Source: Octopus vulgaris (taxonomy: Eukaryota). Taken from it: a stretch of 64,000 bases of DNA. Both the position numbers and the translations under genes were made by a program. This document shows, piece by piece, positions 1 through 64,000 of the stretch. A model generated the notes under the pieces. That model was not told the origin of the DNA. It saw nothing but the letters and a program-made list of their open reading frames with translations, and did not search any database. Each line of letters starts with the position of its first letter. Positions within the stretch are counted from its first letter, which is position 1. Location of the stretch: the NCBI GenBank assembly GCA_951406725.2, contig OX597825.1, forward strand, positions 53,754,001-53,818,000, given 5' to 3'.

Positions 1-80
<80 letters not shown>
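1..80. repeat. (TTA)n microsatellite
   Basis: Nearly pure TTA tandem array. Confidence 0.97.
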
Positions 81-81
<1 letters not shown>

Positions 82-560
82 GAGGGGTTATGTATCACTT
101 TATCTTTGAAGCCACTAGACTTATTATTATTCTGATTAATGTTAGGGCGATTATACACATACGTATTCATACATATGTTTTGATATGAGTTTGGACTGAA
201 TTTTTTGGTATTAGCGTTATGTGTGTAATGCGAGCTGTTTTCTTTTGTTGGATATCCAACCTGTAGAGGACATGTCGTGGGGAATTTGTATTACATTTGA
301 TTTTTACTTTATGAGTTTGTCTCTTTCGATTTCGGAACTCTCTCTTCTGGTAGGACATACCGTTGAACATTTGCAAATACATTTTGTTTTTCTTTACACC
401 TTTATTTACTCTTCCTCCATATCTCATAAGTTTCTTTTATTACTTCTGTGTGTCTGGATTATAGTGATACATGATAGAAACAATCAACACTTCAATGTAG
501 TCATTATCTGTTTATCCTTCTCTTTTGATTTTGTTTTCGTGTAGAGGCTGCTACGTGTTC
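81..560 (-). mobile_element. Possible very degraded R4/Dong LINE 3' end
   Basis: Minus-strand translation RKTKCICKCSTVCPTRRESSEIERDKLIK loosely resembles the restriction-like endonuclease motif (IDV.xP...E.EK..KY); abuts a (TAA)n array like the clearer copies elsewhere. Confidence 0.3.
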
Positions 561-2754
561 GTCTGTGAATTATATAAAAAAATATGTTTGTTAATGCATA
601 GGCGAGAAACAGAAATGTGTATATATGTAGAAATGAGAATACAAATGTGATTAATTCTCGTATACACAGATTGGTTCACAGTTCTATTTTGTACGAATCT
701 CGCAGCTCCTAATGTTGTTAATACTTTCACTTACTAATATTCTGAAATCGGTTAAGTTAATGCAAATAATTCTAATAGACGCGTAGCATATTGTTAATTT
801 ATATTTACATGAATGTGTAGATTTATGTATCTTTTCAATATTAATACACCCACGTCATAGCTACGATGCTAGATACCTGGGCATGAAAAGGTCGTGCTTC
901 CCTTTTCTGTCATTAAATTATTTACTCGTGATTTAAATCCTAGGCATAAATTATTGTACATTTATCCCAATTACGTTATTCTTAAGCATTTTGTACATAA
1001 TGATACATATCTTCTCTGTTATAAAGGAGGCACATGAACAACAGGTCCAGCGAAATTCTGAGTAGTAACAGAGTAAATTCACCACTGTAATATATATATA
1101 TTTACACCCAAGTATTAGATAGAGTGCACTTTTCTATTGTTTGCCAAAATACATACATACACATATATAATACTTGAAGTTGTTTCGAAGAGAATGCAAT
1201 GATACGTTGATCAGAACATGAAAACAATCGCTCAATTATCGATATCTCCGGCCCAGACAGCTTCCATTGATGCTATTTACTGTCCAAATGTAACTAACCA
1301 ATAAGTTTATCTATTCAATATCACAATGTTGTTTTCCTGACACAGAAATAGCCTCTATCTCCAGTCATAAATCTTCTCTATTTCTAATCATTGTCGTCTA
1401 CAAAGTTCCGTCGATCAACATATAACAATGTAATGTGTTTAAACTATTTCGTAGCGCATTCAACTCATCTCTGCTGGCTTGCATATCCACACACACACAC
1501 AAATACATCCACACATATCAATAGTTACAAAACGCATGAACAGATAAAGTCACAGATATATATGTATGTATATTTGGGTGTGGCTATGTGGTTATTTATA
1601 GTTCAGTATCCATGCCTTGCCGTTGAATATAATCCATACTACAGTAGTATAGATCGACTGGATGTCTATATCTATATGTGGATAGTAATCTTCTTCTGTG
1701 TCCGACTCAGGTTATTACAAGTAGAAGTGATGCGTTTATACCGAAACAATAATACGATACACACGCATACTCACATCCACATCCACATCCACAGAGTCAT
1801 GTAGATCTATAGAGTTATTCTTACTAATCAGGCGGCAACTCTTTGGGTTGATCTTTACTCAAATATGTTCAAGCCATGACCATCATATTTACAATGTATT
1901 TAAGCTTACATGTTTTGAAGAAAATCTGATTTCAGCGTTTATCTCTGGTGGACCAAAACTTTTAATGAAGTGATTCTAACAAAAGCCATCTTTAGTTATT
2001 TTTTCTCCCTTGGTTTAGCAATCACTATATTACTTAATGCGATATGACATGTTTCGACAAAGATTAATCTACAAGTATATAGTATGTTGGCACTAATGCA
2101 GAAGGTTACGGATAGATGATAATGAGACACGGCATTCTGCTTTCGCCTGACTGTCACTTCAAAGAGATATGTATCAACAACCAACTAACTAGATCTCGTT
2201 ACTTGAGTAGTGCTTTTTATTGAACGCAAAGTTGATCTCGACAGGGCTCAAAATACAAAGATCTGATACAATTACATAAATGTTCTAAGTACTCTAGATA
2301 CATTGAACATTTATGTATTGCGGATTAATTTTTCATCCTACAGCTGATATTGAATGATATATACAAACATATATTCATTGTATCAATAATACTATCAGAC
2401 ATACATGCAGAGTTTTCGGGCTAAATGATTTCGATATCTGTCTTCTACTTTCCGGGAATACCATAATGTATAACTAAACAGTCAACGGCGCTCGAGAGAA
2501 TGAAGATTGAAGTTCTAGTTCATGATTTTTTCTCCACGGTAACTGTAGTGAATTTTTCTTTTAGCAGTTGAAATATGTCATAAACCTATTTTAAATAACA
2601 CTGCCTAAACTCTGCCGGTCTATTGGCACAAATCAGGCAATGTTGTTGACTGTATAGTATTTTAGTTAAAGCCTTAAGAAAATCTGTCCAGAGTTGCCTC
2701 TCCATGGTATTTCCCATTGATAAGGACTAAGGGCCAACAAAAATACGATGTCTG

Positions 2755-2930
2755 GGAATCTGATGCTGGTGTGTTTATGTATCCGTAACATAGCGGTTCG
2801 GCAAAAGAAACCGATAGAATAAGTACTAGGCTTACAAAGAATAAGTACTGGGGTCGATTCGCTCGACTAAAGGCAGTGCTCCACCATGGCCGCTGGCAAA
2901 TGATTGAAACAAGTAAAAGAGTAAAAGAGA
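2755..2930 (+). mobile_element. SINE family B, 3' fragment
   Basis: Matches the 3' half of the copies at 56170 and 56967 (ccgatagaataagtactaggcttacaaagaataag...gaaacaagtaaaagagtaaaagag). Confidence 0.9.
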
Positions 2931-3189
2931 GGGCTATATTCAAAAATATACCTGTACATACATATATACATATATATATATATGGAGCGAGAGAAAGAGA
3001 GAGAAATGCTTACATAGATTTTTACCGATATTTAGCAGAAGTAAACTTTATAATAATTACCAACGCACAAAACTCTCGGACCATGAATCATTCTGTTACT
3101 TCTGATTAATATTAATGAAAATATGCCTTTAGTCATATTTTGAGTCTTATTCTTCCTGTTTGCATCCACATACCTGTAATGTTTACATA

Positions 3190-4113
3190 TTATATGGCTG
3201 CATGAATGCAAGCATTTGCATATAGATGTAAGTATTTAGGATTTCTCGCTTTCGAACGTTCTCCTAGAATATTCCATACATTTTCAATAGGATTGAGATC
3301 TGGGCTTTGAGCAGGCCAATCCATAAGAATAACCTTTTCAGCCTTGAAGAAGTTCATGACCACCTTAGCCTTGTGACATGGGGCATTGTCCTGCATGAAT
3401 ATGGGTGGTCGCTTAGTTGAATTTCTCAGCACAGGAAAGACATGATCTTTTACAAGTTGTTTATAAACTCCTGCATTTACCTTTCCATGTAATCGCGCCA
3501 AAGGGCCCACACCATCTCCAGATATCATTCCCCAAACTATGACACATCCTCCACCGTATTTAACACTAGTCTTAAGGCATTTAGGCGACAATTTTTCACC
3601 TACTTTTCTACGAACGTACCTTTTCCCATCTGAGCCAAATAACATAAACTTAGATTCATCACTGAAATGCACCGTTTGCCATTTTTCTTGAGACCATAAC
3701 ACATGTTCGGTTGCAAAGGTAAGACGACACTTTTTATTCTTGGAGCTGATCAGTGGCTTCACTGCAGGTCCTCTTGCTTGTAGGTCATGCTCAACTAAAC
3801 GACGAGACACAGTTTTTCGAGATAAAGTTTTCTTCAATACAATGCTCATTTTCCGAGAAACAACAGCAGCAGTTTTAAATCTGTCCTTTTTAACCAACTT
3901 TACCATAGCACGATCTTCTCTCTTGGTCGTTTTTCTTGGACTACCTGTAAACTTTCTTGCTTCACACGAACCACAATCATCGTAGACCTTAAGAATACCG
4001 TGTAGAACACTTTTTGACTTGTTAACAATCTGTGCAATAGATCCAATACTTAAATTATCCTTCCCTCGAAGCTTAATAATCTACTGACGAATTGGTAACG
4101 GAGTAAGTGGCAT
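3190..4113 (-). pseudogene. Tc1-like DD34E transposase, one premature stop and truncated C-terminus
   Basis: FSDESKF, QDNAPCH and WPAQSPDLNPIEN motifs with exactly 34 aa between the second D and E; in-frame upstream ATG at 4113 (MPLTPLPIRQ*, TAG at 4081-4083) adds the HTH region; similarity ends after RNPK near 3235. Confidence 0.93.
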
Positions 4114-4640
4114 TATATAAACAAAGTACACTTTAAATATTCTTACTAATGTCTAGTAAACGAACCGTCACGTAAACAAATTCAAAACATTAGAGTTCGC
4201 CGGTTAAATATATTAAAACACGGAGTAAAAGCAACCGTTCTGATCATTTTGGCCGCCATGGGTTTTTCAGTAAATCACTAACTCATCTATAACTTTTGTA
4301 TTATCCTCTCAAATTACACCAAAATCTCAGGCAATAACAAATAATATCGTATTTATTGTCTGTGAAAATTATAGAATATAAAACAACTTTGATATGTATA
4401 GGTATATTTTTGAATATAGCCCTCTCTTTTACTCTTTTACTTGTTTTAATCATTTGTCAGCGGCCATGGTGGAGCACAGCCTTTAGTCGAGAGAATCGAC
4501 CCCAGTACTTATTCTTTGTAAGCCTAGTACTTATTCTATCGGTTTCTTTTGTTTCTATCGGTTTCTTTGATAAAAAATTATATCTACTTTTCTGACGAAA
4601 ACAATGCCGTTCTGAACATTTTGGCCGCCACTGCACTGTA
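3235..4640 (-). mobile_element. Tc1-family DNA transposon, 3' end and right TIR missing
   Basis: Transposase ORF plus 5' terminus reading TA-CAGTG(CAGTG)GCGGCCAAAATGTTCAGAAC on the minus strand; the same 22-bp motif recurs internally near 4237-4258. Confidence 0.9.
4422..4567 (-). mobile_element. SINE family B, 3' fragment inside the Tc1 5' region
   Basis: Reverse complement of about 2800-2930. Confidence 0.88.
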
Positions 4641-4672
4641 CATGCGTACAGACACTTACGCACCCACACACA

Positions 4673-4725
<53 letters not shown>

Positions 4726-4799
4726 CAGATAGAGAGAAAGGGAGAGAGAGGGGGAGAAAGTAAGAGAAAAAGAGGGACAGAGAGAGAGAGTATGGTGCT

Positions 4800-4932
4800 A
4801 GCGTAGTTTTGCGGGAGAAGCTTGCTTTTCTTCTGAACCATACGGTTACGGATTCAGTCCCTCTGAACCTGACCAAATCTTTATCAGGGAATTTTGTACA
4901 CAGAAACTGAAAGAAACTGGTCGAGTATATAC

Positions 4933-4964
<32 letters not shown>

Positions 4965-5243
4965 GTTTGTGTGTGTGTGCGTGTGTGTGTGTATACGTTG
5001 TATGTTCGTATGTGTGTATTTATGCATGTATGTTCCTGTATGCGTTTGTTCCCCACCACCAATTAACAAACGTTGATATTTCGTTTACCTCCCTGTGACA
5101 TACCGCTTCGGCATATGGAAAGTCTTCAATACGAACAAGACTCAGAAATTACATGAATGCGTTGATGTTTTTCGACTAACACTGCGGAGCCAGTGCCCCA
5201 GCATGGCAGCAGACCAACGACTGAAACAAATGAAAGATAAAAG
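4800..5243 (+). mobile_element. SINE family B, diverged near-full copy with internal (GT)n
   Basis: Degenerate tRNA-like head (ggattcagtccc), aaactgaaagaa, internal GT tract, 3' cagcatggc...gactgaaacaa. Confidence 0.75.
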
Positions 5244-5625
5244 GTGAAATGAATAAGATATCTATACATATCGATGGAATAAATTGTGAAGACTAAATGA
5301 GTTACCGAATACAAATGCACTGACTTACATCTGCTTATGTTTCGCCAGGTAACCTATGTTACATTATCTCTTAGAAGCCAAAATTGCTTGATTTAATGTA
5401 ACTCACTTAGAGACGCATTCACATCATCGGAGTAATATCGGTTGTCTTTACCTGGTTAACAGACAGGCAATCAGTGGAACAACATGTCGGTAATTTCAGT
5501 GATGGCGATCGTATATGCTTTTAAATATTCGTAGTGAAACACCATACTGTTTATTCATGCGCTTATGCACATACTTGTACACGTGCACGTAATATATATA
5601 TACATATATATATATATGTATATTG

Positions 5626-6200
5626 GCAGGGCTGGCCTTCTAGGTAGCCGGCCTATATATGAATTATTAAGATGGCCATCCGCAATTTACAAACGAAAAA
5701 TAACAAGTGTAGTCGTTACTAAAGTGATTGAGAGGCAACTTGTTTCCCTTGTTAGTCGTTAGGAAAGTGCTCTCACCTAGCTTAAAGATGTTTTAACTCT
5801 TCTAGCAATCTTGGTGCTGACTAGCATCCTTAGTCAATTTAGTGATAATTATACTTGTTCTCTTTCGGTTGTAAATTGTGAATAGCCACATTAATAATCT
5901 CTGATATACGCTTCACTATTTTCGGCATCAATGCTTCCTATGTTGTTCTCTATATGATTGACAAGGTAAATTATTGTTGTAGCCCTCAGCAACTGAAGAA
6001 TGGGTCACTGATGAAGATAAGTCAAATCTGAAATCAGCGTTGATATGACTACATCTCGCTTACCGTAGGGGGGTTGTCTCTCTTGCCAGTCGTTTTAAAG
6101 GTGCTCCCACGCCGCTAAAAGCTGTTTCATTCTTATTTCTAGCAATGCTAGGTGCAGACTAGCACCCTCAGTCAGTTCAGTGAAAACTACACTTACATAC
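5626..6200 (+). mobile_element. Non-coding element between TA tracts carrying a hammerhead (PLE pLTR or retrozyme-like)
   Basis: About 570-bp unique block bounded by (TA)n on both sides and containing the motif at 6004-6049. Confidence 0.5.
6004..6049 (+). ncRNA. Type I hammerhead ribozyme, intact core
   Basis: GTCA-CTGATGA-AGAT(aagtcaa)ATCT-GAA-ATCA(gcgt)TGAT-A-TGAC: all three stems pair and the core is complete; predicted cleavage after A6045. Confidence 0.8.
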
Positions 6201-6290
<90 letters not shown>

Positions 6291-6439
6291 CTTCTTTTCA
6301 CCTTACAATTCTAGAAAAGTCACATTGCGACGAAAACAGGTTAGAGTTAATATTGTAAAAAAAAATTATTTTCCATACACCTATTTTCATTAAAATTTAC
6401 CTTCAATTTAGCATTCAGCCCTTTTATAATTTTTCCTTG

Positions 6440-6473
<34 letters not shown>

Positions 6474-6477
<4 letters not shown>

Positions 6478-6628
6478 CGGGATCACCGTGACCGGCCAGG
6501 CTATCAGATGCGCTTCGCATTGTTTTAGCCTTCAAATGACGTCACCCCGCTGGCTAAGCGAGCAGGACAACAGAACAAAGAGTGAGAGAAATTTGTGGTG
6601 GAAGAGTACAGCAGGGATCGCCACCACC
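6474..6628 (-). mobile_element. Fragment of a third SINE-like repeat family
   Basis: GC-richer block next to (TA)n; resembles a cephalopod SINE 3' portion from recall only. Confidence 0.45.
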
Positions 6629-7601
6629 TGTATATGTACTGAAATACGCCATTTGGACTCAACACATACAGTCAGTTATACATACTCTCCTACAGGTACA
6701 TCACTCATACACATGTGCTACCATCCCCAATGAGTACTCCCTGATGTGCAAACATACTAACTACCCACAATCCTTACAGATACACACATACAAAAAAATA
6801 TGTATACTTAGTAGTTGCGACAATTTGTCACGGAAATACACCTTTAAGAAGTTCAGTATTAAAAAACGCTGAATAGCGAATAGTTCTGAGGGTGAATAAG
6901 AATGGTGGATATCGGTATTTCGCTGGTAATTCAGCTTATTGGCAATATATATAGAAGTCACCTTGAAATGAATGCTAATCTTTTGTCTGAATTACATATG
7001 CAGATAGCGTAAAATCTATATTGTAATGAGTAAAAGTGATGCTACAGTAGAACAAAATTAAGTTTGAATTACAAGCAACTGTAATAATGTAAACTAATGT
7101 CACATTCTTAAGGCATGTGTTTCGTATATACGCTTATTAGCTCCGGAGTTTTGTTCAGGGAAAACATATATTAAATATGTGTCATACTTAATACTTTCTG
7201 GTTTGCAGTTATTCATTGATTTTAAACACTCGACGCCTTACTGGGATTTTTCATGGATGAAATTCTGCAGCTACTCAGTGTATCAAAAAAAGAAGCATAT
7301 AACATCACTAAGCATGTGACATCACCAATGTTTACGTTATTAGATTTGTTTTGACCGAGCCGACGGAGTTCTAGAGGGAGTATGAAAAGTAAAACCCGTC
7401 GTGGGGTAGAAGAAATTACAGAGGCGAGGAAATGTGGGAACGAAGAAGCGATACGAACAGAAATATATGAATACTTAAATTTTGACATTTACAGCTATTT
7501 ATATTTAGATATGTACGCACAGACTCACACAAACACCATATGTAAGTGTATAACCATACATACATACATTAATACATACATACATGAATACATACATACA
7601 T

Positions 7602-7640
<39 letters not shown>

Positions 7641-8427
7641 ACACACACACATATGTATATATACATAGTTTAGTATGGTATAGTAAGCTGGCTCACTGTG
7701 GAGCGATTATGTCCCCTGTCAGTGTATGAAACTATGCTTCCTTGGGGTTCTAAGGGTTTTTTACTCTTATTTTTAGCAATGTAGGTGCTACCCTATACAC
7801 CTCAGTTACAACTAGTGACAACTTATTTTTTTCTTTTATTGGTTTATGTTGCGTATAGCCGCAACATTAATGCGTTCATTATATCGTAATAGTTCTTCCC
7901 TATGTGTGCTTTTTACGCACAAGTACCAATCCCCCAAACAGTCATAGTTACATTTTCTTTGCGTTTAAAGAAATTTCTAACATTTCTGCTATTAAAAAAA
8001 GAAAATTGAAATAGAGTATGGTAGATTAATATGCTTTTATTAAAAATGAAATTGCAGATCACCAAACCAATAATAACCTCTCTTATTGTTAAAATAATTA
8101 ATTGTTCAATAAAAACAAGTGAACCACAAAGAAACAATGAGCGAATAGGATTTACCACATTTCAGTATTACAATGCTATTTGGCGTTGATAGTTTTTGCG
8201 ACATCAGATTTTAACAAATCTTTTCTTTTTCTTATCATACAACTACTCTTTAACTGTTTAATTAACATAAGAGTAATAATACGAGAATATAAATGTCCTA
8301 AAAGATACGATGAAAAATCAATCCCTGAAGCAAAATATAAAATTAGCAATCAAATTTCTTGTTTAAGAAGTAAATCGGTTTGGTGGATATTTATAATAAT
8401 AAACGCTATGTTATGATTAATGAAAAT

Positions 8428-9014
8428 AATTCTTTCCACTACAGGCAGAAGGCCTAAAATTTGGGTGAAAGGGATGAGTTTATTACATCGACCCCAGTGC
8501 GTAATAGGTATTTAATTTATCGACCCCGAGGAGATGAAAGCCAAAGTCGACCCCGGATGCATTTGAACCCAGAACGTAAAGACAGACGAAATGCCGCCAT
8601 GATTAATAAAAATATTCTTTTTCTTCTGCTTTAAACATAAGGACTGACATCTTTGGGGAAGGGGCCAGTCGATTAGATCAACCCCATTACGCAACTGGTA
8701 CTTAGTTTATCGACCCCTAAAGGATGAAAGCAAAGTCGACGTCGGCGGAATTTGAACTCAGAACTTAAAGAAGAAGAAATACCTATTTCTTTACTACTCA
8801 CAAGGGGCTAAACACAGAGGGGAAGAGCAAGGACAAACAAACGGATTAAGTCGATTATATCGACTCCAGTGCGTAACTGGTACTTATTTAGTCGACCCCG
8901 AAAAGATGAAAGGCAAAGTTGACCTCGGCAGAATTTGAACTCAGAACGTAACGGCAGACGAAATATGGCTACGCATTTCGCCCGGTGTGCTAACGCTTCT
9001 GCCAGCTCGCTGCC
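8428..9014 (-). mobile_element. SINE family A cluster: one full copy (8778-9014) and two head-truncated copies
   Basis: tRNA-like head (ggcagcgagctggcagaagcgttagc...gagttcaaattc), core gtcgactttgcctttcatcctttcggggtcgataaa repeated three times. Confidence 0.92.
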
Positions 9015-9375
9015 TTGCATGATTTCAGTATTCTTCGTGCTGGATATCCAATGAATTTGAAATAAAATGGCAAATATAAATAATTTCATGAGTTTATGAT
9101 AGTTTAGGAAGATGCACAGTGAAAGAACTCGAAGCAGCTTTGAAGACAATGACAGATACCGCTGTCCATTCTTTCTCTGACCACAAAGTTAGAGCCAAAT
9201 TATGTTGGTGTGTTGTCTAACAATCTATATCTCGGTAGAGTGTAGCAATGAAAAAAAACACCTTTGACAACCAATAAATTAATATAAGAACACGTCACTT
9301 CCTGCGTGCGAATTCACATACGCACATCCATATACAAACACTCGCGCACACACACATACACATATATAAACACAC

Positions 9376-9485
<110 letters not shown>

Positions 9486-10556
9486 GTATGCATATATATA
9501 TGTATGTATATACATACACACATGAATTTCAAGATTTGAGTGCATTGGACAAAACGTTTGGATTCCACATCACCAACAAACAAATTGCAATAGTTAAGAT
9601 GAATCCTAACTCTCAGACCGACACCTACTGGGTTTCAAGAGTCGCTACTTAGTCCTAGGGCAGTGTCCAATAAGATGGTTCTCGGATAGTGTTTCGAAAA
9701 ATCCTATGACCTATTAGAGTGAATTGATTGTTCATAAACGAAAGCACAAAAGTTAGCCCGTTATTAGAAATCTTAAATTTCAATGCAAGATTGTTGCATG
9801 TTCTTACGAATGGTATCAGGTAATGAACTCAAGGACTTTAGAGAAAGGAAAGCGTTTGGCTTCAGAAAGAGTTAATTTGGAAGGCGTATACATATATATA
9901 CACATACTTAAGTGTATGTGAGTGTGTGCTTGTGTGTATGTGTGTGTATGTATGTACGTATATTCGTATGTATGAACCGACAAAATAATTAAACAAAGAA
10001 GAGGTTGCATTATTAATTTGTAATATCCGAAGTTTCAAACGCGAGGTGATTGTAAAATTCTTGTCCGGTTTTCAATTTAGAACTCTCAAGTCTTCGCTAA
10101 TAATTTTGTATGATTCTGAATTCATAGACATTTAGATACCGGATGTGTCTGTTTTCATCGTCACCAGTTAACTAAGATATAGTTATGTGTTTTTAATAAT
10201 TTCAAAGACAAAAATATTTTATGTTAAGGGGATAAGTGAATGAAATGCATTCTAACTAAACCTCTTTCGCACGCATTCCCTTCAAGGCTAAGTTGAAATA
10301 TTATTCATAGATAACATATTTGATAACTTAACGAAAACATATTTGTAGAACGTCAGAATCGCCCCACAGTTTGTGTATTGAGTAACCCTATGGTGGTTTC
10401 GAATTCATAATATTGGAACTACTATGTAAGAATGTAACATGCATTTCTATAAATATTCCCCTCATATGAAATTTACCATATGTAGTACTGAAAAACAATT
10501 TTAAATGTTCAACATTTTTGTAACAAACATGTATAAAAAAAAACCTCAACACGCGC

Positions 10557-11092
10557 TCGCGGAAAAAACAAGCTGTAATCTCTATGACTCAACGGCTCTT
10601 TCATAGTTTTATGAATATAGTCTATTCCAACTAGCCACAGAAACATCCATTTTTGCCTTATCAGGAACAAATTTATCAAGACATATATCTGTTAAATGGC
10701 GCAGTTTGTCTTACTGCAAGGACTTTCACTATGATGCGTTCTCAAGCAGTGATATATCTGAAAATTTGACAAGTGTTATATTTGCCTGCTCTGAAATGCA
10801 GCATGCAACAGTTAGATAGCAGTTAGCATAAAGTAAGTTTGTAGTAAATGTGGAGTAAGAATGTAAGTATATTTGCATTAAAGCTGCAGTTATCTGCAAG
10901 AAGCGTGCAGTAAGTATGCAATAAATTGCAGTATGGTAGTAGCAAGATTGCAGTAAGCTTGCATTTAGCGTGTAGTAAAATTACAGTTTTGCAAGGCTGC
11001 CATGAAGCATGCTACTTCTATGTGAGTGAATAAAATATAAAGAGGCGGAACTAGCATCTACTGCATCTACTAAGTGTTTGAAGCTGTTCCGC
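10557..11092. repeat. Unclassified MITE-like element with degenerate ~11-bp TGCAGTAAG periodicity
   Basis: gcggaaaa at the left end and tgttccgc at the right end; many tgcag/tgcat/gtag-taa motifs at 10790-11015. Confidence 0.35.
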
Positions 11093-11136
11093 ACACAGAC
11101 GCCAGGGCGTGTGCACGCATGCGCAAATACGTTTCG

Positions 11137-11186
<50 letters not shown>

Positions 11187-11244
11187 GGCATGTGTGTATG
11201 TTACCATGGTCGTGTGGGAGCATGCGTGCCTGTTAGTGTATGTG

Positions 11245-11301
<57 letters not shown>

Positions 11302-11746
11302 GAGTGTATGTGCGTGCGTGCGTATGTGTATATACATATATACAATATATACATTCCGTGAATTTTCCTTGCTGCAGTTTTCGCTACAACATATAAAGTG
11401 AGGGACAAAGACTTCCAGCGAAGCTTTTTATGATCTCTCTCTCTCCTTTCTCTCACTGTATTTGTATGTGTTTGTGTGTATGTGTTCTTGTGTGCATCTG
11501 TGTACGCCATATATACCCGTGGGTAATTATGGAATGAAAATAATACGAAAACTAAAAGAGGCAGTACATTTGCCAGGATATAATAACCTCCTAAGCAGAC
11601 CTAGCGCGGATATGAGTAGCATATAGTAACCGGTATTGAGGAAGAATAGGAAAATATTAGAGTTAAAATCCCTAAAATTCATTCCATAATTGCCCATGGG
11701 CATCTGGCGTAGTAGTAAAGAGCGCGAGCTACTAACCGGGAATTTA

Positions 11747-11910
<164 letters not shown>

Positions 11911-11960
11911 TACATCGGAAAATACCTTAGGAATTAGAACCCAGGTTCGAAATTCCCCTG

Positions 11961-12006
11961 GACACCTGATGAAGGCTGGAGAGTACATCAGCCGAAAAGT
12001 TATGTT
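11961..12006 (+). ncRNA. Minimal type I hammerhead, degenerate
   Basis: GACAC-CTGATGA-A-GGCTG(10 nt)CAGCC-GAA-AAGT-T-ATGTT; core and stem II intact, mismatch in the first pair of stem I. Confidence 0.6.
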
Positions 12007-12394
12007 AACAATAAACAAGATGACGACAAATATCCGTCAAATGTAAATAATGTACATAATTCCTCATCTCTCAACTATAGAACTATTTCTTGTTGTGATA
12101 TTGTGAGTCCTTCAGGTTTCCTTCACTTCTTTTCGTTACTTCTTTTTTTACTCATTCGACACTTATTTTTTATCTAATTTTTTCTTTCATAGGCATTACA
12201 TGATCATATTAGCTCAGTCATCTCTCATAAACACAACATTCCTTTCATTCTATGCGCAATTTCGTCTCTACTATTTCCTAACCTATCATCCATTAATTTC
12301 TACTTTACATGCAGTAAGGATTGCTTAGTGTTTCCAGGCTTCGATAGTTTTCGTATGTCATTGCCCATGATTTGGTACTTGAAACTATGTAAGA

Positions 12395-12600
12395 AAGCAT
12401 TATGCTCTTAGGCCTTTACTCGCAAATATAATCCCTTTGTTTCCTGTAGAGGTGGTAGGTCCCTGAACTTTTTCTCCGAGCAGTTTTACATTAGCTTCTA
12501 TACTTTCGGAATCCTCCCCTCCACTACTAATTAGATCACTTAGATAACGGAAACAGCCAATTAGTTCTAGTGATCCTTCAGGGCATTGGAAAAAATTCAG
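12395..12600 (-). mobile_element. RTE-like LINE reverse transcriptase fragment
   Basis: LELIGCFRYLSDLISSGGEDSESIEA matches the post-YADD F.YLG motif region. Confidence 0.7.
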
Positions 12601-12625
12601 AAATTCTTTACAAAGTGTATACATA

Positions 12626-12707
<82 letters not shown>

Positions 12708-13944
12708 ATACATGTATATTTGTATGCATGATGTATGTGTATATGTACATATGTGTGGGGGGGTGTATACATGCATAAATATGCGTAGGCTTTCTTTTGT
12801 GGGTGTGAACTAGTAATGAAGATGTGGGAGTATATATATATATAAACATATATTTTCATAAACAGCATGGATGTACATAGTTACAGTGGATATAAATACA
12901 ACAGAAGAAATATTTTTAGAAATAAAATAAAACATGAGTAAATGCCAGGGAACACTAAACAAAAATAAAGTATTAGAGAAACAAGAAATAAGAAACAACA
13001 TGATCACAAAGCGGTTTGGTCAAATCAATACAACAAACAGAAAGGAATTTATTGATATCACAACACACATAATGCCAGACTAAGACCGTTTAAGAATGCC
13101 TTCCTTTCTACAATGTTATTTATAAATTCGAAATTTCGGTGTAGGCTAGACGTGGCTTGCTGCAGGAAGATCTGCTAACTAACGATCCAGTAGTTATATG
13201 TTGCTGTATAAGACATATATATGTATGTATACATATGTGTGTGTGTGTGATTGTGTGTGCATGTGTGTGTACATATGTGTGTGAGTGTGTGTGTGTATCA
13301 TACGTATGTATGTATTATAAGAAAAAATCTGAGGTTAAAAGTCAAACAACGTTTCTAAGTGAGATCAATAATCCAATATGGATCAGAAACATGTACGTCC
13401 TTATGTACGCAGCTATGTGTTTGTCCATGAATTTGATTGTATCTGTGGCTGAGTATATCTCTGTGTATGCATGAAAGGCAACACTACATATTCTGTTTAG
13501 AAAAGAGAAGGCGTGTAAGCAAATTTGATTTCGCCTCTGATTTAATTTTCTTCAAAGCCAATAGAAGAAATATATTATCAACAACAAATAGTAAACAAAA
13601 AGAAAACAAAGAAATAAATAATTAAACAATAGAGAGGAATAATGTAAGCAACAGAAAATAGAAAATCAAAATGGCGGCGATCACTTTCATTGAAGGTCGT
13701 AAGTTTCAACGTTTTGAACAGCGATCAATGGCGAATGAGTCAGTTCGAACTAAATTGGTAGTTAAGCTATTTGAGTTGCATTTGTTTTAAAGTTATAAAT
13801 ATAAATATAAATACACATTCATGCAAACACAACACACACCCACAAACATCTACCATAATTATATGTATTCATGTACACGCATTATAAATATATGTATTCA
13901 TACACAAGCATATTATATATGCATCTATATATATACAAATTATG

Positions 13945-13984
<40 letters not shown>

Positions 13985-14137
13985 TTCATATATAAACATG
14001 CGTCTATATCAATCTATCAATCTACCTATCTCTCTATTTGTCTACCTATCTATCTATGTAATATCCGTCTATCTATCTATCACTCTCTCTCTCTCTCTCT
14101 CTCTGTATTTATAAGCGTGTGCGCGCGCGCCTGTGTG

Positions 14138-15220
14138 TTAGGTTGATTCAAAGGAATTATCGCATTTTTTATTAGTGGTTATTTCGGTCATTTAAAAACT
14201 CAATTATGCATACCTTGCATTGAATCTTGACTCTTTTTCTTTCCCAACAATATTCGTATATAAAATTCGTAAAGCTCTCGTTAAGGAAATGATAGCCTTG
14301 AAAACAAACCAAGGGGTGTGTCAAGACCAGTTATTTAGAATGATGGTTAAAATGCTTTGGTTGAACAAAATCCTCGAACAAAGGTTCGAAAACTTTCATT
14401 AGAACTCCAGTCATCTCGCACAACTCTTTTGGGACACCTGTACAAAATTGGAAAAGTCAAGAGAACAGATAGATTTGTTCCACATCAACTAAACGAGATT
14501 CATAAATCAACAAAAAAAAAGCAGAAGCCTCGAAGTGTGCTCCTTATTGCTTTCTCGACTGGAAAAAAAACCATTTTTGCATGAAATGATTTCTTGTGAT
14601 GCGAAATGGATACTATTTGACAACAGTAGCAGAACAGGACAGTGATTAGATGCAGAAGAGTCACCTAAACACTACCAAAACCCATCTTTGCACTCTAAAA
14701 AGTTAGTGATCACTGTATGGCGGTCTGCAAAGGGAGTTATTTGTTATTCATTTTTGCAACAAGGAAAAAGTGTAACAGCAACATCGTACTGCTAGGAAAT
14801 AGATTTTATGCATGAGAATTTGAGAAAGAAGCACCCAAACTAGTGAAAAGAGATGTCTCAATTTCGTTCCACGTCAGTGCACGTCCGCACACTCCCCAAG
14901 TTACGATCCAAATACTGCAAAGCCAGCATTATGTAATTTTGCCACATCCTCCCCATTCCTCTGATATCTCTACCACTGATCATTATTTTGAGCTTTTCAT
15001 AAGCAATAAAACATTCTTAAATAGAGAAGAGATAATTGAAGCATTCGGACAGTTTATCACTACAAAAGATGAATTTTGTTTTTTAAAGATGGAATACGAC
15101 ATAGATAAACTTCATAAATTAACATGGATCATACTTTGATTAAATAAGCTAGTTCTCTAACACTTCTAGAACACTTTATTGTTACCTTTCAAATACGACA
15201 TTCCATGTAAAACAACCTAA
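14138..15220 (+). mobile_element. mariner (DD34D-type) transposon remnant with both TIRs
   Basis: TTAGGTTG...CAACCTAA ends; frameshifted motifs FVPHQL, SCDAKWILFDN, SARPH, LPHPPHSSDISTTDHYF. Confidence 0.9.
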
Positions 15221-15949
15221 TACATACATACATACATACATACATACATAATTATATATATATATATATATATATTTACACACACACACATTTGGGTTAG
15301 TTTGGAAATATATTATTGTGTCCGAGAGGGGTGGAGACAAGACAATTATAGGTATTCTTCGTATTTTCCTCCTGTCTTAGTACGCATGAACTGCATACTT
15401 CTTGGCGGCTAAAGCTGAGTCATAATTCATCTTCTTGAATCATTAACAGTCATCAGAGTTTGACTCCTTGCCACTGTCCACGCAGAAGTCCATTTCATTT
15501 ATTCAAGGGTGAAATCCTCACAGACACTGCACATGCGAATGTGTTATCTATATACTGCGTGTTCAACCCCTCTGTAAATATATAAATATATAAATGGGTG
15601 GGTGGGTCTATTCAAATCGAATGATCGAACATTAAAAATAAAAATAACAAGAAGATATGTACATGGAAAAATAGAATTAACGTTTCCAAAATAGCACTTC
15701 TTCGGAAAGGAAAAAAATAAAACGGAAAAATTCCGAGGTAGGACATCGTATTTCTAATTATTTATAGTTGTTTAGTTTTTTGTGGCTTAAACTGATGCTT
15801 TATGTTATTTCTAAAACAATTAGTTCCGTCACATTTATATCTCCTCTACACATGTTCATTCATGTTGTTTATGGAAACAAATATACATGCATGGTTGGTT
15901 GGGTGTGTGGGTGTGCGTGTTTGCGTGCGATTGTGTGTATATGTATATG

Positions 15950-15990
<41 letters not shown>

Positions 15991-16088
15991 GTATATGTAT
16001 ATATATACGTATGTATATATATATATATATATTTATATGTATGTAGATATATACATACATATACATACATAGATACATTCATACATAC

Positions 16089-16122
<34 letters not shown>

Positions 16123-16499
16123 CACGTTCATTATGAATATTTATTAATACACATTCGGTACGGGCCTACCAAACGAAGAGCACAACTGAACAGGGATAAA
16201 GGATTATCGATGGATTTCCTACATAGCCTATGTATTCAGAATAACAGACTGCTTATTCAACAATTCGTATGCACTTATGATCGGGCACATGAAATTAGAA
16301 TTTCATATGACCGATCATGTAAATCTTACAATCGAAAGCAATTAATCGTACAACCGAGGAATGAATCTAATTTATCTTAGTTCGAATATTTGAAACATTA
16401 CGAAATTTCAAATGATGTCTTTTGCGATCACAGACTTGTGATAGCCAGGTGATAGATTCATTTAGAAAGCAATTAATCTCTACCTTCAACAAACCTTCA

Positions 16500-17300
16500 A
16501 CAAACGTTTAGGACTTAAGATCGATATCGACATTAATATAATTAGGTCTCAATTTTTAGATATTTCCTTATACCTCAAAGTTAATTCCTATAAGCCCTCC
16601 CTTGGTACTTACCAGAAATCTGTTAATAAATATTCCTGCCACCCATCTATTGTATTTAAAAACTTAGTTCCAAATATTAACCGAAGGATCACTGCCTTCA
16701 CTTTTCCGAAGAAATATTCGAAAAGGCTGAGCCATATTATAAATGTCTACAGGATAGCAGTTTACTGATAAAATATTTTACGACACCCCACTTCTTCTAT
16801 CATCGAGTCGTATGAATAGGTCTCGGAAACTTGTATGGTTCACACCGCCCCTTTCTGTTAAGGTTTGGACAAATGTAGTAGAACTTTCTTACACTCAGTA
16901 TATATTCACATTCCTAGAAACCATAGATGCATTAAGAGAAAGAGAGCTAAAATTTCCATTCCTTGCACATACAGCCCTTAATGTGAAGACATAATATCAA
17001 TAAGCAGCACATGTATAGATAAATCTAAATGTCCTGTAAGGCAGAAATGTGACATATTTTCTGTTGTTTAGGAAGCAGAGATATCAGCGAACTAAGACAA
17101 CGGCTATATTAGAGAATTTGAAGAAAAATTTAAATCAATGTAAAATAACGATATGTCGACTTTTAGACACCGTGATAAGAGACATTCAACAAATATTTCG
17201 GCTTTAATCAGGAAATGTAAAGACGACAGAACAAGCTACGACGTCAAATTGAAAATCCTATCCAAAAGCAGATCCTATATGAACTGGACCAAAAGACGTT
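16500..17300 (+). mobile_element. Penelope-like element RT-thumb and GIY-YIG remnant
   Basis: LNFLDISL, SCHPSIVFKNL, SEEIFEKAEPYY, RKLVWFTPPLS, KCPVRQKC, STFRHRDKRHSTNIS across frames. Confidence 0.8.
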
Positions 17301-18070
17301 CAATATTGCACAACTATATCTCTTAAGGATCTTTAGACCTCCAAGGATTACTGCAACAGCACCTCCTCAAAAGAAGGTATAGCCCATATCTCCATCGTTG
17401 GATCATGAAGCATGGGATTTCAGTTAGATTTTTTCGTTTATGGTATTCGTTCTTTGAATGGACAGGGTGTACAGCTTCGACTTCAGCTCCATCAGATCGG
17501 TAAATATTTACTATATTATGCAGCTTACTAAGGGTGTGGTGATCTTCAACTAATTCTCTTGGATCATTTTCAAATTAAACTATTTGTGGTTAACTTTACG
17601 ATCTGCGAGTCCAAACAATTAAATTAAATGTATCGTTGCAATCCCTTCTTTCTATATTTAGTTATGAATGTATTTTAGTATTTACTGATCTTTTAATTCC
17701 CCACTGCCTCCTGAAGAGTTTTATTGAATATCTATCGATTTGTGTCTTATATAACCCAATACATGATCTCATGTATATATGTGTGTGTGTATGTGTCTAT
17801 GTTTGTGTGTATGAACGCATCTATATATCTATGTATATGTATATATGTATGTGTGTATGTGAGTGTGTGTGCGTATACAGAAAGAGAGAGTGAGTGAGAG
17901 AGAGAAAGAGTGGGACTGAAGTGGTGTACAGCTTTTTACATATTAAGAAAAAAGGAGCTATTCAGAATTTTGGATTATCCATTTAGCCTTTCATCTTTTA
18001 GAGATTCATCATTTCTGATAAATATGTGCGTGTGTGTTGTATGTATGTATATATATATATACATACACAC

Positions 18071-18104
<34 letters not shown>

Positions 18105-18170
18105 ATGTATGTATGTATTTATGTATGTGTGTGTATATATATATCTACATATATATATATATATATATAT

Positions 18171-18225
<55 letters not shown>

Positions 18226-18404
18226 TAATATATGCATATATATATGCATTCACTGATTTCCAACATTGCATGATGTTATATATTCTCCTTAAGGGAATAC
18301 AGCCGTTCATAGAAAAATATGGTTCGCGGGATTCGAAAACGTGTCGTAAACAATTGTAAAAGCATGAAGATATTTTTTGTCAGTTTCGTAGGCAGAGCTC
18401 GTTA

Positions 18405-18750
18405 GCCTGATGAGGCAACCTATCTAGAGGAATAAAAATACTGATTCCAAACATCTGCAGCTTTGGCACGCAATCCGCCCATGGAGAATGCTCCGGGAGT
18501 AAACGCTGAACAAGAATGGAGAATCGAAGCCTCCCGAGGCAGCTAGATATTATCTCAAGGCTGATTCTGTCTGACCGTTACTGGTGTATTGCCATAAAAT
18601 ACGTGCAAAGGATGTTGTTCGCTGTTCTTTTTGGATTTATCGTTAAAGTGGGCATGTGGGCACGCTTCATAATCGACAACCTGTCTTCGATATCATACAA
18701 CTCTGATTTGGATTCCAACTAATAACCTGTAGTGGAAGATGTGAACTCCA
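18405..18750 (+). mobile_element. Probable RTE-clade LINE 5' UTR fragment
   Basis: gggagtaaacgctga...gaggcag segment resembles RTE 5' ends; recall only. Confidence 0.4.
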
Positions 18751-19749
18751 CATATAATGTTATTCTGGCGGAGTTGACTACGAATCCTTCATATATGGTC
18801 ATTAATACGAGACAGACGGAGGACTAACATAATTCATATGCTAAAGGGAACAAGATGAAAATCTGGTGGTTATTGGTTAAAATCAACTGTAAATCTAAAA
18901 CAAAGAAAAAAAAGTAGGTGCATTAGGTTACCTACAAACAAATTTGGGGAAAAAAAACCTAGAATTATGCCCTCCAACGTAAATCAGTAACTGTTTTATT
19001 TATTCTGTTATAAATATCTTTACTTACAGACGTATAATTATTTAGGTCGGATTACGAACTATACTTTTACAACGTGGAATTATATCTTGAAGTCTGAATA
19101 CTGAAAATAACAACACCAATGCAAACAGTATTTCGACACTTCTCAGTTATTTAAGACGACATAAGTTCTCTCCTCATTTTACTTGGGCTTTACATTTAAA
19201 CAAAGCTCTGTTTCAATGCTAAATGACGCGGCGAGATAAACTGGGATGAAGTTCAACCCTTATTAACATATCTTTATTGCAAAACAGCTTCGGTTACATG
19301 CATCCTTCTATGAAAAAATTGACTTACTTTTTTCATACTAATCGATATCTTTAAAACACTGAGAACTGGCCAAAATTTGCCATTAGCGTGATCTAGAATA
19401 ATGTGAACTCACCGCTGCTGTTATCACCAAACTCTCGTGTATCTTTGCATGTAATTCTTTGGACAGAGACGACTGTGGCATATATTAACCTTGAGAATAG
19501 TTTTACTTGTTGTTCGCTGTCATCGAGTGAACTACCATATGGAGAACACATACAAGCATTTCATATTAATTACTGGGCAATTAATACCGTCATATACGCA
19601 GCTGCTAGTCCTCTAATAGAACACGTACGGGAAATCTGCCGTACACATGGCAATGAAATTACTAAATGGATTTAAGTTAAATGGAAAACAAAATTTGAAA
19701 ATAAAAAAAACAAGTAAGCAACAATCTGCGTTGCCATATTTGGAGCTTA

Positions 19750-21687
<1,938 letters not shown>

Positions 21688-21898
21688 AGAATATGCATTG
21701 ACATGTTTAATGAATATAAATATATCAACATGTAGGGTGCCAGGATTGGCTGGGTCCTTAGTATGAACTTAAAATACGTTGAAACACCTCATAGTTCTCA
21801 TTGTTGGTAATACACACACACACACATATATATATATACATATATATGAATGGATGTATACACACACACACTCACACACATATATATATATATGTATA

Positions 21899-21937
<39 letters not shown>

Positions 21938-22369
21938 GGTAAATATACATATATATATTATATATATGTATATTTACCTACATATATGCCTATATATTAT
22001 ATAGGCATATATATATATTTGTGTGTGTTTGTGTTTATGTTTGTATATGTGTATGTGTGTATATGTGTTTGTGTGTGTTGTTGTATATGCGTATATACAA
22101 GTGAATGTCAGTGTATGTATAAGTGAATGTGAGCGTGTCTTGCATGCATGAATGAAAATATATTCTGTGGACAATGGAGACACACATATACGATAAATAT
22201 TTGAATTATTTCTCCATTCTTCAAATAACAGGAAATAAACGTAAACGTTTGTCACTGAGAATGTCGTCTCCTCCGTTCCTGTTGATATTCAATATATCTA
22301 TCTTTCTTTGTAACATTTACCATTAACGTCACCTACAAAACTTTTAATTAGCACTTTTTCCCACACTAT

Positions 22370-23199
22370 GACATTCAGCCAATATTATCACCAATACTGC
22401 TACCAGAGCTGCTACACGTGCTACTATGATTACGAACAAGAACTACGAGTAATTCATGAAAACATATTCCAACCAACACGTGCAAGATATACAAACACCA
22501 AATCTTCGATTAGATCTAACACTTACACTACTACAAACAGATGCAAATGCACACTAGCAGCTGCACATTTAACCAGGAGTAATGCCAACGCATCAACCAA
22601 TACTATCCCCAGCATCACGACGAGGAGTAATAGCAATACTACTACAAACATACAACTATACCAGTAGCCACGTGCAAAACAATGCTATCAAAGAACACCT
22701 ACACACAATATCCACCGACATTATTCACAACGCATGCCAACAAAAAAACCTACCACCTAAACACACACACACATACATGCACGCACGCACACACATATTG
22801 TTAACCCCAACATACACAACGAGCAATGCAATGAAGACTACCACCATCAAACACAATGTTAATCTTCAAACAAATCAACATCACCAACACCACCACCAAC
22901 ACCACCACCTCCATCATCACCTACACCACCACCGCCAACATCAACAACAATATCCTAATCACTACTGCCGCCACCAACAACTCAAACATCATCATCATCA
23001 TCACCATCACCAACAACAACAAAACTGCAATCAACAATAGCGCCAACAACAGTATCATCACCCTCATCACCACCAACTACACCAACACCAGGCCAGTTCA
23101 ATAACAACTACTGCCAACAAAAGCATGACCACCACCATCAACACCACCAACACCATCATCACCACCACCATAATCACCACCAACAAAACCACTGTGGCA

Positions 23200-23233
<34 letters not shown>

Positions 23234-23540
23234 GCAATGAAGTTAGATCTGAATTCTTCTGATGCTATTAAAATAGCAGTTAATTAACACGTGGCGGTAG
23301 TAGCCACATCGTCAACATCAGCATTACTTCTAACTTTACAAGTATTTTAAAATGGCGTTGCCACCATCGTAGACATCACTGTTGTCATCGTCGTGATAAA
23401 CATGACCTTAATCGCTGTCATCAACATTATCGCCACCAGCACCACCACCAGCACCAACAGCAACGCTTTATAGTGATCATCGACGCCACCATCTTCATGA
23501 ACCTGATCATCATCACAGTTGTCGTCGTTGTTGCCGTCAG
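22370..23540. repeat. Low-complexity degenerate trinucleotide region (CAC/CAA/CAT/TAC)
   Basis: Long C/A-skewed imperfect triplet repeats. Confidence 0.85.
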
Positions 23541-23645
23541 ACGTATTTTTTGACAGTTCAATTAGGCGTAAATCCAAGTTTTATACGTTCCAAAGGAAGT
23601 AGTTATCGAACAATAAATATTAACTCATATATAAATACACATATA

Positions 23646-23748
<103 letters not shown>

Positions 23749-23785
23749 ATCTATATACATATATATATGTATATATATGTATATA

Positions 23786-23838
<53 letters not shown>

Positions 23839-23921
23839 ATGTATATACACACAACACTCAAGCTTACATGAACCTGTATGCATGCATATATTAGTGTGCG
23901 TGTGTGTTTGTATTCATATGA

Positions 23922-24008
<87 letters not shown>

Positions 24009-24091
24009 GACTCATATATATACACTCACACAATCAGACAGAGAATGCTCACGCACATAAAAAAATACGTTCGCATGCAAACATACACACA

Positions 24092-24173
<82 letters not shown>

Positions 24174-24534
24174 TAATTTTTATCGAAGCTGAAAAAGTCT
24201 TCACAAAAGCTAACTCGGTTTTATATTAACGTTCGTTGGACAGTTGTGATCATACAATGAATATGATCAGAACTGTCCGACGAACGGTAACTCTGAGTAA
24301 CAGGCTTTTCCCCTTCAAACGATAAATAGTACTCCACCTTCTGTATTCATGTACAATTTCCTTTTGCCATGTTTTACGCTTAATCATATGGATATAAATA
24401 TTTTCCCTTTTCTGTCTTTCATTGCCTGGCTCTATAACTACTGTCTCGACTATATAACCTTGGAGACTTAGTAATCCGTTACAGCACTTACATAGTGCAC
24501 CCAATCGATTAGATCACCTGTGGACTAAACCCCC

Positions 24535-24571
<37 letters not shown>

Positions 24572-24576
<5 letters not shown>

Positions 24577-24960
24577 CATATAAAATTGATATGAGCCATT
24601 CTTTCTTGTCTTCGGATTCACGGTCAAACGGCTGGGTGGCATTGCGCAAAAAATCACACAGATGTGTAGAACGATCCGGTGGTGATGCTAGGGTTTGCAT
24701 TTTTTCATAGCTCCCACGGTTACCGAGATTATGAATGTGTTTATGAATGAGAAAAGAAGGAGTGGTGGATGAATAAGGAAGGAAAGGGTGATGTCATATT
24801 TCTTCATAGTTCCCATGGTTACTGAGATAATCTACTATAATAATATTCTTGTGCTAATGAGTGAAAAAGGAAGGGATGATAGATGAATAAGGAAGGGTGA
24901 TGTCATACTTGGTAGTGGGATGATGAATATTGTACGCTGAAAAAATAAAAGATACATCCT
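24572..24960 (+). mobile_element. Possible non-autonomous Helitron-like fragment with ~100-bp internal tandem duplication
   Basis: Starts tatacatataaaa...aaacggctgg; ttcatag(c/t)tccca(c/t)ggttac(c/t)gagat...gatgaataaggaagg...gtgatgtcata occurs twice (about 24703-24797 and 24803-24907). Confidence 0.4.
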
Positions 24961-25284
24961 TTCAACTCTGCGTGAATATATGCGCGTGTGTGTATATAAA
25001 AGGAGGTATGTGAATGTATGTGTGTATGTATGAAGTGTGCGCGTGCAATGGAAGAGGGATGATTCATCTTTGTTCGCTTAGTATTTGGGTTTATTTTTTG
25101 ATTTGGTTGAATCTTTGTTGGTTTTTTTTTTGTTGGTCAGTTGCTTTTAGCATTTTGACAGAAAAAATCATTCTAAAATTGTTTTTAAAACGTAATCTTG
25201 TCCAAACAAGTCGAATGCTTACAAAGAGCAGGTTTTACAGCCACATCATCCAAACCGACCGGGTGAAACAGGGCTTATCTGCTA

Positions 25285-25340
<56 letters not shown>

Positions 25341-25343
<3 letters not shown>

Positions 25344-25680
25344 TTTGTCTCATTTGGTCTAAAGTCGTAAGACAACCACCGTTATATTTTGTTTATCCAT
25401 TACTGTTTTCAATTTCGTTTTCGTCTCTTGTATTTACATCCGTCTCTTGCGTTTACATTCTTGTCTTCTACCAAGAAATCTAATGCTTACAGCTTAGTTT
25501 TTTTCTTGTGGCTGGCCGAGTTGGAGCAAATATCAGAATTGAACAGCCGAAATTTGCTATGATGATTCGGTGTCTGACTGAAGATTGAAGGCTTCGAATG
25601 ATTTGTCTGTGTTCCGTGTTCGTCCCTTCCTGTATTTCACGTTCTTTATATATAAAAACATTTATTCAAACATTTATTCT
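25341..25680 (+). mobile_element. TA-embedded non-coding element with reverse-order hammerhead motif
   Basis: Homologous to the reverse complement of 30645-31020; flanked by (TA)n on both sides. Confidence 0.75.
25515..25593 (+). ncRNA. Hammerhead-like motif, non-canonical strand order with kink-turn
   Basis: gccgagttg-GA-gcaaat-A-tcaga-attgaac-agcc-GAA-atttgc-tat-GA-tgattcggt-g-tctga-CTGAAGA-ttgaa-ggct; all helices pair. Confidence 0.65.
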
Positions 25681-25704
25681 TATATATATATATATATATA
25701 TACG

Positions 25705-26672
25705 TACACTGAACTACAAAAGAAACGTCGCACAGTAAAAGATTATTTGTTCCACACACGATATGAATATCATATGGATTTTAGCACATTTCTAGATAAT
25801 TTGACATCAAGAACACCACACAACACTACACTCTTTTGAAAACACAAGGATTGCATGTAGCGCTCGAATTCGCTCACATTTCGTGAACATGGAAATGCTC
25901 GCGAACCCATCTTCATGAAAACTATGATGCATGTGCAGAATGTTAACTCATTGGTATAAAAGGTTCCTACATTTACTAGCAAGCATGCCAAGACGGACAC
26001 GAAATGATCGTTCGCGCAGTGGGTGACTGAAGGTTACTACGGCACATAAAGATCGCCACCTGCACCGATAGCACTTGCAGGACCGATTCTGGGGGGGGGG
26101 GCAACGGAATCAGCTAAGCAGGCCATAAGGACTCACCACAGACCCATTTGAGCGGAGACATTTCGCCGCCAGCTGAGATCTTTCAATGTTTTTTCGACGT
26201 CTACCTAGGGGCCCCATCCTCACAGATTGTCTACGACGGGCACGCCTGCACTTGTCTCAAAAACGTCAGAACTGGCAATATCAACAGTGGAGGACTGTAG
26301 TCTTCTCTGGCGAAATTTGATTTTACATTTCTGTGGCAGATGGAAGACCTAGAGTTTGAAGAAGCATGTGTGAACGTCATGCTGATTGCTGGGTGATGGA
26401 GAGAGACTTATGAGCAGCAGAGGGCATCATGGTATGCAGTGGGATTGCACTCAGCCAGACACTTGGATCAGTGATCTTCCAAAACATTGGTCAAGGCCGG
26501 AGTAATGCAATAACCGCTTCTCGCTACATAGACCAAGTGTTGAGGCCCCACATAGTGTCATACTAAGAACGGTTGCTTAATTAGTAATCTTGAATCAATG
26601 ATATAGCAGTCTGTTAATAAATCGGTTTCTATTTAGTATGTGTTGAACGTTTCTTTTGTGGCTCAGTTTATA
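25705..26672 (+). mobile_element. Internally deleted Tc1-like transposon with TIRs
   Basis: TIR ACTGAACTACAAAAGAAACGT / ACGTTTCTTTTGTGGCTCAGT; WRTVVFSGEI*F...DGRPRV*R and RYIDQVLRPHIV motifs. Confidence 0.85.
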
Positions 26673-26676
26673 GATA

Positions 26677-27400
26677 CACAGAAGTAAATAGACCCCCTGA
26701 TAATCATTAACATTTATTTAAATCTGAAATTTTACATTCAAATTGTTTATTAATTGTTATAATGTAAATATTTAATATTTAGTAGACATGCGCTTTGCAT
26801 TTTCTATGCAAGGACCTTATTAGGCATACTACTAATCAGGTGAGGAATATTCTCTTGTGGAATTTCTTGCCAAGTTTCATGAAATAATCTCAAAACATAT
26901 GGCTTTCAGAATACCATCTTGTTCTTTTTATGAAGTCACCTGTCCATTATGTCCCAGGAGTGTTCAATAGGGTTTATATCTGGTGACTGCCTTGGCCATG
27001 GAAGCTTTTTAATGCCATTCTCATCCAACAGAGAGAAGGAAATCTAAGCCATCTTTTTTCCAAAAACAGAACTATCTTTTGATCATGTGACTGAACAGTT
27101 TTTTGATCACATGACTGCCATGAACCAACCCCATTTTTTTTTAAAGAAGGCAATTTTGAGCCACCATTTCTTTACAAAATAGTGGTAACTGCTAAATCCC
27201 ATCCAGATGCGAATACCTATAACCAGATCCGAGAACGATAAATTGTATGTAATTTCTCTACTTACCTCTTTTTCAATTTAAGATGCCGCAAACAATTATC
27301 GCTTCTGATCACACTGAGACTGAAACATTACCACCCACTGATTGACAAACCATACACGTTTTATCTCCTTGTCAAAAGCTCTATTACTTGATTTGGATAT
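26677..27400 (-). mobile_element. Tc1-like transposon remnant
   Basis: LPWPRQSPDINPIEHSWDIM on the minus strand near 26945-27005. Confidence 0.8.
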
Positions 27401-27617
27401 ATTTATGTAAACTGATTTTTATTTTCTTATTATTGTCAAAGACTATATATCACTTGATTTGAATACATTTTTATAAACTAATTCTTGACACCACAGAGAA
27501 TACACAAAGCCTCACACTTTACTTTTGAACATTTTTTTAAATAACTGAAACTTGTTAAATTAAATACTTTTGAAAGCGTTCTGCATTTTCTGATTCTTAT
27601 CCTTATACACACAGACA

Positions 27618-27654
<37 letters not shown>

Positions 27655-27684
27655 GTAAGAGTCGCTAAAGCAGATGATCAACAG

Positions 27685-27800
27685 AAAGAGCTGAAGGAAC
27701 TGAAACTCTCCTCCCTAGAGAGAATGCGCGAAAAATATGCAGTAATAAAAATACAGAAGATCCTTGAAGTTCTAACTCTAAAGTACTAAAGACACCTAAT
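27685..27800 (+). mobile_element. CR1/L2-group LINE C-terminal fragment
   Basis: LKELKLSSLERMREKYAVIKIQKIL resembles L.LYSLERRR.R...I..WKIL. Confidence 0.55.
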
Positions 27801-28699
27801 CTAGAATAAGGTCACAATACTTACTTAGGTGTTTAAATGTATATGTGTCACCGCCTACATTGACGGTGCTTTCTAATCAAGATCAACTGCATGACCTACT
27901 TAAGTCGAGCATTGCATAAACATTTAACCTTTCACGTATTCTGCATGTATATGTAATTAAAGACGCACAGACACATGCACATGCACACACATGCACGCAC
28001 ACATACAGAAACACACACACCACACAAAAATAAACAGAGACGCCGAGCACACAGACACACATACGACACAACCACAGCACATACAACATACACATCACAC
28101 ACACATGCATATACATTCATGCATAGATACATTGAATGACTCTAAAGTAAGTGTTCACTGAAATACATCTTGTCTTCAAAATTTAATGGATACCACAGAC
28201 GGAATTTAATTTTGTTTTGGACGACTGTATTCAAAATTATGACCGTTCTGGTACAGGTGATGTGGAAAACGCGAAGGAATGGAATCGCAAACGTCAAGAA
28301 ATATTTGGAGTGGTATTTGTGCGCATTCTCGATCAAGGACTGCTATCAATTCGTCGATTGTTACGAGTTTTGTGCAGTAAACATTGACTTTAAAGTATCC
28401 CCCTTAAAAAATATTGCAATAGCACTGGGATGGGGCGGTAAACATGTGGGGTATTCCGCAAAAAACAGTTCGTTCAGATGCCATGTTTCACAAACTTTAA
28501 TCAAGCTTACATTATAATATACAGTGTAATTGTAACCAATTTTCCAGGAAATAAAAAATTTGTATCTTCACACTCCACTTGAAATAGTATTTCAACATGT
28601 AAAGAAGTCCACTCCTAATATTGTCAAGAAACAATTTTCCAATTAATCCATTAGAGAATATACTGCCCCGCACTGTAACTCCTGGAAGATTAACACGAT

Positions 28700-29306
28700 G
28701 TTTATCTGAAATAGGCTGAATCTCTAGTCCCCAATATGTGTGATTTTGGTGGCTAAATCATATATTTTATTTAACTGTAATCTCATCACTCTTAACGTTG
28801 TTTCTTGGAAAATGCATACATACCTTGCCAATTGCCTATTACAAAACTGTCCTCTTTGGTCCGGATTATCTCCGTTGAGAGCATGATCTATTTCCCGTTC
28901 CAGTGCTTTAAAATTCAATGGATATTTGATTCTGATATCCCGGGCTCATGACTTGCTTGCCGCACAGATTTTTCGAATCCTATCATTGACCCTTTCATGC
29001 TTTTATGAACGGACATTCCGATGTATACGGTGTAACGAAACGTGTCTTGTAGTTATTCTGCTTCAAACTTAACTTTTAATTCAAAGGGCATAAGTCGTGT
29101 AGGTTTGATTTGCTTGAAAGTCACACTGCCTTTGGATTACGACTGCGCTTTCAGACTTCCAATAGGATTTTAGGACAAATCTCCTTTATTCAAAGCTTAC
29201 TCCGGCTTCTTTCACTATTTCTAATGAGTTTTTATATAAATAGAAAGGATATTGAATTGAGTTATCCACTGTTAAAATCTGTACACATTTTCGGACATCC
29301 TTTACA
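28700..29306 (-). mobile_element. Tc1/mariner-superfamily transposon 5' remnant
   Basis: KSVRQASHEPGISESNIH*ILK HTH-like motif; terminus ggatgtccgaaaa resembles CAGGGTGTCC-type TIRs. Confidence 0.5.
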
Positions 29307-29983
29307 CGTTTACACATACAAACACACCGCCCCGCTACAAACACACAAATACATCACACACCCACACCCACACAAACATACACACACAAACTCACAACAT
29401 GAAACTTCATGGACGGCTATAACTATGTCAACAACACAGCTAACACGGTCAGCAGCAGTGGCGGTGCAAACGATGACAATAACAACAACTACAACTTCCA
29501 CGGTGGCAAATATACTATATTTTTGTCGGGTCTTGGTACAGCAGCAGCACAACTAGGTGAGAGGATGGGGTTGGAGGGAAAGCCACACTGCTGCTAAAAA
29601 CTATGATACATACACAAGCATACACACACATACATACTCACGCGCACACAGACAACAAGCCAGGACACAAATGCATGTGTACATAAGGATACACATCTTA
29701 GAATAACAGAATGGAATAAGTGAAGCAAGACCACACAGGAAAACGAAAAGTGTCGCTAAAGAGGTCACAGATGTCTGACGAAAGATTTCAGGACAATGGA
29801 CATGAGTTATAATAATAAAATAAGAACAGTAATAAACGAGTGAAGAAAAAATATATAGTACATGTGTTTATTTGAGAAAAAAAAGCATAATGACCATGCC
29901 GAAAATCAACGTTATATATGTGTGTATTTATATATATATGTGTGTATGTGTGTGTATATATATACACATATATACATATACAT

Positions 29984-30041
<58 letters not shown>

Positions 30042-30044
30042 AAA

Positions 30045-31020
30045 AATATATATATATAAATACAAAATGGGACAAGGACGCAAAACACTCAAAGAGACGA
30101 CACAAAAGACGGACGGGTCATTCGAAGCCTCTAATCTTCAGTCAAGCATTAGATTTCTTGGAAAAAATAATAGTAATAACAGGACAAAAACAGCATGTGT
30201 CTTACGACTTTAGACGGTTCAACTTAGCTTAGCTGGCGTATTTGGAAAAAAATGCCTTTGCGGCAGACGAAGAAAACGATGTTTTCGTGGCGGTGGTCAC
30301 GTGAGAGGAGAAGAGAAAGAAAAAAAGGGGGCAAAGGAATCAAAGAGAGAGAGAAAAAGAGGGACAAAGGCACCGACGGGGGGGAAGAGAGAGAAAGAAA
30401 GAATTAAAGAGGGGAGAAGAAAGAGAGCGTGCCAAGGATTGGCTTGGCGACAGAATCAGTGAGGTGCAAAGTGAGAAAGACAGAGAAATGTGAGAGAGTG
30501 GGGAAAGAGGAGACCAAAGAATCAGAGGCAAGAAAGGAGAAAGTCAGAGGCTAGTGAAGTATAGAAAAAGTGTGTGTAGAAGTCGTACAATAGTGGAATG
30601 CTTACATACATAAGAGAACAAGATGTACGTTACGCCATAATAATATATGTATAAAAATATATATATAAAAATATAAAATGGGACGAGAACGCAAAACATT
30701 CAAAGAGACGACACAAAAAACAGACGCGTCATTCGAAGCCTCTAATCTTCAGTCAAGAACCGGATCATCCTCGCAATTTCGGCTGATTAATCTTGAGATC
30801 GCTCCGATCCGGCCAGCCCCAAGGAAAAACTAAGCTACGAGCATTAGATTTCTTGGAAAAAGAATCGAATGTATACGAAACAAGGACAGAAAAACGGACG
30901 ATGCCACACGAATATAAATACAAAAAACAATAATAGTAATAACAGGACAAAAACAGCGGGTGTCTTACGATTTTAGACAGTTCAATTTAGCTTAACTGGC
31001 GTATTTGGAAAAAAATGCCT
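30045..31020 (-). mobile_element. ~975-bp non-coding element: two direct repeats around a purine/pyrimidine-skewed spacer, between TA tracts
   Basis: About 30045-30257 and 30645-31020 share aaaatgggac...ttcgaagcctctaatcttcagtcaag and both end ggcgtatttggaaaaaaatgcct; the left copy has internal deletions. Confidence 0.8.
30737..30813 (-). ncRNA. Hammerhead-like motif, non-canonical strand order with kink-turn (best copy)
   Basis: Minus strand: gccggatcg-GA-gcgat-C-tcaaga-ttaatc-agcc-GAA-attgc-gag-GA-tgatccggt-tcttga-CTGAAGA-ttaga-ggct. Confidence 0.7.
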
Positions 31021-31037
31021 ATATATATATATATATA

Positions 31038-32600
31038 ATTATTGCAGCATCTGTTTGTTAGCTGTTGCTGGAAAGGTCCTCTGTTGGGTAATGTTGGATA
31101 GATTGCCTCTGCACATTGCTGATGAGGTTCTAACAGAATTAGAATGTGGGTTTATGGATTGTAGGAGTACTATGGATATGATATTTTCAGCTAGACAGTT
31201 GCAAGAGAAGTGCATCGAACAGAATATGGACTTATACCAGGTTGTCATTGCCCTAACTATAGCGTTTGATTCTATCAATAGAATTGCACTTTGGGAGATC
31301 CTAATAAAGCTAGCCTGCCCTGAAAAATTTGTGAGAAAGCTTAGACAGTTTCATGACCAGATGGAAGTGAAAGTTAATGTTGGAGGTACCTTATCAGATC
31401 CATTTTCTGTACAAAATGGTGAAAAGCAAGGTGATATGCAGCACATGGTCAATGCGATTTGTGTAACATGTGCAGCATTGGGTCTAACGATCAATCCAAT
31501 AAAAACTGTTATAACGTCCGCTCCCGCCGAGATGTATGTGGAACCTTTTATAAGTGTGAATGGTCAAAGGTTGGAGACTGTACTTAGATTTATTTATTTG
31601 GGAAGTACCTTGAGTACTGCTGGTTTTGATAATGAAATGTCATACAGGAAAAGCAGGGATAGTGCTTATGGTAGGCTTGATAGGCGTCTGTGAAAACACC
31701 ATAATGTATCTTCACAAATTAAAGTTTATATAACACATGCGTCCTCCCATCTTTGCTATATGGAAGTGAGGCATGGGTTGTTTACCATAGGCAGGTAAGG
31801 CAATTGCAACGATATTATCAATACTGTCTGAGAGAAATTTGGGGGATGAACTGGAAAATGGTTATTAGTAATGTGGGGTTGTAATGTGGGCTATTAGTAA
31901 TGTGGGGTTGCATGAGAGGATTGGCAGTATAAGTATAGAGTCAATGATTTTGCAAAGATATTTGAGGTGGGGGGACATTTGTTAAGGATGAGTGATGAGC
32001 GACTGCCCAAGCAGCTATTGTATGGTGAGCTGGAAGATAGCAGGAGACCAACTCATAAGGTGTAAGGATTGCTTTAAATTGCTCTAATACAGACAGGAAT
32101 TAGGAGAGGGAGGCACAAGGCCATGATGGATGGAGGAAGATAGTGCATGATGGTTGTTCAAGGTCTGAGAGGGAGAGAATGAAGTATGAGGGAATTAGGA
32201 GGGGGCTTAGAAGGAGGACTCTGGAAAGTAAGGGAGTGTTGATTTTTATGTGTGTGGTTTGTGGGAGGGGGTGTTTGAGATGTGCAAGCTTGGTGAGCCA
32301 TCAAAAGTCGCAGGAGAAATCGACCCATGATAAACAGTGATGTGGCTATTAAACTTCTCTACAAAACAAGTGTAAAATATAGGAGGATTTGCCTCTCAGT
32401 GGGAGGTCTAAAAATACATGTTAAGAGAGTGCATATGATGGCACCTGTTTCTCCTTCCAGCCAACACAGTTTTCCTGTATGTAATAAATTGTGTAAAAGC
32501 TTTGCTGCGCTTAACTTAAACCTCATATAAGGGTATCACAATGATGAATCATTTCAGTAAATCTTCTTGGCAATAGCTTTTCTCGTGTAACGGGGGTGTA
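31038..32600 (+). mobile_element. RTE (BovB-like) LINE, 5'-truncated, with internal RT deletion
   Basis: CGF...RSTMDMIFSARQLQEKCIEQN, FIYLGSTLS, LPSLLYGSEAW, RMSDERLPKQLLYGEL, then degenerate zinc-finger-like motifs; the YADD segment is absent. Confidence 0.92.
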
Positions 32601-32604
32601 GCTA

Positions 32605-32656
<52 letters not shown>

Positions 32657-34002
32657 ATACATACATATTTATACGCAGATATATATGCGTATGTGTGTAT
32701 GTGTGTACAAAATTTTGTGTAAAACGTTTCCCTTTCCTTTCGACTTGGCAATAGTTTTCAGTTACTGCTACAATATTTTTACATTCACATTATTTTCACA
32801 ATTTACGAACAATTACGTTAATTTGCGAAATCATTGCATTATATATTTTGCTATAAATTCTTAATTAAGAATTTTAAACAATATAAACCTGCAGATATAT
32901 TTTTATGAATGTACTCTCGTAAAAATTTTCACTTCTATTTTCTTCTCTCATAATCTCAATCTTCGTTCTACAGTGAAATTATACGTGTGCGCAGTTGCGT
33001 TATGTTTTAAATTTGCAGATGTTATTAGGTTATTATTATAATTGTGGTGTTATATTTGTATATTATTGGAGTGTTATATGTGAAATTAAATTTATCATAT
33101 TATTCTTCCTTTATATGTATTAATTCTCTTAATTCTGTTTTATGGCATATTTGCTGTATCCTATGGTACTAAAATCGCTTGTATTGAATAATTGTACTCA
33201 ATTCAATTTCGAATTCTTTAAAAAACGTCTGAATTTGTATTATTATCAACATCTAAACATCTGTACAGATTACAAACAATATCGATAGTTTGAACTATCG
33301 ATTTTTACTAATATAGTAAATATACATTGTAACTTTCTAAATGTCATTTGAACATTATCATATACGAGAATACATATTTGACTAAAACAAATATGTACAT
33401 CAAATGTTTGGTTACGTAATCGAAAAAGATATAATATGCAACGAAATAAAGTTATCTAGAGATATGAAATATGAATCGTAAGAATTTGGTAAAGCGTTAT
33501 TAACTTTATAAGATTGTGTTACCAAAATATAATGTAGTGAACGACTAACTTGCAATAGAACCGAACTAAATATATTTAGTACATATTGAAGTATATATAA
33601 AATAAATTTATTGGTGACTGTTCTTTGAGCTCTAGCTTTGGAGAAATCATAAACTTGTAAAACTAAATGTACAGTTTGTAATTGCGTTGTTCTCTCTAAG
33701 AAACACATAAAGATAAATCTAGTGCATGTGCGTATATGTGAGTGTGTGTGTAACTGTTTGCATGTGTGTGTTTGTGTGCATACATGTGTTTTTGTGTGTG
33801 CGCGCGCGTGTGTGTGTCGTTAAGTCTTTTAGTGTTTTCCGTTTAATCAGCGCTTCCGGCAAAAAATTAGCCAACTGGTGATATAGGTCTTACTTGGGTT
33901 CGATGTCACTTCGCTCCTGTTGAACTGTTATGAAAGGAATTAAAGATGAGAAACTTCGTTGACTATTGCAATAATTAATATTACAAAAAAAGAAAAAAAA
34001 AA

Positions 34003-34195
34003 CAGGCGGTAAGCTGGCTGAATCATTAGAACAACGGATGAAGTGCTTAGAGGCATTTCCTGAGGTAGACTTTCCATTTCACCCTTTCAACATTCGCCTT
34101 TCATCTTTTTGCAATCGATAAAATAATTACCAGTTGAACTCTGGGGCCGATGAAATGGATTCCCGCTGCACCGAAACTGCTGGCCTTGTGCCAAA
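34003..34195 (+). mobile_element. SINE family A, diverged
   Basis: aggcggtaagctggctgaatc head; gcctttcatc...atcgataaaataattaccagttg core. Confidence 0.75.
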
Positions 34196-35304
34196 TAATA
34201 TAAGCTAAAATTATTGGTGTATTAAAATGGTGAGCTGACCTTCATGATTATTTGTGTCCAGAAGGGATATTGTTGGTATCTAAAGCAGTTAGTCTTGGTA
34301 GTTTCAGTTAAACTTTCGTTGCATGAGTGTGCTGCCGTTACTTCGCTGCATTCATATCGAGTAGTCACTGTATCTGCAGCGCGCACCTCGATGCATACTC
34401 GATCAATTAAAATTTACAACCATGTTATTGATAAACTGCATTAAAATTTGAATTAAAACCTCATTAAAATTGTTTGCTGCACATAAGATTAATGCACCTG
34501 TACTCTTTTTTTATTTTTAGCTTTGTTCATGTATTTAAATATTAACGTAAAAATATTTAATGTATTATGATAAACTGCTTATTGCTCACAGTCACAGCGA
34601 CAGCTTCGGAAACAATAACAATTACATCATCAAAAACTGATAAAAGATTTTGATATGTGAATACAAAAATGCGAATATACAACACAGATATATGTAAATT
34701 AAGAAAATGTATAATTTAGAAATTGTCGAAGTCGGTTAGTATTTCTCTATCAGCAAATAAAGTTGGATACTGCACCTGTAACATTTGGCGACATCCAGGC
34801 TTATTAGTACATGTATAATCAGATATACATGGAATATGAAATTTTGCTCATTTTTAGCAAGAGCGTGTTGAAGAATTGCCAAATACAAAGAAGACGATAG
34901 TTAAAATAGTATGTGAAGTATTTGTCGAACAAAGCTACTATGGGATGTTTATTCCATCCACGTTTCACCTATGCCCTCTTTTCACCCCGTTCTCGTAAAC
35001 ATCGCGAGCGCACAAGTGCCCAAGCAGAGATCTGTAACCAAGAACGGCATTTTACAGGCAATGGTTGACATAATGCTTAATTAAAATAAGTGACTTCATT
35101 TTAAAATATTATTCTCTCTTCAGCGGATATAAATTTAATAGTAACATTAACAAAACCTGATTTATAGCATTTGTATTTAATAACACCCAATATAAATTTT
35201 GGTTGGTTGATTACTCCAGTCATAGTTTTACGTCGTAAACACACCTACATCGGTTGTAACGCGATGTCGGGGGGTATAAACACAGACACACAAACATATA
35301 CATA

Positions 35305-35843
35305 TATACAGGTCGTAATCTGTAAATTGTCGTAATTTTATATTTCTAATTTCACGCATGCGCATTGCTTGCTTTTGATTTTGCCGACTACACAGTATAG
35401 TAGTCAGATGGGCAACGTCTGTGAGAAAAACAGCACCATTACGCAATTCACTCTGCCACAAATTTGGAAACGACATACTGTATTGCTTGGCATTCGTGTC
35501 GGAAGCTCCAGTACGAACATTTCAGAGTATTTGGGTGTCAAACTAAGGTGCAGTTGAGCGAGAGACTTACAAGCCTCCTTGTAACACTAAAGATTAACTG
35601 AAGGCAAGGATTATGGCAGCATTCACCAACTGAAACAAGGAGACTATCCAGAAGAGTTGCAGGAGATCACGAAGTCGTCCGGAGGCCGTGGTTGTAGTCA
35701 ATGGTCATTCTATTGAAGAAGTTTTCTCCTTTGTATTTCGACCCACCTTTATGTAATTTTGGTAAACATATCTGTTAAAATGAGTTATCACTCTTATTTT
35801 CCTTTTTGCGTAATTTAGATGAGTTTATTCACCGCACACTGTA
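35305..35843 (+). mobile_element. Internally deleted Tc1/mariner-type element
   Basis: TACAG...CTGTA ends; N-terminal coding remnant WKRHTVLLGIRVGSSSTNISEYLGV; GHSIE-like C-terminal remnant. Confidence 0.55.
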
Positions 35844-35909
35844 TATGCACACACACACACACACAAATATACATACATACATACATACATACATACATAC
35901 ATACATACA

Positions 35910-35967
<58 letters not shown>

Positions 35968-36309
35968 ATATTCGTTGCAAATATCTATATTTTATATTTG
36001 CTACAAATATACAACTGAGAATTTTTTTTATTTTTAAACTTTAATTTTATGGTTATTATTATTTTTCTTTTTAATACTATTCTTCACTTCATCCTTTTGA
36101 ATAAATATCAAGAAATTTGATGGAAGCTGAATGATAATTTTTGTACGTCTGTCGTCTTTCCTGAGAATATCCATAGTAGATTTCGCATAGTTTTAAAATT
36201 ACTTGTCATATAACAGGTAAAATTCTGGTATATTAATAAAAAACTGTATTGTACGATACCATTTATAGATTCTTTGCAGAAGATAATTATATGCAAAGCA
36301 TAATAATAA

Positions 36310-36497
36310 AAATCCTTTCTACTATAGGCACGAGGCCAGAAATTTTAAAGGAGAAGACTAGTCGATTTCATCGATCCCCTAAAGGATAAATGGCAAAATC
36401 GACCTCAGCGGAATTTGAAGTCAGAACACAAAGACTCGCGAAATGTCAGGCAACAATTTGCCCGATGTGCTAATGATAGTCCCAGCTCCTGACCCGC
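36310..36497 (-). mobile_element. SINE family A, diverged
   Basis: ggcaaaatcgacctcagcggaatttgaa...tgtgctaatga...ccagctc. Confidence 0.75.
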
Positions 36498-36539
36498 ATA
36501 ATAATAGTAGTAACCCATTCTATCCTCGCAGGAACAACA

Positions 36540-37980
36540 AATGAAATTGCTGACAGCAAAAAATAACACCAGCGGATGCAACCAACACGAACATCATTAA
36601 GGAGAAAAGCAAGAAAAAAGGAAATGAATGCTTCAAAGCCGCTGTTAGAGATTTCACCGACGCGTCACGGAAACTTATTGAAGACACTCTTATAACTCTG
36701 AAAATGAATTCAAAAGTGCAAAATGTATGTTGAAGAAATGTGAAACTGAATGTTCTTAGATCAGGCCAGCAAGAAATCAATTTGCGGACAGTTCTACATA
36801 ATACAATTGGAGAAAAATTACAAGAGTAGAGTAGGCAACACACCTGCAGATAAAAAATGTTTAAGATCAATTTAGAAGAGCAAATACTATATAGCCAGGT
36901 TGGGGAAACATAGTAGTGTCGAAGTGCGGTTCGTCTCAGAGACGTGGTCAAATATGACTCAACAGTCACAATAGCGTATGACAAACGCACTATCCTCCCT
37001 ATTCATCTTGTTCGAAGGGCATTCATAGTAACAATACTAAATATACAACAAGAAATCAGCATCTGCTTCTTTATGGCTACGATTCTCTTCGAAATTGAAA
37101 AGAAAACTACTTTTCTGCTGAGAATACAGTCCATATGATTTCCATCACCCGAGGAAAGAAATTTGGTACTACTGATCTGAGATTTTAGATGGAGGAAGAA
37201 GCTAGATGTAATTCTGCGACCTCTTTGAAGAATGACGACTTTTTCTTAATCCCCAGTTATCGCAGCCAACATTTTGCAAAGATTAGGGTGCTGAATGTGC
37301 CGCTAGAAATTTCCATTACTTGGTTAGTGGCGGCCATCTTGGCAGGTTTAGAAGAAGACGAACTCACAATATTGGAGGTCAAGAAACCTAAGCAAAACTG
37401 GTTAGTTATAGGTATGGAACTGACCTTGCATTGCAAGCAGACCATATCGACCAGCTTCCCGATCTAATCGATCTTCCGGATGGCACTCACTTGTCAATGT
37501 TCGTGGAGGGTAGACAGCCAAGATTAGATTGGAGTGTATTCTGTTTATTTTCTTGAGGAAGAGAAGCGTTTCAATGATCAGATGGTCGGTCTGCTTCCAA
37601 CATTTGCGAGGCGGCTTAGGCATGCCATGGAGTTCAATGCGCAAACACGTACTCAGGTTAAGCCACCTGCAGCGACTTCTAGAAGGTGAACGTTAGGGGC
37701 CTCCGTTTGTGAGGCATGCCTTTCCGCAGCTCGTCTCCTTGACGGAGCTGCAGTCCTGAGTAAAGGATAGGCCGAGACTAAATGCCTGGCACTTAGAATG
37801 TCGTCAGGCGCTCACTGTCCACAAGAAGCCAGGCAACAGAATCGGAGAGATACTCTGGCGTTGGCGAAGACGAACAAATAAGTCTATTCTGGAGTACTTT
37901 CCTGTCGGGGACTGTTATGGATAATTTCCATATGTCAGACGGGTTTGTCCGATGAGTTCGCAGAGCGACACAACCGTCCC
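36540..37980 (+). mobile_element. Tx1/L1-like LINE remnant: ORF1 piece joined to post-RT part of ORF2
   Basis: ORF1-like KIRVLNVPLEIS...LPDGTHLSMFVEGRQPR followed directly by LECILFIFL...SVCFQHLRGGLGMPW...LRLSHLQRLL (GGLG.P motif). Confidence 0.65.
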
Positions 37981-38021
37981 GCTTTCCCCAAATTTCAGGC
38001 CTTGTGCCTATAGTAGAAAGG

Positions 38022-38156
<135 letters not shown>

Positions 38157-39380
38157 TCATTAGATGAAAACTCACAGCAGACTAAGCTGACACTTGTTTA
38201 CTTTTCGACTGTTCACTCTATTTCTTTGTAAAATCACTTCTGATCTACTTTGAATAACCTATTCTGCTGTTATCCCTTTATACTTTGGTCGTATTTTACC
38301 ATCTTTGCTTTCTTTACAACGAAGCGATATTTCAGTTCCTCCATTAACACTTTCAGGTCCTTTCATTCAATATCATACTTCCTCTTCAGTGCTCTGTATT
38401 TTTGTTCGCCTTTAAGCACTCCTTTCTCCTTTCGGTCTGACACAGAAATGTCTTTCGAGAGCATGTCTAACTCCATCTGTATTCCTCTTTTCCACCCTGG
38501 ATGTTTTCTTTCGTCACTCCCATTATATATCTTTTTCTTGACATCAACACTTATACATTTCTGCTACAACAATACTTGCTGCCTTCATCAAAATAGTTGT
38601 TTCAGTGATATTTTTTGTTCTGATTTATTTCTGAATTTCTTGTTTCAATTTCAACCGATCAACATTTTTAAGGTTGCAAATAATGTCGCTATCGTTCACC
38701 TGTAGCCTTGCTATTATTCTGTCGTAGATTGCTTTTTGCCCATCTGTCATGTTACCATTAGTTTTATTGTCTTCTTTCAAACCATCTATATGTCTCTCAT
38801 CGGACAAGCTATCAGTGTTCCTTTCCTGAGGTTTATTAAATATTTCACCTCAGTTTTCTGCTCTGAAATTACTTTAACCGTAGGAACTCTATTTTCATCG
38901 TTTCCTCTGCAGCTGTTTTCCAATATCCGTCTTTCGATAGCTTCGAGCTTTACTTCTGTCAACCGACGATGTTTTTTGTTATTGCTCTAGCTTGATCACA
39001 TAATCTCTCTTCCGTGATTTGAAGCAATCATCTTTCCCTCCATTGATCATACACACGTTGTCGATATCTCCAAATACGAACACCGTTTTCGACTACAGGA
39101 TTGCTGAGGTAGTAACACTCCATGAACACAGCATTGACTTGTTTGTTCCATCTACGCCGTGTGTGCTGGTCCCTTGTAATTCTGATTCTGTCGGGTGCAA
39201 CCCTATCACCATTAAAAGCTTCAATCTCATTACCACCATTATTCACGCTATTTTGTTTTTTCATTGTCACTCATATGAGGTAGCGATTACCAGGTTGCGC
39301 AATTTCCATTGTTTTTATTGTGATGCCATCATTAGATGTATCATCAAGCAGGACATGGGAAGATTCCAACTACTTCCTTC

Positions 39381-39381
<1 letters not shown>
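38157..39381 (-). mobile_element. R4/Dong-type LINE 5' portion (N-terminal ORF remnant)
   Basis: RRRWNKQVNAVFMECYYLS...YRQRVYDQWRER matches the N-terminal motif of Dong/R4 ORFs; (TAA)n arrays on both sides. Confidence 0.8.

Positions 39382-39461
<80 letters not shown>
39382..39461. repeat. (TTA)n microsatellite
   Basis: Tandem array. Confidence 0.97.
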
Positions 39462-39462
<1 letters not shown>

Positions 39463-39544
39463 TCATCAATGATATTATCATTTTAATTTTTTACTATGTC
39501 ATTGTTAATGTTTCCTCTGATCCGACATAATTATTATTATTCAG

Positions 39545-40115
39545 TAGTCTTATTTTTATAACACGCTGTCATCTCTGTGTGCCTTGGGTATGTGCTGTGG
39601 CTTACTGTGATGCTCTTATGATTACTGTATTGAAAGTGTTTTGCGTAGGATGTACGCTGTGCCTAATAGTACTCTTTTCTGTCTGTTATATATATTTGTT
39701 AGTCCTGGTGTTTTTTATGCATTTGTCTGAATATTGTTTTATCATACCTAATGCTCCGACTATGATAGGATTTGTTTCTGACTTTAGACTTCACATTCGA
39801 GTTACCTCTATTTCCAGGTCTTTTTATTTTGAATGTTTCTTTATTTCTTTTAGAGAAACGTTGTCATCTGTTGGTATTGATACATCAATTAGAAAACACA
39901 TTTTTCTTCATTATCTCTAACAACTATATTGGCCTTAATTTCTCTATCTGTGTATATTGGCATATCCCATATCATTGTTACGTTCTCATTTTCGGTGACC
40001 TTTTCTGGCGTGAGCCTATACCATCTTCTTTCTGTTGTTATTCCATAATTTTGTCATAGCATCCAGTATAAGTAGGTCCCAATTCTGTCGTGTCTCTGAA
40101 TATATTCTTTATTAT
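39545..40115 (-). mobile_element. R4/Dong-type LINE 3' end (restriction-like endonuclease)
   Basis: YIQRHDRIG, IWDMPIYTDREIKAN, FLIDVSIPTDDNVSLKE, PIIVGALG, VLLGTAYILRKTL*. Confidence 0.92.
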
Positions 40116-40119
40116 TATT

Positions 40120-40290
40120 ATGGTGATCTCGTATGAAAATAAACAGCACATGACATTGCAGGTGGGGCCCCGTTAGAATTTTCTTCTTGTCGCGTAGCCC
40201 ATCCCGCTCAAAAGGTCCCTAAATAAAGGTTGTTTAAGGATGCTGAACGAAATACCCATGTTTCTGAAGGTGAATTATCAAAACCCCATA
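40120..40290. mobile_element. Short unclassified SINE/LINE-tail-like fragment
   Basis: GC-richer block between TTA tracts; family assignment from recall only. Confidence 0.3.
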
Positions 40291-40293
40291 TTA

Positions 40294-40386
<93 letters not shown>

Positions 40387-40395
40387 TATTATTAC

Positions 40396-40455
<60 letters not shown>
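40291..40455. repeat. (TTA)n microsatellite
   Basis: Tandem array. Confidence 0.97.
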
Positions 40456-40457
<2 letters not shown>

Positions 40458-40987
40458 GAAAGCCCGCACCTTTGAACACTACGGAGGGCCAAAGCGTCTA
40501 ATCTTTCTAAAGTAACCGGAAGTAACAATCAGATCAAAATATATTTGATGTTCAATAAATCAATGTTAGTGAAAATCTCGAATACATTGAAATCGTAATA
40601 TAAAAGCGGTCAAATTCAAATGTACGCACCTACATACACACATCTACGATCGCCGATATAGATGTACATAGACAAATATATAGATACAAGTAGACAAAAT
40701 TTAATACACGCAGCCATTCACAATCTTTTCGTTTCCCTATCTCTCTCACCCGCCCTTTGCAAGTGTTCTAATTCCAAATCTAATTTAATAAAATGTTTTC
40801 TTATCTCTAATTAACTTATTTGTTGTTTCGTACGTTGTTTATCTAATTAGTGTCAAATTTACATTGTGGAACCACTGTTTTGATAAATACCGGATGTCTC
40901 TAAAGTGCTTATAATTGGTTTTATATAAATATAAATATGTATGTATGTGTATATATATATATATAAATATCTATCTATCTATCTATA

Positions 40988-41074
<87 letters not shown>

Positions 41075-41954
41075 CTGTGCGTGCGTGTGTGTGTGTGTGT
41101 GTGTCAATGTATGTATTACTATATGTATGTACGTATGTATGTATTACTATATGTATGTACGTATGTATTTATACATGTATGTGTGTGCCTCATATCTCTG
41201 TATGTTTATGTGTATGTAATTCCAGCGGAGGAAACTAGTTGATAACTATATATTGGGTTACAAACACCATCGATATAAAATTCACATCACTTTCTATATC
41301 AGACCCCCATACACTGTGTATAGGTTCAATCATCAGAGAATCTGACAAAATTTTAAAGTTACGTTAAATTTTGCCAGTCATTGTGATGTTGATAGAAGAC
41401 TTTGTATAACGTGGATATCCACTTTTACATTCTGTACCCAAACGCTGGTGCAAATCAACCTTGCATTGCGAATAACATAAATAGTAATCCAATTGCCAGT
41501 ATCCAAACATATGACTTTATCATTGAAGTTATTTCGTCAGTATGGCCACAGTTGTGTTACCAAAATTAGTAAGAGAGGGAGAGTTGTTACTTAATTCAGT
41601 TATATCCTTCGCATATCAATTACCTTCATTAAAGTTCGCTCTTAGAAGTCGTGTGTCATGTCTGCTAGTATCCAGTGTTAACCACTGTAGAGTAACTTTT
41701 TACTCAAGGTATGCAACATAAGAGATTTCTAAATCCAAAATTTCATATATATAGGAATATTAAAAGAAATCTACAAATTTCGTTTTCCCCTTGCCCAGAT
41801 TTTTTGAAATATGTTTCGAACGAAAGTTATGAAATAAAAATATCTAGATCACTTCAGTTTAAAGTATCATGTAGTGTGAGGGGGAGATATAAACTGCACT
41901 AAAAATGAAGTAATTTTTAACAACTCTAAACAAATCCATCAGTAAATAGATAAT

Positions 41955-42188
41955 ACCTATTTCTTTACTACCCACAAGGGGCTAAACACAGAGAGGACAA
42001 ACAAGGACAGACAAACGGATTAAGTCGATTATATCGACCCCAGTGCGTAACTGGTACTTAATTTATCGACCCCGAAATGATGAAAGGCAAAGTCGACCTC
42101 GGCGGAATTTGAACTAACAACGTAACGGCAGCCGAAATACCGCTAAGCATTTCGCCCGACGTGCTAACGTTTCTGCCAGCTCGCCGCC
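41955..42188 (-). mobile_element. SINE family A, full-length young copy with 13-bp target-site duplication
   Basis: Complete head, core and tail; GTAAATAGATAAT at 41942-41954 and 42189-42201. Confidence 0.95.
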
Positions 42189-42329
42189 GTAAATAGATAA
42201 TGCCGAGCTCGGCATTATCTATTTACTGCCGACTGAAACTGCGCTTTCGGGCTGAATTTTGAAACGTTATAACATATGATGATGGGACACATGTTATTTG
42301 TTTCTGAATCATAAATTAGTTATTGAGGT

Positions 42330-42400
42330 CAGTTACTGATGAGAATTCGCCTGGCAGATAATCTTATTTGCTAAAGAAATCTGAAACCTAGGTATTACCG
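42330..42400 (+). ncRNA. Degenerate type I hammerhead with long stem II
   Basis: CTGATGA at 42336-42342, hairpin tggcagataa/ttatttgcta, GAA-ACCTAGGT-A palindromic stem III; stem I has two mismatches. Confidence 0.5.
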
Positions 42401-42562
42401 CAAAAAGAGAACAATGTAAAAGCTTTCATTTTTCATTTACTTCGAAAATTGCTATTAAATTGTGGTTTTGGCCGTTTTGGCTGCTCCTTCTACCATGTAA
42501 AAATTACCTGTTAAAGGGTGGTTTTCTCTTGTGTTTATATGTACACTATTTTCAAATAAGAT

Positions 42563-42613
<51 letters not shown>

Positions 42614-44351
42614 AACGGTATCTGAGCATTCGTGTGTGTGTGTGTGTGTGTGCTCGCGCGCTAGTATGTATATATGCATAGGAATGGATACATAGCTGAA
42701 TATGCACATTTGGGGGTGGATTTAATCCAGAACAATTTAATGTTGACGAAACTAGCGGGAAGATTTTAAAACAAATAAAGCCTAAGATGGGTAGAATGTT
42801 CATAATTACATTAAATGTAGAACGAATTTCTTATCGAAATGGAATCAAATCCTTTCAAAGGCTTACGCGATGCTTAGTCTCAGCATTGGATATGAAGTTA
42901 TGTTAAGTTACAAGATGAAGGGGTGCGAGGAAGTAGTTCACATCACTCTGAGATTTTGCAAACGTTCATTTAGTAAAAGATGTTTTAATAGGTCTCTTAT
43001 GACTGTTCACAAAAACCAAATACGTAAGAGATTTATGTAAATGCGAAATATAATGGTGAGATTGTTGAGTAAGAACTAAGCGCATATTATTATTTCAGTT
43101 AGCTGCAGAATACATATTGTTTAGATTCATTTGATCAAAGATATAAGAAATAAAGAAAGAGAGCTAAATGTAATTCTAGCAGAATAGAAGATGTTTCAAA
43201 AAATTTCGTTTGTGATTAGTGAAACGAATGAGAATAGTGATGCTGTGTAGACACCATAGAAAGCAGTGCTTCCGTGCGTCAGCAAGTGTCACCTAAACCA
43301 TGCAAAATTGTAATATTTCACTTTGTGCGACTAATAACCTGGTGTAGAACTCAATATATGTGTGCTTCAGAATGTAGTGTTAAACAATTATAGAGAGGTG
43401 ATAAGAAAATAAGCTGACAAAAGAATAAATGATAATCTTATGAAGACTATTTGCTTACAGCCGTTTCTGATATATGACTATTACTTCAATAACAATTGGT
43501 AGCTTCATCCATGAATCTATAACATATATTCAGCAAGCTATTATTCAGGCACTCATCTATGAATCAACTGAATCTTATAGCAGAAACACTTGTAAGCTAT
43601 TGAAGTTCATAAGAATAATTAATATAATTTTATATATCAATATATCAAATATGTAATGTGAGGTAAGCTGATCCTTCTTGATCAGAATTGTCATTTACCT
43701 GAATTGAAATGACTGCGAAAATCTGAAAACGTCAGTGGAAAATCATGTGTTGACAATAATCAAATTTTGGGATTTTGCTAGAAAGTGCATCTAAAATAAG
43801 TATGTGTAATATTTTTAGTGGATTTAATAAACATGCACTGGGAGAAAAATAACTAACGATTTTTGTAAGAGGAGACAGAACATGGCTTACAATGGGAGAA
43901 TAGGAGTATGTACAGGAATTAGTGTGTATGTGAGTTTTAGAATTTGTAAACGTATAATATGAGATAAGTGTGTTTAGAATGCAAAGCAAACGTAAGTAGA
44001 ATGATATAAATATATAATTCAGGAAATATATAATATAGTCTAGTAATTAATGGCTACTGGTGTTCATAAAGTTCACTCGAAGCCAAACGACCGAAGAGCA
44101 TGAAGATAATAGATAGTACAAAATTGATGTTTAGGGTAGAAAAATGTAGTATAGCAATAAAAACAATCCCGTGTATACTTATTTTATTTTAACCCATTGT
44201 CTGACTTTGTCTAGTGCTTGGTAGCGGTCATTATCAGGTTCGTTTTGTTTAATTACCACTATCACTGAAATAGATTTGGTTTTCTGTTGCTGATTTGGTT
44301 TTCTGTCGGTATCATTAAGGTCACATTTTTTCTATTATGTCATTGTTATAA

Positions 44352-44562
44352 AGTGGCGGGCTGGTAGAAATGTTAGCACGCCGGGCGAATTGCTTAGCAG
44401 TATTTCATCTGTCTTTACGTTTTGAGTTCAAATTCCGCCGAGGTCGACTTTACCTTTCATCCTTCCGGGGTTGATAGATCAAATACCAGTTGCGTAGTGG
44501 AATCGATCTCATTGACTAGACCCCCAAAAAAGTTTCTGAGTCTTGTGCCTAGAGTAGAAAAG
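44352..44562 (+). mobile_element. SINE family A (alternative tail)
   Basis: Head, B-box gagttcaaattcc, core, and tail cttgtgcctagagtagaaaag. Confidence 0.9.
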
Positions 44563-44835
44563 ATATGTCAATGTTATTGCTGTTGGTATTGCAATAGTGA
44601 TATTTCTTTCGTATTTAGTTCTTTTTTTCTTTTTTTTTGTGTCACTACAGCAATATATTTTCCCGGAATCTAATAAACCGATTGGTGGATTTTGATAGAC
44701 AGGGTACAGCTGAAGAAACTCAAAGAAATCCGACGGCGCTTGATTGCATTCCGCGTGAGGAAGCACCTGCACACTGCTGAAAAGTATTTGTGTATATAGG
44801 TAATCTAAAGAATGATCTTATATAATGATATAATC

Positions 44836-45122
44836 TTTTATTCTTTAACAAGTTTCAGTCATTTAACTGCGACCATCCTGAAGAACCACTTTGAAGGGTT
44901 TCAGTCGAATAAATCGATCCTAGGACTTATCCTTTCTAAGCCTGGTACTTATTCTATAGGTCTCTATTGCCGAGCCGCTAAGTTACGGGGACATTAACAC
45001 ACCACTCATTGGTTTTCAATTGATGGTTGGGGTAAATCAAAGATATAGACACATAAACTTATACACACACACGCACACACACGCACACACACTCACACAC
45101 ACACACACAATTACACAAACAC

Positions 45123-45202
<80 letters not shown>

Positions 45203-45358
45203 CACGGTCTTCTTTCAGTTTCCGCCTACTAAAACCGCTCAGGTTTTGATTCGTGTACGGTTATACTAGAAGTCCTTTTCCCAAGGTGCCACACAGTTTG
45301 ACTGAACCCGGAGCCATGTCGTTGGGAAGCCCGATTCTTACTATAGGGCCACACCTGA
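44836..45358 (-). mobile_element. SINE family B, full-length diverged copy
   Basis: Colinear with 56170-56582, with internal (CA)n(TA)n. Confidence 0.88.
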
Positions 45359-45589
45359 TATTAAATATAAGCTCAACAATTTAAAGCTGGTATCCGGTGC
45401 AGAAACAACGGTTGCGATTTGTTATTAGGCCTAGTGTTTTCTATTTTCAGGTTATATTTTTCTTATATTAATCCTATATGAAAACTGAGATCCAGAACAC
45501 AGCATAAGAAGATATCCTGCTGTATTATGTAATGTTGTAGCCAAAAGGGTATGCTAGCTCTAAACGCACGTTATGGAGTTATTATACAT

Positions 45590-46020
45590 TTATACATTTA
45601 TACATACATAATAACAAAATAATATATAAACATATGCATATATACACATATGTACATACCTACATCTATATGTGTATATATATGCATATATTGGTACAGG
45701 ACACCAACAAAACATTGAACACAATGAGAAACGAAAACATAAAAACAAAAACATGGAAACAAACTTTTTTTTCAAACAACGAAAAAACAGAGTCCAAGAC
45801 ATACAACACAAGGAATATTCCCCTTCTTCAGTTGTCCCTGTTTCGGCTACTCCGCGTTCAAACGTATGGACAAGACGCGACTTCTTGAAACAGTTCTTCC
45901 CGCAAAGCAAATTAAATAAAATTTGGGATTTTTTGCGATGGGGTAAAAGTCGTAACAAGAACAGGACAGGAAAAAAGACAGTAAAACCAATACAGTCCCA
46001 ATCACTGCTATAATCCATAA
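45590..46020 (-). mobile_element. Non-coding element with reverse-order hammerhead motif (divergent subfamily)
   Basis: A-rich plus strand like the 30645 element; contains the motif at 45817-45893. Confidence 0.55.
45817..45893 (-). ncRNA. Hammerhead-like motif, non-canonical strand order (one core A missing)
   Basis: Minus strand: ctgtttc-aagaag-tcgcgt-C-ttgtcc-atac-gttt-GA-acgcgg-agtagcc-gaaacag-ggacaa-CTGAAGA-aggg-gaat. Confidence 0.55.
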
Positions 46021-46301
46021 CGTGCCAATTTTAAGTCATTTAAACATTTAACACCTTACTACTGTCACACTACCTACGTCCCTTCCTATTCTCCCTTCTC
46101 TTTCCTCTTCTTCTTCTTCGTCCCCTTCCTTCTCCTTCCTAACTTTATCACTAATGCTGTTTAGAATAACACCTACGCAATTTTCATTAAAAAAACATTC
46201 AAAAGAAATATTTTCATCAATTAAACAGCCACTGCTACAACCAACTGTGGGTCAGCGCAGCTGACCATTTAGCAGACTACTGACATGTCACACCCACATT
46301 G

Positions 46302-46467
46302 TTCTTCTTCTTCTTCTTCTTCTTCTTCTTCTTCTTCTTCTTCTTCTTCTTCTTCTTCTTCTTCTTCTTCTTCTTCTTCTTCTTCTTCTTCTTCTTCTTC
46401 TTCTTCTTCTTCTTCTTCTTCTTCTTCTCCTGCTTCTTCTTCTTCTCCTCCTTCTTCTTCTTCTTCT
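46302..46467. repeat. (TTC)n microsatellite
   Basis: Tandem array. Confidence 0.97.
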
Positions 46468-46541
46468 CTACTAAGAATTCACAACGACTTCGAACCCACA
46501 AGAGTAAACAAGAGAGACAGAGACAGGCAGAAACAGGGAAA

Positions 46542-46638
46542 ATATCACAATAACTGAAACCGGTACTGAAATTTCTTTTTTATAAAATTATTTTAGCATT
46601 TTCTATCCATATATATCAACTCGTGTGTTCCTTTTCAT

Positions 46639-46686
<48 letters not shown>

Positions 46687-46801
46687 ATATATATAAGGAT
46701 GAAAAGGAACACACGAGTTGATATATAAGGATAGAAAATGCTAAAAGAATTTTATAAAAAAAACATTTCAGTACCGGTTTCAGTTATTGTGATATATATA
46801 T

Positions 46802-46842
<41 letters not shown>

Positions 46843-46862
46843 ATGAAAAGCAACACACGAGT

Positions 46863-46870
<8 letters not shown>
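46542..46870. repeat. Foldback inverted repeat (~100-bp arms) around (TA)n, plus a third partial arm
   Basis: About 46542-46643 is the reverse complement of about 46694-46795; the inner end is repeated at 46838-46870. Confidence 0.9.
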
Positions 46871-46920
<50 letters not shown>

Positions 46921-47014
46921 CTTTGTGCGCGAATGTTTGTGTATGTATGTATGCAAGTATGCGTATAATAGATTATAACTGGAAAGAAAAGAATACGGTG
47001 CAACTTTATATTAA

Positions 47015-47960
47015 TATACTGAATGGGTCAGCTTTATGCGGATACTTCTTTCATGAGCTCTTTTAGCTTTTATTTACCTTAGATAAAAAATAATATCAAA
47101 CATCAGATTGGATTTTAGTGAAAAGACTTACAATAATATTTACCTTAAACGCGTAGGATAGTAATACAGTAACAGTTCGCTTCCTGAATGTTCCCCGATG
47201 CCTCCTTTCCAAAGTTTGAAAGGAGCTGGAACCCACAAACGGACAAAAGACATGCGTTGTAACATCAGAAAACAAGTTTGCGGAAGAACCCCAAGAAATC
47301 TATTTAGAGAAAATAAAATACGGGAATCAATCAGAGCCATTGCATAGAACCTAAAGGTTTCACGATATACTATCGGAATAGTTTTGAATGAAGACAGTCG
47401 TACAAGTCGTATGAGATGGAGACGAGATCATTTTACGTCTGATATGATAAGAGAGAATTCTTTTGATCCGTGTAAAACGCTTCCTAAACAACTTAAATCA
47501 CCAAGAAGCTGGAATGCTATGGTTTTTCTCCGATAAGAAAAATTTCGATCATAACCAAAAGGTAAACCGAATGAACGGCCGATGATCATGCAGTATCCCG
47601 AATGAGTATGCAGCTGTCATGCATACTAAGAACACAACAACTGAGATGGTTCTGGAAGCTGTAAGTAACCTGGAAGATGTCATGCTTCCCCATTTCTTTA
47701 TCAGTTTTGTATGGTCAATGCCGCTATCTACTGTGAGGTGCTGGAGAAAGTTGCGTGGCTATGAATAAATAGAGCATGTAGCGGAAGACAGTACGTCTAC
47801 CATCAAAACTCTCCAAGATTCATTTTCTCCTAGATATATGGCATCCTAGCTAACCAGTTTTCAATCTTCTGGATTATTTCATATGGAGCGTGTTCATTCA
47901 ATAAAAGCTTGTTAAAATCCGAGATACATTACTGTATGTCCAAGTGGGCCCTACTAGAAA
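47015..47960 (+). mobile_element. Tc1/mariner (maT/DD37D-like) transposase remnant
   Basis: KSIRAIA*NLKVS, MLWFFSDKKNF, AVSNLEDVMLPHFF, YVYHQNSP, WHPS*PVFNLLDYFIWSV. Confidence 0.8.
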
Positions 47961-48083
47961 GTATATACACGAAGAGGTAAAACGATATTCAAGAACAACT
48001 TATTTAGCATGACATTTTAATAATAATTACGGAGATGTACTTGCATAGCGAGAGACTTGATCTGAGATCGTGTGCTGGAACGA

Positions 48084-48407
48084 AAACAATTGCAGCGTGG
48101 AAGGTGTTTATAAGCCATTTAAGAAACACGCAAAACCGTTAGATTCACCTCAACATATGAATTTAATTTGTCAAAATATTTTCGTCGCTTTGGGACCGCG
48201 ACCTGTTCACTAACAAAGCTTCGTGCTGCTTCTCGATAAAGCTTCACTGACAAAACTTCATGCAGCACGAAGCTTTGTCAGTGTACAGGTCGCGGTCCCA
48301 AAGCGACGAAAATATTTTGACAAATTAAATTTATATGTTAAAGTGAATCTAACGGTTTTGTGTGTTTCTTAAATGGCTTATAAACACCTTCCACGCTGAA
48401 ATTGTTT
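48084..48407. repeat. Foldback inverted repeat with ~145-bp arms and ~30-bp spacer
   Basis: About 48084-48229 is a near-perfect reverse complement of about 48262-48407. Confidence 0.95.
48168..48216 (-). ncRNA. Minimal type I hammerhead-like motif with G3:C8 core
   Basis: TTGTTA-GTGAACA-G-GTCGC(ggtcccaaa)GCGAC-GAA-AATATT-T-TGACAA; mirror copy at 48275-48323 on the plus strand. Confidence 0.5.
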
Positions 48408-49498
48408 AATAATAATGAATTCCATTTATATAGTTCATAATTTATGATGCTGAACAAGTTTCATGAAGATGATTATCACAAAATAGAGAATTCTATAATT
48501 GTGATAGATTTACTTTAAATTATGTCTGAGCGTATGACAAAGAAAGAGAGGGGGGGACGAATGGAAAAAGAGGGAGGAAGAGAGAGTGCGAGTAATAGTA
48601 TGCGCACAGACGCATAACTCCTATTGTGTTTGGAAGGTCGCACTTTGCTTACTCATTATGTGGTACTCACAAGCATAAATTTATTTCAGAAACTGGATGA
48701 GCAATAGGTCAAAGTAGGTCAAAATGTCTCTTGCTTAGTATTATTCATTTGGACTCAAATCCATTGGCGGAGGGGGTCTTTGATATTTGCAAGCACGATA
48801 GAAAAGTCACAATGCAGAGCAGTGGAATGGTGGGACTGTTTGACAGTCGATGAAGACGCCATTGTGTATTAGTTCAGCAGATTTGCCTGCTGAAAACCAC
48901 GTCTGCAATCGGACTTATATCATGTTGTGTTGCTCGAAGTCAATGACATTTATCTTAGATGATAATTTGTACCTAGAGAGGGAAACCTTGCATGGGCAAC
49001 TGCTAGGCTTCTCTAAAAACATCAGCCTGTCTTGCACAAACCTATAAGGATGTGTGGTCAATTTATTTGATAATTAATTCTAATATGTATTGATAAGTCA
49101 AGTCATTTAGTAGCATTTCTAAAATGTAGAAGAGCATAAAAACGAGATGTGTTTCGTGTTAATGTTGAATTGTTCAGTTTTTTTATCCCCATATATGTAT
49201 ACATACACACACACGTGCTCACAGACACGCACACACACAAATATATATATATATGCATGTGTGTGCATCGAATTACATACATAGTTACACGCATATAGGT
49301 ATGTATATACAGACACACATACGCATACACACTAATATATGTCCTGAGCTCGCTGTTCCAGCATAGTATTGGTGGTGATAGCAGAATAAAAGAACTAATG
49401 AATATAGACTCACACAATATATACCTTTACAAACGTGCATACATTTATATACATAAACGCACAATATATATGTGTACACAGTGTATAAATATCTATGT

Positions 49499-49544
<46 letters not shown>

Positions 49545-50033
49545 GCATTTATATTCATACAACTACACATTCACGCACACCCACATTCACACAGACATGA
49601 ACATACATATATATGTGTGAGTTGGTCTGTGTGTGTCTGTCTGTCTGTCCGTGTATGTAGGTAGTTGGGTATGCGTATATATATATATATACATACATAC
49701 TACCATACATATATATTCAAACAAATTGATTTATCATTCTATTAGATTATTGTTTGGCCAAAGACGTTGCGATTGTCAAAGCAATGCATTGATATACACA
49801 TTTGGGAGTCATTAAAATAAATGTAGGAATGTCTAATTATTTATGAACAATTCATTAAGAATATGTCTGTAATGATTGATTAATTCGCTCATATTTATAA
49901 GTTCTTTAAAGCTTTACTTTAAAGTCGTAATTGAATTCTTAAATTACCTTCAACATAATATTGCTTGCTGTATGTCAGCTGTAAATCTGTGAATCTGTGT
50001 CACATCATCAAAGATTGGTATTCAATCATTCTT

Positions 50034-50066
<33 letters not shown>

Positions 50067-53000
50067 GTCCCTCTCTCTCCCCCTCTCTCTCTCTCTTTCT
50101 CACTTCTGTTTATTTTAGCATAGGAAATTTCATTATTTCCTTTCTCTTGTCAAGGTATACATTACGATGGAAAAGATGAAGTGCTTCAGATTTTTTTCTA
50201 TAGAGTTGAGCTGAGTAGGATAGATCACCATTATTAAGCAAGTGTGTTTCCCAAATAGTATATTGCTATAATGTTAAAATATGAATATGATAACCCTATG
50301 TAGATGTGATGCACTTCATTTTTAGTCTAATCTGCAATTACACGTATTCGTTTTATTAGCACAAAAGAAATATTTTTTATTATGGATTATTAGAATCGGC
50401 GATGGTTGATAATCTAATGCACTGCGTAAATAACAAAGGGACCGTTGCATTATCGCTTTGAATTAGATACAGAGTACAGATCTCTCAGATATCTAGCATC
50501 GTCAAGCTAGCTGTAGAAAGGTACCACAATTTTATTGTTCAAAGCTTTCACCAGCAGTAGCATAGAAGCAACTTAGTAATTTGAACTGGTTATTTCACCA
50601 TAACGAATTGTTGTTCCGTGTCTTTTCTTTTCATTAACATAGATACTAAAGATAAGGTATTAATTATTGAACTGATTCTAATCTTCAGTTCACAGCGGGC
50701 AGAGAGGAGCTGAAACTTATAAATAATAAATTATAGGGATTTCAGTATTGCGAAATACTACATCAGTTTAATTCTTCTCATTCATTGTAAAACATAGCTA
50801 TAATTCCCAAAATTTCAAGTGCGACCACACACGAAAGGTAGATTTCCATAATTTTGCATATTGAAAGCTGAAGTGTATTGTTGAATTCATTACAGTAGTG
50901 TATTTAGTATTCATTGTGAAAACCTTTAATTTCACGTTTTGAAGAGGAAAAAAGTTTTCATACATTGGTGCTATATATTATGATTTATTCGGAATATTGA
51001 TTCGTTCTTGTCTTTTGAATACTGAGAAGCTAGCATTACGTATCATTGCTAGCGTTCTAGTGTCTTAGATATTCGTTATTCAAGTCAGGCCTATATTTTC
51101 TTTTAGTTAAGAATCTTCACCAAAAGTTTTGTGTAAATCAACAATTTATTTTCATATTCAACATACTCAGATAGATATAAAATGAAAAAGGAAAGCCACG
51201 ATTTCTTTTATTCTGCAAGTATATTTTCAAAAGAAATTCTGTTGTGTATTTAACATACGTATCTTGTTAATATAAAGATATCTCAAAATTCTTGGATTTA
51301 CAGTTGGTTCAATAATTTAGCAAGACTTTCTACATCTATGGCCATTCATTTAACTATTTCCTCTCTTTATTGCATTTGCTCTTCTGTCATCTTTTGTTGG
51401 CTCTTTTCTTTTATGTTTCTGTTTTGTTTCTATTCTTTCTGTTGATCTTTTATTGTTGTTCTTTGTATTGTTGTTGAAAGTCTTTGCGGTAATATTTCAT
51501 TTCCCCTCGCTAACATTCCTTCTTTAATCTCCTTTATCTCTCTTCGTTCCTCTTTTCTTCTCACAACCATTCATTCCCCAATTAAACGTAATTATTGATG
51601 TATACCATTTTATTATTTTCCACTCTATCACTTTGCCTTCTAACTTCCTCTCAGATCTTCTCTTAAACGACACACTGCTTCGTTCATTAGCAAAATATAG
51701 CTTGTTTGCTATAATTCAAGGACTCGTTGAATCGAAGCTAGATGTTTCCATACGTGACACGACGATTCTATCGACCTTTTCAAAGATTCTGCTGACATTG
51801 AGTTTACATCAATAAATACTAACTTCAAGCGGTTTAAGCAATTTAAAATTATAAAATTCAAAGAAAACTTTGCAACACTTATTCGGTCACGAGATAAGAA
51901 TTTGAACAAGCTTTATTAATGCTCGCTTCTACGATTGTTTTGTTTGCTAAGCTGCAATGAATGTGATAGCTTAGTTTGAGGATCCCCTTGCCAGCAGGTT
52001 GCTTTATATCGGGATAATTCGTTCGTAAGCCTTTATTATCTTAACAATTGAACAGCAAACTAGTTTGTTTCAGATCGAAGACATTACTATCAAACTGTTA
52101 ACGCCGTATTATATTCATCTTATATTGCATGTCTATATCATTAGCGTTGTATCGTTTTCAGTGAGTCGTCAAACTTGAATCCAATGAAATTTCCTTCCAC
52201 TCAGAACACCGCCATTCCATAAAGTGTGAACACAATACGTGTTCAAAAATAACCCACACGATGGAATGTCTTCTCTACTGCAAGGCAGATCAACTGGAAT
52301 TTATTGTTGCTGTTACAGTGAATGTTAATGTTGTTTTTCCTGATACAGCCACTGCTGCATCTTCTATCGAAACTCATTTTGTGGTTACTTCTGACGTTTA
52401 AACACACTATCTATAGTATTCATTTCATAGGTGCGAAGGGGTCTGCAAGGATGAGAAGTACCAATTTCCAAAATCTGACAAATTTATAGATAAAGTGTAC
52501 ACCAAGTGGGATTTAAATTAGAATTATATTTTGATAGATATTCATAAATTATGTGTTTGAAGAAGAAATGCAAGTATATAAGTTTCTATAAAGGATAACT
52601 AGTTGTAAAATAGCAATATAAGACTTAGCATGTTTTAAACATTGATTCCGTTGTTTCAGCGTGATTGAAAATGATATTGGTTGGAGGAGCAAGGAAATCA
52701 CCCAGTATACAAAAACGTATAAATTGTTAATAAGAGAGATTAACTATTTTATATTTCACAGAGAATGTATCATTCAAGAATTAAATAAATCCATTCTCTT
52801 TTAATAGGACACCAGGCATTGCCATCCTCAACGCTACACACATCGTGCCTAATTATTTAACTTCCACAAACAAATAGCTCTATATGTAATGCCGCTAATA
52901 TACAGATGATAGTACTAGCAGCACTGCAATGTTCCTTATATAGCCATTTGTATATCATTGTTTTTGATATTTTGTATAATACAAAAACAAAATGAAACGC

Positions 53001-53495
53001 ATTCACATACACATGCATATACCATATACAATCATAAAGCACAAAAACAATACAATACTAAACAGAATTAATGAAATACCGATCCAAAATGCTTTATGTG
53101 CACACACACATACGAAATAAAAGGAAAATACAAAAGAAAAATAAGTATATTAAACCAACACTGTCACTTACAATCAGTTGATATGAAATTGCATTTCGGA
53201 AGGAAGTGAACGCAACCACAAATATAGATATCGTAACCATTTTCCCGATTCCATTGATGGAAAACAGTAATTTTACAAACACAGCAGACTGACAAGGAAT
53301 GTACAACTATCAATTATGTACCTATTGACAACAATTGCACAAACAATTGCAACTAATGAAATAATCAACCATCATTTTTGATGTATCTTGTTCTATGAAA
53401 AAATAGTAAAGAGAAGTAATGTATCACAGAAATCTAGATGTGGCTGTCATATTTTTCTTTATAAAGAGCTTTCTAAATGTATGATGAAGGTGTGA

Positions 53496-53631
<136 letters not shown>

Positions 53632-55760
53632 TATTTGTCTGTGTGTTCAGATATATACATACACACACACCATGCATCGTAATTGTATCCGCGTGTGTGG
53701 TGGGAGTGTATGTGTGCACCTGTGTACACCGATATACACACTTACACATAACACATGCAGGTGTGTGCTTGCAGTGCAAATATTGTCTAATTAGACCATG
53801 CTGGACTACTACAGTTTATACCTCTGTATGAATCCTATATCCTTCTTTTGAAAGTTGGTTTTTGGCGCAAAGTGATATAGATAAGATTACATTCATTTCT
53901 TTATCTTTTCATGACGTAACCTCTACGTCAAGCTTGGCTGGTGTAAATGCAGTTCTTTTTTCCTTTTCCAATATATTTCTATTCACTTTATAATGGTCTC
54001 TCCTGTTTTCAGGAAGATTCCGAAAAATGTATCACCTTAATCCCTAATTATTGTCGTACCTGACTGCAACATTAGGTCCCAGTACTAATGTTTCACGCTA
54101 AACCTGTTAACACCTTTCATGTGTGTATATGTGTATGTGTTCGCACGCGCCTATGTATTTAGAATAAAATTGTGGAAAAGCGTAAATTTTACAGATACAT
54201 CATAATTGAATTATTTTTAACAGCTGTTCTATGAGGAAGAAACTTCATTATTTCTATAATTAAGAAGTATAAATATAATAGTCAAATTTACTTCAAATCC
54301 ACCAATAGCACTTCCAGCGTAGTTCTACATCACACAAAACACAATACAAAACAGTACAATGCTGTACAATAGTTAACATAGTACTATAGTGAAAGCTGGC
54401 TGATGCGAATTTCGTGAAATTCGCACAGCGGATATCAATTTGTCAATACACAGAGATGAAATTGTGGCATTTCTCAATCAATGAATGAACGGAAACGTAA
54501 AGTAAATCAATAATCGAAGCAATCCCACTAGTAAAGTAATCCAAGAGTATCACTGTGTTACACTTGAGTGCACAATGACTATCAGATGGTATTGTTAATA
54601 GCATGGTAACGAAAATTGTTAAAACCAATTCAGTACAGATTTCCTAATATTGATGGCAGGGTTTGAACTTAGATCTGGTGCCACAATTAATACCGTGTGG
54701 AGTATCAATATTCTTTGGATTTTGTTTCGCTCAATGTGAACTTTAATCGAGAAGTTTGCTTCAAAGATATTACAACCACTTGCACGAAAACATCTGTTTA
54801 AGTATTATAATATCAAACATTCCCTTTGTGTTACACATTGGTCCACGTTTCACACACACAAGCACATATACAAGCACACGTATACATACACATTTAAAAT
54901 TATGTATGTGTGTGTCTGGTCGTGACTACGTAGGCACCTACTATTAGCGAATGACCAGTACATATTATCAACCACTTTTTTCTCGCGTGTGGCGGTTGGC
55001 TGTCTCCTGATATTTTATCCTAAACTTACCGATCAACCAGGTCCAATATTAAAAGCACGTTAACCGTATCCGTATCTCCTTTTACATATAAGATACATCC
55101 TATCTACAACTTATATTCAATGAGCGCATTTATTTATAAGTTGACTATAATTTGAACGAAATGTTTGCTGGTATTGTTGAAGTATGTTCATAGACTGTAC
55201 AAAAATATGTCTGCCAGTTCCAACGTAGCAACGTGGATATTTTTTTCCACTTGACTACAGCTTACTTTCCATATTAGTAGATATTCCGCATAACTACAAG
55301 TACCAAGGGAATGTGACGTACCTATCTGATACAATCTCTCTGTTCTCCGTCACTAATTCAAACTAAGCATGATTTTTCTTTTGTGATTTTCGTTTTATTT
55401 TACTATTAATGACGTGTTGATTAAATGGATGCCCTACTTAGATTTATTAAATACACATTAATGCAACGGTCTTGCACAGACACACACATATACGCGGACA
55501 CACACACGCACACACACACACTCACATACACATACACAGACATATATATACATAGAGAGAGAGACCGCATGCACCTACACACGTAAGAAAACATACACGT
55601 GGCCAGTAAGTATATCATATATGTGCATCATATCATATAGTACACATTCACATCTTAGCTATTGAACTCTGATGCCTACATATATACACACAGATACATA
55701 TACATATTGGTGTGTGTGTATATGTGTGTGTATATATATATATTTATCTATACACGCGTG

Positions 55761-55883
<123 letters not shown>

Positions 55884-56169
55884 ATATATATGCATATATA
55901 GGAGTCGCGTCTACGTATGTGGTAGTATATGATAATTCTCTGAATGTTTTCTTATCCTCAATTCATCTTTCAGAGTCCTTGGAGCATATCTTCTGATAAT
56001 TATTGTATTTATTTTGACAACGCTTTTGCAACTGACTTGAATCCACTTTCCTCCTGGTCAGCGCTTCCAGCATTGTCCCTGGTTAACCCTCCAATAATCC
56101 TGCGTAAAACTATCATTCTGTGTTTTTAACATCAATTAAATGAAATTATCTCAATCACATTCAGTATAT

Positions 56170-56582
56170 TTACTCTTTTACTCTTCTACTTGTTTCAGTC
56201 ACTTGACTGTGGCCGTGTTGGAGTACCACCTTTAGTCGAGCAAATACACCCCAGGATTTATTCTTCGTAAGTCTAGTTCTTGCTCTATCGTTTTCTTTTG
56301 CCGAACCGCTAGGTTACGGGGACGTAAACACACCAGCAGTGGTTGTCGAGCGATGTTGGGAGGACAAATACAGAGACACAAACATATACACACACATACA
56401 TATATATATACATATATACCACAGGCTTCTTTCAGTTTCCGTCTACCAAATCCACTCACAAGGCTTTGGTCGGCCCGAGGCTATAGTAGAAGACACTTGG
56501 CCAAGGTGCCACGCAGTGGGACTGAACCCGGAACTATGTGGTTGCTAAGCAAACTACTTACCACACAGCCACTCCTACGCCT
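56170..56582 (-). mobile_element. SINE family B, full-length
   Basis: tRNA-like head (ggcgtaggagtggctgtgtggtaag...gggttcagtccc), internal microsatellite, tail aagagtaaaagagtaa. Confidence 0.95.
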
Positions 56583-56966
56583 CAATACAATTTATTTATT
56601 GTTTGTGTAGGTTTGTTAACTCTTTGTGGTGTTTCCCTGAGTAGCAACAGCAAAATGGTTCCAACTAGATGCATCCATGGTTTTTTGCCTGAGGCATTCA
56701 TCATGCAATTATATGACCGCACGATTTTCGTATTAAGCAGTCCCCTTCCAAAGTGTACTATAGTTTCGAGTCGACAATAGCTATGTGTACGTGAAACTTA
56801 ATTAACTTAAAAACTGCGTGGGAGTATACGAAAGGCTCTGTAACTGGTATGATGGATAGTTATTCCATTTACCGGTATAAGAGTCCATCCTACGGATTCA
56901 TATCTGAGGGATTCGCTAAAAGTACCGAAGCAACATGCATCCACCTGTGTGCTCAGCTAAAATACA

Positions 56967-57169
56967 TCTTTCTTTTAATTGTTTCAGTCATTTGACTACG
57001 GCCATGCAGGAGCACCGCATTTAGTCGATTAAATCGACCCCAGGACTTATTCTTTGTAAGCCTAGTACTTATGATATCGGTCTCTCTTGCCGAGCAGCTA
57101 AGTGACGGGACGCAAACACACCAGCATCGGTTGTCAAGCGATGTTGGGGGGACAAACAGAGACACACAA

Positions 57170-57215
<46 letters not shown>

Positions 57216-57417
57216 TCGCACAACAAATATTTAAACGTACTATATATATATATACGGCGGGTTCTTTCAGTTTCCGTCTACCAAATCCACTCACAAGGCT
57301 TTGGCCGGCTCGAGGCTATAGTTGAAGACACTTACCGAAGGTGCCACGCAGTGGGACTGAACCCGGAACCATGTGGTTGCAAAGCAAGCTACTTACCACA
57401 CAGCCACTCCTGCGCCT
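56967..57417 (-). mobile_element. SINE family B, full-length
   Basis: Colinear and highly similar to 56170-56582. Confidence 0.95.
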
Positions 57418-57610
57418 TTAACTATTCATCGACGAATATTCAAGGCTTTGACGGAACGTATAAAACGCCTTACTTGCCCTCACTTTACAACTAAACGTAA
57501 TTTTTATTTTGTGTCTTTCGTTTTTTACTTGTTTCTTTATTCGCATGAATCGACCAAAGTACTAATTTTTTAAAGCCTGACATTTACTCTTTGTCTGTTT
57601 GCTTCTCTCT

Positions 57611-57678
<68 letters not shown>

Positions 57679-57685
57679 CAAGCTT

Positions 57686-58095
57686 TTTATTTCTTTACTG
57701 CTCACAAGGGGCTGCACTCAGAGGGGACACACAAGGATAGGCAAACGGAATAAGTCGATTATATCGATTCAGTGCGTAACTGGTACTTATTTAATCGACC
57801 CCGAAAGGATGAAAGGCAAAGTCGACCTCTGCAGAATTTGAACTCTGAACATAACGATAGACGAAATACCTGCTTCTTTAGTACCCACAAGGGGCTAAAT
57901 ACAGAGAGAACAAACAAGGACAGATAAACGGATTAAGTCGATTATATCGACTTCAGTGCGTAACTGGTACTTATTTAATCGACCCCAAAAGGATAACAGG
58001 CAAAGTCGACCTTGGCGGAATTTGAACTCAGCACGTAGCGGCAGACGAAATACTGCTAAGCATTTCGCGCTCGTCGTGCTAACATTTCTGACAAC
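57686..58095 (-). mobile_element. SINE family A head-to-tail dimer
   Basis: Two core-and-tail units joined at gaaatacc near 57863-57870. Confidence 0.9.
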
Positions 58096-58104
58096 CTTCT
58101 TTCA

Positions 58105-58260
58105 ATTAGTTTCAGTTTATCGTCAACCAAACCCACTAAAATGCCTTTAGTCTGCCCGAGGATATAGTAGAAGGACACTTTCCGAAGACGCCACGCAGTG
58201 GGACGGAACCTGGAACTATGTGCTCGGGAAGCTAACATTTTACCACATAGCCACGCCTGC
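58105..58260 (-). mobile_element. SINE family B, 5' half
   Basis: cgccacgcagtgggacggaacctggaactatgtg...ttaccacatagccacgcctgc. Confidence 0.85.
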
Positions 58261-59209
58261 TCTAACTTTGTCAAAGTGAATGTGCCTTCACTTTAATAAT
58301 ATTTTCCTAAAAACATTTAACAATATTATCCAGTTATAAACTGTGCCTTTCATTGACGGAAACAAATCAATAAAATCTCGTTTGATTATATATGAAGCTA
58401 TGTGGCTACGAGTACTGTGATAGGCTATTGACTATAAGACCGTGGAATCGAATCCTACGCCGGTGGCACATTATTTTGTAATTGCTCCAGTCATTCAGCA
58501 AAAGTGCTTAGCAGGCTAGTGTTGATGCAGACCCCATTCCTACAGCTGGCATGTCATCAATCTTTCGCTTAGTATGTTTGATCACGCTACATAATCACCT
58601 GAACCATGGAGCAAACGTATGGTACGCATTACCAGGTGATACTCGCTTCTGAGAGACGGAAAATAACAAGCTTATTTATACCAATATTCCAAAAGGGATA
58701 AAACGTAAAGCAGATATTGGGATTTTTTGTTCCTTTGAAAATGAAAGCAGAAGACAAATAGGTTTTGTGTGTATTTGTATTTTGAATGTTACTTAGGTTA
58801 TGCATTTATATTTGTACTTTCTGGTTGCTTTTTAACCCTGAATCAACCTTGATCGATAAAACTTGATCGATAAAACAAGGAATTCCAACCTTGAATATCA
58901 GGTCCATTTCTTTGTATAAGGAACCCAGAACTTTTCCTTCCTAAAATAGATTTACCTTCCTAAATGTGATGTAGTTATTTCCTGCTAGACTTGATCGAGA
59001 GAGGGATGGTGCGACTGCTATTTCCAGCAGGTTGGGTGTGCGTGTACAAGCTACCTCTTTGACTGGTCCACTGGTGCATATCATAGACTGGGGGCATTAT
59101 AGTCTAAAACGTATTTGTTTGAATGTTAGGAGAAGGCGGATCAGTGGCAATATCAATTTTCCTGAACATTGATTTCTAATCAATTATCAGGAGACAACGA
59201 CGTTTGTGG

Positions 59210-59390
59210 GAGGAAACAATCGATTATATCGATCAAGGTTGTTGACCTACACCTATTTAATCGACCGAGGGGGAGGAAACTGAAGGTTGACCCCTACAAT
59301 ATTTAAAATCAGAACATAAAGAGAAGTAATTAAATATTGCATGGCAGTTTGTTCGGCATTATAACGATTTTGCTAACAATCATCCTTAGC
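59210..59390 (-). mobile_element. SINE family A, old diverged copy
   Basis: tcgattatatcga...tatttaatcgacc...aggttgacc...tcagaacataaag. Confidence 0.55.
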
Positions 59391-60504
59391 TTTCCTGACA
59401 ATTAAAGAAAAATGCCAATAGCTGAATCGATAAAGTACGAAATAACCAAGCAATGGCTCGTTCCTTGTAGTCTCTGCTGCTGCCATGTCTAGGAACAAGA
59501 CACTTAACCACCAGCGGTCTCGGGTTTTATATAATTTCGTTCGCTTCCGTAGTGTGACGTGAAATTAACATGGAATTTATTAAGAGAGCTGGCACTGTAT
59601 AAAATAGTAAGACATTTGCCTGAGATATGTTAATCCAATCGCAGAGAAAGTGGAATCTCACAATGGATTATAACAGCAGAAATTATAGAAACACAACGTG
59701 CCTAGACATCTTTGTAATTAGGAAGAATATTAGCCTAACACTGTTTTAGATTCCTAATAATTTTAGAAGAGAAAAAACCTACTGCTCATTAAAATATATT
59801 TATAACGAAATAAAAAGGCGAGGTGGCGCTTATATACAAATTATCAATGTAAGCAACGCGATTCAAATTCTCTTCTACCGTTTGAGAGACCTGTAATAAG
59901 CAGACACCCAATGAAATCAACGAGCTGGTGTGAAGTGCGAAGGCAAGAAATCGATATTTAGTCGCTAATCGACTTTGATGCAGTTACTTCTTCACCCCTT
60001 TTCAATTCTTAGAATTGAACCAGATTCATACCACTGAAGAAAGCAAGGGTACACTATTACAACCAGGTTGCTTTATTAAACGAGTTTCTTGCCACAATTT
60101 TGAATAGCAAAATTTCTCTTATTGCAAACGTCTTACCCAATTCCATTGTGATTTATCGTATGGCTTCTAACAATGATAAATACAGTGTGAATAAAAGTTT
60201 GGCTTGAATTTGAACATGCCACTTATTTGATATGTTTAAAATCAATGATATACATCACTGTAATGAGAAAAGTTCGGCAAAGATTTGTCGATAATTATGT
60301 CATTGGAAATAAAGTTATCGTATTTCTGGAAGGTACACAACTGCACATTGGCATGGACATATTTATTCATACTTATAAAATTATATACAGGTCTATGTAT
60401 ACGTATTAACACACATACACATACCTGTATATACATAGGTAAAATCAGATAAACACTGATATATATATGAGTGTGTATGCATATACATACATACACATAT
60501 ACAT

Positions 60505-60604
<100 letters not shown>

Positions 60605-62551
60605 ATATATATATGTATATATACGACTGGGTCACAAAATATGCAGAGATATGAAGAAAATACATAATTTCAGAAATCGGCAGCTGTTTCATGAATAATC
60701 ATAATACTCCTAATTTACAGAGGGAATATTCAAAAAGTACGTGAAGGGTATACAACCAGTAAAGAGTCCCCTGAAGATTTTACAATAGGTTTCTATGGAT
60801 TTAAACAGTTGAAATAATGGAGACGACAGAAAAAGGACGAGAGAGAGACGAGGAGAATTTCTACGACATAGGAGGGATGAAATAGAGATAGAGTAGAATA
60901 AACAAACAGAAGTGAGTGGGGGTGGTTTCTACACATAGAGGGAATAAATGAATGTAGAAAAGAAAAATAGCAACTGAAGAGAACATGATGAAGTTCGAAG
61001 CAATTTTACACCTGCCGTACGTTTGTGAGAAGCTGTGTAGTCATTACCCTCTATCCAAGGTGTAAAATAATAGTAGGATCTAATGATCCAACTGTTATTT
61101 CACACAGTGTAAGAGTTCATGCTCAGTTTACATACAAAACTAAAGCCATTAATATTGTAACAGACAAATAGAATCTAACGAGGAACGTATCGAAACAAAC
61201 ATCTGAGGGGTGCGCATTTTACACGTTGGGTGTATGATAATGATTTCCCAACATTTCAACAATCTAATACTAGAGTAAATATGTACTTAAACAATTCTAG
61301 TGACTTTAAATACACAGAGCACCGTTCATTCCATTTTTATCCTTTTTCTATTTATACATACTCAACGGATACAGTGGAATTATTGATGTATATCTAATAA
61401 CAAGAGCATTTCCACTGCACGATGACATTAGATATCTAATAACTGTGGACGAGTATTGCAAAAGATAAAACAGAAGCACAAAGACACAAATACGTATGTT
61501 AAAAGCAACAAGCGTCTTTCAGTTCCTCTCTACTAAATCCACTTGGAAGGCATTGGTCATCCCTGGGCTATAGTGAAAGGTACTGGGAACCAAAACTTTT
61601 ATATTATAAATATACATACACATATGTACAGACCCTGATATTACTGATATTTAGCAATGTGTCTCAAGGACAAGAAGTTTCGTGGCTAAGTGCCAAAATC
61701 AGGAAACTCTTAGTCCTTGAATAAATAAACCAAATAGGAGCTTGTTTCGCTGGGATTGGTCAAATTGATGAGAACCCAAGCCTTAAGCGAAGTCAGGTAA
61801 GTTTTCCCTGTTTATATATCTATTACGAATAAGACTCAAACACACACAAATACAGACACACGCGCACGCAAACATACACACTCACACATATATGTATATG
61901 TGTGTGTTTGTGTGTGTGTGTTTACATATATATAAAGTGGTATCAGCGCTTAAGCAGTGATGATGAGTAAACGAATATTAAATTTGTTAAAATATGTTTC
62001 TGACATATCTCAAATTCGAAAGGGAAATTCAGTGCAGTACCGCAAAGAAAAGATTATTATGGCTTCTGCTAAAAGGAGACGCTGAACAGGTATGATGTTT
62101 TTAGAATATTTACCAAAAGTAAGAATGCTTTCTCCACGGTAACTGCGCTGAATTTGCTTTTAACAGTGAAAATATGCTACAAACATATTTTAACTCACCT
62201 ATAACTCGTTTATAATACATTAATGCTTGACGCTAATACCATTATAAATATTCTGACCAGGCTGTCCACAACTGTTCTAACTCATTGCTATCGTCTGTTC
62301 TAAGATAAAAGTACGTCTTTACTATCTGTTTATGGTTGTGTCTTGTGGGTATCTCCTGGCTAATGAGCAAGAGATGTCTTTGGTAGTCCGCTAGAGGAAG
62401 ACATATAGCAGATATGGGGTTTTACTCATTTTATCAGAAGCGAAATTTTTTTTTCCTCCGTGGTAACTCCATTGAATTTGTCTTTAGAAGTTAAAATATA
62501 TCAGAAACATACTTTAACTGACCTAAATTCATGTGTGTGTGTGTGTGTGTT

Positions 62552-62583
<32 letters not shown>

Positions 62584-62839
62584 CGCGCGCGCATACAGGC
62601 ACACGCATACATACACATGTAATATTTTTAGATATATATATGAGTTGCAAAGGAATAGTATGTTCTTTTATAATGCAACAGTCGAAGTATTAAAATGTGT
62701 ATGGAGTTGTAAAGTATAAATTACGAACATTGCAGTGCAATAAATTGGTATTTCGATATTATTTTATACATGGCAGGTAAAATATTTTAACTTCATAAGT
62801 TTGAATGTTGCCGTAAGCTATATAAGTTTTCGTATTAAT

Positions 62840-63590
62840 ATATATGTATATATAATTTCTTTTTTAAATGGAATAAGAACGTAACGGACAATTAAAGCAT
62901 ACGGACAGATAGACGATACAAAGACAGACAGGAAAAACCAGGATGGGTCATCTGCGGCCCTCTATTCATCAGTGAAGCTTGCAATTAACATTACAGTTTC
63001 AGCCTGTTACACTTCAGACTATTCAAAACTGGTAACCCCACCCCACAAAAAATCTAAGATAAGGGCATTAACGTTTTGGAAGAAAGCAGGCGAATGTGTA
63101 CAGCACAGACAAAAAAATAACGGAGAAGATTACAAAGACAAACAACAAAAGAAAAACAAAATGTGTCTTTTGACTAATAAAGACAAGTTAAGTTCAGCTG
63201 GCGTGAGGAGTGAAAGCCTTGTAGCGCAAACATAGAGGAAATTCTGAACACAGAAAATCAAGGTGTTGCACGGGTACAGGTCAGGCCAAGAAGGAAAGAT
63301 CATACTTGGCCGAACACCGGTCACGTGGAAGGAGTAGAGAGAGGTAGGGGCAAATTGAAGAATTAGGGAAGAGAGAATGTGAGAGAGACACAGAAAAAAC
63401 GTACATATGAGATAATGAAGGAAAGTAGAAAGTTTAACGAAAGAGAATGCCAAGCAACGTGTGAGATGGGAAGCGAGAAAAAGGAAGAAGGAAAGGAAGA
63501 AGACAGTATAAGGGGGACTAAACGAAGGAGAAATAAAAGTTATACAGAATTTAGATACATATTTACTTACAAGCATATATATTGCACCTG
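62840..63590 (-). mobile_element. Diverged relative of the 30045-31020 element (one repeat plus spacer)
   Basis: Shares gggtcat...tcatcag, ctaag...gcatta...ttgga and ggtcacgtg followed by a purine-rich tract. Confidence 0.6.
62956..63036 (-). ncRNA. Hammerhead-like motif, non-canonical strand order
   Basis: Minus strand: ttaccagtttt-GA-atagt-C-tgaagt-gtaaca-ggct-GAA-actgt-aat-gt-taattgcaa-gcttca-CTGATGA-atagag-ggcc. Confidence 0.6.
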
Positions 63591-63629
63591 TCATGTATAT
63601 ATATGTGTGTGTGTATCTATGTATGTATC

Positions 63630-64000
63630 TCTATATATATAAAACTGAGAATGTGTGTCTGTCTGTCTGTGAGTGTGTTTCCCTAAAACTTGAGAACTAC
63701 ACAACCAATTCCATACAAATTTTACACATGCATTACTAAGGGTCCATGTAGTTTCATGGGCAAAAATAATGTTCAACTTCTTGCCTAGGGCGAGGTCACA
63801 GCAATGTCATATCTTCTGCACTATTTCAGTATTACGCGTTAAAAGTGAAACAAAAACATCTCTCTATTGTATGTATATGGATGTATATATATATATATTA
63901 CAGAATATAAATTTATATCTTGAGATCGTTAGTGACAACAACGCTCAAAATATATAACAGACTGGAATAGTAGTGCTCAAATGAGCTGTATACACTTTTT
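63630..64000 (+). mobile_element. Non-autonomous Helitron-like element, 5' end
   Basis: TCTATATATATAAAA start, (GTCT)n, then aactacacaaccaattccatacaaatttt, a layout typical of such elements. Confidence 0.65.

Follow-up and report, generated by a model that had tools for sequence, protein, structure and literature searches.

The window analyzed here, a 64,000-nucleotide stretch of Octopus vulgaris DNA, carries copies of a non-coding retroelement whose RNA probably adopts a rearranged hammerhead-type fold. A conserved kink-turn would bend the arm of stem III backward, so that a single RNA could assemble the core and likely cleave itself after A25532. With a little less assurance, we favor the broader proposal that this RNA represents a seventh natural hammerhead arrangement, in which CUGANGA is split from stem II and a clamp and a hinge are present, and that it acts as a widespread 3' ribozyme of animal retrotransposons, among them Naiads, RLE-type LINEs and their non-coding derivatives. 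The hammerhead blocks run in the order S (site), G (GAAA), C (CUGANGA). The layout is present near the 3' end of retrotransposons from two unrelated classes, Naiads (which are Penelope-like elements) and RLE-type LINEs. If the proposal is true, non-circular RNA permutations would move from metatranscriptome contigs to animal genomes, in thousands of copies.

Strand order and covariation of the split core

The plus-strand copy lies in a 5'-truncated, non-coding insertion of subfamily A (25340–25685) with (TA)n on both sides. Its motif begins with the 5' strand of helix P0 (25456–25470), which pairs with 25585–25600 and closes the domain according to both covariation and folding. The Px hairpin (25471–25509) lies between this strand and stem II; position 25509 is T here and G in most subfamily A copies. 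The 5' strand of stem II, from position 10.1 onward, is followed by the non-bulged strand of the kink-turn (25515–25525), which consists of the outer (NC) helix strand GCCGAGTTG (25515–25523) and the dinucleotide G2n A1n (25524–25525). The stem III strand GCAAAT (25526–25531) forms the C helix of the kink-turn and ends in U16.1. H17 is A25532, and cleavage is predicted 3' of this base by analogy with hammerheads. The 5' strand of stem I (25533–25537) precedes the 3' strand of stem II with G12 A13 A14 (25544–25551) and the bulged strand of the kink-turn (25552–25571), which comprises the stem III strand ATTTGC (25552–25557), the bulge TAT (25558–25560), G1b A2b (25561–25562) and the NC strand TGATTCGGT (25563–25571). 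After a single linker base, G25572, come the 3' strand of stem I and core nucleotides C3 to A9 (25573–25584; TCTGA at 25573–25577 and CTGAAGA at 25578–25584), and the 3' strand of P0 (25585–25600) begins directly after A9.

A second complete motif, of subfamily B, was found on the minus strand (30730–30871; H17 at 30797, core at 30752–30746), with GA at 30804–30803 and 30769–30768 and the bulge GAG at 30772–30770. It has no linker base ahead of its 6-bp stem I. This motif belongs to a partial tandem insertion (30036–31020, minus strand) whose second unit lost most of the motif to an internal deletion, leaving a C block at approximately 30094–30146. Over 182 nt the subfamily A and B copies are 78% alike. 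A third copy, from an older subfamily, is decayed and has lost the GA of the bulged strand (62927–63115, minus strand; nhmmer E 1e-31). Part of a LINE reverse transcriptase, 238 codons long, lies at 31020–31770 (frame L031) and was apparently the insertion target of the subfamily B copy.

The original prediction had placed a kink-turn consensus in the stem III extension of both complete copies, and the quoted letters were found in place in the plus-strand copy and in the minus-strand copy (approximately 30737–30813). It missed that stem II is not adjacent to CUGANGA, its 5' strand lying at 25510–25514.

Strand order was examined in an alignment of 58 copies. Of 185 motif matches in fetched loci, 151 were distinct; the 89 that were full-length were reduced by removing 23 young copies as redundant, together with eight that had large deletions, insertions or rearranged ends. 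The search patterns for old copies avoided both young subfamilies, and one such pattern gave 27 matches against none for its control; among copies outside subfamilies A and B, 1081 pattern matches were obtained against 74 for a reversed control. The alignment was built from sequence only, with the CUGANGA and GAAA of the old subfamilies imposed by the search pattern. The named structure paired 83.7% of cells, and 183 cells had changed on both sides. None of 500 shuffles, which ignore relatedness, reached the observed pairing, both-side changes or covariation score; two of five covariation measures fell within the shuffle range (reached by 53/500 and 114/500). Slid controls paired 25–43% of cells. 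Pairing was high in stem III (92.4% of cells, with both-side changes at four of five pairs), stem I (90.8%, four of six pairs), stem II (80.5%, four of six pairs) and the two helices of P0 (90.2% and 84.3%), and ranged from 70 to 88% in Px. The NC helix was the weakest (71%), in part owing to an alignment offset between subfamilies.

The order obtained from covariation is P0a, Px, IIa, NCa-GA, IIIa, H17, Ia, linker, IIb, GAA, IIIb, bulge-GA-NCb, Ib, CUGANGA, P0b. The reversed block order that had been predicted, S-G-C, is thus borne out by covarying stems in the 58 copies. The strand directly after A9 pairs far upstream in P0. The 5' strand of stem II comes after the Px hairpin near the 5' end, at a distance of 68 nt from the downstream core, and two helices, P0 and Px, stand between A9 and 10.1. 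Both complete window copies contain the hammerhead core, C3–A9 (CUGANGA), G12–A14, A15.1–U16.1 and a non-G at 17, and stems I, II and III surround it with covariation. In 41 rows unselected for the kink, U16.1 was present in 35 and a non-G at 17 in 39, which is consistent with the predicted cleavage position after A25532. Single-strand folding, which cannot represent a pseudoknot, gave z scores that were not significant (−0.87 and −0.64, with a range of −0.6 to −1.5 over both strands).

Conservation and predicted bending of the kink-turn

Both complete window copies have the elements of a standard kink-turn, namely a C helix, a 3-nt bulge, G1b·A1n and A2b·G2n pairs and an NC helix. The original prediction depended on conservation of the GA/GA pairs and the 3-nt bulge in the family alignment, and both are fixed in the majority sequences of all seven multi-member subfamilies, with variable neighboring bulge letters. 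A lone eighth row, which belongs to no multi-member subfamily, has lost one GA/GA position. Among the 41 unselected rows, G2n was kept in 36, A1n in 39, G1b in 35 and A2b in 39; positions L3 (16/41), 3b (20/41) and 3n (16/41) were variable in the same rows. The base pair ahead of the bulge flips between C:G and U:A, with 24 both-side changes. All four G/A bases and the 3-nt spacing were intact in 27 of 41 old copies, exactly the number predicted by neutral decay (approximately 0.9 per site). Single genomic copies therefore show no selection, and the constraint sits on the source elements, with its signal between subfamilies.

At −1b:−1n and 3b:3n both window copies have C:G and U·G. The C:G at −1 and the G at 3n resemble Kt-7-type kink-turns (parts of PMC8191799 and PMC5061560), from which the window motif differs in that its C helix is stem III of a predicted ribozyme. 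According to the rules in the available part of PMC8191799, C:G with U·G folds in metal ions alone, C·C at 3b:3n does likewise, and U:A folds weakly. By these rules the window kinks are predicted to fold in Mg2+ without protein. The combination of U:A at −1b:−1n with U·U at 3b:3n, which the octopus Naiad shares with two old subfamilies, should fold weakly in ions.

The consequences of bending were estimated with a crude helix-axis model of two rods and linkers of 0–2 nt. The NC end lay 28–31 Å from the stem II tip at a 50° kink and 54–61 Å away at 120°, with 54–70 Å over the range of 120–180°. We infer from this model that the cis fold requires a sharp bend between stem III and the NC helix, in line with the original suggestion that the kink allows the reversed connectivity within one molecule. 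In the fold predicted for copy B, P0, Px and the NC/III arm would form first as a nested scaffold. Both strands would pass from stem III into the NC helix, the arm would have to turn sharply, and a kink-turn of 50° would give that turn. The hinge could thereby bring the stem III loop into kissing contact with the C half of its own RNA, and P0 and Px would stack, the nick between them keeping the unjoined A9 and 10.1 adjacent.

The original prediction also raised the dependence of cleavage on a host protein. A reading in which the fold is right but cleavage is gated by Snu13/15.5K or another L7Ae-family kink-turn protein is unlikely. L7Ae-family proteins bind the standard consensus (PMC5061560, as excerpted), the bulged strand of subfamily A matches box C, and the relatives with U:A and U·U, a combination weak in ions, are consistent with such gating. 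However, the C:G and U·G of the window copies are predicted to fold in ions, the commonest 3b:3n combination in the unselected rows, C·C (14/41), is also ion-folding, and relatives with a plain bulge lack the kink-turn altogether. Host-protein dependence is thus unlikely for the window copies. That the subfamilies with U·U at 3b:3n are switched by a host kink-turn protein is a tentative and rather doubtful addition. A natural kink-turn in a ribozyme would nonetheless be a handle for protein-gated cleavage.

Two other known motifs were rejected. A box C/D motif was discarded since box D is absent (opposite box C the window copies have UGGA or CGGA) and box C is lost in other subfamilies. SECIS elements have RUGA on the 5' side and a non-canonical helix closing the apical loop; the window motif has the opposite polarity, with its loop closed by the canonical helix, and lacks an upstream ORF.

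The carrier element and the same fold in other retrotransposons

The carrier is a retroelement of approximately 700 nt, non-coding and often in tandem, that is likely Penelope-mobilized. More than a thousand of its copies bear the motif in the genome. Subfamilies A and B are young, as the 40 best matches of each (of 1755 and 1399 first-look candidates) were 98–100% identical. The subfamily A monomer is 692 nt long and contains no ORF, its longest stop-free frame spanning 100 codons. A query with the 3' tail returned 30 loci, or 24 distinct arms. Twenty-two of these share one 3' end, 141 nt past the predicted cut (the query required reach near there), and two extend 36 nt beyond it. Partial tandems with a spacing of about 690–706 nt occurred in 7/24 arms, two arms form one inverted pair, and all 24 run into (TA)n. 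A fixed 3' end, a tail, 5' truncation and tandem or inverted arms mark Penelope-like elements in the available parts of PMC8557442 and PMC11167929; the carrier has a fixed 3' end, an optional 30–40-nt tail, 5' truncation, tandem and inverted arms and a (TA)n target.

The search for an autonomous partner of subfamilies A and B found none. A Penelope-type ORF next to one motif copy (L055), inverted relative to it, defined a family in which 30 loci contained no linked full motif; one of these loci is the query's own inverted neighbor and one has a partial motif match upstream. Pfam gave no name for any of the three pieces of this ORF. Upstream of old-subfamily copies, homology ended within approximately 850 nt and no ORF was present. 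A second conserved block, TACGCCAGC followed some 20–40 nt on by GTC-N-AAGAC, was observed upstream in young and old subfamilies (window 25356–25376 region and 30990–30950 on the minus strand; upstream parts of L090, L080 and L078).

Many insertions span the predicted cleavage site uncut. Five of the 24 arms have 5' ends at stem II' and the core, at +13 to +20 and not at +1, and in our own reading of 120 rows about 19 copies began at +2 to +13 and about 15 at −2 to −34 relative to the site. This scatter fits cleavage with trimming and polymerase stalling alike, and was given no weight. Contigs from four sequencing runs, none of them recorded as RNA, likewise yielded no ends and no informative joints. 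Several subfamily B arms or junctions (L039, L040, L045, L050 and window 30144) start at or near the stem I'/CUGA boundary, possibly reflecting a polymerase stall on first meeting the pseudoknot.

The pile-up of 5' ends downstream of +1 would also suit an RNA that folds correctly but has lost useful cleavage and serves the reverse transcriptase/endonuclease as a signal to bind or stall. An anole Penelope-like element inserted without hammerhead cleavage, with no reads ending at the site (PMC11167929, in the part available). Such a signal is improbable here, however, because the complete core (variable N7, U16.1–A15.1, non-G17) recurs in unrelated contexts and a binding site needs none of these features. 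In a cleaving RNA, the reading we prefer, cleavage would trim read-through tandem transcripts to unit-length RNAs, as proposed for non-LTR retrozymes, and uncut RNA would also serve as template.

The 3' part of octopus Naiads has the fold and the kink in unrelated sequence, with 463 pattern matches against none for the control and the GA/GA bases kept in 22–26 of 27 loci. At one locus (L256), the reverse transcriptase motifs DKA, DFSTLY and YIDD lie upstream of the motif on the same strand. The carrier-family profile had no match at the Naiad motif, which shares the fold, not the sequence, with the window element. The window element is like Naiads (Craig et al., 2021, PMC8557442, as excerpted) in its (TA)n targets, partial tandems, inverted 5'-truncated arms and 30–40-bp tail, but differs in having no ORF and no sequence likeness to their motif. 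Near-identical counterparts of Naiad_Obim and Naiad_Ovul, both of which carry the same fold with a kink-turn, are present in the genome.

Other Naiads were read by eye, not computed, in parts of the PMC8557442 supplement (54 Naiads in all, some outside these parts). The same topology was seen in Naiad_Bfor, with an extra helix at the hinge; in three Acropora Naiads, with a 7–8-nt bulge; in Naiad-2_Movir, with GA/GA in reversed polarity and a 5-nt bulge; and in Naiad_Plae, with a 3x6 loop. Naiad_EuTe probably has it too, with a 1-nt bulge that does not fit the crude cis geometry of our two-rod model. The topology was decayed in Naiad_Esco, nematode Naiads had a core in the ordinary order, and the motif was not found in bivalve Naiads in these supplement excerpts. 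Spider, ostracod and crab Naiads in the same excerpts have a C-run ahead of CUGANGA, with GAAA at least 50 nt upstream. Three diverged Naiad-like motif variants with different 3' tails (L198, L199 and L209) suggest further families. In the available parts, Craig et al. reported no canonical hammerhead in Naiads and tagged eight as "half core" with no structure given (PMC8557442); the split-core fold is a candidate answer to the apparent absence of hammerheads from these elements.

An octopus RLE-type LINE also has the fold, approximately 430–660 nt after the endonuclease in the 3' UTR, in 17 of 30 loci (L569–L598); the corresponding pattern gave 1131 matches in the octopus genome against none for its control. 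One locus (L582) has a 622-codon frame piece with reverse transcriptase and endonuclease motifs. The hinge in this LINE is a 4-nt A bulge with no GA/GA (e.g. L582, L594 and L598). Because this LINE and several Naiads have a plain bulge, the hinge is general and the kink-turn is one solution. Stems I and II of the LINE closely resemble those of Naiad_Plae, a hint of module exchange between retrotransposon classes. A LINE with a cut ahead of its 3' end would call for a tandem or circular template.

Sequence collections were scanned with a motif-only pattern that included GA/GA and fixed N7 as U (slightly looser for viruses), followed by a four-helix filter; the resulting counts are not frequencies. 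The filter passed 4 of 119 metagenome matches among those listed (L356, L391, L399 and L455), 1 of 103 genome-collection matches (L530) and 0 of 85 viral matches. On known loci it passed 30/30 of subfamily A, 19/20 of subfamily B, 6/90 of the old subfamilies and 5/27 of Naiad. P0 and Px, absent from the search pattern, fold clearly in L356, L391, L399 and the near-miss L419, and weakly in L455. L530 and the near-miss L476 lie past the end of an ORF whose relatives encode a reverse transcriptase, a cysteine-histidine knuckle and a PD-type endonuclease stretch. From these features the host element is read as an RLE-type LINE, which we take to be HERO-like, and its occurrence in bacterial bins probably reflects animal DNA. 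Two contigs filed as bacterial (L568, G001:C302, with several tRNA-like repeats, and L567, G002:C69) have eukaryote-type LINE ends with the motif and are likely animal DNA. A recurring bacterial-looking sequence just under the filter (L430, L396, L450, L506 and L536), with stem I at 2–3 of 5 pairs, is probably coding and a chance match. If the proposal is true, standard hammerhead descriptors would overlook a ribozyme class at retrotransposon 3' ends, LINEs included.

The core could in principle be built between two RNAs or tandem units, with a roughly straight NC/III arm whose stem III loop kisses the C half of the other molecule. Tandem copies are common (7/24 arms), PMC10085705 (in the part available) cites cleavage of Penelope-associated hammerheads as dimers, and a straight arm would be compatible with the variant that has a 1-nt bulge. 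Such a domain swap is quite improbable, as a kink-turn kept in seven subfamilies, in Naiad and in unrelated contigs would be useless in a straight arm, and the motif is present at single-copy LINE 3' ends. The cis fold with a bent arm remains our preferred reading.

Comparison with known ribozymes

Hammerheads of types I, II and III are unknotted three-way junctions with the cyclic order C-G-S, whereas the helices of the window RNA cross. The nearest described RNAs are the type-SGC/CSG hammerheads (HRIMA-1), which are non-circularly permuted (Eckert et al., 2023, PMC10085705, as excerpted here and below). The window RNA shares with them the cyclic S-G-C order, a short stem I–stem II linker, the same core letters and a helix that connects the distal ends of stems I and II, here the NC helix of the kink, which joins the strand after IIa to the strand before Ib. 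The same kissing topology was validated in that study, which also found the bridging helix to be required. In contrast to type SGC/CSG, no stem II strand follows 0–2 nt after CUGAnGA in the window RNA; all three block links are closed, and the chain opens between A9 and 10.1 via P0 and Px. Eckert et al. assumed that the CUGAnGA–stem II link cannot be interrupted, and if our reading is true, the working rule that the two are inseparable is overturned. On this sequence evidence the split-core RNA would work like a hammerhead yet lacks the adjacency that defines each type described so far.

The 0-nt link between stem III and the bridging helix was left unexplained in the available parts of PMC10085705. 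Unlike in those RNAs, stem III of the window RNA is joined to the bridging helix on both strands via the kink-turn (a bulge in relatives), a candidate answer to the puzzle of the linkerless connection. The word "kink" had no matches in the accessible text and supplement of that article. The kinked split-core layout was not found in open-licence PubMed Central and bioRxiv, although the supplementary figures of Eckert et al. could hold related variants.

The carrier is also like the non-LTR retrozymes (bioRxiv 10.64898/2026.07.22.740005, in part) in its non-coding tandem units of a few hundred nucleotides and its Penelope-like ties. Each tandem unit (692 nt) has a hammerhead-type motif, as in retrozymes, but this motif is not type I. 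Retrozymes were defined and searched by type I models in that work, so a split-core layout would be missed; the available portion mentions neither kinks nor cephalopods.

An ordinary type-SGC hammerhead, with stem II formed from the GGCY a few bases past CUGANGA and the upstream GGCTG incidental, is very unlikely: this pairing holds in 70.3% of cells and its covariation score was reached by 3/500 shuffles, but the core-closing pair is broken in 28/58 rows against 4/58 for the upstream strand, a 5-nt insert after A9 is needed, the segment is already taken up by P0 pairing, and collection matches reach at best 1–3 of 5 pairs.

Rfam models gave no window matches at gathering and none relevant at E values up to 10, and the output of a repeat finder was dominated by microsatellites. 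Elsewhere in the window, a 159-nt inverted repeat with 97% complementarity pairs positions 2802–2960 with 4393–4551, 1.4 kb apart.

Follow-up and report, generated by a model that had tools for sequence, protein, structure and literature searches.

A likely Naiad-derived element of Octopus vulgaris with a predicted hammerhead opened between A9 and G10.1

At about 30 kb in the stretch of Octopus vulgaris DNA analysed here (64,000 nucleotides, hereafter the window), two related repeats enclose a non-coding spacer between TA tracts. A preliminary description, made from the letters alone, had taken this arrangement for a retrozyme-like element with ribozyme-bearing repeats, which raises the question of what kind of element it is and what RNA its repeats encode. 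We think it quite probable that the 30-kb locus is a 5'-truncated, partial-tandem insertion of a Naiad-type Penelope-like element (PLE), the 3' end of which carries a rearranged hammerhead core predicted to self-cleave.

Repeats, spacer and further copies

The sense strand at 30 kb is the minus strand (Table 1), and most of the earlier outline of the locus held. The repeat of ~375 bp at 30645-31020 measures 376 nt (repeat A) and is homologous to repeat B at 93.8% identity (210/224 aligned bases); the ~385-bp skewed spacer is 387 nt long, with 76% pyrimidine on the sense strand, and TA tracts lie on both sides of the element. The second repeat was rightly described as deleted and as keeping the CUGAAGA strand, but it starts at ~30034 and not at 30045. 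Compared with repeat A, it carries a deletion of 84 nt (A 30756-30839) and another of 68 nt (A 30861-30928). The larger one takes away the ribozyme, leaving only CUGAAGA, X' and the end of the stem I 3' strand. In agreement with the claim that there is no ORF, the longest ATG ORFs in spacer plus repeat have 29 aa on the sense and 51 aa on the antisense strand, and no GIY-YIG, CxC or RT ORF of the Naiad type was found within the unit or attached to it inside the 64-kb window. The predicted cut-to-cut distance of 763 nt agrees, in length only, with the unit of roughly 750 nt proposed earlier; because the ribozyme of repeat B is lost, the 30-kb locus itself is unable to release a unit-length RNA.

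Two further copies, a solo repeat in (TA)n and a diverged repeat followed by a spacer, had also been claimed. Both repeats are homologous to repeat A, with scores that 0/300 shuffles of either kind (dinucleotide or block) reached, but the 63-kb and 30-kb spacers show only weak homology to each other: the score was reached by 1/300 dinucleotide and 29/300 block shuffles, and the similarity spans only about 30264-30543 of the 30-kb spacer. The three homologous copies are 60-70% alike and have a common 3' end and different 5' ends, with the predicted cut 148-177 nt from the 3' end. At two of the three loci the (TA)n setting is clean on both sides, and the third lies in degraded TA. The host genome is rich in microsatellites. 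When the window was searched with a profile built from the three repeats, no additional copy emerged, only a doubtful low-complexity match at 49626-49712.

Other features of the window were considered as possible relatives. A tRNA-headed SINE was rejected for the element, as no tRNA was found. The reverse transcriptase remnant next to the 5' TA tract, which looks LINE-type by its motifs, lies on the opposite strand; we therefore set aside a link to it, and it is probably unrelated to the hammerhead element. Elsewhere in the window, a Tc1/mariner-type transposase remnant is flanked by 159-bp inverted arms that are 97% alike (2802-4551). The outer ~120 bp of these arms correspond to a dispersed repeat that occurs another three times in the window (44834-44969, 56173-56300 and 56971-57089), and the inverted repeats of the remnant may have been built from a SINE. 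As a separate observation, the spacers share a 9-nt word with an E-box-like palindrome at 30294-30302 and 63319-63327, a possible internal promoter element.

Table 1. Features of the window, with the parts of the repeat A motif listed 5' to 3' along the RNA
Feature	Position	Strand	Remarks
Tc1/mariner-type transposase remnant	3193-4080	-	Pfam HTH_Tnp_Tc3_2 and DDE_3; inside 2802-4551
Solo, 5'-shorter copy	25341-25680	+	another subfamily; 69% identity to repeat A (E 1e-30); (TA)n on both sides
Solo-copy permuted hammerhead (predicted)	25486-25590	+	10.1 at 25510, U16.1 at 25531, G12 at 25549, C3 at 25578; predicted cut after 25532 (AUA)
(TA)n tract	29992-30037		at the 3' end of the element
Repeat B	~30034-30257	-	3' end of downstream copy; ribozyme lost except CUGAAGA, X' and end of stem I 3' strand
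Pyrimidine-rich non-coding spacer	30258-30644	-	belongs to the upstream region of the unit or of a longer 3' UTR; present in many copies in read sets
Repeat A	30645-31020	-	3'-terminal 376 nt of element; likely 5'-truncated upstream copy (pseudo-LTR)
Repeat A permuted hammerhead (predicted)	30740-30841	-	parts in the following rows
X	30841-30835	-	bulge at 30838
Hairpin Y	30834-30819	-
Stem II 5' strand (10.x)	30818-30814	-
Helix Z	30812-30805	-
k-turn GA	30804-30803	-
Stem III 16.x	30802-30798	-
C17	30797	-
Stem I 1.x	30796-30791	-
Stem II 11.x	30785-30781	-
GAAA	30780-30777	-
15.x	30777-30773	-
k-turn bulge and GA	30772-30770, 30769-30768	-	bulge, then GA
Z'	30767-30760	-
2.x	30758-30753	-
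CUGAAGA	30752-30746	-
X'	30745-30740	-
Predicted cleavage site	30796-30797	-	after AUC; 152 nt from element 3' end; by analogy with hammerhead numbering
(TA)9 tract	31020-31037		at the 5' end of the insertion
Reverse transcriptase remnant	31040-31690	+	Pfam RVT_1; starts right after 5' TA tract, strand opposite to element
Diverged copy	62840-63205	-	third subfamily; homologous to repeat A (E 3e-13)
Diverged-copy permuted hammerhead (predicted)	62957-63066	-	CUGAUGA, GAAAC, GUC; predicted cut after 63017
Pyrimidine-rich stretch	63206-63540	-	weakly similar to the 30-kb spacer

Comparison of 30258-31045 with four public runs (of 24 listed) returned 8953, 7407, 2940 and 1401 contigs matching the unit, many of which are 95-99% alike. 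Summed depth, which is not a copy number, peaks on the predicted ribozyme at roughly 20-30 times that of the spacer and the repeat flanks. Loose ends of contigs run from inside the 5' part of the repeat into (TA)n, pointing to further truncated copies. The last ~90 nt of the spacer before repeat A are covered by many contigs, and depth drops about 20-fold within them; either private changes in the 30-kb copy or a shorter common unit could explain this drop. On balance we lean towards a non-autonomous unit of ~0.7 kb rather than pieces of a long coding element. At 30745-30749 and 30818-30820, loose ends also suggest additional subfamilies with N7=G and with other bases after A9 and in hairpin Y.

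The order of the parts at 30 kb might also be accidental, if a solo tail had inserted into the TA-rich start of an older copy made of spacer and tail, in which case no unit-length RNA would ever have existed. This reading concerns the arrangement only, so the ribozyme finding is unaffected by it. The family does target (TA)n and the junction of repeat A and spacer is TA-rich, the 93.8% identity of the two repeats is no higher than that between typical family members, and among the joints listed there is none from spacer to repeat, in a comparison that skips the TA-rich ends and hence is no measure of tandem copies. However, partial tandems are the normal product of PLE insertion (PMC8557442, PMC11167929), and the end of the spacer is itself found in many contigs. 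We consider an accident rather unlikely and retain the partial-tandem insertion as our reading of the locus.

A hammerhead core in a rearranged order

The hammerhead claimed for the repeat is present in part of its meaning: the core bases CUGANGA, GAAA and NUH are complete in 3/3 intact copies, but the motif is not of type I, II or III, and its order is non-circularly permuted. The stem II 5' strand (10.x) comes first, followed by the cleavage site, GAAA and CUGANGA (10.x-S-G-C'). All intact copies share the order of parts given for repeat A in Table 1, with a short linker between stem I and the 3' strand of stem II. No Rfam family passed its gathering threshold anywhere in the window, and within 30000-31100 no ribozyme family was matched even with the cut-off relaxed to E=10, so that this form of hammerhead is uncatalogued. 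Types I, II and III (circular orders CGS, GSC and SCG) are ruled out by the strand order together with the missing Rfam match; for type II, a length of 24 nt is also too short for two hairpins. HDV-like and twister folds were rejected as well, with their core words absent and no Rfam match.

The main departure from a hammerhead lies around stem II. G10.1 is located 72 nt upstream of A9 (30818 vs 30746), whereas the hammerhead norm is consecutive or 1-2 nt apart. The bases after A9 show no pairing with 11.x until 5-6 nt further on, and the best partner for stem II is upstream, 5' of all other parts. Instead, the bases after A9 pair with X, which ends directly before hairpin Y, which in turn ends directly before G10.1. 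Helix Z occupies the interval from the stem II 5' strand to stem III, and its junction with stem III consists of a 3-nt bulge and tandem G.A/A.G. A standard k-turn separates two helices by a 3-nt bulge and, after it, tandem G.A and A.G pairs. Judged by its sequence, the junction of stem III and Z is a predicted standard k-turn in repeat A and the solo copy, and is one base off in the diverged copy. An obligate dimer is not favoured, since the k-turn may offer a path in cis.

Non-circularly permuted hammerheads of types SGC, CSG and GCS were described by Eckert, Friedrich, Weinberg and Weinberg in 2023 (PMC10085705), where the SGC order is reported from metatranscriptomes only. In our model, the chain is a circular permutation of this SGC/CSG/GCS class, opened between A9 and G10.1. 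It shares with the published types the Site-GAAA-CUGANGA order, the pseudoknotted core, a short linker from stem I to stem II and a helix that pairs extensions of 10.x and 2.x ('interaction I' there, Z here). Unlike those types, it is closed by X and Y and has Z joined to stem III via the k-turn. Block C, made up of a stem I strand, CUGANGA and a stem II strand, is assumed there to be unbreakable, whereas the window motif splits it at A9/G10.1. The order lies outside the six permutations of that scheme, and its descriptor, which needs CUGAUGA(U)G and then stem II, would miss the window motif.

To what extent is this fold real? In the structural register, the proportion of paired cells was 15/15 for stem III, 17/18 for stem I, 14/15 for stem II, 18/18 for X, 19/24 for Z and 9/15 for Y, which is thus the weak hairpin. 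When the copies were aligned with MAFFT without regard to the structure, 89.2% of 102 cells were paired and two-sided changes occurred in 11/34 pairs, values of which neither was reached by any of 500 shuffles; slid partners gave 31-49% paired. Stems I and III, built from different sequences in each copy, covary, the pairing of X with the bases after A9 shows compensatory changes, and stem II has no two-sided change in the window copies. The window contains 31 CUGANGA sites, of which a full-order descriptor selected 3, one in each of the homologous copies; 300 shuffled windows yielded 2 matches (0.007 per window). With an earlier descriptor, there were no matches among 150 shuffles of the window or among 5000 shuffles made from each copy. 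Only three copies were aligned, and structure and descriptor were both derived from them, so that both controls lean in favour. Degradation is evident in the diverged copy, affecting stem II (mostly G-U), Y, Z (partly broken) and one k-turn base (a U in place of A). Minimum-energy folds give alternative pairings, and the minimum-energy z-scores of the motif are not better than those of shuffles, as expected for a pseudoknot, which minimum-energy folding cannot form.

The read sets add variants at 10 listed places in the motif. Three are in bulges, four keep their pair and one, in combination with another variant, is accommodated by a shift of a bulge; those at 30744 and 30810 break a pair unless a partner change is hidden. 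The variant at 30810 accounts for 41-77% of depth and is of CpG type. None of the listed variants falls in the core, stem I, stem II or the GA pairs of the k-turn. In addition, exact-pattern scans outside the octopus gave 0 homologs in viral contigs, 0 matches in prokaryote genomes, and 6 matches in metagenome contigs that are all due to chance, with no homology beyond the pattern.

A real fold does not have to cut. The motif could be a hammerhead-shaped signal for protein binding or RT initiation, in which the opening between A9 and G10.1 disables catalysis. The canonical hammerhead core has a metal site at these two bases, A9 and G10.1, which would favour a non-cutting signal. In vitro reconstitution has been reported for one PLE, Poseidon: its protein nicks AT-rich DNA, the hammerhead cuts only with protein, cleavage is not required for insertion and no reads ended at the site (PMC11167929). 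As cutting is dispensable in Poseidon, a conserved fold need not mean a processed RNA, and its role may be processing, protein binding or both. On the other hand, the catalytic bases and an NUH triplet (AUC, AUA or GUC) occupy the exact core positions in three subfamilies and several phyla, and position 17 is C, A or U, never G, in the parsed intact examples. We regard a non-cutting signal as unlikely, and a self-cleaving motif remains our prediction.

A second objection is that the motif could be a plain type-SGC hammerhead, in which stem II uses a 4-nt strand 5-6 nt downstream of A9 and the insert is looped out. The S, G, C order is present, and each of the three copies does offer this 4-bp pairing downstream; in published SGC ribozymes, one additional U is found at the corresponding place (supplement of PMC10085705). 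What is absent is an intact block C, with a stem II strand right after CUGANGA. Moreover, pairing with the upstream strand extends further, to 5-6 bp, in repeat A and the solo copy, and in Naiads this strand takes part in a covarying 4-6-bp stem by eye, the downstream alternative being absent or wobble-rich in the entries that were checked. Finally, X pairs with the bases that follow A9, and changes there are compensated. A plain SGC hammerhead is therefore very unlikely, and the split at A9/G10.1 is preferred.

Comparison with Naiads and retrozymes

Naiads have (TA)n targets, are 5'-truncated, form partial tandems that look like LTRs and are present in cephalopods (PMC8557442; Craig, Yushenova, Rodriguez and Arkhipova, 2021). 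They were reported to be without canonical hammerheads, yet with unexplained 'HHR_core' and 'HHR_half_core' words (PMC8557442). We read these words by eye in File S5 of that paper. The matches shown, a part of the total, comprise 19 CTGATGA places, 12 in 3' non-coding ends and 7 elsewhere; for three other CUGANGA variants 24 places are shown, 10 of them in non-coding ends. Six Chlamys places were left unparsed. By eye, the 22 non-coding 3' places divide into 11 with the split architecture, 6 with the CSG order and 5 that are unclear or not parsed. The entries with the split come from a ctenophore, in which stem I is short, from three corals that are nearly identical, from four other sources, from Octopus (two near-identical entries) and from a squid (degraded), and 2 of the 11 are imperfect. 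Among these parsed entries the upstream stem II covaries (for example GACACC/GGUGUC, GGCUCC/GGAGCC and GGGGA/UCCCC, vs GGCUG/CAGCC in the window), and the two Octopus entries appear to carry the k-turn as well.

As an observation in its own right, the consensus 3' ends of six nematode Naiads are by eye clean type-CSG hammerheads, a type until now known from two metagenome sequences.

The window family thus resembles Naiads in its (TA)n targets, 5' truncation, partial tandem, position of the motif near the 3' end and, by eye, the same RNA architecture. It differs in having no ORF and, by the words searched, in not being a curated consensus: two repeat-specific words had no match in the Naiad consensus text shown (PMC8557442). 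For these reasons family membership rests on architecture and not on sequence. A further difference is that cephalopod Naiads are described as long inactive (PMC8557442), whereas the window family is very abundant, with its many closely similar contigs. The ends of the element merge into TA tracts; the Naiad feature with which they were compared is a 30-40-bp tail at one end.

The idea of a retrozyme-like element was correct in that the element is non-coding, TA-associated, hammerhead-bearing and linked to Penelope, but it is not a plant-type one. That the 30-kb repeats are true LTRs around an internal region, as in a plant LTR retrozyme or a TRIM with solo LTRs arising by recombination, is highly improbable: the sizes (300-400-bp repeats and a 300-600-bp interior) and the repeat-interior-repeat look do match those reported by Cervera et al. 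in 2016 (PMC4918200), and a PBS-like TGGCG word lies 10 nt after repeat A, but there is no type III hammerhead, no PPT (30% purine before repeat B), no clear PBS, no TG...CA ends and no discernible TSD where the plant elements have one of 4 bp, the 5' ends vary between copies without a fixed boundary, and the fold matches Naiad 3' ends. The 'LTR' of the preliminary description is likely a pseudo-LTR, since (TA)n targets and copies that agree at the 3' end but vary at the 5' end are consistent with Naiad insertion.

A closer comparison is with animal non-LTR retrozymes, which are likewise non-coding, hammerhead-bearing and likely PLE-derived, with many of the units present as monomers (PMC7229834, Cervera and de la Pena, 2020; 10.64898/2026.07.22.740005, Li, Clavereau and Pollet, 2026). 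In the same two papers, the hammerheads are of type I, the tandem repeats mostly measure 150-450 bp and circular RNAs were demonstrated; the elements were proposed to be non-autonomous PLE derivatives. The window family differs from them in that its hammerhead is permuted, its unit measures ~0.7 kb, it targets (TA)n and each locus has a single intact ribozyme. It may be the Naiad counterpart of animal retrozymes.

Overall, we take the element to be a real family, likely derived from Naiads, with a new hammerhead topology. With somewhat less confidence than we place in our reading of the locus, we favour a broader proposal: Naiads carry hammerheads and are the natural genomic home of non-circularly permuted ones, of type CSG in nematodes and of a seventh topology, split at A9/G10.1, in ctenophores, cnidarians, arthropods and cephalopods, the window family being a k-turn-braced, self-cleaving, very high-copy non-autonomous version.

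A possible mode of action and its implications

In the folded RNA, X would stack on Y like a nicked helix, thereby holding A9 next to G10.1. Z would correspond to the helix that bridges stems I and II in the published non-circular permutations; through the k-turn it would fold back against stem III. For target-primed insertion, we propose that (TA)n is nicked by a Naiad RT/GIY-YIG protein, which may act in cis or in trans and would then copy the RNA starting at the 3' end. Copying that stops at varying points could then leave a solo tail (as at 25 kb), a tail with spacer (63 kb) or a tandem of 1.5 units (30 kb), with repeat A as the truncated upstream copy of the tandem. The ribozyme would trim read-through transcripts of tandems to unit length (763 nt in the present case), and its motif may also serve as a landmark for protein binding.

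Bacterial hammerhead variants with extra stems exist. In the mostly open-access literature on hammerhead permutations, Naiad/Penelope hammerheads and k-turn hammerheads, we found no description of a hammerhead split at A9/G10.1. Searches of PMC6765202, PMC6155905, PMC13725137 and PMC10162972 gave only a general remark that there are variants with additional helices.

If cleavage occurs as predicted, the window motif is the ribozyme that Naiads were reported to lack, which would overturn the published view of Naiads thriving without hammerheads. It would also move non-circularly permuted ribozymes from anonymous metatranscriptome contigs to high-copy animal genomes, and add a topology that the six-permutation scheme rules out by assumption. 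The k-turn offers a possible answer to a question left open by Eckert et al. (2023), namely how stem III and the bridging helix can be connected end to end. The natural occurrence of a k-turn in a ribozyme would also suggest possible control by an L7Ae-family protein. Since the motif escapes current Rfam and RNAMotif screens, it is likely that many further examples have yet to be discovered.

Finally, a short word just 3' of X' (30735-30728 on the minus strand) is strongly conserved in repeats A and B, in the solo copy and in the subfamilies seen at loose contig ends, and is a candidate signal for RT start or protein binding.

What the first reader, a model, noticed from the sequence alone, without database searches (positions are those of the whole stretch)
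45817..45893. Same reverse-order hammerhead architecture in an element with little primary sequence similarity
Seen: GUC triplet (C at 45874), perfect 6-bp stem I ttgtcc/ggacaa directly before CTGAAGA, stem III tcgcgt/acgcgg, and outer helix ctgtttc/gaaacag abutting stem I' with no linker. The helix sequences differ from the 25515 and 30737 copies. One A of GAAA is missing and the kink loop is irregular, so this copy is probably inactive. Inference: structure conserved without sequence suggests an old, selected RNA fold shared by several repeat subfamilies.
Basis: partly seen in the sequence, partly recalled or inferred. Interest (0 to 1): 0.75.

Follow-up and report, generated by a model that had tools for sequence, protein, structure and literature searches.

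The report
Split-core hammerhead in Naiad-like repeats
This is a damaged copy of a very common short animal repeat whose RNA is predicted to fold into a self-cutting hammerhead ribozyme wired in an unusual order, and the same predicted fold sits at the tail of several Naiad jumping genes that were reported to lack hammerheads.

Summary
GUC (C at 45874), a 6-bp stem I, stem III, a 7-bp outer helix and CUGAAGA lie in S-G-C order; 2 of 1000 shuffled windows match as well. Contigs of four public runs show a very high-copy repeat whose closest subfamily restores GAAA. It also restores a 5-bp Watson-Crick stem II, whose partner strand lies upstream of the whole fold rather than after CUGAAGA. The sequence-unrelated copies at 25510 and 30818 show the same. 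The fold has the four helices of the validated type-SGC hammerhead (PMC10085705) but is opened between A9 and G10.1, a break that paper assumed does not occur. I then predicted the fold for Naiad Penelope-like elements, reported to lack canonical hammerheads (PMC8557442). Of 31 of 54 consensus 3' ends read by eye, 7 carry this split form (ctenophore, coral, jellyfish, acanthocephalan, squid, two octopuses) and 6 nematode ends carry type-CSG hammerheads. This copy is probably dead. Cleavage, transcription and the Naiad origin of this family are inferred, not shown.

The parts
45895..45899 (-). Upstream strand of stem II (begins with G10.1); predicted 5' end of the ribozyme
   Evidence: Pairs with 45860-45864: 3 of 5 in this copy, 5 of 5 WC with the majority letters at 45895, 45863, 45860. 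Same position as the 5/5 WC strand in the 25510 and 30818 copies.
45894..45894 (-). Single purine spacer between the stem II strand and the outer helix
   Evidence: Sequence; the same one-purine spacer stands in most rows of the published type-SGC alignment.
45887..45893 (-). Outer (stem I-II interaction) helix, 5' strand
   Evidence: 7 of 7 WC with 45838-45844.
45881..45886 (-). Purine-rich internal loop, 5' side (irregular; a k-turn-type loop in the other window family)
   Evidence: Sequence; one extra base behind 45884 in 23-45% of depth and in loose ends.
45874..45880 (-). Stem III strand and GUC triplet; predicted cleavage between 45874 and 45873
   Evidence: Descriptor scans; site by analogy to hammerheads, not observed.
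45868..45873 (-). Stem I, strand 3' of the cleavage site
   Evidence: 6 of 6 WC with 45832-45837.
45865..45867 (-). 3-nt linker from stem I to stem II
   Evidence: Sequence; type-SGC ribozymes typically have 3 nt here.
45860..45864 (-). Stem II strand before GAAA; two substitutions in this copy
   Evidence: Other letters at 45860 in 88-92% and at 45863 in 81-95% of depth in 4 of 4 runs.
45852..45859 (-). GAA (GAAA in the subfamily) and second strand of stem III
   Evidence: Loose-end consensuses before 45885 (4 of 4 runs, 41-75 contigs, agreement 0.84-0.88) and behind 45858 (3 runs, agreement 0.52-0.57) show the fourth core base; no row for it in the indel table.
45845..45851 (-). Internal loop, 3' side
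   Evidence: Other letters at 45845 (67-100%) and 45846 (90-99%) in the family.
45838..45844 (-). Outer helix, 3' strand, abutting stem I
45832..45837 (-). Stem I, strand before the core
   Evidence: a listed variant at 45835 (15-37% in three runs) would turn one pair into G.U unless compensated.
45825..45831 (-). CUGAAGA core; predicted 3' end of the ribozyme
   Evidence: The only listed core variant is the free position N7 (45827, 34% in run X14); 26 further rows were not shown.
45690..46060 (-). Host element: short, non-coding, very high-copy dispersed repeat ending in a TA-rich microsatellite; upstream boundary not fixed
   Evidence: 3097-8147 contigs laid per run on 45700-46060 at 80% or more; 190 nt from site to first (TA)3; no Pfam match in 18 frames from 42.4-51.0 kb.
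25510..25584 (+). Same fold, second family (copy A25), full core, k-turn-type loop
   Evidence: Stems I 5, III 7, outer 9, upstream stem II 5/5 WC.
30746..30818 (-). Same fold, second family (copy B30), best-preserved copy in the window
   Evidence: Stems I 6, III 5, outer 10, upstream stem II 5/5 WC.
62966..63043 (-). Same fold, decayed member of the second family (copy D63)
   Evidence: Stems I 6 and III 5 with compensated pairs; upstream stem II weak.

Best explanation
This is a decayed copy of a very high-copy short repeat, likely a non-autonomous Naiad-type Penelope-like retroelement, whose RNA is predicted to fold into a hammerhead ribozyme of reversed (SGC-class) block order with the chain opened between A9 and G10.1, and would cut itself after the GUC at 45874. 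The RNA would form one long hairpin (outer helix, internal loop, stem III) whose large loop holds the cleavage site, one stem I strand, a short linker, one stem II strand and GAAA. The 3' tail would fold back to make stem I and deliver CUGAAGA, and the 5' tail would fold back to make stem II. Shown: the sequence parts, their order, their restoration in the subfamily, and the same pairings with other letters in other families. Inferred: folding, catalysis, a role in cutting element RNA out of longer or tandem transcripts (the role proposed for other Penelope-like hammerheads), and mobilisation by a Naiad enzyme. This copy has lost a core A and two of five stem II pairs and is likely inactive.
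For: (1) Subfamily letters restore GAAA and turn the upstream stem II from 3 of 5 pairs into 5 of 5 WC; three separate positions are corrected (4 of 4 runs). (2) Copies A25 and B30: upstream stem II 5/5 WC, -8.4 and -8.3 kcal/mol, against at most 2 of 5 pairs for a strand starting within 3 nt of the core. (3) On the 4-row alignment 75.8% of cells pair and 10 of 24 pairs change on both sides (1 of 500 shuffles); slid controls give 32-50%. (4) The geometry equals that of validated type-SGC ribozymes: 5-bp stem II strand, one purine, interaction helix, partner strand next to stem I, 3-nt linker. (5) Prediction noted and then met: 7 of 31 Naiad 3' ends carry the split form, six with 5-6 perfect upstream stem II pairs and one with 4 of 5, all starting with G; none gives more than 2 pairs directly after the core (read by eye). 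(6) Six nematode Naiad ends carry type-CSG hammerheads, a circular permutation of the same wiring. (7) Motif-only controls: 0 of 285 and 0 of 120 collection hits have stems I and III of 4 bp or more, while both window hits of the first pattern do. (8) A9 pairs with G12 and G10.1 with C11.1 in a crystal structure, and a one-base insertion between A9 and G10.1 is natural, so the backbone can leave the core there.
Against: No cleavage, transcript or read-end evidence; only contigs could be laid. No example of a hammerhead open at A9/G10.1 turned up in my searches, and Eckert et al. state that no known alignment has more than 1-2 inserted bases there. A25, B30 and D63 also have a 4-bp partner 5-6 nt after the core (-5.0, -5.0, -6.0 kcal/mol); in D63 it beats the upstream strand (-0.7) and has one compensated pair. 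In this family the bases after the core could give 4 pairs, two of them G.U. Pseudoknot-free minimum-energy folds of A25, B30 and D63 differ from the model. The family letters come from the 1-2% of depth that aligns across the core and are unphased. In one search stem II shows no change on both sides, the structure was drawn on B30, and this copy's row is partly out of register. No sequence link of this family to a published Naiad: two short motifs gave 0 hits and a third one unrelated hit. 16 of 31 Naiad ends showed nothing clear, and the ctenophore record has only a 2-bp stem I.
Confidence: 0.7

Rival explanations
1. It is a type-SGC hammerhead in the ordinary sense: stem II is made by a strand 3' of CUGAAGA (after a 1-6 nt insertion), and the upstream strand is a competing off-switch.
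For: 4-bp downstream partner in A25, B30 and D63, better than the upstream one in D63 and with one compensated pair. In this family one A plus four G could pair with the restored pre-GAAA strand. Ribozymes of mobile RNAs often need to be switched off.
Against: None of the 7 Naiad split-form ends has more than 2 such pairs, while all have the upstream strand. The upstream strand begins with the conserved G and sits one base from the interaction helix, as the true stem II strand does in SGC ribozymes. Insertions of more than 2 nt are unreported there.
Confidence: 0.12
2. The fold is real and selected but does not cleave alone: it works in trans or as a dimer, needs a protein (for example a k-turn binder), or has become a binding signal for the Naiad reverse transcriptase.
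For: Minimal Penelope hammerheads cleave poorly and were proposed to act as dimers or with cofactors. A 10-nt palindrome follows the core here (45812-45821). Standard k-turn sequence features occur in A25, B30 and the two Octopus Naiads.
Against: All core bases and three full stems lie within 75 nt of one molecule. The only listed core variant is N7. Stem III is 5-7 bp, unlike the 1-2 bp stem III that forces dimers. The k-turn is absent from several Naiad examples.
Confidence: 0.13
3. The motif has been kept by the host (for example as an intronic or 3'-UTR regulator) rather than by retroelement propagation.
For: No autonomous partner was found near the locus; cephalopod Naiads are described as long inactive.
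Against: This copy is decayed relative to its family, the family is very high-copy, and the fold lies at the 3' end of autonomous elements.
Confidence: 0.03
4. Chance pairing in a repeat-rich window.
For: With loose thresholds 47 of 1000 shuffled windows give a GAA-only hit.
Against: Restoration of GAAA and stem II in the family; three further copies; recurrence in Naiads of several phyla.
Confidence: 0.02

Closest known systems
Type-SGC hammerhead ribozymes (HRIMA-1 and variants; Eckert et al. 2023, PMC10085705; main text parts 1-6 of 8 and supplement parts 1, 8, 18 seen)
   Same: Block order S, G, C; stems I-III plus an interaction helix with the same neighbours; about 3-nt linker between stems I and II; one purine after the stem II strand.
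   Different: There the stem II strand follows CUGAnGA(U) and the ends lie between the interaction helix and stem III. Here those two are joined through an internal loop and the chain is open after A9. Theirs occur only in metatranscriptomes, none in genomes of known organisms; their search pattern demanded CUGAUGA(U)G, which this form cannot match.
Type-CSG hammerhead ribozymes (same paper)
   Same: Same cyclic wiring and interaction helix. Six nematode Naiad consensus ends fit this type by eye.
   Different: Known from two metagenomic sequences only; block C is intact and comes first.
Naiad Penelope-like elements (Craig et al. 2021, PMC8557442; passages, section 15, supplement part 1 and search excerpts seen)
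   Same: (TA)n insertion bias, presence in cephalopods, high copy number, and the same split fold near the 3' end in 7 of 31 ends read.
   Different: No ORF here and no sequence match shown. The authors reported no canonical hammerhead and flagged only 'HHR_core' or 'HHR_half_core'.
Type I hammerheads of Penelope pseudo-LTRs and non-LTR retrozymes (PMC4209133, PMC7229834: passages; bioRxiv 10.64898/2026.07.22.740005: parts 1-2 of 5 and passages)
   Same: Short non-coding, Penelope-related repeats with a hammerhead, presumed to process element RNA.
   Different: Canonical C-G-S order, often a minimal stem III and dimer action, tandem arrays. The copies here are dispersed monomers with reversed order.
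Pseudoknot-containing (PK) hammerhead (PMC11300833, passages)
   Same: A helix rather than loop-loop contacts ties stems I and II together.
   Different: There A9 is joined to G10.1 within the loop that forms the pseudoknot; the passages seen describe no reordering of blocks.

Membership tests
Hammerhead ribozyme class | CUGANGA directly after a stem I strand | tested here: met
   45831-45825 after a 6-bp stem.
Hammerhead ribozyme class | GAAA between stems II and III | tested here: met
   Met in the subfamily by loose-end consensuses and in A25, B30, D63; not met in this copy (GAA).
Hammerhead ribozyme class | NUH triplet between stems III and I with A15.1-U16.1 | tested here: met
   GUC at 45876-45874.
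Hammerhead ribozyme class | Stem II closed by G10.1-C11.1 | tested here: met
   5 of 5 WC from an upstream strand in the subfamily, A25 and B30; 3 of 5 in this copy.
Hammerhead ribozyme class | Site-specific self-cleavage | not testable with these tools
   Only contigs were available; no read ends.
Rfam hammerhead models (types I-III) | Covariance-model match | tested here: not met
   45700-46060 gave one irrelevant hit at E up to 10; the 150 of 256 whole-window rows shown were all microRNA models on microsatellites.
Type-SGC hammerhead | Order S, G, C with an interaction helix next to stem I | tested here: met
Type-SGC hammerhead | Stem II strand within 0-2 nt after CUGAnGA (block C intact) | tested here: not met
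   At most 2 of 5 pairs in A25, B30, D63 and in 7 Naiad ends. In this family only a weak 4-pair option with two G.U.
Type-CSG hammerhead | Order C, S, G | tested here: not met
   CUGAAGA comes last.
Non-LTR retrozyme | Tandem repeats, each with a type I hammerhead | tested here: not met
   Single copy; no second copy in the window and no tandem unit in 45560-46300.
Non-LTR retrozyme | Circular RNA intermediates | not testable with these tools
   No RNA data.
Naiad PLE (non-autonomous derivative) | Insertion in (TA)n | tested here: inconclusive
   TA microsatellite downstream of all four copies (114-190 nt) and upstream of two; none upstream of this copy within 330 nt. The window is rich in such repeats.
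Naiad PLE (non-autonomous derivative) | 3' sequence similarity to an autonomous Naiad | tested here: inconclusive
   Fold shared, and the 5-nt linker of B30 recurs in two cnidarian Naiads. Only short exact motifs could be searched and none matched; no alignment was run.
Naiad PLE (autonomous) | N-terminal GIY-YIG plus RT ORF | tested here: not met
   No Pfam match in 18 frames around the locus.
Standard k-turn (rules recalled, not from a call) | 3-nt bulge followed by tandem G.A pairs between two helices | tested here: not met
   Met by sequence in A25, B30 and two Octopus Naiads; not met in this copy, nor with the family letters.

The most novel reading that the evidence does not exclude
Naiad retroelements across animal phyla carry non-circularly permuted hammerheads. 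One widespread form, amplified to thousands of copies in this genome, is a seventh natural topology in which the conserved C block is split and the catalytic core assembles from the two tails of a single bent hairpin. It would be the first such permutation in animal chromosomes, and would show that Naiads keep a self-cleaving ribozyme (split, CSG or twister) where canonical descriptors saw none.
Probability: 0.65. Interest if true: 0.85.

Novelty: new variant of a known kind. Interest (0 to 1): 0.78.

Why it matters
It offers a direct answer to a stated puzzle, why Naiad elements proliferate without the hammerhead that other Penelope-like elements carry, and so bears on what these ribozymes do in retrotransposition. 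It would move non-circular hammerhead permutations from rare environmental RNAs into animal genomes at high copy number. It would also break the published assumption that limits hammerheads to six permutations. The test is cheap: a 75-nt RNA with a predicted cut site and clear compensatory mutants. A ribozyme whose ends lie at A9/G10.1 would also be a new scaffold for RNA engineering.

Tried and rejected
No whole genome is held, so no phased family alignment could be built. Rfam gave nothing relevant; ARAGORN found no tRNA head. A family-specific pattern found 0 matches in metagenome contigs. A second pattern gave 120 viral loci (cut at the limit), 0 with both stems. These are partial scans, not proof of absence. 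No RNA holder was listed; this says nothing on expression. One search used a mis-indexed structure string and is void; one search replaces it. Look-ups of earlier findings by place, by sequence and by two word sets were empty. A 10-nt motif shared by both window families was not above chance (9 matches, 12 of 100 shuffles as high). HDV-like and box C/D snoRNA readings were considered from recalled features and dropped: the core, the NUH site and all three hammerhead stems fit together and covary. A hint that upstream stem II variants (45896 and 45897, 14-28% of depth) match a different pre-GAAA strand in a larger subfamily rests on unphased loose ends of 0.67-0.71 agreement and is not counted. 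23 of 54 Naiad records, and all but the last 330-550 nt of those read, were not seen. The bioRxiv supplements were not opened; they could bear on whether retrozyme surveys caught such forms.

Full report
Observation. The features lie on the minus strand. Read 5' to 3' they are: outer helix strand 45893-45887, internal loop, stem III strand 45880-45875, C17 at 45874, stem I strand 45873-45868, 3-nt linker, 45864-45860, GAA 45859-45857, stem III partner, internal loop, outer helix partner 45844-45838, stem I partner 45837-45832, CUGAAGA 45831-45825. A descriptor scan of both strands finds four such S-G-C arrangements in the window: 25532, 30797 and 63017 with GAAA, and 45874 with GAA. No shuffle of 200 gave three GAAA hits. 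For this copy alone, 47 of 1000 shuffled windows give a loose hit and 2 of 1000 one with its own helix lengths; those thresholds were chosen afterwards. The other three copies form one family; this copy aligns to them no better than shuffled sequence.

The family. No genome is held. Runs of five coded organisms hold parts of the region, and I laid four of the 24 listed runs on 45700-46060 at 80% likeness. Between 3097 and 8147 contigs lie there per run, so this is a very high-copy repeat; depth is not a copy number. Among contigs that cross the core (about 1-2% of peak depth, so the closest subfamily), 45860 differs in 88-92%, 45863 in 81-95% and 45867 in 71-90%. Position 45895 differs in 64-85%. 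Two sets of loose ends show a fourth core base, restoring GAAA; the indel table has no row for it. With these letters 45899-45895 pairs with 45860-45864 as five Watson-Crick pairs starting G-C, against three pairs in this copy. The only listed variant inside CUGAAGA is N7; 26 rows were withheld. The internal loop does not become a standard k-turn. These letters are unphased majorities.

Where stem II comes from. In A25 and B30 the strand just upstream of the outer helix also pairs 5 of 5 with the pre-GAAA strand, while a strand starting within 3 nt of the core gives at most 2 pairs. Against this, A25, B30 and D63 have a 4-bp partner 5-6 nt after the core; in decayed D63 it is the stronger one and has one compensated pair. 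On a 4-row alignment 10 of 24 pairs change on both sides (1 of 500 shuffles; slid controls 32-50% paired against 76%). Stem II contributes none of these, the structure was drawn on B30, and this copy's row is partly out of register. Pseudoknot-free folding gives other structures for three of four copies.

Comparison with type SGC. Eckert et al. (PMC10085705; main text parts 1-6 of 8; supplement parts 1, 8, 18) validated hammerheads in S-G-C order with a fourth helix that ties stems I and II, all four helices being required. They assumed CUGAnGA and its stem II strand cannot be separated, giving six permutations. [quoted passage not shown] Their alignment shows a 5-nt stem II strand, one purine, then the interaction strand, with its partner next to stem I. 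The window's fold has the same neighbours but different ends: it is a circular permutation of SGC opened between A9 and G10.1. In a hammerhead crystal structure A9 pairs with G12 and G10.1 with C11.1 (PMC11300833, passages), and SGC ribozymes carry a bulged U at this step, so an opening is plausible. That it still cleaves is inference.

Out-of-sample test. Craig et al. (PMC8557442; passages and section 15) report that Naiad Penelope-like elements prefer (TA)n, lack canonical hammerheads, and sometimes have unexplained core halves 35-50 nt apart. I noted the prediction and then read the last 330-550 nt of 31 of the 54 consensus sequences by eye in search excerpts of File S5. Records were assigned by header order against the metadata. 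Seven show the split form. Obim and Ovul: stem II 5/5, stem I 6, k-turn-type loop whose bulge differs between them. Esco: 4/5. The record before Plae (2_Movir): 5/5. An Acropora record: 6/6, outer helix 10. Plae: 6/6. Bfor: 6/6, outer helix 16, but stem I only 2. None gives more than 2 pairs directly after the core. Six nematode ends (1-3_Nbra, Hcon, Hpol, Asuum) are type CSG with covarying stems; that type was known from two sequences. One spider end has S-G-C order with unclear stem II, one jellyfish end is twister-like (features recalled), and 16 show nothing clear in the part seen.

What the element is. It has no coding match nearby, no tRNA head and no tandem unit, and ends 190 nt after the site in a TA-rich repeat; the other copies end after 114-162 nt. 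I infer a non-autonomous Naiad-type element, although no sequence link to a published Naiad was shown. The host is probably an octopus; this rests on composition and repeats I recall, not on a call.

Mechanism. The transcript would form a bent hairpin whose loop is captured by both tails, building the standard core, with G12 as base and the G8 2'-OH as acid as in other hammerheads. Cleavage would cut element RNA out of read-through or tandem transcripts, as proposed for other Penelope hammerheads (PMC4209133, passages). This copy, lacking a core A and two stem II pairs, is likely inactive. No RNA evidence could be obtained.

Novelty. Ten searches of the held library (listings, plus passages of PMC3088659, PMC7229834, PMC13725137 and bioRxiv 10.64898/2026.07.22.740005) found no report of permuted hammerheads in Naiads or animal genomes, nor of a split C block. 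Subscription journals are largely absent from that library. Earlier AI notes of this scan mention twisters and a rearranged hammerhead in Naiad-type elements of other genomes; they are leads, not support. Partial collection scans found no example outside animals.

Verdict. A real, probably dead copy of a selected RNA fold, best read as a new permutation of the hammerhead carried by Naiad-type elements. New variant of a known kind; interest 0.78; confidence in the full mechanism 0.7.

Noticed in passing
PMC8557442 File S5, 3' ends of six nematode Naiad records: Complete type-CSG hammerheads with covarying stems I-III and a 9-13 bp interaction helix; this type was known from two metagenomic sequences only.
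   Followed up: partly
PMC8557442 File S5, record before Naiad-2_Movir: A twister-like motif (features recalled) stands where sister elements have the split hammerhead, suggesting ribozyme exchange among Naiads.
   Followed up: no
PMC8557442 File S5, record before Naiad_Sdum: S-G-C order with long stems I and III and an outer helix, but a local hairpin where the stem II strand is expected.
   Followed up: no
PMC8557442 File S5, record before Naiad_Obim: The bivalve Naiad end has a different motif, not a hammerhead; possibly another structured RNA.
   Followed up: no
window 30050-30241 (-): Internally deleted copy of the B30 family about 400 bp from B30, same strand; keeps CUGAAGA but has lost the rest of the ribozyme.
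   Followed up: partly
window 11966-11997 (+): Canonical-order hammerhead piece (CUGAUGA, one inserted A, 5-bp stem II, GAAA) whose pre-GAAA strand equals that of B30; stems I and III not evident.
   Followed up: no
window 46550-46790 and 46830-46870: About 100-bp inverted repeat around a (TA)n run, with a further partial copy; MITE-like or an inverted Penelope end.
   Followed up: no
window 45566-45577 and 46014-46025: Perfect 12-nt inverted repeat 436 nt apart flanking the element; marginal against chance.
   Followed up: no
window 45812-45821: 10-nt palindrome just after the core; could mediate dimer contacts.
   Followed up: no
window 3190-4080 (-): Open Tc1/mariner transposase frame of 296 aa (PF01498, PF13358).
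   Followed up: partly
window 30977-31690 (+): Reverse-transcriptase fragment (PF00078) abutting the B30 copy on the opposite strand.
   Followed up: partly
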